A DNA stretch of 64,000 nt. Source: Eledone cirrhosa. Lineage: Eukaryota. The notes beneath the pieces are model-generated. The model saw nothing but the letters and a program-made list of their open reading frames with translations, was not told the DNA's origin and did not search any database. A program made the position numbers and the translations under genes. This document shows positions 1 through 64,000 of this stretch, in pieces; within the stretch, counting starts at the first letter, position 1; each line of letters begins with the position of its first letter. The stretch covers positions 228,160,001 to 228,224,000 of the forward strand of contig OZ024742.1 in assembly GCA_964016885.1 (NCBI GenBank). The letters are read 5' to 3'.

Positions 1-56
1 TACATACATATATATATATATATATACATACATATATATATATATATATACATACA

Positions 57-106
<50 letters not shown>

Positions 107-113
107 TATATAT

Positions 114-150
<37 letters not shown>

Positions 151-169
151 AATATATATATATATATAT
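1..169. repeat. (TA)n/(TACA) microsatellite
   Basis: Direct reading of TA dinucleotide run. Confidence 0.95.
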
Positions 170-1764
170 CATACTTTACAACTTCTCCACTTAAGTTATC
201 TTAAGTTTGTATTTATTAAACATCTTAAAATATTCTAAACTGATATATTCAGACCAGTGTCATCTTTGTTGTTATAGTTACAACATTTCAGTCATTGCAC
301 CCGCCAACCTTCTTCAGTTGTCTGTTGCATTTGAAGAGTATGTATGTGAAGAAGACCAAAACAAACAAGTGAACTCACAAATAGGTAATATGAGGGTATC
401 CTTGGCAAAGAATGAGAATAATCTATCCCCTATGAGTTCAAAATTGCATATACAACAGGCAACTATAGAGATCTACTTATTAAATGACTACGATTCAAGG
501 CTCAATGTGTTATTTCAATCAACAATCATGTAGAGCTAAAATATCCAATAAACTGCTCAGTTTATAATAATGATAATTCCTCTGAAGAAGGTCAGAGGGC
601 ACAACAGCTGTAATGTGATTATAACAACTAAATTGAAGCCTCTAATCTGAATATATCAGTTTAGGATAATCCTCATATAAAAATTTAGCTAAAAACTTTA
701 AAATGTTCATTTACAAAAATAAAGAAAAAGTTATGTACTTATGTCATCAATTACATTAGCATTTATTAAAGAACATTAATTTGTATTCAATTTATGCAAG
801 TTTATGTTAATTTGTATATAATTTATGCAAGTTTATGTTAATTTCTTACATCAATTTGTCTTGTTTACTTTACTTTTGTACTGGACCAATTAATTAAATG
901 GTCAACTCATGAAGTTTTGTAATTACATATATATTTTTATGTTTGCTTGTTGTGTTATATTTTTCTATTTGATCATCATTATCATCAGCATTGTCATCAT
1001 CATCATCATCATCATTGTTGTTACCATCATCATCAACATCATTTTATTTCTGTTTTCCATGCTGGCATGGGTTGGACAAAAAGATTTGATAGGTTAGATA
1101 ACCATATCTTGCTCATACTTTCTGTTTTGGCATGGTTTCTATTTCTAGATGTTATTCCTAATGCCAACCGTTTTATAGTGTGTACTGGGTGCCTTTAATC
1201 TAGCACTAGCACTTTACAGTCGGATGGGTGCATTTTATTGTGACACTAGCAGTACTACTTTAGAGAGTGTACTGGGTGCCTTTTATTGTAGTACCAGCAC
1301 CACAACTTTACAGCAACATTAGGGTGTTGTCTTTGGACAAGTTGGAAAAAGGCAGTGATGAGAGTGGATTGCTGTCAGATGAGGGTGGATGGAAACTAGA
1401 TGCTGCTTACCAAGGGATGGAGTTGTCCCACGTGGGAGGTGGAGTTGGGTTGCGAAGGTAAACTTAAAGAGAGTGAGTGGAATTTAGCAGTATATTGTGG
1501 GGTATGCATGTGTCTTGATTCTCCAATTCTTCGTCATGGGTTGGATAAAGAAAGAGAGAATCAAGGACATTGATCATTATGATCTAACAAAAGATATGTA
1601 CTGTTTACTATTTCGTTTATATACATATCTATCTCTCTGTCTGTAATATTTTTTTTTTCCTCTGAGAGGAATCAGCTACACATTGGAGAAACTCCAGAGT
1701 AATTAACTGACAACTGACTTGGCTTTAATAGAATATATATAATGCATACACATATATATATATA

Positions 1765-3268
1765 TCATCATCACCGTTTTATGTCAATGTTTCCATGCTA
1801 GCATGGGTTGTCCTGTTGTGGGCAATGTGAGGTCAAGTGACCATGTCTTGCTCCTACAGGATTGATTTTGGCTCGGTTTCTACAGCTGGATGTCCTTCCT
1901 AACACCAACCTCATTTACAGTGAGTACTGGGTGCTTTTTTACCATGGCACCTACACGACCACTTTACAGTGTGGACAGGGTGCTTTTTGTTGTGACACCT
2001 ACACGACACTACAGTGGTAGGGGTGTGGCGGCATATTGTCTATATGCTTCAGCTTCAGCTTGTACCTGTGGGAACTTGGGTCTTCTGTATTACTGTGTAA
2101 CACCAGAGCTCTCAGTCCTGTGTCATTGCCTTTTAGAGGTGCAATTGGACATGGTCAGTTTTTATCACCTCATTCCAGGTCTTCTTATGTCTCCCCACTC
2201 CAAGGCTTCCATTGACTTTTAGTGCGCTGTGTCGTTTTATGCAACTGTCATCCTTCATACGTATCACATGTCCATACCAATGTAATCTTCTCTCAAGTAA
2301 ACAGCATCTGATCCCTCTTATTCCTAATTTCTCACTTAGTTTATTTATGTTTTGCCGTTCGTGTATATTACTATTACACATCCAACAGAGCATGCATGCT
2401 TCATTCCTTTCCAATCTACACAGTTCCTCTGCACACAATGCCCATGTTTCACTGCCATGTAACATTGCTGCTCATATACAACCATCATACAATCTGCCTT
2501 TCATTTTTAGAGGGAAACCTTTTTTGGCCAACAGCAGTATTAGCTCTCTGAACTTTTTCCATCCCGTTCTAACTCTGGCTACTGTACTTTCAGAGCACCC
2601 TCCACCACTGCTGATTTTGTCACCCAGGTAATGGAAAGTGTCCATTATTTCTATAGAACCATCTGGGCAGTAGAAGAAGCTAGTATCCTGTGGGCACTTG
2701 CTACTTATTGCACCTGAGCATCAGCCACATATAAAATCTATATTCTTAGATAGCTTGCCTGTGATCCCACTACATCTTTTATGTACCCATAGTTTGCATT
2801 TGGGGCATAGAATGGAATATCTACCTACTCCTATCCTACACACTGAGCATGGCCATTTCCCAGATGGCACCTGTGCCCTATTTTCCTTTCTACATACTAG
2901 AACTTTAGTCTTAGATAAGTTAACTTTAAGGCCTTTTCATTCTAAGCCATGCTTCCATGTTTGGAATTTCTTCTCTAGTTCAGCCATAGATTCAGCTATG
3001 AGATTTAAATCATCTGCATATAGAAGTTCCCATGGGCAGCCGGTCTTAAACTCCTCAGTTATAGCCTGAAGGGCAATAATAAAAAGGAGGGGTCTAAGGA
3101 CAGAACTTTGATGAACACCTACTTTTACGCTAAATTCTTCACTATATTCATTGTTAATTCTAACCTTGCTGACTGTTTCTTTATACATGGCTTGTATAGC
3201 TCTCACAAGCCATTCATCTACTCCTAGTTTTCTAAGAGCCCACCAGATAATGGAGCGGGGTACTCTTC
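1765..3268 (-). mobile_element. 5'-truncated RTE-clade LINE (RT C-terminus, 3' UTR, (ATG)n tail)
   Basis: Minus-strand ORF pieces GVHQSSVL..., WELLYADDL, MLHGSETW, RRLHWYGHV; 3' UTR shared with 9755-11470; catcatcacc tail at ~1765. Confidence 0.85.
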
Positions 3269-3299
3269 TATATTATATATATATACATATATAAGCACA

Positions 3300-3660
3300 G
3301 ATCCACTACAGCAACGTGCTACATGAGAATGCTGAGGATGGCTCTGAACATTAATCAGTATACACTGAGGATGAAAAACTCAGAGCTGTATGGGAGCCTC
3401 CCAAAAGTCAGCTCGAGAGTAGCACAGAGGAGACTGAGGTTAGCTGGACATGCTCACCGACATCCAGAGTTGACACTGTGCTCCTGTGGGAGCCCCTAAA
3501 TGGACACACTGGAAGAGGAAGACCAAGGTGAACATATGCTGGTGCCCTAAGGAGAGACACTTGTCTCTTGGAGACGCAGGACATGGCAGCGATAATGAGG
3601 GACAGAGACCGCTGGAGAGAACTCATCCATGGATCTCGGGGAATTTTACCCACCCTAGAT
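3300..3660 (+). mobile_element. Decayed RTE-like LINE 3' fragment (second family)
   Basis: Translates to ...RLRLAGHAHRH..., GRGRPR, MRDRDRWRE, typical RTE ORF C-terminus. Confidence 0.6.
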
Positions 3661-3774
3661 AGATATATATATAAACAAAACAAACACAGAGATGCAAAAA
3701 CAATGTCTTATTATTTTCGTGCTTGGGAAGAAGTAAATATACATACATACATACACACACACACACGTATGTAT

Positions 3775-4290
3775 GCATTGCATTGGTATGGTCATGTGAT
3801 GCACATGAAGGACAACAGCTATATAAAGAGGTGCAGGGCAATCAAAATTGATGGAAGTTATGGAGTAGGAAGACCTGGGACGAGGTGATAATGACACAGG
3901 ATTGAGATCGCTGGCATTATGCAGTAATACAGAAGACCTGCCTTCCCTTGCATATGGACCCAAACATACATCTAGTAGGCACCTCTTAACCTCCATGCCT
4001 CTACACCACCCTTACACTGTAAAGTTATGTTGGTATCACAAAAACACCCAGCCCACACTGTAAAGTGGTCATGTATGTGTCACAACAAAAAGCATCCAGC
4101 CCACACTGTAAAGTGGTCATGTAGGTATCACAATAAAAAGCACCCAGCCTACACTGTAAGGTTGTCGTGAAGGTGTCACGACTAAAAGCACCCAGCCAAC
4201 ACTGTAAAGTGGTTGTGTAGGAGTCATGACAAAAAGCACCCAGCACACTGTAAATGTTGTTGGCATTAGGAAGGCTCAGCCCCTGAAAGT
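3775..4290 (+). mobile_element. RTE LINE 3' end with ~42-bp tandem repeats in the 3' UTR
   Basis: LHWYGHVMHMKD..GVGRP, then ~5 copies of aaaaagcacccagcccacactgtaaagtggtcrtgtaggtgtcac. Confidence 0.75.
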
Positions 4291-4419
4291 GGGACCAGAG
4301 ACAGGATGCTTTCAGACAAGCGTTGACCTGATCAGCTCAGGTTGCTTGGGGAATTACAGGCAGAGTTTGTCTGAAATCATCAACAAGAACCATTGTCACT
4401 CCTCCCATTATGTATTTTC

Positions 4420-5090
4420 TCCAGTCCAAAGCTTAAATTGCTCATTTATGGCTCATGGTGGCTTCACCCCAAATTATCATCTTGCAGGTTTGCAGAAGCT
4501 TGCCCTTGGGTGAGTTCTTCTTGATGTTGCAAAAATATTGCTCATGTCGTGTGAGGTCTATGAACAGCTTAAACATGGAGTGTACAGTTCTTACTCCATC
4601 TAGAAGTGTTGCTGCAATGCCACTTGAAACCACAACAAGGGCAGTATGTTGCTTAAGGTTTATGAGGAATGTCTTACTTGTGCCAGCAGGAGCATCAATG
4701 AAGAAAAGTCCTCCCCTGTCATTTTGAATGTTTTCCATGATGTTGTGGTAGGTGTATTTCTGGTCATCCATCAAATGAGGTTCATTTTCATCCATGACCT
4801 TACACAAGGCTTGAATATCATAGTTTGTCTCCTGAAAAACTTCTTGTGCTATCTGCATTTCTTCATCTGGCTCTAGCATCTTGCAGTTAGCTAATGCGCT
4901 ATTCATTCCCTGAACTCAATGGGATAAGTTGCAGAGAGCTTGATTGTAAATCATTATATTGCATATACATATTGCCATGGAGTCTTCGGGCTAGGTGTAG
5001 AGAGCCATCCGATATATTGTTTTTGTACTCTTGCTTTGTCAATTAAACGTGAGCATAATAGCAAACAACTGTCTTATTTGATTACCCTTT
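4420..5090 (-). mobile_element. Helitron RepHel fragment (PIF1-like helicase)
   Basis: ORF 4442-4906: FFIDAPAGTSKTFL (Walker A-like), SSGIAATLLDG.RT.HS.FK, IIW(D)EATMSHK. Confidence 0.85.
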
Positions 5091-5243
5091 TTTCTATTTT
5101 GTCCGCAGGGTATGGCTGAGGCACCGCTGAGACTGGGGTCTAGTGACTATCCCTTCCCCTCTCCTTTTCTTTTGCTGCATGATCCTTCTTTCTTTTTCTT
5201 CCATTTAGTTGTGTAAGAAGAAAAGTAAGTTTACTGTAAAAGT

Positions 5244-6270
5244 CTAATCTTTCACCAGACAACAGAGTTCAACATATATAAATATTGGAAAGGAAAATAG
5301 AAAGAAAAAAACATATAAGCAGGTAATACACATATCTAGAATCACATACAAAAAAGGCAGGCGAAAGGGGTGGACAAACGTACCACTACCAGAGCAAAAG
5401 ATAACAATATCGTAAGGAGAACTGGGAAACCTCTCTAATAATTTTTGAGGCAAGCCAGCACACTCGCAGCATTACCTCAAGTGATGGCGAGGCTGATGCA
5501 CTGAAACAACCAAGCGCCCTCACGAGAAACACCAGCTACCTCAGTTAGGCGAGCCACTAGTGAAGATAAGAACTTTGCAGTCAGTAGTCCGACTCCCCCA
5601 AACGTCTCGAACGCCACAAGCTGGAAAATGTAGTTAGCCAACTGTATAAAGGATTTTTTTCTGTTCGACTGCGGATGCTGTAGCTCTCGCCCTAACCACT
5701 GCATCCAGGATGTGGGAAGAAGCAAAAGAGTCACTAACTGTGATGTCCCAGATGAGGCACCTGCTTCAGTTCTTTTTCCATCAATTCTGGATAACCCAGA
5801 CGGTTCCAAAATTGAGGGGATGTTTGTCCAGGCCAAAGCTCTCTTGATAATGAGGTTTAGCTCCGTGTGACGCTCGAAGCGACCGGCATTCAGGCGGCAA
5901 GATAGACCATAGAGGCCTGTGGAGTCGAGGATCTTGCCACACCGACATTTAAGACCCCTACAGACGTCGGCTCCCACTCTGAGGTCAATGGAGACACAAA
6001 GCTCGTCCAAGCTGAGTAGGCCACCGACGTCAGCCACAGGTAGGGCATCAACCCAGTCGCCTGAGTATTTGGTACTAGCAAACAGTAAGCGGCACCTTGA
6101 GAATTGATCTGATTGGTCGAAGAAAAAATCAAAGGTGGCCTTTGAATGTATGCTGTCCCAAACTCTCTGACTCCGTTTGTCCTCCACCTTGTCAGGAACA
6201 GACTAGCCCAACTCACACCATCGTAGAGGAGCTTCATCCAACTCCCTGTTGGAACTAGTCCATGTCTTTA
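5244..6270 (-). mobile_element. CRE-like non-LTR retrotransposon 3' fragment (restriction-like endonuclease)
   Basis: C-x-CG..D..G..GLSC, GRFERH..LN.II.RAL, LEPSGLSR.DGKR, VAFETFGG.G, WLFQCISLAI; 3' UTR matches 9410-9660. Confidence 0.85.
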
Positions 6271-6320
6271 TTAGATACTGCCCAATCATTTTTATATAAT
6301 GCTGTAGTGATAGACATCAT

Positions 6321-6829
6321 TGTAGTGACCTACATTCCGCGGGCTCACATACATTCTCTGTGCGTGATTTGGCTCAGCTCAGCCAATCAGTGCCAGTAGA
6401 AGAGAATGTAGCCCTACACGCCCTGAGGGAGAAATTCCCCGCAAGGATTTGAAGAATCAGCCTCACGCATCCTGAACTTTGAAGCAACAACATGTAACGG
6501 TGAGATTTTGCACTTTGGCCTGCCGGCCTGCCTCGGGCCTGGCACATTCCCTTTTGTAACCTTTTTTAGATTGAACTACAATCATATCATTTAACAAAAC
6601 AATACTTTGTGCCACAACAAATAAACATACTTTTCATCTCACGAACATTCTTCTGGTCGATGTTATAACAATTACATTATTTCCTCTAACAACTTTGTTA
6701 CTACACATTAAAACACCCTTATCATCCTGTTATAATTTCCTCCTGTTACAATGCCAATGGCCCTTCATTACATTGTGAGATTTTGTATATTGAATAAAGG
6801 CACTACAACGGAATTGGCTGTCAGAAGTG
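6321..6829 (+). mobile_element. Putative LTR plus degenerate tRNA-Leu-type PBS (Ty3/Gypsy remnant)
   Basis: TGTAGTG at 6321 and CACTACA at 6801-6807 (inverted termini); AATAAA near the end; tggctgtcagaagtg at 6815-6829 resembles TGGTGTCAGAAGTG. Confidence 0.45.
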
Positions 6830-7020
6830 AAAGTAGAAGAATGTGACGTCAACCTTCACAATCATCAACCTTCGTTTATTTCCGTATCACCACCACCACC
6901 ATGTGTAAATAAATAAACTTTGAAATCACCACGTTGATGCAAAACTTGGTTTTTCACTTTGGGATAATACACGTATTTGCAACTTGAAAAATATGAATTC
7001 TACATTATACCCCAGCGTAA

Positions 7021-7300
7021 ATGGAATTAATCATCGCGATATTTCCATCGCTACCGCTACAACGCATGATGGAAGTAGCGAAAAAAAATGTGTCAGATGG
7101 AATTATCTGGTCATGTGGAAGGCCATGTAGAAACATGGTGTCGATTAGAAAAGGCACATTTCTAGAAAATAGTAAATTGAAGTGTGAACAAATAATTGAC
7201 ATTGTATTTTTGGGCAAAGAAGATTTAGCCAAGGGGATTTCACAGGAATCTCGTATCGCGAATGTAGCTGTAGCAGATTGGTGAAAGTTTTGCCGTGATA
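7021..7300 (+). mobile_element. Merlin (IS1595-like) transposase N-terminal fragment
   Basis: W.C..PC...VSIRKGTFLENSKL....I.DI and VADW..FCRD motifs. Confidence 0.65.
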
Positions 7301-7394
7301 TTTAAGTTAACTCCACTTACATCGATATGCTTTATTGCTATTTCTTTGGGTAAGTTATGTTGGTGCCACAACATCCAGGCCGAAACAAATGAGA

Positions 7395-7643
7395 TCGTGT
7401 AGGTGTCACGACAAAAAACACAGTCCACGCTGTAATGTGGCCGTGTAGGCAACACGGTAAAAACTTCCCAGCCCCACACTGTAAATGTGGTTGGTGTTAG
7501 GAAGGGCATCCAGCTGTAGAAAACCCGCCAGACAGTCCTATGCGAGCAAGACAATCACTCTTGCCTCAAGTGGGAAAACCCCCGTCCAAACCCATGCAAG
7601 CGTGGAACACGGACGTTAAACTTGATGATGATGATGATGATGA
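7395..7643 (+). mobile_element. RTE LINE 3' end with (ATG)n tail
   Basis: ggaagggcatccagctgtagaaa...aacccatgcaagcgtggaacacggacgttaaa followed by (tga)n. Confidence 0.8.
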
Positions 7644-7739
7644 ATGTGTCTATTAATGAATATGTGTGCATGTGTGGGTTTGCACTTCTGTTGTCTGTAG
7701 CTGTTTATGTATTTACATGTAGATGTGTGTGTATGTAAC

Positions 7740-9665
7740 TAAAGTGTATCTTGCACGTTGTGGCACTCACCAACAGGTTCATTCAAGGTGCCCCGGATCC
7801 TTACGCCCAAGGCCTCTTTTTTTCAGCCAGCCTGACCTCTCCCAGGAAGAAAGAGGGTGGCATATGCCCCATCCCTGTGGACAATGTTTTCCAGGAGCTG
7901 GCTGCCAAGGTGGTTTGCATGTCTGTCACACCTGAACTGGGCGAGGAGCTCAGTCTAGTGCAACTAGGGGTTGGTGTGAGGGGGCTGCACATGCAGCCAC
8001 CAGGCAGTTCTTCAATAGCTGCCCATCGGAACCGACGTCGAGTCTCCAGGCACCTCATTGTCAAGCTTGACATAAGGAATGCTTTTAACTGCCTATGCCA
8101 TGACTACCTGCTCAAGGCATGTCTCAGCCGAGCCCACTCTGTCCATCCGCTGTCCTACCTGTCGTATGGAGCCCCAAGCATGCTCATTGCTGCTGACACA
8201 GTCATACCTTCAGCCACTGGGGTCCAACAGGGTAACCCTTTGGACCCCTCCTCTTTGCTCTTGGTATAGACCACATTGCTCGGAATATCAAAGCCCCTCT
8301 GAACGTTTGGTACCTGGATAATGCCACGTTGGGTGAGCCCATGAAGACTGTCTGCCATGACTTGAAATTGATGGTTCCTGCTCTGACGAGAATCGGCTTT
8401 GAGGTCAGCTTGTCCAAGTCAGAGGTGGTGAATGTCAACCAAGATGGAGAGGGCTTTGCAGCTTCCATCTTGGACGTGTGATCCATTCTCCTACAGGTAT
8501 AGGTGACCCCTAAAGAGAATGTCCTCATCCTCAGGTCACCGATCCTCCCGCCGGCCATCCACTCCACCATCAAGTCCAGGCTCCAGCAGCTCAAGACACT
8601 CAGGAACAGACTGGGCATGATTAATGCCCACCCAGCCCTCTTCCTGTTGAGGAACTGCTTCACCATGACAAAGCGCCTCTACACACTCCATAGTGTTCCT
8701 TGCTACAGCCATGAAAGTGGCCTTGATCTCTGGTCCCCGGCCTCACTGGCTTTGCCGGCGTTTCTTTCATTGGTAACCTCTTGCTGTGTGTTCATCAACA
8801 AGGTTTTCCAAAACACAATGTAACCCACTGTGATCGAGGAATGTGAAGCTGCCTGTGAGACTTGGAACCAGCTAGGACTCAGTCCAGTAGACATCCATTC
8901 TCCTTTTTTTCCCCTGTTGATGTCAAATCACCCCAGAGCATATGGGATGCCATCCAGTGCAACCTGGCCTTGGACAGACTAGCATGCCAACTCGACTAGC
9001 ACCACCTCGCACATTTTTGCTTGGCCTCGCAACCCCACAGTGGTGCCTGGCTCAATGCCTTACTCTCCTTTTCTATTGGCACGCAGCTGGTTAATGATAG
9101 CCTGCGCATTGGGGTTTCCCTAAGACTCGGCATCCATATCTGTGAGCCACATAAATGTTGCTGCAGATCCACCGTAGACTCTTTCAGCCTTCACCTGCTT
9201 TCCTGTCACTACAGTGCTGGCCACCTTCCTCGAATGCTGGCCACCTTCCTCTCAACAAAGTCATAAAGCATAACTTGAGGGCTGCAGGCTTCCCCTTCCA
9301 GCTTGAGCTGGTGGGGCTGGACCGGTGCTGCCCATGAGGAGGCTTGGTTGTTTCAATGCATCAGCCTCGCCATCACCCACGGTAACAGTGTGAACATGCT
9401 GGCTCACCTCAAAAATTATTAGAGAGGTTTCCCAGTGCTCCTCGTGATATTGTTATCTTTTGTTCTGGTAGCAGTTCGTTTGTCCACCCCTTTCACCTGC
9501 CTTTTGTTGTATGTGGTCCTAGATGTATGTATTACCTGCTTGTATGTTTTTTCTTCCTTTTTCTCTTTCTTTTTTCTTTCCCCATTATTTGTAATGTTAT
9601 TTACGAACTTGTTTGCCCATACACCTATATAAATTTGTACCATATTGACAATAGCACATTAGTAC
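7740..9665 (+). mobile_element. Decayed CRE-like non-LTR retrotransposon (RT + RLE)
   Basis: KKEGGICPIPV, QLGVGV, KLDIRNAFN, GVQQGNPL.P, WYLD, then SGAWLNAL..., CCRSTVDS..LHLLSC; multiple frameshifts. Confidence 0.85.
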
Positions 9666-9667
9666 AC

Positions 9668-9671
<4 letters not shown>

Positions 9672-9741
<70 letters not shown>
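9672..9741. repeat. (TA)n microsatellite
   Basis: Direct reading. Confidence 0.95.
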
Positions 9742-9743
<2 letters not shown>

Positions 9744-9754
9744 CTAGACAGCGT

Positions 9755-11470
9755 CATACCAAAGGATTGGTGCAGTAGCATCATTGTCAATTGCTACAAG
9801 GGCAAAGGAGATGCACTAGATAGAGGAAACTATAGAGGTATAAAGCTGATGGACCAGGTCATGAAAGTAACGGAAAGAGTTATAGCACAGCTATTTAGGG
9901 ACTGAGTAAATCTAGATGAGATGCAATTCGGGTTTGTGCCAGGCAAAAGCACTACTGATGCTCTCTTCCTTGTGAAGCAGTTACAGGAAAAGTACCTAGC
10001 TAAAAGTAAGCCACTCTACCTGGCATTTGTCGATCTAGAAAAAGCCTTCGACAGAGTGCCCCGTGCTATAATCTGGTGGGCTCTTAGAAAACTAGGAGTA
10101 GATGAATGGCTTGTAAAGGCTGTGCAAACCATGTATAGGGAAGCAGTCACCAAAATTAGAGTTAACAATGACTATAGCGAGGAATTCAGCATACAGGTTG
10201 GTGCCCACTCTCCTGTTTATTATAGTACTGCAGGGTATAACAGAGAAGTTTAAGACCGGATGCCCATGGGAACTTCTGTATGTGGATGATCTTACACTTA
10301 TAGCTGCATCTATGGTGGAACTAGAGAAGAAATTCCAAACATAGAAGCAGGGACTAGAAAGAAGGGGTCTCAGAGTCAACCTGACAAAGACTAAGCTCCT
10401 CGTAAGCAGATGGGAAAACAGAACCCAGATTCCCTCAGGGAAATGGCCTTGCTCAGTATACAGGAAAGGTGTAGGTAGAAATTCCATCCTCTGCCCCAAA
10501 TGCAAACTATGGGTGCACAAGAGATGTACTGGGATTTCAGGAAGTCTAGCTAAGAATGTAGGCTTTACATGTAGCAGTTGCACCGGGACAATAAGCAGCA
10601 AACAGCCACAGGAAACAAAAACTACCAAATTCTGGAAGGGCTCTGTAGAAACAGTAGACAGCTTCTGTGGCCATCTAAGTGACAGAATTAGGAGCGGAGG
10701 GGTTCTGAAAGTACAGTAACACTGGTAAGAATGGGATAGAAGAAGTTTAGGGAGCTACTACCACTGCTAGCTGCAAAAGGCTTTTCCCTCAAAACGAAAG
10801 GCAAATCGTATGATGTGTGCATACAAATAGCAATGTTACATGGTAGTGTGACCTGGGCGTTATCTGCAGAAGACTTGCATAGATTAGAACAAAACGAAGC
10901 ATGCATGCTCCGATGGATGTGTAATAGTAATATATGCGAACAGCAAAGCATACACAAATTAAGAGAGATACTAAGCATAAGAGGAATCAAATGTTGTGTG
11001 CAGGAGAGGAGATTGCATTGTGATGCGTATGAAGGATGACAGTTGCATAAAACAGTGCAGAGCACTAAAAGTCGATGGAAGCCTTGGAGTGGGGAGACCC
11101 AAGAAGACCTGCGATAAGGTGATAAAAACTGACCTTGCCCAATTGCACCTCTCAAAGGACCGAGACCCCTGGCATTACGCAGCCATACAGAAGACCCAAG
11201 TTCCCACAGGTACAAGCCGAAGCTGAAGCATATAGACAATATGCCCTCGCGCCTCTCCCAATGTAAAGTGGTTGTGTAGGTGCCACGGTAAAAAAGCACC
11301 CAGTACTCACTGTAAATGAGGTTGGTATTAGGAAGAGCATCCAGCTGTAAAAACCAAGCCAAAATCAGTCCTGTAGGAGCAAGACATGGTCACCTGACCT
11401 GGCATTGCCCACAACAGGAGAACCTGTCTAACCGATGCTAGGTTGGAAACATTGACATAAAACGGTCATT
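9755..11470 (+). mobile_element. 5'-truncated RTE-clade LINE (RT, Cys-rich insert, 3' UTR)
   Basis: YKGKGD...NYRGIKL, QFGFVPGKSTTDA, FVDLEKAFDRVPR, ELLYVDDL, MLHGSVTW; stops and frameshifts. Confidence 0.9.
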
Positions 11471-12141
11471 GTGATATAATGAATCAAAACATCAAATGTG
11501 TTAAAATTTTGTATTTCTCAATAAGTAAGCACAATAGACATTATCTCGAGCCATAATAAACCACATGAAAATGATATATGTATGTATAGAGACATACACA
11601 CACATTTATATATATATAAAAATAGAGAGAAAGAGAGAGAGAGAGACATAACCATTAACACACAAATACATATTTATACACAATGAATTACAGCCACATA
11701 AATATATATCTTGTTTATATAAAACATACATGCACATATATATATAAGTACATATATATAATTATACACTCATACATCAACATACCCATATATATAATGC
11801 ATATACAACCATTCACGTATAAATACCTACAAATGCATGTACACAAATATACACACATACATACATATATGGTGGCTGCCAACTCGTTTTCGAGTATGGC
11901 CACTACTTTATATCCATGCGCTAAACAAGTGCGACTTTTTAGTCCAGCCAGCGACTTGAAAATTCTGGTACAAACACTACACCTGTGACAATTATTGACA
12001 CATAGTGCTGGGCCCATGGCACCATGTGACGACAAGTGCAGAGAGATCTCCAGATATAAAGCAATGCCTGTGCCGTGAAGCCTTTATAGTGAGCAAAGGC
12101 ACTGCACATACATATATGTATATATACACACACACATATAT

Positions 12142-14120
12142 ATTAGGGTTATGACTTTTTCACTTTTTGTCAAATAATTGATTTCCTGTATTATATGAAC
12201 TGTTGTTCAAAAATAAGGAAGAAAAGTTTAATTTATTATTTTTTTTTTTAAATGTCACCCCTAACACAAAGTTTCTAAAATCGTATATAAATATAATAGT
12301 ACTATGACTTTCTGGAGCCTTCTAGGACTTTCTGGGACTTTTTGTAACCTTCTAGAACTTTATGGAACCTTCTAGAACTTTTTGGAACCTTCTAGAACTT
12401 TCTGAAAATTTATGACATGCATTTTGTAGGACTATATATGCGTGAGCGCTGGTTGGATTGTCATTTAGATAAGGCAAATGGGAAAAGTGTGTTGTGTTTG
12501 TGATCAAATATTTTTCTTTCTTTCAGAGTATACAGGCTTCTTGATTGAGAAAGCAAGCTGTTAATCTGCTGAAAGATTTCCAAGTATTCATTTTTTAAGC
12601 ATAATGTCTCATAAAATATGTGCTTCTACCACTGAAAGAAACAAACAGATCTGGATGAAGAATCTCATAAAATTTCAAGAATCACATAAGAAAAGAAGAA
12701 CTGTTCCACAAGAAGAACAATCACTGGAAAACAAAAGCAGGATACTACTTCAAATACAAATTGTTGGTCGCTATCTGTTCATTGGAGCATCCATCAAAGG
12801 AAGGAAAGACCGTATAAAAGAAATCGCTAAAGTAACAAGTTTATGGTAAAAGAAATTAAATTTCCCAAATTTATCAACTCAAGTCATACAAGCAAAACTG
12901 AATCAAGTGTTAAACACCTAGGATGAATGTGTGAAATGAGGAAAATATGATTCATTGAATGAAATTTTTGACATCACAAAAGAAAATGGTGAATGGCTGT
13001 GTAGTGAGGACAGACGGTTATATCATCTTCAGATTGAAAGCAAAGGACACGGATATAGAATTGGAAAGACTACGAGTTCCAAAAGTATTCATCCATCCAA
13101 AAGAAGAAAAGTGACCTTGGAGCGAACTACAACAACAGTAACAACAACTTCAACTTCCGAATCAGAGAGTGAATATGAAGAGTCCAAAAATTCTGGAGAA
13201 CAATCTACAAGAAAAAGAAAGAAGTATAATAAAACCAAATTAATATCATCTTCAAACTTATCAACCAGCAAAGCAGTAAATGTTTGTCAGCAGTTACCTC
13301 AAGAAGGATTGACGTTGAGACACCTTACCAATCCGGTATATACAGATCTACTATTAAAGAAGCTGTTAAACTTAAAGAAGAAATGAAGAAAATACTCCAC
13401 TTAGAAAATTGGTCATTACATTTTGATGGTAAACAAATTGATGGCATTAGGTCTACCAAATGGAAAAGCGGATACTGTTGTCAAAGGAGTAACAGCTGTT
13501 TTGGATGAATACAATTTAAGGAAGAGCATAAAAATAATTGTTGCAGACACTATGAATGTGAACACTGAGTAGGATGGGATTGTCATTCAGTTACAAAGAC
13601 TATTTGGTCAAAAGAAACTGGAAGAACCACAATTCATTGGCCATCAACATCATGTTGACAATCGATGACAAACTTCGAGGAAAGAAAACATTGCCCAATA
13701 TCGAATACCTGTTTATCCATGAACTTGTAAATAACTACGAACAGCTCAAGAAGAATTTTAAGAATTGTAAAGAAGAGATTGCTGAAACAGCAGGATAGTG
13801 TGATATGAAATTTCTATTTCATTTAACTCGAGTTTTCCGCTTTTTAGAAAATACTGGAAGATTTCCTAAAGTGAAGTTTAAAAAAATACCTAACTTGAGA
13901 AATGCAAGATGGAATTGTAGAACAATACTAGCTCTTTTGGCTGTTATTCTTCTACCAGAGAAAAGAGACTCGCTAGATTTATCTCTTACAGATGAGCGCA
14001 CCATTGGTTTACTCACCGAATCTTCAATGCAGATGATTATCAGAAGCTATGTAGTAGCTTAAAGGCTCACAAAAACGCATTAAACTCTGTGAATAAGTTT
14101 TGGAATCCAGAACCACGCCT
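12142..14120 (+). mobile_element. Decayed hAT-superfamily (hATm-like) DNA transposon
   Basis: Starts TTAGGG; subterminal ccttctagaactttttggaa repeats (12310-12410); transposase pieces SLHFDGK, ADTMNVNT, IGHQHH, NARWN. Confidence 0.6.
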
Positions 14121-14828
14121 TCCTAATGCCAACCACCTTATATTATGGGTGTTTTTCATCAGGACACCAGAATGACAAGCTAACAAGTTGAACTGTTAAA
14201 CATCTATTTCCTATGCTTGCCTGGGCCAAATGGTCTGTCATGCTCTGAGACTAAACTGGACAGGAAACTACATCTAGTTCCATTAATGTTTTTCCATGTT
14301 TACTTTGGTTTGATGAGTAAGAGGTTGCATCCATCTTTGTATGTTGACATGGGTGAGGAGGGATGAAGGTGGGGCTGCCATTTTTTTTATTGGAAGGAGT
14401 TGGACAAGCAGGAAGGGGGGAACTGTTTTTGTAGGAAGTAAGGACTGGGGTAATATGTTAATGGGGTAAGAGAGCCAGTATGCAGTGAGGGGGTAAGGAC
14501 AATTGAGTATTAAGATAGGAGAGGTTGATGCAGATTAGTGTGCTCTCCATCTTTCATCCTGTGCATGTGAGAGCGCAGGTTTTCTACCATGTGGTGTATC
14601 ACCAGAGACCACCATCCATCATCATCTCCTTTGAGGAGATTAATTATACAGGATCAGCTTTTACCACAACATCCCAAGCTTTGCTTAATCGTCCTCCTTC
14701 ATAGTTTCCATTGACTGCACTTTTTTATACCACTGCCATTCCCCATACACATCACATGTCCATACCACTGCAATATTCACTCAGACACACACACACATAT
14801 ATATATATACATATATACACACACACAT

Positions 14829-15122
14829 TAGTTTATAAGAGCCCGCTTGTGTATAAAACTATGGATTATATACAAGTTTCTACATAACCTGGAAATTATT
14901 TATCCCAAATTGTAGAAATCTTATAACGAAACGGCTGTCTGGAAGGAAAGAGATATTTATTTAATAATGTCTCATATAAAATAATACAACCAGCTATCCA
15001 CGAAATACTGATTAGTTAGCACCCCAAACACTAAATTGGGATAATACTCAAGTATATCCTAATGTTTGTTGAGTGAGATGGAGTTGGTCGGAGTATCGCT
15101 TAAGGCTTTCTCTGTTTATGTA
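14829..15122 (+). mobile_element. Probable PLE terminal segment with a 5'-truncated hammerhead half
   Basis: Long stem (ttataaga...tcttataa) followed by GAAA-C-GGCT-G-TC at 14928-14939; flanked by CA/TA microsatellites. Confidence 0.4.
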
Positions 15123-15149
15123 TTGAATATATATATATTTATTAAAATA

Positions 15150-15207
15150 ACAGATTAAAGTTTAAGCAAAGAATCGCTGCTTTCACCCTTAACGGGATCT
15201 TCTGAAA
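15150..15207 (-). ncRNA. Hammerhead ribozyme-like motif (core variant), inverted copy
   Basis: Reverse complement of the 17382-17439 motif. Confidence 0.55.
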
Positions 15208-15313
15208 GGAGACAAGAAGACGATACTTTGGTCCGTGGAAACGTAATTAAGCGTATCATTCGGCTTTCTATACGGGTAATGTAAGCCATTCGATAAATTG
15301 AGGGTAACATGGC

Positions 15314-16240
15314 TTGCATTACCCATATAGAAAGCCGAATGATACGCTTAATTACATAAGTAAGCATTCTAACCATCCTGCCAGCATAACCAAGAACCTT
15401 GTAAGAAACGTTTCTTTGAGGCTTTCCCGTCTATCTACTAACGAGCATATTTTCAACGACCATTCCACATATTACAATGAAGCTCTTGCTCGGAGTGGAT
15501 TTGTCGATAAGGTAGCTTATACAAAATACGAGAATAGACCTAGAAGAAATAAATCCCGACACATTATATGGTATAACCCACCATATAATATGGAGGTGGC
15601 CACACCATTAGCTAAGATCTTTCTCTCCCTTATTACAAAGCATTTTCCCCCTACACATAAATATAGTAAAATTTTCAATAAAAATACTATTAAAACTTCT
15701 TACTCTACGACTCCTAACCTTGCACATAACATCACAGCTTCAAATTTAGCTAAACTACCTAGCCATAGGAACACGTGTAACCCTGTAGTTAGTACTAACT
15801 GTAATTGTAGGAATCGGGTTGACTGCCCCCTATCCGGGAAATGCTTCTCTAGTAACATTGTCTACAAATGTAAGGTTGAAAAACCCACGTCCCGTAGGGC
15901 CTACATAGGGTTAACCGTCAATAGATTCAAGCAGAGTCTTTACATGCATACCCATTCTTTTCGTTACCCTTTAAGAAGGAATATGACGTCACTTTCAGCT
16001 TATATCTGGAGTCTAAAAGACAACTACACCCAATATAAGTTACACTGGGAGATCCTAGCTAGGGCTAGATCGTATAACGGAAATAAAAGACCATGTGACC
16101 TCTGCGCCGCTGAGGCCCTGGAAATACTATACGCCAAAGACCACATCTTAAACAAAAAATCTGAGGCAATTTCGGCTTGTAAACATAAATTGCACAAAAC
16201 TTTCCAGTATTATAGCCCCACATTATACCCTAATGGATAG
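15314..16240 (+). pseudogene. PLE RT C-terminus/linker plus GIY-YIG endonuclease (truncated ORF)
   Basis: PYRKPN...YISKHSNHP, WYNPPY, CNCRNRVDCPLSGKC...NIVY.C, AYIGLT, CDLC..E, NKKSE..SACKH. Confidence 0.9.
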
Positions 16241-16626
16241 TACGAACTATACGCGGATATTTTACGTCTTGATGTGGTAGCTAAGTATATGTTATGTTTA
16301 TACCATTACTTATTTGTATAGGTAAGTATATATTACCTGTATGTTTTGTGAAGGTATGTATACTTTCTCGTACGTATATTTGATTGTATATGTTATGGCG
16401 TATATATTATATATTCTGGTACATATGCTTTGGTTACGTGTATACTGGAGTTTTGCGTCTGTGTGTGTATGCGGATTCGTACGTATGTAGGGTGTGTGTG
16501 CGTGTGTACTTTGTGTTTTGGTTGACGTACGTCTCCGAACATATGTGTATTTACATGTAGGTATGTGTGTGCGGTTGTTATATATGTATTTATTTATTTA
16601 TATACGTTTATTTAATTATATGTATA

Positions 16627-16751
<125 letters not shown>

Positions 16752-17363
16752 TTTTATGTGTATTTGGTGTATACGAATGTATACACCAAATATATGCATG
16801 TGGGTACAGGCGTTGCGTGGGTTCTGTATGTGCGTGCAGGTTTTTTTTTGTTGTTTTTTTTTGTGTACGTGCGTGTATTTGTATACCTATGGCGAGTGTT
16901 TTCGCGTATGCTTGTGTATGTACGTATATGGATGCGTGTATGTATTTATTTAATTTAAATTACCTCTGTATTTTATTTACTTTATTCTTAACTCTGAAGC
17001 CGAGAATCATTCGGTTTCCTAGTTAGAATTTTAGTCTACGACTTCAGTTATACCATTTACATGGTTTTGTCTTTGCGTGCAATTGTTCTCCCCGCTCCAC
17101 ATATGACGTATTATCTTTGTTTTTTCCGTTCATTGCCAGAGAATGTCTCTATGAACCACCTAATAGAATATTAGTCTACGACTTCTTTTATACCATAAAC
17201 GTGGTTTTGTCTTTGCGTGTAATTCTTTTTCACTGCTCCAAATAATGACGTATTATATTCGTTTTCCCCCGTTCTTTGCCAGGGAACGTTCCCATGGACC
17301 AAAGTATTGTCTTCCTGTCTTCCTCCGGTTGCAACGTTTTTTGAAATATTCACTTCTGCATTC

Positions 17364-17439
17364 ACAGATTAACTTTGTTAGTTTCAGAAGATCCCGTTAA
17401 GGGTGAAAGCAGCGATTCATTGCTTAAACTTTAATCTGT
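17364..17439 (+). ncRNA. Type I hammerhead ribozyme-like motif with variant core (CAGAAGA...GAAA...CUU)
   Basis: Stem I acagattaa/ttaatctgt plus agttt/aaact; stem II ccc/ggg; GAAA; stem III agca/tgct; located at PLE 3' end. Confidence 0.6.
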
Positions 17440-17551
17440 TATTTTAATAAATATTTGCTCTACGGTTCTTATGTATTTGATATATATTTATCCTTATCGA
17501 GCCCTCTTTGGATTTTAGTCTTCAAATTTATTATTATTACTATATATATAT

Positions 17552-17965
17552 ATCATCATCGTTTAACGTCTATCTTCCATGCTAGCATGGGTTAGACGGG
17601 TTTGTCCCACTTGAGGCAAGATCGGTTGAGTGACCATGTCTCGCGCGTATAGAACTGTTTCTGGCTGGTTTTCTACGGCTGGATGCCCTTCCTAATGCCA
17701 ACCACATTTACAGTGTGGACTGGGAGCTTTTTGACCGTGTCTCCTACACGACCACTTTACAGCGTGGACTGGGTGCTTTTTATCATGACATCTACACGAC
17801 CACTTTACAACGTGGACTATATATATATATATATATCATCATCACCGTTTTACGTCCATTCTTCTACTCTAACATGGGTTAGACGGGTTGTCCTGTTGTG
17901 GGCAATGCCAGGTCAGGTGACCATGTTTTGCTCATACAGAACTGATTCTGGCTTGATTTCTACAA
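17552..17965 (-). mobile_element. Two adjacent RTE 3'-end insertions
   Basis: catcatc...gtttaacgtc...catgctagcatgggttagacggg at 17552 and a similar tail at 17836. Confidence 0.8.
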
Positions 17966-19312
17966 GCCAAAATCACCGTTTAGCGTCAATTCTTCCATGC
18001 TTGCATGGATTAGACAGGTTGTCTATGCCAGGAAGCAAGTCTGGCCAGGGTTGGTCATGTCGTACCTTGCTCCAGCGAGGACATGTAAATTTGGCCAGGT
18101 ATTTTAGATGCCCATCCTAACACCAACCAGATTTATATGGTCTGCATCTCACATATGGTCCCATGCTCTACTAAGTACACATTATTATGGCATTAGCACT
18201 AGAGTGGTTGTCATGTTTTTGACACAACTGAAGGGTCCTCCCAACCCTTTCTATGACTGGATACCTTTCCTATCACCAACCACTTTATACAGTGTACTGT
18301 GTCATGTAGAAGTCATTTCTATATAAAATAATGAAGCTTATATTCTACCAGGGTACTGAGTACCTTATTTAACTGTGGTCACCTCCCAATCTGCTTCAAG
18401 GATTTACCTATATATACATATATGTATACATACATGTATACATATATATTATTATAAATATTATTATAAAATATTTAAAAACTTCAACCTAGGTATCGCT
18501 TTAGATAAAAACACCAAAACTGACTTCCTTGACGTCACTCTCTACATAAACTCTAAAACGTACACACCTTATCATAAACCCAATGAAAAACTTTTCTATG
18601 TTAATACCAACTCTGACCACCCCAAATCTGTATTGACCTCAATCATTAAAGGGGTATCTAATAGAATTTCTAGTCTTTCTTACAACGAGACTACGTTTAA
18701 CCGTAACTCCCAATACTATAATGAAGCCCTAGCTCGTTCGGGCCATAAAGATAAAATTAAATTTAAACCTAAATCGTCAGCCACCGATAAACAATCTATA
18801 ATTTAACACAACATTGCCATGAATAAAATTAAATATAATCATAGTATTGAAAATCCCAACTCCTATATAGAGGGTATCAAAAAAGTTAACTCACACCACA
18901 ACAATAATCCTAGGAAAAACCACAGAAAGAAAAATTGTTAAAAACAAAAAATATAAATAATAAGGTACCTAACACCACACAAAACAATAATATAAATAAC
19001 AATCATATGAAGAATAGAAGAAGTAACACATTTTTTAATCCCCCGTTCAACTTAAATGTCTCAACAAATATACCTAAAGCTTTCTTCTCTATTTTAGACA
19101 AAAACTTCCCAACTAACCATAAATACCACAACCTATTTAACAAAATTACCATTAGAATCTCCTACTCCACCACACCTAACATTGCAGACCATATAGCCAG
19201 CACCAACAAGAGAAAGATTAAAAAGTACTTCAGATTACCAAGTTAATAATGTCAAACATAGAAATAACCTTAACAATAACACAGTACAGGACTATACTGG
19301 AATAATACTAAT

Positions 19313-19343
<31 letters not shown>

Positions 19344-19459
19344 TTCGTTTAACGTCCATTTTCCATGCTAGCATGGGTTAGACGGGAGTTGTCCCACTTG
19401 AGGCAAGGTTGGTCGGGTGACTGTGTCTTGCTCATATAGGACTATCTGGCGGGTTTTCT

Positions 19460-20112
19460 ACACTGGGTAATATGTCGGCATTACAAAATCAAAGCTGAAG
19501 ACAAGTGGTACAACCATCACCCTGAGGCTGTAGCTGAAGGAGAAAAAGTAACAATTCTCTGGGACTTTCCTGTACATACTGACAGGACCATAAAAGCAAA
19601 TAGACCTGACATCACTATAAAAGATCAACATAACAAGGTCTGTTTGTTGATAGATATGAGCATCCCATGTGATCACAATATCGTGGCAAAAGAATTTGAC
19701 AAGCTACGAAAATATAAAGATCTGCTTATTGAAATTGAGAAAATATGGCACGTCAAGGCCGTTACAATACCAATGATTGGAACAGAACAATATTTGCGAA
19801 TGATTCCTGATTTACCCTCTCTGCACGAGGTACAAAAAATTGTTTTGACTGGTACTGCACACGTATTGAGAAGAGCACTATCTCTGTAAGATTGATATCC
19901 CTCCTTGTCTTTATATATGCATATGCACACGTGTATATATGTATACTGTTTGTTTTTTTTTTGTTTTTTTTTTAAATTATAATCAATGTGCTGTATTAAC
20001 TGGCTTACCAATGCACACTGTGAATTTATTTGCCCTAGGTGTCAGGAAGACACTCGGCATATATCTCAGAAACAATAATGAAAGAAAATAAAAATAATAA
20101 TAATAATAATAA
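19460..20112 (+). mobile_element. R4/Dong-like non-LTR retrotransposon 3' fragment (RLE) ending in (TAA)n
   Basis: WYNHHPEAV...ILWDFPVHTDRTIKANRPDI..., LIDMSIP.D.NI..KE..K..KY.DL..EI, QKIVLTGTAHVLRR; (aat)n tail. Confidence 0.75.
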
Positions 20113-20547
20113 AAATAAAAACCAATGTCGGAAATAATACTAGACCTCCATCTTCAAATTTATCCCATTAGATGTTCGTAACTATAGAACTACACCTTAA
20201 TCCTGTCCGATATTTCTTCTTAGTTAATAAACCCCTTCTTTGATCTCTCACCTAATACAATTCTAATTCTTCTAAATAACCAAATAAATAAATAATTTAG
20301 ACACCCTAATATACTCTCAATACCCACCTCTAAAACAATATATAACACCAATTACTCCAGTATATATTATATAATTCCCTATCTTGTCATAAAAAACTTC
20401 AACTCTCTCTGCATAATCTGAATATATATATATATACATTCTCACACATATATATATTATAGATACATATATAAACTATATAAAACCCTATCTAGTTATA
20501 AACATTTTTTTAACTCTCTCCACACAATTTGAAAATATTAGAATAAC

Positions 20548-20579
<32 letters not shown>

Positions 20580-21506
20580 TTCGTTTAACGTCCACTTTCC
20601 ACGCTAGCATGGGTTAGACGGATTAATAACCATTAATAATATTTTATATTTTATAAATATTAATTTATAACACTACTACAATAATAAAACAACCCTGAAT
20701 TTATTGACAATCTTAATTACCTCCCTTTGTTATTAACCCCCCACACACACAACTTCCTGTGTAAATTCATAAAGCTAAGTATCTTTAACGGCTTACCAGC
20801 AGCCTAATAACGATTAATGCAAACCCTAATAATCCTTAATGCAGGAATGCATAGTATAATATACTTACATGGCCTGTAATTCGGTAGAATTTAATTTTAC
20901 CAAACACATACCTATAAACTATACTCAACTAAAAAAAATTACATCTCTAACTAAGAAAATTCCATGGTTAATACATCTGAGCTACAACCAACATATACAT
21001 CAATATATGAACTCCAATATAAAAACACTTGAATGAAAATTACTTACTCAATTCAATCACGGGCTTTGCATTACACCTCACATAACATATACCTATTTTA
21101 TCACCACATGTCTCCCTACCATATAGCACGCCATTTAAAAAAATTTAAACATTTCTAACACTTATAACATGCTTTTACATTCTACACGAAATATGCTTAT
21201 CTCAGCTGTAATATAACTCTTTCCTCATACATGCCTTATTGATTGTATTGACTCTTGTATTATATACCCTTAACAATGCTATAATATCTTATGTCTATCC
21301 TATCTTACATTTTTCCTTGCTTGTAACTTTTTTTGCTTGTACCTCTTGCACTTTCCACCAGTGCTCCTTGTAATTGTATTCTCTGAAGCATAACATTCTT
21401 TTAACTCCCGATTCTCTACATGATGTCTAGGACACTAAGAACACTTATGTATCTACCTGAATGTTCTGAAGACTAGGATTTTAATCACTTGTTTAAACAT
21501 TCCCTA

Positions 21507-21553
21507 TGCTCCGATGATTCCAGACATCCCTCTGGAAGAAACAATTGTCAGCA
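21507..21553 (+). ncRNA. Minimal type I hammerhead ribozyme (CCGAUGA core)
   Basis: tgct-CCGATGA-ttccaga-catccc-tctggaa-GAAA-c-aatt-g-TC-agca; palindromic stem III ACAATTGT. Confidence 0.75.
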
Positions 21554-21741
21554 AATAAATGTATTAAACTAAGATTTGATTGTTTTAACACTTTGTATCT
21601 CGGCTCTGTAAAACACTTGATAATTTGCATTTAGCCTTTTGTCATACCGGTAACTGGCTAGTACTTAGTACTACCCTCCATATTTATAATTGTATATTAA
21701 ACATATATAAGTATAAATATTGTTATTATTACTATATATTA

Positions 21742-22092
21742 AGGGCGGTGGATTGGCAGTATCGGTAGAGGGTCGCACGCCATGCTTTGACGCATAGAGT
21801 TACGGCCCTTGCCATTCTGAGTTCAAATCCCGCCGAGGTTAACTTTATCAGAGGTCGGTAAAATAAAGTACCAGTAATGCACTAGGTAATTGCTGGCCTT
21901 GTGCCAAAAGTAGAAACAAATTGGCAGTATCGGTAGAGGGTCGGACATGCTTTCCAGCATAGTTACGTCCCTTTACGATCTGAGTTCAAATCCGGCCGAG
22001 GTTAACTTTGCCTTTCATCCTTACGGTCGATAAAATAAAGTACCAGTAATGTACTGGGTAATTGCTGGCCTTGTGCCTAAAATAGAAACAAT
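21742..22092 (+). mobile_element. Two tandem tRNA-derived SINEs (octopus OR-like)
   Basis: A-box TGGCAGTATCGG, B-box GAGTTCAAATCC, body gccgaggttaactttgcctttcatcc...gataaaataaagtacc, repeated twice. Confidence 0.75.
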
Positions 22093-22169
22093 TATATATA
22101 TATAAAAAAAGGATCTATCGACTTTCGTCAAATCGGACCGAGGAAACAATGTTTTCGTCGGACTTTCCA

Positions 22170-22650
22170 GTTGCTAGTACTATCTATCGGTCGCAACTCC
22201 AGGTAGAAGGAGCAATGTGAAATAAAGTGTCTTGCTCAAGAGATTTGAACTCAAGGACATAACGCATCACCCGCTCCAGGAATCAAACTCACAAACTCAA
22301 GATTGTGAATCCCCCCGGGTCATTATGGGGTTTGAGGTAAGTCCTACGCAATCTGTGTTTACATGCAGTTACCAGTTCATCTTTCTTGTTTAGGAGTTGG
22401 TCCGTCGAAAACAGCATTTGTAAAGTTTCCTCCGAGCATAACCACTCAGCCACACGCATTTTATATATCATCATCATCATCACCGTTTTACGTCCATGCT
22501 TTTTTTTCTGTGGCATCTACACATCCACTTTACAGTGTGGGCTGGGTGCTTTTTTTTGTCATGGCACCTCCACGACCACTGGAGCAATGTGAAATAATCT
22601 TGCTCAAGGAAACAACACATCACCCGGTCCGAGAATTGAACTCACAACCT
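22170..22650 (-). mobile_element. Composite: second SINE family fragments, PLE ORF-end fragment (22310-22440), RTE tail
   Basis: gagcaatgtgaaataaagtgtcttgctcaagg twice; 22310-22440 matches 23499-23631. Confidence 0.65.
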
Positions 22651-23298
22651 TTTGAAAGAAGCATTTCTGAGCCGGGAAATACAATATTAACTTCTTTCTT
22701 TGAGCTAATTAATTGTAAAGGACTGTTTGAGTTTATAACTCTAAATATAATATAATATTACGGCTCCTTTTGTTGAGCTAATTTTTAATCCCATATAAAC
22801 GGCTGTTATTTCTAGCGCCATGAGTATGAGATAACTAGTGAGCTGGGGAACCTCGTGAGTTTGCGCTTGTGAACCAGACCTCCAAAATTATTTCGAGGTG
22901 AAACATCCTAATTTTTCTGGATACCTGTTGATAAGCACAGAAAATTGGAATATTTCACTTTTTATACTATCCTTGCGAAACTTATTTGGGTTTTGAAATT
23001 CAAATTTATCTGCGGAACAGGTTTGGATTTTGAAATTTAAATTTGTTCAGGTATCACGGCTATTGCCAATATGGGTTTGTTTTTATTGATTTATTATTTT
23101 AAATCGAGACAGGCAAACTATATATATTTATTTAAATTAGTTTATTTCATTCTAGCTAACTTCGTCTTTTACAATACAAACACTTATGTGTTTATCATAT
23201 ATTAATTTATATTAACTTGTATTTCACGGCTCAGAAATGCTTCTTTCTTTGAGCTAATTAATTGTAAAGGACTGTTTGAGTTTATAACTCTAAATATA

Positions 23299-24514
<1,216 letters not shown>

Positions 24515-25982
24515 CACATACACACACACATGTGTATAATATTACACAATCTTGTATGGATGTCACCTGACCTTTCTCGTAAAATAATGTCCATACAGGC
24601 ATGGAAAATACAAGTTAAACAGAACGGATTATATCTATAATATAAAAAAGGGAAGAGTGTGGGGAAGGGTCCGTTTTATATATTTTTTTATCCCGTTAGT
24701 AAAATAAGTTGGATTACCCTGAATAAATAATGAATCAATATTATGTAATTTATCTAAACTTTGTAGCTCTTGATTAAACATAAATATTCTTATATATAAA
24801 GTATTGCTTATTTTAAGATTCACTTCTCTAAAATTTTCAAATACTTCCGGTTAGTATCTGTTATATTATAACACTTATTACATCGCTTATATAAACATTC
24901 ATATATTTGCATCGTTATATAAGGTCGCTAATTTTCTACTTTTTCGTTTTCATAACATTTTAGTTTATTATTATGCATTTTATATATAATATCGTCTTTT
25001 CTTAAATGTATCATGGACTACGTTACTGATTACAGAAGAGAGTGTAACACAGACTTCATTCAATTTCTGTGCATAATGTCAATTACGATTTCATTTGACA
25101 TATCATATCTACATGCACATATATTTGCCTATAATATCAATATACACACTACACGTGCTAGCAGAAAACCACCTGAAGTGTGGTTTTCTGCTAGTATATA
25201 TAATGTTCTACAATCTAAATGTATAGCTGTAGTTTAACATATATATTATTACATAATCTTAGGTATATCTATAGTTTGATGTATGTTTAATATTATGAAT
25301 TTGTAGCTGTTGTTTAACATCTATATAGTATAAGGAGAGCAAGAGTTGTATGATATAGTGCTGAATACTTGAAGTGGAGTGGATAGAACCTGTGGAAGAG
25401 AGGGGACTAAGGAAGACAAAATTGTGAAGAAATACTGAACCTCACAGAGAAGATGACACAGAAAGGGGCTGAGTGGCAATATGCCATATTATGAAAGACT
25501 AATCCACTAGTGCAAGCATTGCAACATTAAATGTAAATGTGATGAAAGACAGCATTTGGAGATTGAGCTGACACACTGTAGGTTTGAGAAGAGTTTTCAA
25601 ACTGACCAAATATGTGTCAACCTTTCTAGTTCTTGTGTGACAAATGTTGATTAACATATGTAATGTCACACTATCTGGAGATATACCTGTATTTTAACAT
25701 ATATATAATGTTACATAATTTGAATGTGTAGCTGTAATGAGCATATGTATAATGTTAAATAACTTAAAGGTGTAGCAATTGTCTATAAATATATGGACTT
25801 CACAAAATATTGGATGTTATAATTTTAATTACAAATTAAGGAGTAAACTTCAATTGGTCTTGTAAATGTTTATATCTAGAGTTTATCAATATGGAAATGT
25901 AGTAAAATTTCCACTGTTATATCTCTACATTTTAGGTATCCTCTATATCTTATACAGTTTCTTTATTCTTCCAGAATATCAG

Positions 25983-27852
<1,870 letters not shown>

Positions 27853-28532
27853 AATGGAAAAAAGCCATATCAATGTGTTATCTGGTAAATCACTCTTTCA
27901 AAATTGTCTGTTAACTACACATGTATATTGTAATACATAAATTTAATTATATCAATGTGAAAACTCACTCGATAAAGAATATCTCATATCCATAAAAGTA
28001 TTCACACAACAAAGAAGATATCAATGTGTGATAACAATCCCCCCAATACTATCTTTCATAGCACAAATGGCTCAGAAATGTATTCTTGTAAATTAAGGAT
28101 AACACTGTACAGCTATCTTGTTAGAAATAAATAGATTCTTTCTAAATTGATAGATCTTCTATATATATATATCATCATTTTCCATGGTTTAGATGGGTTG
28201 TCATATTATGTGAAATAGCATGTTAGGTAACCATGTCTTGTTAGTACCAACCTGTTTTCGTCTTGGTTTCTATGACTGGGTGGCCTTCCTAACCACAATA
28301 TCATTACAGTGAAGACTGGGTGCTTTTATCGTGGCACTGAAACGACCATTACATTGGATGGAATAGGTGCTCCTTTTTGTCTTGCCACCAGCACAACCAC
28401 CTTACAGGGTGGACTGGTTGCTTTTGTGACATAAGCCCTATCACCATATAGGTTGAACCAACTGCTTTGACCAACAAGATGTGTGTACTTTTTTCTTTCT
28501 TTTCCTGTTTTTTTTTTAAATTTGTAATCTCC

Positions 28533-28830
28533 TTATAATATATAACCAGCAATTTCTCTGTTTGTCTGTCCGACAGTGGAAACACGTGCGCACGTGCGAA
28601 TGTTTTTTGCGCATGCGTAGAGAAAGAATGAGAGTAAAAGAAAGAGACAGACTACGAGAGGGGGATAGCGGGAGAGAGAGAGTGAATAGACGCTAAAACA
28701 CGTGCGCGCGTGCGAATGTTTTTTGCGCATGCGTAGAGATAGAGTGAGAGTGAAAGAAAGCGACAGACTACAAGAGGGGGATAGCGGGAGGGAGAGAGGG
28801 GGGAATTGAGGAGTGCTACAGAAACATATA
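28533..28830 (+). mobile_element. Helitron-like 5' segment with a ~116-bp tandem duplication
   Basis: cttataatatataa...tttctctgtttgtctgtc shared with 30022; two copies of aaacacgtgcgc...tgcgcatgcgtagag...gggggatagcggg. Confidence 0.5.
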
Positions 28831-28953
28831 TACATTTCTGTGTGTGTGTGTAATATATATATATACACACACACAGAAATATATATACATTTCTGTGTGT
28901 GTAATATATATATATATACACACAGAAATATATATACATTTCTGTGTGTGTAA

Positions 28954-29380
28954 TCATCATCATCATCACCGTTTTACGTCCGTTCTTCCACGCTAGCATG
29001 GGTTAGACGGGTTGTCCTGTTGTGGGCAGTGTCTGGTCGGCTGACCATGCCTTGCTCATACAGGAACTGATTTGGCTTGATTTCTACAGCTGGATGCCCT
29101 TCCTAACACCAACCTCATTTACAGTGAGTGCTGGGTGCTTTTTCGTGGCGCCTACACGTCCACTTTACAGTGTGGGCTGGGTGCTTTTTTGCCGTGGCAC
29201 CTCCACGACCACCTTGCGGTGGGGGTGTGTGGGGGCATATTGTCTATATGCTTCAGCTTGTACCCATGGGAGGTCGGGTACTCTGTATTACTGCGTGACG
29301 CCAGAAGTCACGGTCGTGTGTCATTGTCTTTGAGAGGTGTAATTGGGTAAGGTCGGCTTTTATCACCTCATCCCAGGTAA
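28954..29380 (-). mobile_element. RTE LINE 3' end
   Basis: (cat)n tail, RTE 3' UTR and TWDEVIKADL...HDRDFWR ORF end. Confidence 0.85.
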
Positions 29381-29381
29381 T

Positions 29382-29449
<68 letters not shown>

Positions 29450-30021
29450 GAAATATATGGGCATTTCTCTGTTTGTCTGTCTGTCTGTCTGTCCTTCCCT
29501 AAAACTCAAATGTAGGTGCTACAGAAATATTACCTTCCCCTTCCTTTCTCCACTTTGGTACTACTAAGAGAAACACTGTCGCTATAGAAACATTACCTTC
29601 CCCTCTCCACTGACTTTGGTCACTGAGGCCGAGGGAATCGCTGGTTGTTATAGAGACACCTTGCACAAGCCAGAAGTAACCAGTTCGAGGCGGTTCTGAC
29701 TTGACACCATGCCAAGGACCATTTGAAGAAGGTTGCCATTGAATTTGTGGTTGTTGCTGCTGATAAGGACCATTTGAAGAAGGTTGCCATTGAATTTGTG
29801 GTTTGAAGAAGGTTGTCATTGAATTTGTGGTTGTTGCTGCTGATAATAAGGACCATTTGAAGAAGGTTGCTGCTGATGAGGTAATTTATTAATCAGATTG
29901 CGCAGTTCCATAACCTACGTTTGATTTGTTCAATTTTTTTTGTTGTTTTTTTTTATTTCTTATCGAAAAAATATAAATAATAAAATAAGGTTAGAAATTT
30001 AAATACAATTAAATACGATTT

Positions 30022-30506
30022 ATCTACTTATAATATATAATGGACATTTCTCTGTTTGTTTGTCTGTCTGTCCGTCTGTAAAAAATGCCAAGGAAACAAA
30101 TAGATGCGGTTTCAAATCTCTATGCTTTTCAAATTCATTATATTAATCTTTATTTATACGTTTCGCTTTACGAGTGTTTCGACTTACGAGTGTTTCGGCT
30201 TATCATTATATATAAACGTTTCTATTTCCATCGTTTTATCGTAAACGTTTATATATTTCCATCGTTATATCATAACGTTTATATTTCCGTCACTAATCTC
30301 TTTTTCTCCTTTTTCGTTTTAACATATATTTATTTCAAAGATTTCACCGTATAGATAACATATATATTTATACATGCATAAAAGACACACCGAGAGACGG
30401 TGAACATGTGGTGCCGAAAACATTTCTCATCCAAATCTCAACAATATCAGTATATACACTAGATTTGCTAGCAGAAAACCGCCCACCGGGTTGTTTTCTG
30501 CTAGTC
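30022..30506 (+). mobile_element. Non-autonomous Helitron-like element
   Basis: 5' ATCTA...(ctgt)n; 3' hairpin gctagcagaaaacc...gttttctgctag ending CTAG-T; same 3' hairpin at 25157-25194. Confidence 0.55.
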
Positions 30507-31372
30507 TATATATATAAAACTGAGGATGTCTGTCTGTGTGAGTGTGTGTGAGTTTAAATCCCTAAAACTCAAGAAGCACCCAACCGACTGTTTTCAAACT
30601 TTACACATGTAATACTTATATTTCAGGGAGTGTTCTGAGCAAAAAAAATGTCTAATTTTCAATGCCCTAGGGACCGCATTAGGCGATTTAGCGATCTCTC
30701 TCTATAATTCTTAGTCTTTCTCTTTTAGATAGGTACATACATATAACGTTGTGCCCTTATAATAGCTGTCTGTCTGTGTGTGTGTGTGTCTGTGAGTTTG
30801 AATCCCTAAAACTCGAGAAATACCAAACCGACTTTTTTCAAACTTTACATGTGTATTACTTATGTTTCAGTATTACTTATGTTTCAAAAATTCAACTTTT
30901 TGATCCCCTAGGGCCCAAATTAGGTGAAAAACTGCGTTTTTTCAGGTTTTGGGGGGTTTTTTGAGGCGTTACGTGAGACCGATTTCCTTGAAATTGTAAC
31001 TATGTATTAGTCAGTCCCTTCTTCATATCGTGAGCAAAGAAAATCTAACCTTTTTATGGCCTAGGTGAAAAACTTCATTTTTTTTCAGCCTTTTAGAGCT
31101 TTTTTGAGGCATTACGTCTAGCCGAAATTGCAAGGCATATTATGCACATAAAGAAAAATCATTTTATTGATCCCCTAGGGCCCGCATTAGGTGAAAACCT
31201 GCATTTTCCCTGCTTCACCGAGGAAAATCTTAAAGATTATCCAGCCATCAGAGTATTCGGTTTATTTTCTTTACATATTGTCCAGGCATGCAGTTTTTCC
31301 ACGATTAGGTCTGTTGGCAGCCCGCGTTCCAAAATAACTTATCCCGTGCAACGCCGGGTTCCACTGCTACTA
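30506..31372 (+). mobile_element. Non-autonomous Helitron-like element
   Basis: 5' TCTATATATATAAAA...gtctgtctgt; 3' hairpin cccgtgcaacgccggg followed by ctac; 5' part repeated at 43706-43980. Confidence 0.6.
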
Positions 31373-31641
31373 TTATTTATACAATTGTGAATAAAAGTTT
31401 GTGTTGTCATAAACAAAAAGAAAGAAGTGTAAACATTCTTCGTTTATATACATATTTGGATTTTCCGAGGTTGACTTTGCCTTTCATCCTTACGGGGTCG
31501 ATAAAATAAAGTACCAGTAATGCACTGGTTATTTGCTGGCCTTGTGCCTAAAGTAGAAACAATTATTTTATGTTTTTATGTATAAATATCAACACGTGTC
31601 TACTTGTTTAATATCTTGTTTTGCCTAATTTCTTTTTTAAC

Positions 31642-32287
31642 CTAATAAATGAATTTATTCAAAAGCAAAAAACAAACCTTATTTAGTAAGAAAAAATGAA
31701 AAGGGGAAAGAAAAGGAAAGAAAGAATAGGGAAATATAGAAGAAAAAAAGAGAGGAAAGAAGAAAAAGAATGGGAAAGGGAGGGGATGGCAAGAGCTCTG
31801 GTGTCGCAGAAGAGAGGGGGGGGGGGGTGATTGGGCTTTGGGCCTAGGGCAAGTGGGCAGGAAGTGCTGTGCCCCGCGGACAAGACGGCAAAAGCATTCC
31901 CACGGACGCTGGCCAGTGGCACCCGCTGCAACAGCCACCCAGCCTCGCGGGGCTCCCTCCTCAGACGGGCCGCCGACGCTCCGATCTTGCGGAGAAGCTC
32001 GGCAGTACGGGGTCCAAGTACGCCTGAGGTCTCGACGGCGGCCGGACAAACGCCGGGGTTTGTGGTCGAAGCGACGAAGTTGGAGGCGGAGAACGTGTCG
32101 CAGCAGGTGGCGTCCCAGATGAGGGATCTACCTCCTTCGAATAGGAAGAGGGAGATCCCGCCAAGGCGCTTGCCATCTCCGGGGTCTAGGCCTGCTGGCT
32201 CCAGTTGAGATGGAAAGCCAGCTGCGTCCAGGCTTCTCAATATGTCATTGAGAGTGGCGTGTCGGGGAAACCGGCCTGCGCTCACGA
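31642..32287 (-). mobile_element. CRE-like retrotransposon 3' fragment (RLE)
   Basis: GRFPRHATLNDI, LEPAGLDPGDGKR, LIWDATCCDT, AVETSGVLGP, WLLQRV.LA.VRGNA. Confidence 0.85.
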
Positions 32288-32289
32288 CA

Positions 32290-32870
32290 TTCAGGAATAT
32301 GTGGGCGAAGAAGAAGGAGCAACTTGCGAAACGTCGAGTAGCAACAGAGATTAATCTCAGTAAAACAAGCAAATAGATAGGATAGAGTGTCAAAAACAGA
32401 TAGATATAGTTATTTTACACACACGTACATACAATGATGTTATATCAACACACAACACTGAGATTTCGTAAATACGCATGATCAACCGGATGTTGACTTC
32501 ATTCTCCGCCTGTCGTTTATAAAGAATATTTCAATATTATTTTTATCCATCTGTACAATAAATCTGTTTAATATGTAACATAAGTAGTCATATTTATCTA
32601 ATATATATAGGGAGAATGAAAGACTGTAGGACAGAGAGAATACTCGTAATTATTCTCCATTCAACAAAATGTCCAACCGCCAGTACTGATTCTCCAAAAA
32701 TAGCTGTATAAATATACAAGGTATTTTATCTTAAAGTTCTTTTCTTTATTCATTCGTAGGATGGAGCAAATTATTTTTATCACGAAGATATATATACTAT
32801 ATTATACAACACAAAGACAAAAACAAACTTTCATTCATTATTCACATTTCTTCACTCTCTTGCCATATCC
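32290..32870 (+). repeat. Segmentally duplicated upstream block of ZNF paralog B (paralogous to 54625-54686 plus 56374-56905)
   Basis: Collinear near-identity, e.g. gagtagcaacagagattaatctcagtaaaaca and catgatcaaccggatgttgacttcatt. Confidence 0.85.
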
Positions 32871-33451
32871 TATAGAGTTATGGCCCTTTACATTCTGAGT
32901 TCAAATCCCGCTTTGCCTTACATCCTTACGTGGTCGATAAAATAAAATCGATTTAATCGACTTTCCTCTCCCCCATATTGTTGGCCTTGTACCTAAATCA
33001 GAAAACATTATATTATAGTCAGCTAATAGTTTTGTGATTATAAATGTTATTTCAAGAAAAGATATATATATATATCATCATCATCACCATTTTACGTCCG
33101 TTCTTCCATGCTAGCATGTGTTAGACGGGTTGTTCTGTTGTGGGCAGTGTCTTGTCTTGCTCATACGGGAACTGATTCTGGCTTGATTTCTACAGCTGGA
33201 TGCCCTTCCTAACACCAACCTCATTTACAGTGAATGGGTGCTTTTTTTCCGTTGCACCTCCACGACCATTTTGCAGTGGAATGATAGGGACCCCAGTCCT
33301 ATCATCTCATTTCTACAGCTGAGTAAACTAGAGCAATGTGAAATAAAGTGTCTTGCTCAAGGAAACAACACATCACCCGGTCCGAGTTTTGAACTACTCA
33401 CAACCTTTCGATTGCAAGCCCAATGCTCTAACCACTAAGCCATGCGCCTTC

Positions 33452-34020
<569 letters not shown>

Positions 34021-34985
34021 TAGGAGGTGAGTTTTATTGTAGTACAATAAAGCAATGCAGATATCGGATAAGATATAATTTTTTAATACACATTAACTCT
34101 TTCTTTGCACATATTATCAATTCCTTCAATATACAAACCTTAACTTCACATTATTTTTCTCAAATCCTTCAACACACAAACCTTAATAATTTTTTTCTCT
34201 TCGTTAATTTTGAAATTGCCATAATACTTATAAACATACACCTTTTTTTTTGACGTTAGAATATTCATCCGCAATTATTATTTTTTCTCTCTATCTTCAA
34301 ACTTTTTAATCTCAATACATATCAACTCCCTCTCTTTCCTCGTACATATTTTTCCCTTCGTTAATTTTCAAATTCTTTTAATTTATACATTATCTTCCAA
34401 CGGTTTTCAACCTCTCTATGTAAAACAATATATCTTTTCTCAGTTATAAAAACTATCTCTTTCTCTCTATCACCCATCTCTCCCTCTCCACCTTCACTCT
34501 CATCTCCTCCCCTTTTTTCATCCTTTCCACCCCCCCCTCTCTAAATAAAATATCTTTTCCTCGTACATATTTTTCCCTTCGTTAATTTTCAAATTCTTTT
34601 AATTTATACATTATCTTCCAACGGTTTTCAACCTCTCTATGTAAAACAATATATCTTCTCTCAGTTATAAAAACTATCTCTTTCTCTCTATCACCCATCT
34701 CTCCCTCTCCACCTTCACTCTCATCTCCTCCCCCTTTTTCATCCTTTCCACCCCCCCCCCCCTCTCTAAATAAAATATTTTTCCCAATATCACACATCAA
34801 TCTAAAACTACTTTTCATATGTTGATTTAAAACTGCACTATCCACAAGTGTTTTTTAGCCTTCATATCATGTCCTCCTGTTTTATCTGATGAAAACACAA
34901 ATATTATTGCATGATGATGTTTGTTTTTGAAATGCGCATAATAAAATACATGGAACTCCTTTAACCATCTTTTGATCTTATATAT
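34021..34985 (+). mobile_element. PLE 3' UTR/terminal repeat with a ~220-bp internal tandem duplication
   Basis: Possible ORF end (KQCRYRIRY); 34337-34556 duplicated at 34557-34780; canonical hammerhead near the end; TA tracts on both sides. Confidence 0.6.
34880..34946 (+). ncRNA. Minimal type I hammerhead ribozyme (canonical core)
   Basis: ttttat-CTGATGA-[acaaatat...atgtttgt stem II]-GAAA-t-gcgc-a-TA-ataaaa. Confidence 0.8.
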
Positions 34986-35124
34986 TATATGTAAATATAT
35001 ATATACATATATATATATGTAAATATATATATACATATATATATATGTAAATATATACATATATATATGTAAATATATATATATATATATATATGTAAAT
35101 ATATATATATGTATATATATATAT

Positions 35125-35320
35125 ATAGGAAAAAGTATGACCCCGACGGCAGAGCTCAAGCCGTTTCGACGGCTATTTCAGTCCAGAAATAGCCGTCGAA
35201 ACGGCTTGAGCTCTGCCGTCGGGGTCATACTTTTTCCTATTTCCCACTCTACTACCCTAAGTATTGAGTACTCTGGTGCGTTATGGTCCATCTGGTTCCT
35301 TACCACAATTTCTTTGTTTG
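35125..35320. mobile_element. Fold-back PLE terminal fragment (55-bp perfect inverted repeat)
   Basis: 35125-35179 is the reverse complement of 35186-35240; 35180-35320 matches 24346-24483. Confidence 0.85.
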
Positions 35321-37139
35321 TATATATATAATCGTTTAACACTGATTTCCATGTATACATGAGTTATACTGGTTGTCAAGTTATGAACCAAGTCAGGCCA
35401 GGATACTGCGTCTTGTTGATACGGATCTGTATTTTCACTTTTTATCCACAACTGGATGCCCTTCCTAATACCAAGCACATGACAGTGTGAACTGCATGCT
35501 TTCTATCGTGGTACCAAAACGACCATCTAACAGGGTGAACTGGGTGGTTTTTGTTGTGTCAACAGCATGACCACATTACAAGGTGTACTGAATGCTTTTT
35601 TTTCTCCTCATATCACCAGCACAACTTCTATGCAGGGTGGACATGGGTCTCCTGTCATGTCAGCAACACAACCATCTTATAGAGTGCATTTGGAGCTGCC
35701 TCTTTTCATGTTACCAGGATGTCCAGCTTACAATATGGTCTGGGTGCTTTTGTTATGGTATCCGATCACCATACTGGGTGAACAAAGTGCTTTTTGTCAT
35801 GGTAGCAGCATTGTGGGAGGTGGGGAAAGCAAGTTTGGAACATGTCCAGCTTTCCTTGCTTGTGTGCATGGGTGGAGCATTGAATGTGGCAAGGGAATAT
35901 GCAATGGGGTATTTAGTTGGGTAGGGCAAGGGTATCAAGACTAGGAAGAACAAATGGAGGATGGGGATGCTTGTTGCAGGTTAGTGTCCTCTACATGTTT
36001 CATCCTGTGCATATGGGAATGTGGGTCTTCGGCAGTCAAGGTCCATGGATAGCCTGTCATAAATTCCTGTTATGACCTTGAGAGCTATAATAAGCAGGAG
36101 TGCTCTGAGGTCTGAGTGACCAATGAACACCTACCTGCACATTGTATTCTTCATCAAACTCACTACCTACTCTCACCTTCGTGACAACTCCTCTGTATAT
36201 GTTCTTAGAAGCCATTCTGATCCAAATGACATCATGGTATTCTGACAAAGCCTTCTCTAGATCAACAAATGTTAGATAGAGTGGCTTACACTAGCTATAC
36301 TACAACGCCAGTCATTGGATATGATGCCATCATGTACTATTTGATTGAACTAGAGTTATTAGTTTGACTCTTACTTTCCCAGAAGATTTCAGTATGTCTG
36401 CGACATTTTCTGACAAACTGACAGCTTTGCCATTTTTCATCTTGATAGTTTCTTTGACCTTATAACTGTCAAATTTGATTGTCAAACAACATGTATTTTG
36501 TCTCCTCCTCCACCGTCTTCACTCTCATCCCTACCAGCCCAGTCTGGACAAGGATACAGAACATACACTCTAGTATTGATAAATGATATTGCTGGTTCCA
36601 TAATAAAAATGCACCTAATCCGTCCTGTAGTGTGCTAGTGCTGGTACCACAATTAGAAGTTTACAGCCCTCTCCGTTAGACGGTAGTGACAGTGCCATGA
36701 TGGAACACACCCAGTACACATCATGGAATGTTTGGTCTTTCGAAGGGCATTCAGCTATGGAGTGCATACCATAATGAAATGTTTGAGCAAGACAGTCAAC
36801 TAATCTGTCATGTCTCAGAAGGTGACAACCCATTTAACCATGGAAGAATACCTGATGATGATATATATAAATACATATATTCACACACCTACATACACAT
36901 GACATGTCACTTGCTTTTCCACAGTGCTGCTACCATGACATAAAGCACTGTGTTTTAATCTGTAAGATGATTGTGTTGGTGCCACGAACAAAATCTCCAA
37001 GTACACACTGAAATGGGTTGGCATTGGAAAGGACATCCAACTGTAGAAAACTGAGCCAAAGATGGATCATACGGATGTCACCTGACCTGTCTAGTCACAT
37101 CTCTTTTAGTAAAGATATACCTATATTTTACCATATATA

Positions 37140-37258
37140 TAATTGTTTCTATTTTAGGCACAAGGCCAGCAAATACCTAGTACATTACTGGTACTTTATT
37201 TTATCGACCCCGTAAGGATGAAAGGCAAAGTTAATCTCGGCGGGATTTGAACTCAGAT
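37140..37258 (-). mobile_element. OR-like SINE fragment
   Basis: Reverse complement of the 21920-22090 SINE body. Confidence 0.7.
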
Positions 37259-37665
37259 CATATTTTACCATATATATCATGTTACATAATTTGAATGTGT
37301 AGCTGTAATGAGCATATGTTTAATGTTAAATAACTTAAAGGTGTAGCAATTGTCTATAAATATGTGAACTTCACAATTTTATTTACAAATCAAGAAGTAA
37401 ACTTCAATTGGTCTTGTAAATGTTTATATCTAGAGTTTATCAATATGGAAATGTAGTAAAATTTCCAGTGTTATATCTCTACATTTTAGGTATCCTCTAT
37501 ATCTTATACAGTTTCTTTATTCTTTCAGAATATCAGATGACATTGGTATTAAAGAAATCTTTACATCAGATACATCACCAATATTTATCATCTTTTAAAT
37601 ACTAAAAGAAGACATTATACAGAATGTACAGAACAGATATAAAAATAGAGTGAAAACGATATATT

Positions 37666-39174
37666 ATGGAAAATGAATTATGGGAGGAACAGCTGAAGAT
37701 TAAGACAGAGACTGAAAATAATGGTTCTCTTGATGAGGTACTGAATGAGATAGGAAAAACCTCATACCATTATGATATCTGTGGTAAACCATTCTCCACA
37801 AACTGTCAACTAATTTTACACAGATATATTCATACACAACAAAAGCCATATCATTGTGATATCTGTGGTAAATCATTCTCTACAAATAGTGTTTTAACTG
37901 TACACAAATGTATTCATACAGGTGAAAAACCATATTACTGTGACATCTGTGGTAAATCATTCTCTAACAGAAGTTACTTAACTGTACACAAACGTATTCA
38001 TACAGGAGAAAAGCCATATCATTGTGATATTTGTGGTAAATCATTCTCTACACATACACAATTAACTACACACAAACGTGTTCATACAGGAGAGAAGCCA
38101 TATAACTGTGATATCTGTGGCAAATCATTCTCCTCAGGGGCTTCTTTGTGCAAGCATAAACGTATTCATACAGGAGAGAAGCCATATCATTGCAATATCT
38201 GTGGTAAATCTTTCTCTGGAAGGGGTGAATTAAATACACACAAGCATATTCATACAGGAGAGAAGCCATATCACTGTGATATCTGTGGTAAATCATTCTC
38301 TCGGGGAAGTAACTTAAATAAACACAAGTATGTTCATACTGGAGAGAAACACTTTCACTGTGATATCTGTGGTAAATCATTCTCTACTAGTAGTATTTTA
38401 ACGGGACATAAACGTCTTCATGCAGGAGAGAAGCCATATCACTGTGACATCTGTGGTAAATCATTCTCTAGCAGAACTCACAATTGCATTCATAAACGAG
38501 AGAAGCCATATAACTGTGACATATGTGGAAAATCATACACTAGCGGATGTAACTTAAAGATACACAAACGTACTCATACAGGAGAAAAGCCATATCACTG
38601 TGACATCTGTGGTAAATCAGTCACTCAGAGTGGAACATTAACTCTACACAAACGTACTCATACAGGAGAGAAGCCATATCCCTGTGATATCTGTGGTAAA
38701 TCTTTCTCTCGAAATGGTGACTTATCTAAACACAAACGTGTTCATACAGGAGAAAAGTTGAACCTTTGTGATATTTGTGGTAAATCATTCTCTCATACAA
38801 ATGCATTAACTAGACATAAACACATTCACACAGGAGAGAAGCCATATCACTGTGATATCTGTGGTAAATCATTCTCTAATAAAACTCATTTAACAAATCA
38901 CATCCGCATTCATACAGGAGAGAGACCAAATCTTTGTGGCATTTGTGGTAAATCTTTCTCTCAAAGTTGTGACTTGATTCGTCACAAACGCACTCATACA
39001 GGAGAGAGGCCATACCACTGTGACATTTGTGATAAATCATTCTCTAGCAGTGCTCACAATCGTATTCATACAGGAGAAAAACCGTATCACTGTGATATAT
39101 GTGATAAATCATATCCTAAAAGTCGATCTTTAACTATACACAAAAAGCGCATTCATACTGCAAAAGACCTTTGA
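37666..39174 (+). CDS. C2H2 zinc-finger protein paralog B (502 aa, ~17 finger units)
   Basis: Intact [18 protein letters not shown] followed by tandem CxxC...HxxxH with TGEKPY linkers; acceptor tctttcag at 37528 conserved in paralogs. Confidence 0.9.
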
Positions 39175-40399
39175 AATGGAGAAACGCCATATCAATGTGT
39201 TATCTGGTAAATCACTCTCTGAAAAATGTCTGTTAACTACACATGTATATACTAATACATAAATGTAATTATATCAATGTGAAACCTCATTCGATAAAGA
39301 ATATCTCATATACCTATAAAAGTATTCAGACGGCAAAGAAGATATCACAATGTGTTACAAGAACCTCACACTTCTATTTTTCATAGCACAATTATATTCT
39401 CATTGGTCAGATAATGTATTATTGTGATATTTTAAATAAAATTATTCTTTTAGAATACATCTTTGTTTTTCATCTAACATATTTCTAGAAGCATAGATGA
39501 GTTGTGAGAAAATAATATAAGAGGAACCATAGGTTGCATGTAAGAAGATTGCACTTGTATGAACACTTGTGTACAGATGATTATCATTAGGATCTGAGTT
39601 TAAAGAAGCTGCTGTTGTGGTAGATGAAGGAAGATCTGGGTAGATGTAGTGAGAGCAGATCTCAAAACACTGAACCTCAGAGTAGAGGATGAAGGAGTTC
39701 AACAAATGGAAGGAGGCTATACTGAGAAAATCTCATCTAACCCATGTAAGCATGGAAAAGCTGATATAAAATGATGGTTATGTTTGACATTATGAGTAAA
39801 GAGATAACATTAGTGTACCGTTTTTGTGTTAGAAATAAATACCAAATCATAAATGAAAATATTTATTATGCCATATTTAGATTCTCTCTAAATTGATAAA
39901 TCTTATACATCATCATTTTCCATACTTGTATGGTTTAGACAGGTTGTCATATTATGTGACATGTCAGATTAGGTAACCATGTCTTGTTAGTACTGATCTG
40001 CTTTTGACTTGGTTTCTACGATTGGGTGGCCTTCCTAACACCAATGACATTACAGTGCACACAGTGCTTTTAACGTGGCACCAAAGCGACCATTACATTA
40101 GGTGGATGAGGTGCTTTGTTTTGTCACGCCACAACCACCTTACAGGGTGGACTAGTTGCTTTTGTGAGAGCTGCTTTATCACCATGCATGTCAGACTGTT
40201 TTTTTCATAGCAGCAGTACTTTGAGATAGCAGGTGTGGAGCATGCCCAGCTTTCAATGATTGTATATATACATTGGTTAGGGGAGGTGTATCAGAAATGA
40301 GGACTGGTGGCAAGTAAACAAGTTTGACATGGACATAGTGGTTGTGGGAGATCTAAGGTGGGTTATTTTGTTGGTTGGGGAGGGTAAAGATTAGTACAG

Positions 40400-42620
40400 A
40401 CTAGTGTCCACTACATGTTTATTTCATCCTGTGCTCACGAGAAGGCGGGTCCTCTGAAGTACAGCATATTGCCAGAGCCCTCAGTCCTATGACATTTGTT
40501 TTGAATGGCTTAATTGTGCAGGTCAGCCTCTATCACTTCATCCCATTCTATAGTTTCCTTCAAATTCAAGCACCCTGCACCTTTTTATACAGCTGTTATC
40601 CTCCGTATGCATCATATCTCCATATCACTAAAATTTCCACTCATGCACACTGCATCTGACCCTTCTTGTGCTTAGTTTCCCTCTCAGTTCATTGACACTT
40701 TTCTTTTTACTTATATTATTATAATACATCCATTAAATTATGCAAGCTTCATTTCTTTCCAATCTTAATAGGTTATTTGCATCCACATAGCTTTGCTGTT
40801 CATACACAAGCCTCATACAATCTGCATTTTGTTTTGAGGCAAAAGCATCTTGTAGATAGCAGCAGTAATAGATTCCTGAACTTTTTCCATCCCGTTCTCA
40901 CTTTGGCTATTGTAATAAACAGGTAAGGGCTAAGAACTGAGCCATGTTTGACCTCCACTTGCACACAAACTTCCTCAATATACTCATTGTTAATTCTAAC
41001 CTTGCTGACTCCTCTTCTGCACATAGCTTGTACCACCTTCACAAGCCACTCATCTACCCTTAATTTCCTAAGTGTGAAATGCCAAGTAGAGGGCTTATTT
41101 TTAACTAGGTACTTTTGCAGTTACCTCATAAGGAAGAGGGCATCATTGGTACTTTTATCCAGCATCTCATCTAGATTAATTTGGTTCCTAATCAGCTATA
41201 CAATTACTCTTTCTGTAACTATCATGACCTGGTCCATGAATGTGATGCCTCTATAGATTCCTCTGTCTAGTGCATCTCCTTTAGCCTTGTAGCAATGAAC
41301 GATGGATACACTAGCCATTGGGTATAACATTCTGTATTACTTGGTTTATGATATGGGTGGTTAAGATGTGACCCAGTGTGTCCCATCAACTATCCCCAGC
41401 AATTCAGCTGCTTTGCCTCTCTTCATATCCTTAATTACTGTCCCAGTGCATTGGTCATATGCACCAGGGTCTATTTTGGCATACCAGTATCCTAAGATGA
41501 TGAGAATGTCTCTTTTAGGTCAGTTTCTCTAGGTTCTCTTAAACCTTTTCGATGGCATCATCATCATAATCAAGAGTTGGCACATACATATTTATGATAG
41601 TAATGTTCTATGGTCTTTCAGTCACATACATGGTGATGAGCCTGTTGGATACTGTTGTACAGCTGTTGATTGAGTTCACTATGGTTTTGTTAATGATGAA
41701 GCCCACTCCATGTTCATGCTTAGATTCATCACTTCTGTACCATGGTTTGTGGCCTTCATATGTAGTTGTCTCACCAAATCTAGTATACCTGACTTCAGCC
41801 AGTTCTAGAATATCCCATTTGTATCTGGCAAGTGCGTGTGTAATACTCACCCAACATCTCACCAACTATACCCAATAGTTCAGCTACTTTGCTTGTCTTT
41901 ATATCCTTAATTGCCTTCCTTAATACGCTTCTGCTAACTTGCATGGCTGGTCTCACTGTTAGGTCCATTCGAGGCAGACTATCTTCCTCCCATGCATTCT
42001 CCTCATTCTCATAATGGTACTTCCTTGCTAATTTGTTTTCTGTATCGATAAGGGCAAGAGTGCCATTATCATCTCAGACACATTTCTGTCCAACATGATT
42101 TTCCCTGACACAATGCCTTGCATAACATGCATGATTTTTTAATTTTCTGCTTCCCTCCTTTCAAAGTGTACATGTTGCATAGTTTTGGGTAATGTTCTCT
42201 GCTTCTCCCTTTCTGCCAGTCTTTCCATACCTGTTTCTTTGTCTTAATTGTCTAATACATCCTACTATTGCACTACAAAGTCACCCTTCTCTCTAGTTCC
42301 GTTTCAGCCCCAGGTCTCATCTGCGGCCTTCAACAGATTATCTCTCAAGAACTCCCAGTGTTCCTCTATATTGAAAGTCTGTATTTCTTCTTCCTTACTG
42401 TCAAAAGCATCCAATGATATATATCAAAATTTGTTACTGGCAAAGGGACCCCACAATTTTCATGTCCTCATCCATGTTATCTCTGAATTTGTCTATCCCT
42501 AATGTTAAAGTCTCAAACTAATAGGTTATGTTAGAGGATTCATTCCTTCCCAGCAAGAGACTCTGTTTACCACCATCACTCCACACCATCTCATCTTCCT
42601 TGTGCCAAACCCAAATCCTC
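40400..42620 (-). mobile_element. Heavily decayed RTE LINE(s), including APE-endonuclease fragment
   Basis: Minus-strand pieces WDILELAEVR...HEHGVGFII, KGDALDRGIYRGI, HGSVLSPYLF, WKKFRNLL.LL. Confidence 0.7.
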
Positions 42621-43705
42621 ACTGGACCCCATAAAAGCCATCACAATGTTCCTATTTTAGTTGTCTGCAATGATTATGAGTTCAGTATAACCCATTAGAG
42701 AAATTGTCTGCATTAAGGATTTGTAAAAGTCATCTATCATCTCTACAATCTCACCTGATCTTCCTCTCATCATGTCTACATTGATGATCACTGCTCTTAA
42801 TTCTCTGAGTTTACTCGAAGATTGTGATGGATAAATTGCGTAGACGGAATTGGTGCTTGCTCTCCATGCCTGGAATAAAGAGCAATCGGAGACATGAGAT
42901 GGGTTCATATGAAAAATAATTCTTCCATCATTGTAGTCTACTTGCCACACAATCCACCAAGCTGACAATGATTGTACTGGGGGATAGCCCAAAAAGGTCC
43001 TGAAGCCAAATGTGAGGGTTAGGTGAGAACCAATGTACCTCTCCATTCCTAAGAATTCTACTGATGGACACAAAAATATTTTCTCTACCTGAACATCCCC
43101 TATAAATATTAGCTTGGTAATAGTGCCAGCTACTTTGCTTTATCACGTAAAGGGGTGTCATTATTTTAACATTTATTTGTTGGTGTTTGTTTTTTAACAG
43201 TACAAAATATAAATTACTTTACTCTATTTTCAAAGCAGCAGTATATAACACTATGTCCTGTAGGGAAATAATGAAATAATGTTTTTTTTTTTTTAATCGT
43301 TTCTATTTCTCTGAAAAAATGTGTATTTAAATCCTTGTAAACCCTACATGCTAATTTTAAAATAACGTTTCTCTGTATGTACTTTACTTCATGTTCAAAG
43401 CAACAGTATATGGTACTATGCTTTGTAGTGAAATAACATTTCTTTGAATCATTTCTATATCTTTGAAATAATGTCTTCAAAACCTGAAAAATGGTATATC
43501 TAATATTGAAAAAACTTTTACTACAAAAGTAATTTAACTTTTATCCTTCTGTTTTTATTTATAATAAATTAGCCAAACATACTTGAAAACTACAAAACAG
43601 CTCTCTAACTGTATCACATTAACAATTAGTCTTTTGATTATTTCAAATTTTCACAATATTCAATGATACTATAAACATTTGCATTAACAAACTCATTTTT
43701 ACATA

Positions 43706-43980
43706 TCTATATATCTAAAACAGAGAATGTCTGTCTGTCTGTCAGCTCCCTAAAACTCGAGAACCACCCAACCGATTGTTTTCAAACTTTACACATGTAA
43801 TATTTATAGTCCTGTGAGCGTTTTAAGAAAAAAATATTTAAAATTTTCAATGCCCTAGGGACCGCATTAGGCGATTTAGCGATCTCTCTCTATAATTCTT
43901 AGTCTTTCTTTTTATATAGATACATAGATATAATGTTGAGCCCTTATAATATCTGTCTGTATGTCTGGCTGTCTGCATTT
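43706..43980 (+). mobile_element. Helitron-like 5' fragment
   Basis: Near copy of 30506-30780. Confidence 0.6.
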
Positions 43981-44082
43981 CGATATTATAATGCTGTGTG
44001 TGTGTGTGTGTGTATGTATATATAGTGTGTGTATATATATATATAGTGTGTAACGTTTTTCGAAATATTTACTTCTGCATTC

Positions 44083-44158
44083 ACAGATTGATTTTTTTAG
44101 TTTCAGAAGATCCCGTTAAGGGTGAAAGCAGCGATTCTTTGCTTAAGCTTTAATCTGT
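44083..44158 (+). ncRNA. Hammerhead-like motif (CAGAAGA variant), third copy, in a PLE terminal fragment
   Basis: Matches 17364-17439 with G-U-compatible changes; 44250-44304 is an inverted copy of 17452-17505. Confidence 0.55.
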
Positions 44159-44619
44159 TATTTTAATATATATATATATATAATTATATATTCGTGTACA
44201 GATATTTTTGCATACACAATAACAAAATATAAACAAACGTATTTATTTCACGAGGCTCGATAAGAATAAATATATATCAAATATATAAGAACCCTAGAGC
44301 AAATCCCGAACAACTAAATCATTGCAGGATGTTAAAAGTTAAATGACATTAGCTCACTATGAAATCGCTTTACTCATATTGATCTGATATGTGCTCACTT
44401 TGAAATCCTTATTCTCACTTAGAAGTGATATGTGCACACTTAAAATTACAAATACCTTAGTTTACAATTCTATGTCTCCTGATTAAATCAAGAAAATTAT
44501 TATTATTAAAGAAAATTAAATACAAAAAAAATTGGTAAAAAATACAATATAGGGTAGCATAGTCTGATACATTTTAACCCTTAGACAAAACTGTCCCTGG
44601 TTTTACGATACTAAGCTGT

Positions 44620-45495
44620 GATACCCTCTTTCTTCTTAGTGAAACAACTACAAGAGAAGTTCCTAGCCAACTGTCTGGTGTAATGACTAGCTTTTGTTGA
44701 TTTGGAGGAGGCCTATGACAATCTTACACAATTTGTTATATGGTAATTTTTAAGGAAAAATAGAGGTAGGTAAGTAGCTTGTGAGAGCAGTGCAAGACAT
44801 GTAAACATGTACAGTCAGCAAAGTGAAAGTAGGTAATGAGTTTAGTTGAACATTCAATGTGTTGTTCAGAGTTAATCAGGGTTCAGTCCTCAGCCTACTC
44901 TTCTTTATTTTACTTCTTCAAGTCATAACAGAATTTTAAGGCTGGATCTTGGGGGTAACTTCTCATCATCATCATCATCATCATCATCATCACCGTTTTA
45001 CGTCCGTTCTTCCATGCTAGCATGGGTTAGACGGTCTGTATGCTGAAACCTTGTTTCTTATTGCTGAATCTGTGGGAGAGCTAGTGAAAACATTCCTATT
45101 GTGGAAACAGAACTTAAAATCAAAAGGACTTAAAGTAAACATTGATGAATGTTTTTTAAGTAGGACAGAAGACAGGACTCTGGTTCTATTAGGGAAGTGG
45201 CCATATTCAGTATGTACCCAATGTAAAACATATACACTAGAGGTGTGTGTGAAGTGCAGTGTTGCATTGGAAATGAAACCTGGGCTGTAATTGCAGGAGG
45301 GATGTGGTTGGTGGAGAGAAATGAAGCAAACATACTTTGATGGATGTGTAATAAGGGCATTCTGAAATAGAAGCCAAACAAGAATCAGTTCTGTATGAGG
45401 AAGACACGATCACCTGATGGAACTTGCATTACAACGGGACAACTCATCTAACACATCCTAGCGTGGAAAAACGGACATTAAATGATGAGGATGAA
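44620..45495 (+). mobile_element. Decayed RTE LINE with a nested ~70-bp RTE tail (44964-45034)
   Basis: QLQEKFLA, FVDLEEAYD, QGSVLSLL, GKWPYSVC pieces. Confidence 0.7.
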
Positions 45496-45854
45496 AATGT
45501 ATACATAAATAGTATTATTCAAAATATTAACAAATGAAGATATTCACATAATCAAAATATATGCTTTATATATATTTCGAAGGTACTGTGTTGTTTTTTC
45601 AGTACGTCCTCGTCAGATAAAATATATGATTTGATATATGACATACCTCTACGGTCTTGATATTTCAATTCCAGTATTGGCAGTGATTTATTTCATCAAA
45701 TCTCAACATTTATATACCACAAATAATAATATGATAAACATAAGGACGAAAGCCAAAGTTAACCTCGATGGGATTTTGCACAAATGTCAGGAAAGTGAAC
45801 AGTGTATGAGTCATGATATACACACAGATACATGTATGTGTATGGAGGGGGAAT

Positions 45855-46240
45855 ATCAGGTGTAGTGTTGAAAAATTTCGGGAAGCATGGAAGTTTTGAA
45901 GGATCCAGTGTCCCGGTAGCTAACACTGATGCAGGTAGTTTGTTCCATTCTTCAGCAACTCTAAACATGAAAAAATGTTTCAGAAAGTCATGGGACCAGT
46001 GCTATTTTCTGATTTTGTAAGCATGTCTACGGGTGTTAGACACATGGAATTCAAAATGGTGCTTAGGGTTGTTGCTAGCAAGATGGTTAATAATTTTGTG
46101 GGTGTCTACCAAGTCTGTTGTCACATGTTGGAGCTTTACTGTATCTATGCCCAGGGAAGCAAGGCGTTCAGAGTATGGTTAGATGCCAGATGGAAGGTAT
46201 TCATTTGGTTACAAGTCTCTGAACAGTTTCCAGGAGGTCA
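45855..46240 (-). mobile_element. CR1/L2-like LINE 3' end
   Basis: FRVAEEWNKLPASV motif typical of the CR1-group ORF2 terminus. Confidence 0.6.
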
Positions 46241-46244
46241 ATAT

Positions 46245-46770
46245 TATATTTCACATCTGGCCTGGGTTTATTACCAGCTTAGAGAGAGGTATAAATTTCA
46301 CCTGTCTTGGGCCTATTACCATCTTTATGGACCCGTGTTTCAAATCTGGCCTGGGCCTATTACTATTTTTTTTTATGGGCTTACATTTTACATTTGGACT
46401 CCTTACTAATTTTGGAGGGAGGGCTAAATTTAATATCTGGCCTGGGATTATTGCTAGCTTTTCATGGATCTACATTTTACATCTCACCTGGGCCCTATTA
46501 CCTGCTTTGGTGGCTTAAATTTACATCTGATGGGGAAGGAAGTTTATTACTGACTTTCAAGGCCTACATTTCATATTTGGCATAAACCTATTACAATTGG
46601 TCAGGGTGCCTAGATTTCATATCATTTTTGCGGCAACTACCAACTTTGCTTGCTTAGATTTCACATCACGTCTCGGGCAATTAGCAGCTTTGTGTGCTTA
46701 CTTTTAAGGAGGCAGCTACCAGTTTTGATTGCCTACATTTCACATCTAGCCTGGGCCTGTTACCATTTTA
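46245..46770. repeat. Degenerate ~43-bp minisatellite
   Basis: Repeated atttcacatctggcctgggcctattac-like units. Confidence 0.65.
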
Positions 46771-48063
46771 ACATGAACCTACCTCAAAAATCACATAGTT
46801 ATAAACTACCTTATCTTTACACGGAGAATAAATCAGAAACCAAAACTAATCTGTGCGAACAGAAAGAGTTGTCTCCCTTGGTCCACTTCTCTTTTACATT
46901 ATACATTTTTCAATTGACATTTAAAAAATACGTTGGGCCTCCATCGGTTCTTACAAGTGTTACAATTAATCTATCAATTGAACAGCCTACGCGTGAAACC
47001 AATCTACATGTGACTGAGTATTCCACAGATACACCAAGAAGATTGGGCGTGATATAGAGTGTGACATGAATAAGCCCTTACAATCATAGGTTCAACTCAT
47101 TTTTTTAGGTGAGTGAATAAGCACACAGAACAGGAAAAAACATCGAAAACCAATATATATATATATATATATATATTTGATGTTATTCCAAATTGAAGGA
47201 TAAGTGTTTCAAACTTTATTTTATCATGAGTTAAAGGTCTATAGATTTTTCCCTGGATTTTACTAAATTCTGTGGATGAATTTATATCCTGATTCTCTTT
47301 TGAGATGAGTTTGAGTTATTTTTCCTAAATCTTTCGTCAACTACTTTTCCCATCTTGACGTTATAGTCGCATATATGTTATAGAATGCCGTTAGCTTCTT
47401 GCTAAAACAATCTCTATACCTCTCATTTATATATATATATATATATTGGTTTTCGCGTGCTGATGTTTTTTCCTGTTCTGTATGTTTTCCATTTTTTCTA
47501 GTGTTACTTTATAATTGATAATCCCTCCCTCTTACTTTCTCTTTGATTTAATTTTTTTATTCTCATATATTTTTTCATTTTTTCATTTTCATATTTTTTA
47601 TATATGTATCGACTTCAGCCTTACACTGCTTTGACTGATACACCCCCTTCCCTGTATATATAATTTGCATGTATGTGTGTGTTTATACGAGTGCTTTCAT
47701 ACTTGTATGTGTATATATTTCAATCCTTAGTCCCTGAGTCTGGATGTACATTAACACTATTATCTTGCAATTTCTTTTTCAACATATATTATATACGTAT
47801 TTGTGGTCACACACACTGATATGCTTGCCCTCATATATGTTCTTATGCACACATTTTTTCACTATACACATGCATTTGTACATACACACATATGTACATT
47901 TGTGAGTGAATATATACACATTTATACACATGCCCTAACTATATTTCCTTATTTCATTTTTATATATCTCTTGCATTACTTTTATTTATATATTTTTTTG
48001 CCCGTTAAACTTTTGCCTTTCTTGAGGAGATTTTTCAAATATTTCACTATGTTTTAAATTGCC

Positions 48064-48136
48064 TTGTCTGGCGAACGAATGAGGACGTTTCTTGTATTCG
48101 TCTTATTCGGGAAACCTCTGTTAATGAGGTAATTAT
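48064..48136 (+). ncRNA. Degenerate hammerhead-like motif
   Basis: CTGGCGA-long stem II (cgaatgaggacg/cgtcttattcg)-GAAA-cctc/gagg-TA; stem I weak. Confidence 0.45.
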
Positions 48137-48386
48137 ATTGTATTGTTTATTATCCATTAAATTTAGCTCTGGTACTTACATAGCGCGCTCTTCACTCCTA
48201 TGACTTTTTCAAATTTCAACGGAAACTTCAATACTTATATATATATATATATGTAGAGGTTATATTTTATTTGTTGGGATACAACAAGCAAAATATTTTT
48301 ATAACTGATATAAAGCACTCAACAAATTATTGGAGTAAATATACAATATATTAACAAATGGAAACTATATTTATAAAACCATATTT

Positions 48387-48450
48387 ATTTCATTATACAT
48401 ATTTCAAGGGCCACCAGAGCAAACTATGGTGCGCTTTCATCAGATAAAAT
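48387..48450 (-). ncRNA. Minimal type I hammerhead ribozyme (canonical core), minus-strand copy
   Basis: Reverse complement of 48836-48899. Confidence 0.75.
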
Positions 48451-48835
48451 ATAATATAGGTTAGTTTTATAAATGAATATTGACATATCCTTAAAAAATG
48501 CAACCATTCTGGTTGGAATCTCCTGGATAGTTATTAGATTTATTGTTGGTTTATTATGCAAATTAGTGTTGGAAAGGTTTAAAAACAGTATATTTAAATT
48601 AAGCTGTTGGAATAGGGAAAAAAGAGAAAAGAAAGTTTTTTTTCTCTTTCTTTTCTCTTTTTTCCCTATTCCAACAGCTTAATTTAAATATACTGTTTTT
48701 AAACCTTTCCAACACTAATTTGCATAATAAACCAACAATAAATCTAATAACTCCACTATCCAGGAGATTTCAACCAGAATGGTTGCATTTTTTAAGGATA
48801 TGTCAATATTCATTTATAAAACTAACCTATATTAT

Positions 48836-48899
48836 ATTTTATCTGATGAAAGCGCACCATAGTTTGCTCTGGTGGCCCTTGAAATATGTATAATGAAAT
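48836..48899 (+). ncRNA. Minimal type I hammerhead ribozyme (canonical core)
   Basis: attttat-CTGATGA-aag..cacca/tggtg..ctt-GAAA-t-atgt-a-TA-atgaaat, then AATAAA. Confidence 0.8.
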
Positions 48900-48938
48900 A
48901 AATATGGTTTTATAAATATAGTTTCCATTTGTTAATAT

Positions 48939-48981
<43 letters not shown>

Positions 48982-50324
48982 TACGACATACTAAGTGCAT
49001 TTTATCGAGGCATCAACGCTAGAGAATTTACAACTTAGACACAGCTGAAGGGGCTTCCCATCTCTTTGTTTGGTAGGTTTTCTGTGGCTGGATGCCATTC
49101 TTATCATCAACCTCTTTATGCAGAGTACTAGGTTCGTTTATAATGGAGTTCATAAAAACTAGAAAGGTGGTTTTGCCTTTGACAACTAAAAGTCCTCTCA
49201 ACCTTTTTGGTGTGATTTCTATAACCACATTGTCTTCCTAACACTAACAACCTTACAGGGTGTACTTGGTGCATTTTTCGTGGCACCGACGCTAGAGAGA
49301 TTGTTAGTCATTGACTCAGTTGAAGCGCCCTCTTTACCTTACGGATGTGGGTAGGGTGCATGCCATGGACGTGTGTGCCAAGGGTAGAGGGATTTGACAA
49401 AGTGAAAGGTGGGGAATGGGAAGGGGGACCTTCAGAAGTGTGGGAAAATACACTCGTAATAATAACTATTAACGACCATGACAGGCTTGTCAGTGTTTTA
49501 GAGGGGGATCTTGAGGTGGGGTGGGGGGGTGGGGGGGGGGCATGACCATGGATAGCATATGGGTGTTAGGATTTAGGTTGCGGTTGGAAATGATCCTTGA
49601 TAGAGTAAGAGAGAGGATGTACAGTGATGCTGAGAATATTTACTACGGCGGAGGAGTGATAAATTGTGGGGGGAGGGGCTTGAAACGGTAGGATACTGTG
49701 CTTGTGAGGGTTGCTACTAAGATGTGGATGTGGGATGCAGGGGGCATGTACTTTAGCTATAAGGAAGTGATAGAGGAAGGATCAGGTCAAGTTTTAGGCT
49801 GATATAAGGGTTTCCCCCAGCACAGCATGTAACCAATCCTCGTAGTCCTTTGCCATCTGTCCTGGAGTTCACAGGCCCTCACAACCTAATCCCGTGTCCG
49901 CCTGCATCTGCCTTTTCCACAAGTCCCATTTACTGAAGTTTCTCCGTACTTCTTTATACAGATGTCGACTTCCATACGCATCACTCTCTACATATATATA
50001 TATTTACATCAACAGAGACAATGGCAGGTTAAAATGACATCAAATCTATGATCCTCACAATCGTTTCTATACTTCAAATATCCTTTTCCTGGGCAAAAGC
50101 TATCAATTTATTAATTTCCGTGTATATCCGGTTTAGTATAGGTAGGCGGTAGTATAGGTGAGAGGCTAATAAAATAGTTGCCATCAGGGAATGCATCCAG
50201 CTGTAAATCATTGGCCCCAAAAGTCCCTTCCAATGCATATACGAGCATGAAAAAGTAAAAATTATGATAATTTTAGGAAATTGGAGCAATTCTTCTGAGG
50301 ATCTTGGTGAAATTAATGCAACCG

Positions 50325-50870
50325 GATTTAATTCCCACAATTCTGGAACCGGCTGGTTTATCCAGAAGTGATGGGAAGAGACCAGACGATCTTACCCTTT
50401 GTCCCTGGGTGAGGTCTCATCTAGTAGGTGTCTTATCTGGGACGTCACAGTCAGTGACTCTTTTGCTCCCTCCCACATCATGGACGCCGCGGTGAATGTG
50501 GGGGTCACTGCTTCCGCTGCCGAACGGAATAAATTTCGGAAATACCAGGAATTATCAAATAATAATTTTTTTCCAACATGTGGCGTTCGAGACGTTCGGT
50601 GGAGTTGGGCCGCTGACAACGAAGTTCTTGTCTTCACTGGCGGCTCACTTTACTGAGGTGTCAGGTGATGCCCGTGAGGGTGCCTGGTTATTTCAGTGCC
50701 TTAGTCTCTCCATCACCCGTGGTAATGCTGCGAGCGTGATGGCTTGCCTGAAAGTGTGCAGTTAATCCCTTTGGTGTGAGGTGCGACCGATTATCACACT
50801 TGGTGGTGAATAACCCCCTCCCCTCTTTTTTCTTTCTTTTATCATTTTTGCTCAATGAATTTATATTATT
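50325..50870 (+). mobile_element. CRE-like retrotransposon 3' fragment (RLE)
   Basis: LEPAGLSRSDGKRPDDLTLCPW, LIWDVTVSDSFAPSH, VAFETFGGVGP, WLFQCLSLSITRGNA. Confidence 0.85.
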
Positions 50871-51031
50871 GTGTTATTATACACGGTTTAGACATTATAT
50901 TTGTCCTTCTGAACGAATTGCAAGCAATTTATACTGTTATTCATGCATTTGTTATGTTATTTATGTATATATTTAAAACATATTTGCAACGTTATTCTAC
51001 TGTAAACTTATACAACTTTATGTAATTATAT

Positions 51032-53122
51032 TATAGCGAGGATACTGGGTGTATGAATGTAACAAAACGAGACAATGTTTGTGTATATAATATTTAATTA
51101 ACGGTAGATAGAATACTTGACATGTCAAAGATAGAGTGTTAGAATTAAACAAGGTTAGTAGTTACCGTTTTGATTGCCAGGCAAACGCGGCTAGCAGAGG
51201 GCGCCTGGCTAAGGCCAGGCGCCGGTTGGCCAAATTAATGGCAGAGCCAAATGAGAAGACTCTTGACCTGGTGCCGAAAAGGCAAAGAGAGAAAGGAAGC
51301 TTAAAGTTGTTAGTTTTATAGGGCTCTGACCGGAAGTTGCAGAAAGGGTTCCACTTCCCGTCTAGATCCCAATCAAAACAAGGGAGACAACCGCTACATA
51401 ACCTCCCGCCAGAATTTTAGTGTATAAAAATCGAAATGAAAATATGTAGCAAGTTGGCGAGAATGTTGTAACAGGCATGAAAATTACGACAAAAGAATGT
51501 CTGGAAAAATCAATGATAGATATCAAGGTAGCCAACCGCTCTTGGCCAGAGAACGACTGGACATCCATCTATCCATCACCCAAAGATACAATGTAATAAA
51601 GTAAAAGTAATAGAAGAGCTCAAAGTTCAAAATATAGTTCACAGGTGTGCAATCACATGACAGCAGGAAAGAAAGTGTTCCAGAGAATGAATGCAGGTGG
51701 TTTCTGTTCTGTGGTATATCGTGAAATTTCCAACCTCCGAATGGATTTTCTCACAGGAAGAGTGCTGCAAAAATGAATTCTCTGGCTTTGGTGAAGCTGT
51801 ATTGATGTATTGCTGTTGCTGCTGCTGTTGTCTCGCTGAGTGAGCGTATTCGGTGTTTAAATTCACAGTAAAAAATTTTTTTTTTAGAAAAAATGAGTTG
51901 CGCAAAGTGCTAGAAATAGTAGCCGAAGTTGATGGTCGATGTTGAGAATGCGTTGACCTGGAAGGGTCAAGAGGCCAGCGACCAGAGAAATAAGCATTCC
52001 TAATAAATGCGCGGTTATCAACTGTAAATTTACATTGTAAATTTATAAACCGGCAAATAGAAGAATATAGCTTAAGGCTGAAGAATCCTTGGGGGAGAAA
52101 TGCTATCTCTGGCGTGCGGCTGTCTGTGAGTAGAGACATCTCAGTGAATCGAGAATTTATGCTGCCTACACGTGCCAATACAAGGTTGAAAAAAATATTT
52201 CTAACGCGCGAGAAAATGATAGTGCAATTTTGAAAGTGACAATGATGAAAAAGAAAGGCTTCACTCAGCATAATTATTGGTGTGAACTCTGGAAAAAAAC
52301 AAAAAACTAGAACGATGAACAAAAGGCAATGGTTCATCGAAAATAAATGTTCCTGTTGAAATGTTTTTTAAAGAATATCAAATTTCTTTTTTTTTTTTGT
52401 GTTTTGAAAGAGTTCGTTGTAAGAAACGAGAAACATATATATATATCGTGAAATGTTTTTTTTTGTTTTGAAAGTGTTCGTTGTAAGAAACGAGAAACAT
52501 ATATATATATATATTGGTGAAAATGCGACAGTTAATTGATGCGTGAGAGAAAAAGTATGTCTGTGCGAATTCCACATGTGCGTGTGTGCGTGTCCTTGAG
52601 TATTTTCATAGTTTGTCGCTAAATTTGCTGTGTATTCGTAATGTTACTCACAAAACCAGATGTGCTATTTTTTTCTTTTTTGGGGGGGGGGGGGGGGGGG
52701 GGTGACCATTATAGCGATGAACGGCTGCGTGTTCGCATCACGTCAGGGTCACCAATATAGCGAAGATACTGGGTGTATGAATGTAACAAAACGAGACAAT
52801 GTTTGTGTATATAATATTTAATTAACGGTAGATAGAATACTTGACATGTCAAAGATAGAGTGTTAGAATTAAACAAGGTTAGTAGTTACCGTTTTGATTG
52901 CCAGGCAAACGCGGCTAGCAGAGGGCGCCTGGCTAAGGCCAGGCGCCGGTTGGCCAAATTAATGGCAGAGCCAAATGAGAAGACTCTTGACCTGGTGCCG
53001 AAAAGGCAAAGAGAGAAAGGAAGCTTAAAGTTGTTAGTTTTATAGGGCTCTGACCGGAAGTTGCAGAAAGGGTTCCACTTCCCGTCTAGATCCCAATCAA
53101 AACAAGGGAGACAACCGCTACA
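51032..53122 (-). mobile_element. Complete non-autonomous LTR retrotransposon (Ty3/Gypsy, CsRn1-like cis signals)
   Basis: 367-bp LTRs at 51032-51398 and 52756-53122 (TGTAGCG...CGCTATA on minus strand); ATAT TSD; tRNA-Trp PBS at 52723-52754; purine tract ggcgggagg before the 3' LTR; no recognisable pol. Confidence 0.9.
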
Positions 53123-53339
53123 ATATCATGAAAATAAATTATATTTACACATATTTTGTATAGCAGTGTAAACATTCCCATACTCCTGCAGAAGGTTCCA
53201 TAACAGGTCCCGAGGAATATGCCTTTTCAAGATCGACAAAACAAAAATATACAGCTTAGCAATACTCCCACGATTTCTCAAAGACCTGCTGCAGAGTGAA
53301 TATTTGGTCGGCTGTGCTTCGCCCGGGGCTAAAACCACA

Positions 53340-54645
53340 TAGTTCATCAGCTAGCTTGGACTTGAAAAGCAGGTAGAAAAGTTCAAGTATCTCGGGGCCG
53401 TGTTCATGATTGATGGAAGGCAGGAGGCTGAATTAAGGGCAAGAATCGCAGGAGCTGGTGCAGTAATGCGCCAGCTTCAGCATTCAGTAATCAGAAGAAG
53501 GGAGGTAGGCATAAAAGCCATACTCGCTATCTTCAAATCGGTATTCGTGCCAACCCAGAGTGGGATTTTCGTATAAGCTAAACAAGCTATAGTTTAGGGC
53601 CCCCACTTTCTTGGGGCCCCGAAAAAATTGAAAAAAAAAACGGTGTACATTTCCAAATAGCTTAGGGCCTCATCAAATCAAAATCCGTCCCTGTGCCAAC
53701 CCTTACCTATTGTCATGACTCTTAGGTAAGAATACAATCGCAAATACAAGCGGCCGAAATTGGGTTCCTCTGAAGTGTCTTTGGAGTAACTTTACTCGAT
53801 AAAGTGCGTAGCTCGTAGATCAGTAAGTTGTTCCAGGTACAGCTGCTACTTCACTGAATTGAGAGATCACAGCTCCGATAGTATGGGCATGTGGTTACAA
53901 TGTCTCAGAAAATAATTTTAGGGCAGATTTTACGGACCAAGCCAACCGGCAGGAAATTCAGGGCGATATCCAATTTTACCGCCCGATTTGCTGCTGATGC
54001 TGCTTACGTGCTGTAGTTGCTGCTTACTTGGTGGCTTACTGCTTGTTGCTAGCTGCTGACTTGCTGCTATTGTTGCTTAACTTGTGCTACTTACCTGCTT
54101 CACTGTATGAGGCTATTCCAACAAATTTACATTCCCTTTTTTTTAGCCATTAAAAGAAATATAGAATTATTTATTTGCAACGTTTTTGTTAGTTTCTTGG
54201 TTTTGTTTGCGATTTATTTGCCACTGGGGCATAGATTTCTTTATTTGCCACGTTTTTGTTTGTTTGTTTGTTATTTTTTGCGATTTATTTGCCACTGGGA
54301 CATTAGGCGGGGGAAGAAAAGGGAATGTAAATTTGTTGGAATAGCCTCATACAGTGAAGCAGGTAAGTAGCACAAGTTAAGCAACAATAGCAGCAAGTCA
54401 CCAAGTAAGCAGCAACTACAGCACGTAAGCAGCATCAGCAGCAATTTGGGCGGTAAAATTGGATATCGCCAAATTCAGGGGTGGACCTCCAGCAAGATGG
54501 TTGCATAACATCTATGAGCCCGGCTGGTCTCGCTTGGAGATCCAGCCGGATCAGTTTGAGACAGTTGTTTCTGACAGGACCCGTTGGGAGGAGTGTTTGA
54601 GGACTCTGCCCTCACGACACTCTCAGGAATAAGTGGGCGAAGAAG
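53340..54645 (+). mobile_element. RTE LINE 3' fragment interrupted by a MITE
   Basis: QVEKFKYLGAVF, IFKSVFVPTLTY, QAAEIGFL, YGHVVTM, GGPPARW. Confidence 0.75.
53962..54470. mobile_element. Merlin-family MITE (509 bp)
   Basis: TIR GGCGATATCCAATTTTACCGCCC at both ends; 8-bp TSD AAATTCAG (53954-53961, 54471-54478). Confidence 0.9.
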
Positions 54646-54686
54646 CAGCCTGCGAAACGCCGAGTAGCAACAGAGATTAATCTCAG

Positions 54687-56365
54687 GGCGATATCCAATT
54701 TTAGCGGCATTTAGGCCGCTTACTTGCTGCAGTTGCTGCTTACTTCAATGTATGAGGCTATTCCAACAAATTTACATTCCCCCTTTTTTTAGCCGTTAAA
54801 AGAAATATAGATTTTTTTTTTTTTTTTTTTTTTTTGGCGATTTATTAGTGTTTGAAAGTAATCGGTTCCGAGCCATAAATTCGATAATACTGAGTTTGTT
54901 TGCAGTTAAAATCGCCAGTTCCCTCATTTTCAAATCCATATTTAACGTCTGCTGTGATGAATTAACATTTTCAACAATGAAAATTGGTGCAGGTGGACGT
55001 CCAGGCATTTTCTTTATTCAGAATTTCAGTTTAAAATCAATTAGAACTATGTTATTTCACCTTTAACAATATCTGCATTGAAATGACCGGCAGGGAGTTA
55101 TGCCAATTCGTGGAAAATACTCAAAGATTATGTATATTAATATAAGTTTCACTTTATGAATTTCAGTTTAAAATCAATTATAAGATAATCACCGACAGAG
55201 GGCTAATATTTATAATTTTGGGTTATTTTCCACAATAAAGTGAAACTTATATTAATATACATAATCTATACGATATATGCCTGTTAATTATCAGCACTCT
55301 ACAATGAATCATTCACTAAATTTTGTCGATCCGGTATCAGGAACGCATACCCAACATATTGAAGGACTCTGGTCTCATGCCAAAAAAAAAAATAAGCGGC
55401 ACCAGCCGACCCATGTTTCAGTCATATTTGAATGAATTCATGTGGCGGTGGCGAAATGACAGCTTTGAGTGGAGACAGTAGATGTTTCCCAAAGATTTTA
55501 AACTGTATATCGGAACAATATATTGTTTAAAAAAATATTTTTTTCTTTTTTATTGTTGCGATATACAGTTTAAAATTTGCTTCCAAAAGTCCAAAAAGAT
55601 ATAAATCTTTAAAAAAATTATAATAATTCTTTATTATTATTTTCTTTTTCTGTAAATAATTATTTTTCTATATATCTCAAACCCTGCCAAACACCACATC
55701 TGTCCATCTGTAAATTTAAATGACTGTTCTTTCATACTTATCCTCTTCAACTACACATGGATATTTGTCTTACTGTGGAGAAGGAATTAGAAACAATTTT
55801 ATCAAAATTCACTGCTATTCGGAAACATACAAAGCGAACTTTGGGTGACATACTAACTTCTGTTGATAATATAAGGAAAGAAATCAGTGAAGGTATTTAT
55901 TACATTTTAATTGCATTTTTATTACAACCACTAATACTTACTATTATACCGAGGGGCCCTGCCCGTTCGGGAAAGGCTCTAGACACGAATTCCGGGACGG
56001 AAACCCCTTGGAAAAGAAATGTCCCAGATGCGTTTGCAACGAGGAAACTGTGGGGATATGTCGCCGGCCAACAAATGGTCCTCTTGGAGAAAAAGGCACT
56101 CAGTCCCAGCCAATTCCATGAAAGATGGGTGAAAGTAGCAATAATGGCCCGTGTACGTGGGCCATCTCTCTATATCGGCTTGTACAGGTAAGAGAAGAAG
56201 GGAGCACCCCCCTCTCTAATAAATCGCCAAAAAAAAAAAAAATCTATATTTCTTTTAACGGCTAAAAAAAGGGGGGGGGGGGGATGTAAATTTGTTGGAA
56301 TAGCCTCATACATTGAAGTCAGCAGCAAGTAAGCGGCATTTAGGCCGCTAAAATTGGATATCGCC
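54687..56365. mobile_element. Merlin DNA transposon derivative (1679 bp) carrying a captured host exon
   Basis: ~150-bp TIRs starting GGCGATATCCAATTTTAGCGGC; TSD AATCTCAG (54679-54686, 56366-56373); transposase remnant NHSLNFVDPVSGTHTQHIEGLWSHAK...FQSYLNEFMWR at ~55307-55448. Confidence 0.9.
55757..55892 (+). pseudogene. RMND5A: RMND5/GID2-like first coding exon captured within Merlin element
   Basis: MDICLTVEKELETILSKFTAIRKHTKRTLGDILTSVDNIRKEISE resembles RMND5A N-terminus (MDQCVTVERELEKVLHKF...); phase-1 donor AG|GTATTT at 55893. Confidence 0.7.
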
Positions 56366-57209
56366 AATCTCAGTAAAACAGGCAAATAGATAGATAAGAC
56401 AGAGTGTCAAAAACAGATAGATAGATATAATTATTTTGCACACACTTACAATGAAGTGTGTGTGTATTAAATCAAGACACAACACTGAGATTTCGTAAAT
56501 ACGCATGATCAACCGGATGTTGACTTCATTTTCAGCCTGTTGTATATAAAGGATATTTCAACATTATTTTTATGCATCTGTACAGTAAATCTATTTAGTA
56601 TATAACGTAAGTAGCCATATTTATCTAATATATATAGGGAGAAGGAATTACTGTAGGACAGAGGGAGAAATAGAGAATATTGGTAATTATTCTCCATTCA
56701 ACAAAATGTCCAACCGCCAGTACTGATTGACCAACAATAGTTGTATAAATATACAAGGTATTTTATCTTCTTAAAGTTGTTTTCTTTATTTAATCGTAGG
56801 ATGGAGCAAATCATTTTTATCACGAACATATATATTCTATATACAACACAAAGACAAAAACAAACTTCCATTCATTATTCACATTTCTTCACTCTCTTAC
56901 CATATTCCATAAAAGCGGCTTTGGTGAAAGAAAGCCTTCGTCCCGTGTCAGCAGGCATTCAGTTTAGTGGCAATATGCCCTATTACGAAAGACTAGTCCA
57001 CTAGTGCAAGCATTGCAACACTAAAATAAATGTGATGAAAGACTGAAGATTACAGCATTTGGGGATTGAGCTGATGCACTGTAGGTTTGAGAAGAGTCTT
57101 CAGACTCACCAAATATGTGTCAACCTCTCTAGTTCTTGTGTGACAAATCTTGATTATCATATGTAATGTCACACTATCTGAAGATATACCTGTATTTCAA
57201 CATATATAT

Positions 57210-57422
57210 AATTGTTTCTACATTCGGCACAAGGCCAGCAATTTGAAGGTGAAGGGAAAAGTTGATTAAATCGACCTCAGTGCATTAGTGGTGCTTTATT
57301 TTATCGGCCCCATAAGGATGAAATTGAAAGCTAAACTTGACTCGATTTGAACTCGGAACGTAAAGAGCTATAACGCTGTGCCACAAATCATATTGTCTGA
57401 CGCTCTGCCGATCTACCGCCTA
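57210..57422 (-). mobile_element. OR-like SINE
   Basis: Reverse complement of SINE at 21742, including B-box and aggcggtag head. Confidence 0.7.
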
Positions 57423-57489
57423 ACATCTACTAATATATAATTGTTTCTACTTTTGGTAGAATGCCCTTGTGTTTTTGCAAAGGGAGATA

Positions 57490-58395
57490 ACTCATCTATG
57501 TTTCAGTGGTGGTTTGACGCTAAACTCCGTCAGTTGCAGACTGCACATCAACATGAGAACGTGAGCCCGCTTGTGAGACGGGCTGGGACTTAGCCCCGTA
57601 GACGTCCTTCCTCCTCCCCCTGTTGGCGTCAAGTCCCCCCAACGCACTTGGGATGCCATCCAGTGCAGCCTAGCCTCAGACAGGCTCACGCGCCAGCTCG
57701 ACCAGCACCGCCTTGCTTGTTTTCGTGCGGCCTCCAAACCCCACAGTGGTGCCTGGCTCCATGCCCTGCCCTCCTTCCCCACTAGCACGCAGCTAAACAA
57801 CCATAGCCTGCGAATCGGCGTTTCCCTGAGGCTCGGCCGTGGACTCTTTTGGCCTCCACCCGCTTTCCTGTCGCCACAGTTCCGGCCGCATTCCACGCCA
57901 TGCTGCCCTCAACGAGGTCATTAAGCATGGCTTGGACGCTGCAGGCTTCCCTTCCCAGCTCGAGCCGGTGGGGCTGGATCGAGGGGACGGCAAAAGGCGA
58001 GATGGCATGACCATCTTCCTGTTCCACGGTGGAAAACCACTCGTCTGGGATGCCACTTGCACCGACACTTTCTGCAGCCGCAACCTGGTGCAGTCTGCGA
58101 CTGACCCGGGTTCTGCTGCACGTCGGGCTGAGGGGGCCAAACTCCCCAAATACCGGTTGCTCTCCGACAGGTTTGCGGTCGTACTCCTGGCAGTGGAGAC
58201 TTCTGGTGTCCTCGGCCCCAGGGCTACCTCCTTACTCACCACCATAGGCGCTGAGCTGGCCAGCCGCAGGTATGAGCCCTGCGAGTTGGGAGTGCTTTTC
58301 CAGTGCGTCTCCCTTGCCGTCCTCTGGGGAAACGCCTTCTCCATTCTGTCCGCCGGGGCTGTGGGTGGGCCCCATCGCGTACCAATACATTAGTT
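57490..58395 (+). mobile_element. CRE-like retrotransposon 3' fragment (RLE)
   Basis: DSFGLHPLSC..S.GRIPRHAALN, LEPVGLDRGDGKRRDG.T, VWDATCTDT, AVETSGVLGP, GNA. Confidence 0.85.
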
Positions 58396-58574
58396 AAATA
58401 TCATTCTTTCATCTGATATATCTCTAAATTATATTTTTTTTCTCCACAAAGTTCGTTTTCTCCACACAGCAGAGTTTAAAGAGCAAAGATCAAGTCCAGT
58501 TCATAGGTTGATTACATTCACACAATGTATATGTTTATGTATACGTATGTATTTATAATTTATATAACTGTTAA

Positions 58575-58960
58575 TTGGACGACAAAGTCACTTCAGAAGC
58601 TCTTTACATTCCAGAACCACATCATGAGTCTTATGACTGGCAAGCGGCTCAGCGACCATATCTGTTTCAGTGAGCTGCTCAACATTACCAGATTTAGACC
58701 AATTGTATCAATTGTGAAGTTAAAAGTACTCAAATTATACGGTCATATAAAAAGATCAACTCATGGTGTGAGTAGGTTATGCCTGGAAGGAAGGCTGGCT
58801 GGTAAGAGAAGTAGAGGCCAGCAGCCAAAACGATGGCTTGATAATGTCATCTTATAGACTGGACTTGTCTTTGCTCTTTAAACTCTGCTGTGGGTGATCG
58901 AACATTGTGGAGAAAAATATCTCACGTTGATGCACATTCTGCAACTGGCAGAGTTTAGCG
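58575..58960 (+). mobile_element. RTE-like LINE 3' fragment
   Basis: LKLYGHIKR...LEGRLAGKRSRGQQPKRWLDNV. Confidence 0.65.
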
Positions 58961-59643
58961 TCAAAGTAGTAGTGGGTATGTAATAATTATTTTTAACTAG
59001 CGTTCTTAGAATGGCTACACTTTTGTGAGTGTATGTGTGTGCAAGTGTGTGTATGTGTATGTGAATGTTTTTGTGTGAGTATGTGTGTCAGTATTTCTGT
59101 GTCTGAGTGTTTGTGTGTCTGACTGTATGTTGTGTGAGTATGTGTATGTGTTGTCCAAGGAGCCAAGTCCCTAGCAATATCGAAATAAATTAAAATTATC
59201 AAGAATATAAAACGGCCACAGTTGAAAGGTATATACAAATACACATCTTCTCTTTAACCGTCATCTTTGACAGCACAGAGACAGCTAGTATATATAATGT
59301 TAAATAACTTAAAAGTGTAGCAATTGACTATAAATATACAAACATCACAAAATATTGGATGTTATAATTTTATTTACAAATTAAGAAGTAAACTTCAATT
59401 GGTCTTGTAAATGGTTATATCTAGAGTTTATCAATTATAGAAATGTAGTAAAATTTCCACCATTATATCTTTACATTTTAGGTATCCTCTATATCTTATA
59501 CAGTTTCTTTATTCTTCCAGAATATCAGATGACATTGGTATTAATGAAATCTTTACATCAGATACATCATTGATATTTATCATCTTTTAAATACAATAGG
59601 AAGATATTATACAGATATAAAAAGAAGAGAAAAAAGAAAAATT

Positions 59644-62352
59644 ATGGAAAATAATTTATGGGAGGAACAGCTGAAAATTAAGACAGAGTCTGAAAGAAAT
59701 GATTTTCCTGGCGAGTTACTGAATGAGATAGGAAAATCATCATACCATTGTGATGTCTGTGGTAAATCATTCTCTCACAATGACACTTTAACTATACACA
59801 AACGTGTACATACAGGTGAGGAACCATATCATTGTGATATTTATGGGAAACCATTCTCTGAAGGAAGTAACTTAAACATACACAAACCTGTTCATACTGC
59901 AGAGAAAGAATTTCACTGTGATATCTGTGGTAAATCATTCTCTAGAAGTAGTGTTTTAACTGGACATAAACATATTCATACAGGAGAGAAGCCATATCAC
60001 TGCGATGTCTGTAATAAATCATACAAAGAAAGAGGTGCTTTAACTATACACAAAAGCACTCATACAGGAAGACCTTATCCCTGTGATATCTGTGGTAAAA
60101 CATTTTCTAGACATGGTCAATTAATTATACACAAAAGTATTCATACAGGAGAGAAGCCATATCACTGTGACATCTGTGGTAAATCATTCTCTACAAGTAC
60201 TATTTTATCTTCACATAAACGTATTCATACCGGAGAGAAGCCATATCATTGTGATATTTGTGGTAAATCATTCTCTGGAAGTGGTGAACTTGAAAGACAC
60301 AGGAATATTCATACAGGAGAGAAGCCATATCATTGTGATATTTGTGATAAATCATTCTCTGGAAGTAGTGACTTAAAAAGACACAAGCATATTCATACAG
60401 AAGAGAAACCATATGACTGTAGCATCTGTGGTAAATTGTTCTCTAGCAGAGGTTGCTTAACTATACACAAGCGTATTCATACAGGAGAAAAGCCATATCA
60501 CTGTGTTATCTGTGGTAAATCATTTGCTCAAAATGGGAGCTTAACTGTACACAAACGTGTACATACAGGAGAAAAGCCATATCACTGTGATGTGTGTGGT
60601 AAATCATTCTCTAGAAAAACTCACAGTTGTTTTCGTGCAGGAGAGAAGCCATTTGACTGTTGTTACTGTGGTAAATCATTCTCAAGCAGAACTCACAATT
60701 GTGTTCATAAACGAAAGAAGCCATATCACTGTGACATCTGTGGTAAATCATTCTCTACAAGTACTATTTTATCTTTACATAAACGTATTCATACCGGAGA
60801 GAACCCATATCATTGTGATATTTGTGGTAAATCATTCTCTGGAAGTAGTGACTTAAAAAGACACAAGCATATTCATACAGGAGAAAAGCCATATCGCTGT
60901 ATTATCTGTGGTAAATCATTTGCTCAAAATGGGAGCTTAACTGTACACAAACGTGTACATACAGGAGAAAAGCCATATCACTGTGATGTGTGTGGTAAAT
61001 CATTCTCAAGCAGAACTCACAATTGTGTTCATAAACGAAAGAAGCCATATCACTGTGACATCTGTGGTAAATCATTCTCTACAAGTACTGTTTTATCTTT
61101 ACATAAACGTATTCATACCGGAGAGAACCCATATCATTGTGATATTTGTGGTAAATCATTCTCTGGAAGTGGTGACCTTAAAAGACACAGGAATATTCAT
61201 ACAGGAGAGAAGCCATATCATTGTGATATTTGTGGTAAATCATTCTCTGGAAGTAGTGACTTAAAAAGACACAAGCATATTCATACAGGAGAGAAACCAT
61301 ATGACTGTAGCATCTGTGGTAAATTGTTCTCTAGCAGAGGTTGCTTAACTATACACAAGCGTATTCATACAGGAGAAAAGCCATATCACTGTGTTATCTG
61401 TGGTAAATCATTTGCTCAAAATGGGAGCTTAACTGTACACAAACGTGTACATACAGGAGAAAAGCCATATCACTGTGATGTGTGTGGTAAATCATTCTCT
61501 AGAAAAACTCACAGTTGTTTTCGTGCAGGAGAGAAGCCATTTGACTGTTGCCATTGTGGTAAATCATTCTCAAGCAGAACTCACAATTGTGTTCATAAAC
61601 AAGAGAAGCCATATCACTGTGACATCTGTGGTAAATCATTTTCCCACAGAAGTGACTTAACTATACATGAACGTATTCATACAGGGGAAAAACCATATTA
61701 CTGTGACATCTGTGGTAAGTCATTCACTCAGACTGGAACATTAAGTGGACACAAACTTACTCATACAGGAGAGAAGCCATATCATTGTGATATCTGTGGT
61801 AAATCTTTCTCTCGAAATGGTGACTTATCTAAACATAAACTTGTTCATACAGGAGCCAAGTTGAAACTTTGTGATATCTGTGGTCAGTCATTCTCTCATA
61901 CAAATGCCTTAACTAGACATAAACGCATTCACACAGGAGAGAAGCCATATCACTGTGATATCTGTGGTAAATCATTCTCTAATAAAACTCATTTAACAAA
62001 TCACATCCGCATTCATACAGGAGAGAGACCATATCTTTGTGGCATCTGTGGTAAATCTTTCTCTCAAAGTGGTGACTTGATTCGTCACAAACGCACGCAT
62101 ACAGGAGAGAAGCGATATCACTGTGACATCTGTGATAAATCATTCTCTAGCAGTGCTCACAATCGCATTCATACAAGAGAGAAGCTATATCACTGTGACA
62201 TCTGCAGTAAATCATTCTATACACATACTAAATTAACTAAACACAAATGTATTCATACAGAAGAGAAGTCATATCACTGTGATATATGTGATAAATCATA
62301 TCCTAAAAGTAGATCTTTAACTCAACACAAGTGCATTGATACTGCAAAATAG
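59644..62352 (+). CDS. C2H2 zinc-finger protein paralog C (902 aa, ~32 finger units)
   Basis: Intact [18 protein letters not shown] plus finger array; acceptor ttcttccag at 59520. Confidence 0.9.
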
Positions 62353-63200
62353 ATTTGAAATAGAGAAAAGCCATATCAATGTGTTATCTGGTAAATCACT
62401 CTCTCAAAAATCTCTGTTAACTACACATGTATGTTGTAATACATTAGTGTAACTATATCAATGTGAAAACTCATTCGATAAAGAACATCTCATATACCCA
62501 TAAAAGTATTCACATGACAAAGAAGATATCACAATGTGTTATAAGAACCTCACACTACTATCTTTCATAGCACAATTATATTCTCATTGGTCAGATAATG
62601 TACTATTGTGATATTTTAAATAAAATTATTCTTTTAGAATACATTTTTGTTTTTCATCTAACATATTTCTAGAAGCATAGATGAGTTGTGAGAAAATAAT
62701 TTAAGAGGAACCAGTGTGCATGAAAGAAGATTGCACTTGTGTATAGATGATTATCATTGGGTGAAGAAGTATCAGGAGATCTGAGTTTGAAGAAGCTGCA
62801 GTTGAGGTAGATGAAGAAAGACTTGGATAGATCTGGTGAGAGCAGATCTCAAAACACTGAACCTCAGAGTAGAGGATAAAGGAGTTCAACAAATGGAAGG
62901 AGGCTATACTGAGAAAATCTCATCTAACCCATGTAAACATGGAAAAGCTGATGTATAATGATGTTTGTTTGACATTGTGGGTAAATGGCTGAGAAATGTA
63001 TTCTTGTAAATTAGTGATAATAACACTGTACCGTTTTTGTGTTAGAAATAAATACCAAATCATAAACGAAAATGTTTCATTATGCCATAGTCAGATTCTA
63101 AATTGATAGATCTTATTTATATAGCATCATTTTCCATGCTTGCATGGTTTAGATGAATTGTCACGTTCTGTGACATGTTAGGATAGGTGACCATATCTTG
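62353..63200 (+). repeat. Duplicated downstream block (paralogous to 39175-40000 and partly 27853-28260)
   Basis: Collinear near-identity of 3' UTR and flank sequence. Confidence 0.85.
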
Positions 63201-64000
63201 CAGATACAGATCTGTTTTAGGTTTGGTTTCTAATGCCAGAGATATTACAGCATGGACTTGATGCTTTTTATACTGACACTAAAATGACCATCAAACTGGG
63301 TGGACTCAATATTTTTGTTTTGTCATTAGTACTAGTACTTTACTGGTTGATCTCAGTGCATTTTTCTTGTTACCATGTTGACTGGGTGCTTTTTTGTTGT
63401 GTCATCCACACTATTTCCTTATTGGGTGGAATGGGTGCTTAATTGTCCTGTCACCAGCTCAACCCCCTTACAAAGTGGTGTGGGTGATTTTGTTGTGACA
63501 TCAGCTCCATCACCACACAAGTTAGACAAAATGTTTTTTTGTAGCAGCAGTCCAGTGGGAGAGCAGGTATGGAGCATGTCCAACTTTCCAAGCTTGTATG
63601 TGTGAGGGAGATCTGAAGTAGGATACTTAGTGGGGGAGGAGGAAGATTGGTGCAGACTAGTGTCCTACATATGTTTCATCCTGTGCACATTGGAAAGCAG
63701 CTTCTCTGTAGTAAAGTTGATTGCCAGAGATTTTGATCCTGTGTCATCTTTCAAATGATTAATTGTGCGATGTCAGTTTTTATCACTTCATCCCAACCTC
63801 CCCTAGGACATCTGTTTCCATAGTTTTTATCAGCTTTGAGTGCCTTGCACCTTTTTATACAGCTGTCATCCTCCATACGCATCACATGTCCATACCATCG
63901 TTATCTCCTCTTCTGCGCACTGCATTTAACTCCACTTATGCTCAGTTTTTTTCTCAGTTCATTGATGCTTCATCATTCATGTACTCTACTTTTCCACATC

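Follow-up and report, generated by a model that had tools for sequence, protein, structure and literature searches.

In Eledone cirrhosa, a family of Merlin transposons carries the first coding exon of the host gene RMND5 behind its transposase. The exon was probably picked up once, by template switching in DNA repair, and then spread to dozens of sites, most likely as a neutral passenger. This is a real and well supported case of Pack-TIR gene capture in an unusually high-copy variant, with a relay from Merlin to a hAT transposon. One member lies in the window, as we call the whole 64,000-nucleotide stretch of DNA analysed here.

The Merlin-family insertion in the window occupies 54687-56365 (1679 bp), starting with GGCGATATCC and ending with its complement, GGATATCGCC (Table 1). 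Its terminal inverted repeats (TIRs) consist of four inverted arms of 44, 51, 47 and 27 nt, 91-100% complementary, which cover 54687-54848 and 56216-56365 and are interrupted by homopolymer and short indels only. Thus the preliminary description, which had claimed TIRs of ~150 bp and an exact target-site duplication (TSD) of 8 bp, was correct: the TIRs are ~150-160 bp long with GGCGATATCC ends, as expected of Merlin, and AATCTCAG stands on both sides. Among left ends of the family, 50 of 73 have an exact 8-bp duplication at the downstream right end and none has one at 7 or 9 bp, so the TSD is not a chance match, although this tally counts one element twice and includes eight hAT-nested copies with one TSD in common. 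Eight further elements of the family show an 8-bp TSD with one mismatch. When the element is removed, its flanks align to 32276-32593 at 84% identity (280/334) with one AATCTCAG at the junction, which is the empty site that had been reported in the paralogous zinc-finger (ZNF) block. This block is 84-86% identical, whereas sister copies of the element elsewhere are 95-98% identical, suggesting that the insertion is younger than the local ZNF duplication, as had been proposed.

Table 1 Features of the Merlin-family insertion and its empty site, in window positions
Feature	Position	Strand	Remarks
Empty paralogous site	32341..32370	+	window flanks minus element align across a single AATCTCAG
Left TSD, 8 bp	54679..54686	+	AATCTCAG; single copy at empty site 32353-32360
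Left TIR	54687..54848	+	corresponds to the right end of full-length copy L147, inverted
Inverted 5′ part of Merlin transposase ORF, N-terminal ~55 codons	54846..55027	-	97% identity to L147, reversed
Merlin 5′ hairpin region, non-coding; likely promoter region	55021..55267	.	contains the inversion breakpoint
Merlin transposase 3′ remnant	55268..55529	+	third catalytic block HTQHIEGLW, then YLNEFMWRW; frameshifted
Captured RMND5 upstream sequence, likely 5′ UTR	55603..55756	+	aligns to G000:C5:79536166-79536335; family-wide 16-bp loss
Captured RMND5 first coding exon	55757..55892	+	45 codons + phase-1 G; GT donor at 55893-4
Captured start of RMND5 intron 1	55893..55940	+	48 bp here, ~85 bp in full-length copies
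Second cargo: 3′ end of an abundant LINE (RT + zf-RVT), with an internal deletion	55941..56216	+	
Right TIR	56216..56365	-	first AATAAA past the transposase stop at 56218
Right TSD	56366..56373	+	AATCTCAG, exact match to left copy

The surroundings of the element hold further features. A cargo-free MITE of the same Merlin family (L158, 53962-54470, 509 bp) lies 216 bp upstream of it and has its own 8-bp TSD, AAATTCAG, which differs from, yet resembles, AATCTCAG. There are also three tandem C2H2 zinc-finger genes with a single long exon each (25866-28066, 37654-39171 and 59548-62349; 72-87% alike), and a conserved block is found ~350 bp ahead of each of the three ORFs.

The window copy is a deleted and partly inverted derivative with two right ends, an inverted 5′ part, a deleted catalytic core and a single exon. 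The arms of its hairpin (55125-55157 and 55235-55267) match at 100%, and the hairpin region maps upstream of the transposase ATG in L147. The IS1595/Merlin transposase remnant noticed earlier is indeed present, with the blocks HTQHIEGLW and YLNEFMWRW in different frames at 55301-55460. Neither of the two transposase pieces of the window matched Pfam when searched alone; they are short and contain the last catalytic block only. Their DNA is, however, 95-96% identical to sister copies that score over the cut-off for DDE_Tnp_IS1595: pieces from L055, L123 and L073 did so (three of the four tested), with matches to PF12762 at E 1.6e-13 and 4.3e-11, and the D, D, E blocks IDESK, TDRW and HIEGLW are present in L055. 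Matches to the N-terminal Zn_Tnp_IS1595, which is usually absent in Merlin with exceptions reported, were weak and below cut-off (E 0.0048 and 0.095). On sequence features, namely the GG-starting TIRs, the 8-bp TSD and the transposase domain of the sister copies, the element can be assigned to the Merlin superfamily, in agreement with the original classification.

The open exon described before, from the ATG at 55757 to the G at 55892 and followed by a GT donor, encodes a 45-aa peptide that had been said to resemble the N-terminus of RMND5A/GID2. The resemblance turned out to be genuine: 37 of the 45 residues are identical to those of the parent exon on contig C5 (79536336-79536471), which encodes residues 1-45 of the 401-aa RMND5. 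The parent gene has nine collinear exons (C5:79536336-79558761) covering residues 1-401 of the protein P0001 at 82-98% identity, and AG/GT is canonical wherever an exon boundary was determined, at five ends and four starts. P0001 comes from a protein cluster named RMND5A in Octopus and Argonauta, the cluster closest to the parent gene, and has a CTLH domain over the cut-off and a weak RING match. A CTLH search of the genome gave seven matches, the pair on C5 matching human RMND5A at E 3e-16, and the parent first exon lies 9.4 kb upstream of this pair. Searches with the window peptide point the same way. In PDB the best and only match was human RMND5A (8pjn_b residues 1-43, E 0.018), and an exhaustive protein search gave 71 matches, the best 82% identical; two full-length matches were looked up and both are named RMND5. 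A word-index protein search returned nothing among 12 candidates. A laminin coiled-coil identity of the peptide was rejected, the Pfam match being sub-threshold. Splicing of the captured donor into the downstream zinc-finger gene was also rejected as an RMND5-ZNF fusion: joined to 59520, the sole acceptor in the scan before the ZNF ORF, the product stops after 62 aa.

The cargo match to the RMND5 locus is confined to 55603-55940, which aligns to C5:79536166-79536519 at 88%. Because 154 bp of upstream sequence and 48-85 bp of intron are retained, the piece was captured from DNA and not from mRNA. The expectation that 55650-56200 would match the 5′ UTR, exon and intron of the parent was borne out for the upstream sequence, the exon and the start of the intron, but not for 55941-56216, which has no match at the parent locus and is the end of a LINE. 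At L050:6058-6066 (G000:C5 ~79536060), ~275 bp ahead of the RMND5 ATG, there is an CCGGAAGT motif, which we take to be ETS-like. It falls just outside the captured piece, so that the core promoter of RMND5 may not have been taken.

Longer copies of the second cargo match zf-RVT (E 1.8e-9). Free copies of this LINE, presumably of L1/Tx1 type, are 84-86% identical to the cargo in 37 of 40 scored matches, have RVT_1 upstream, and align from a 5′ truncation point into their own 3′ UTR. The intron of RMND5 is joined to the LINE at a 5-bp GACAT microhomology. The 2110 candidates obtained for the element were rejected as a copy number, since the LINE part alone gives 3924.

The exon is by no means the only genomic copy, a possibility raised at the outset. 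When a 37-mer taken from its ATG was searched against the genome, 98 exact matches were obtained (control 0), falling in 67 clusters including the parent. We examined 84 loci, comprising 66 of these clusters and loci from other searches, and found the exon (at least 40 nt) in 81 of them, in 129 copies and in both orientations at 46 loci; the counts of loci and copies are lower bounds because three more exon-bearing loci were seen outside the 84. The 58 bounded elements, 41 of which have the exon marker, show 50 different TSD strings. With the complete parent gene on C5 and copies with TSDs at dozens of sites, the capture of a host exon by Merlin that had been proposed is confirmed. The family thus shows what defines a Pack-TIR: a host fragment between TIRs with a parent locus elsewhere, capture at the DNA level, and transposition after capture. 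Transcription or chimeric RNA is common among Pack-TIRs but does not define them.

Full-length members are represented by L147 (C10:5283220-5286113; 2894 bp, TSD with one mismatch) and L123, which have the order TIR, 5′ hairpin, transposase, RMND5 upstream/exon/intron start, LINE 3′ end and TIR, with ~65-120 bp common to both ends. RMND5 sequence lies downstream in all of the best 17 transposase matches (at least 89% identity; 16 elements) except L149, a fragment without ends. Thus the transposase-bearing form already had the exon, which is not confined to a non-autonomous derivative. No copy seen, that of the window included, is autonomous. None of 13 Merlin transposase copies is intact, the longest ORF running 283 aa to the first stop, so that an autonomous progenitor can only be inferred. 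No cargo-free progenitor was found in the family, leaving the capture step itself unobserved, and none of 11 fetched relatives at ~70% transposase identity carries the RMND5 piece or the family TIRs.

Derivatives most often take the form of a ~1.7-kb palindrome (TIR-LINE-exon / exon-LINE-TIR), which contains the exon twice and is flanked by an 8-bp TSD of its own. Cataloguing the cargo by way of the TIRs, as had been suggested, revealed no other host cargo in 20 further TIR-anchored loci, within a survey of one TIR variant and 100 of its 144 exact matches. These loci contained only family parts or nested insertions, which are presumably retroelement, Penelope-like or helicase-like.

Several single loci deserve mention. 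L212 (G000:C11:53551045-53554872) is a 3.8-kb palindrome of the whole element with two head-to-head transposase copies and one TSD, and it might be a natural silencing locus for the Merlin family. In L055 (G000:C1:177671001-177680000), a Merlin copy without its left end lies between two near-identical opposed RT/GIY-YIG-like ORFs, one of them open for 876 codons, which we assume to be Penelope-like. Two family members (L061:1447-3354 and L058:2610-3089; C2, C28) have landed at or close to the end of copies of a different transposase gene, presumably hAT-like, and L061 has its TSD, TTAACTTT, in common with L143. At L081:1715-4730, an RMND5 palindrome has one of its arms interrupted by a 3-kb element that retains a PIF1-like helicase remnant and that we take to be Helitron-like. 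Across the genome, IS1595-type transposase matches number at least 150, and many of them lie in frames open for ~330 aa. Head-to-head pairs at C1:45.54 Mb, C28:102.76 Mb and C4:282.85 Mb show that other Merlin families also form palindromes, and such families may carry other cargo.

The copies have diagnostic changes in common, as expected if the exon was captured once. Six substitutions in the exon (K13T, L21I, Q26K, A28T, A33P and K40R), several changes in the flanks and the 16-bp loss recur across the subfamilies, and the six exon substitutions and three of the flank occur in nearly all of 30 copies checked, where the column is present. The exon changes fall on the element side, because the Octopus RMND5 protein has the parental residue at all but one of the six sites. 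The copies diverge on average by 1.3% from the commonest letter and by 6.9% from the parent, and a tree of the cargo has a long parent branch and almost no resolution among copies. The cargo lasted in a master lineage for ~4% exon divergence before the sampled copies spread.

Private variants of the exon comprise 40 non-synonymous and 2 stop changes versus 11 synonymous ones, giving a site-corrected N/S ratio of 1.08. The fixed exon differences number six, and every one of them is non-synonymous; the neutral probability of this odd pattern is 0.78^6 = 0.22, so that positive selection on them was rejected as not significant. Seventy of 109 exon-spanning copies are full-length and open, and 24 more are shortened in frame; at such low divergence, mostly open exons need no selection, and the power to detect selection is little. 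The palindrome arms are no more alike within than between elements (1.80 versus 1.69%, and 1.48 versus 1.49%), showing no homogenisation, and arm conversion or selection for hairpins was rejected on this equal divergence. The copies are likely to drift neutrally, and judging from these patterns the cargo is best read as a passenger.

One palindromic Merlin derivative landed in a hAT transposon and was then amplified again by it. Twelve palindromes with variant ends have one common TSD and the same flanks, and the nested ~1.3-kb palindrome sits within a ~4.45-kb hAT element, ~95 bp in from its 5′ end. This carrier has 15-bp ends and its own outer 8-bp TSDs, exact and different in seven of nine bounded copies. 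One of eight copies, L201 (G000:C28:45343221-45347685), has an open 883-aa hAT ORF, the domains of which exceed the cut-off (Dimer_Tnp_hAT PF05699, E 6e-10; DUF4371, E 1.6e-23). All 13 copies found with the start of the hAT transposase carry Merlin-derived sequence at the 5′ site, and an exact search with the site pattern gave 12 filled and no empty hAT sites. Counting L134 on C683 there are 14 hAT loci, 13 of them with the exon. The hAT copies differ on average by 1.15%, being a young family.

In the hAT cassette, the Merlin transposase is gone, the Merlin 5′ region adjoins the RMND5 start, and the exon has an in-frame loss of 45 nt. Its arms fold into a stem of ~280 bp (-431 kcal/mol, z -44). 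In all ten hAT copies that have both motifs, the proximal exon is 91 nt long and open, and its GT donor lies 515-546 nt before an acceptor-like site. When the exon was spliced in silico to this site, a TGA appeared two codons ahead of the ATG of the hAT transposase in 10 of 10 copies. A donor belonging to the hAT itself lies ~50 nt before the same acceptor, and the exon is lost from the arm next to the transposase in two of 13 copies.

How the family came into being can be considered as follows. The retained intron and the diagnostic changes in common show a single capture from DNA, and in full-length members the RMND5 piece and the LINE end follow the transposase within one pair of TIRs. Capture probably proceeded by template switching or gap repair, as suggested by the GACAT junction and by the lack of any Merlin trace near the parent gene. 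Since no AATAAA or ATTAAA occurs until the far side of the cargo, the exon of full-length elements would fall in the 3′ UTR of the transposase. Later deletions and inversions produced the derivatives with two right ends, mostly the ~1.7-kb palindromes, which may have arisen by fold-back at the hairpins of the element; one ~1.3-kb palindrome entered the hAT 5′ end and was re-amplified there.

Alternatively, the start of RMND5 on a donor chromosome may once have been flanked by Merlin ends, intron 1 perhaps containing the LINE by then, and the whole piece may have moved out together, as a composite or by end bypass. The cargo does lie between the transposase stop and the right end, where a 3′ transduction would put it, and the RMND5 piece and the LINE are contiguous in all full-length copies. 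However, 120 kb around the parent gene are free of a Merlin end or the LINE segment, the RMND5 piece being the only solid match to the element there, and the right end past the cargo is the family's own TIR, although a donor allele may have been lost. We therefore hold this route to be rather doubtful.

The cargo might instead be functional, in that read-through of the palindromes would give hairpin RNA against RMND5 mRNA, and/or the Merlin 5′ region and exon would act as a promoter, 5′ exon or upstream ORF for the hAT. The exon stands in both orientations at 46 of the 81 loci, the predicted cassette stem is long and stable, copies have 22-55 exact 21-mers in common with the parent, and the uniform in-silico splice just ahead of the hAT transposase would fit such a role; cross-talk between captured fragments and donor genes has been reported in maize, in the portion of that study at hand (10.1101/777037). 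Nevertheless, the near-neutral N/S ratio, the arms that are not homogenised and the two hAT copies without the transposase-proximal exon speak against it, the hAT does not need the captured donor because it has its own, and conservation among copies only 1% apart is expected without selection. A functional cargo is thus unlikely. That there was no capture at all, and that the exon is the true start of the gene, the product of a segmental duplication or an error of assembly, is refuted by the complete parent gene on another contig, the 98 matches of the 37-mer, the copies at dozens of sites on many contigs, whose TSDs differ, and the empty paralogous site, and is practically out of the question. 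A single capture by template switching, followed by spread as a passenger, is the reading that we favor.

In a survey of 100 animals, 370 Pack-TIRs were found, mostly hAT and TcMariner; only four were multicopy, an example having three copies, and a template-switch origin (FoSTeST) was proposed (PMC8277862, Tan et al. 2021). The main text of that survey does not name Merlin, which occurs once in its 12 supplement files as a column head, and its available species records include no cephalopods. As in the portions consulted of PMC8277862, our family has between its TIRs a piece of a host gene, a few hundred bp long, that was amplified with distinct TSDs; unlike the Pack-TIRs there, it is Merlin, occupies at least 81 loci and has its cargo in a transposase-bearing element. 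The same pages describe Foldback FB4/Ssk-FB4 of Drosophila, which is MULE-like and young, with a 9-10-bp TSD, and expressed with protein evidence. It likewise is a multicopy animal Pack element with long inverted repeats, but in our family the long inverted arms are the cargo itself, known here from sequence alone.

Plant Pack-TYPE elements (Pack-MULE, -CACTA, -hAT, -PIF and -Mariner) are by definition non-autonomous, and Merlin does not occur in the accessible text of PMC8903248; the likeness to them is in exon plus intron taken from DNA, multi-part cargo and rearranged derivatives. Cargo in a complete element has its closest parallel, as far as the part of the report at hand goes, in a hAT element of the fungus Pseudocercospora fijiensis that captured histone H3 (PMC6710886). 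It too has housekeeping cargo in a transposase-bearing TIR element and many decaying copies with one or two cargoes per element, but there the hAT is the capturer, and the sections available describe neither a relay between superfamilies nor a palindrome.

Merlin/IS1595 elements are characterized by TIRs of 24-462 bp starting 5′-GG, an 8-9-bp TSD and DDE_Tnp_IS1595, and are abundant in Octopus bimaculoides with 191 sequences (PMC8101967). Our family shares the GG-start TIRs, 8-bp TSD and transposase domain and differs in its host-gene cargo, which the accessible text of PMC8101967 does not describe; its sole match to "captur" is a reference title. Two recently active Merlin families of O. vulgaris are listed without comment in the available part of a repeat paper (PMC13282606), and Merlin is not mentioned in that of a review of large transposons (PMC6431247). 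A literature search found no Merlin gene capture and no "Pack-Merlin", in keeping with the earlier remark that no such case was known in cephalopods; Repbase, subscription journals, the appendices of PMC8101967 or bioRxiv supplements may hold an unremarked case.

What is surprising is the superfamily involved, the number of copies, the palindromic form and the transfer to hAT. Merlin becomes one of the superfamilies that take up host genes, here in a lineage that the main animal survey did not cover, and its copy number greatly exceeds that of the few multicopy cases on record for animals. Its anatomy can be read step by step, from capture in a transposase-coding element through palindromes probably formed by fold-back to re-amplification by hAT, and the relay is a route by which an exon with an ATG and a splice donor can outlive the element that captured it. 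It seems improbable to us that the exon, once handed between superfamilies, was put to work as a source of RMND5 hairpin small RNAs or, with the Merlin 5′ region, as the promoter, first exon or uORF of the hAT. If this were true, hairpin small RNAs would act against the mRNA of a CTLH E3-ligase subunit, and a captured host exon would tune a still-intact transposon. In any case, the many near-perfect hairpins of a conserved E3-ligase exon offer an animal test case for the conflict over donor-gene silencing that was described in maize.
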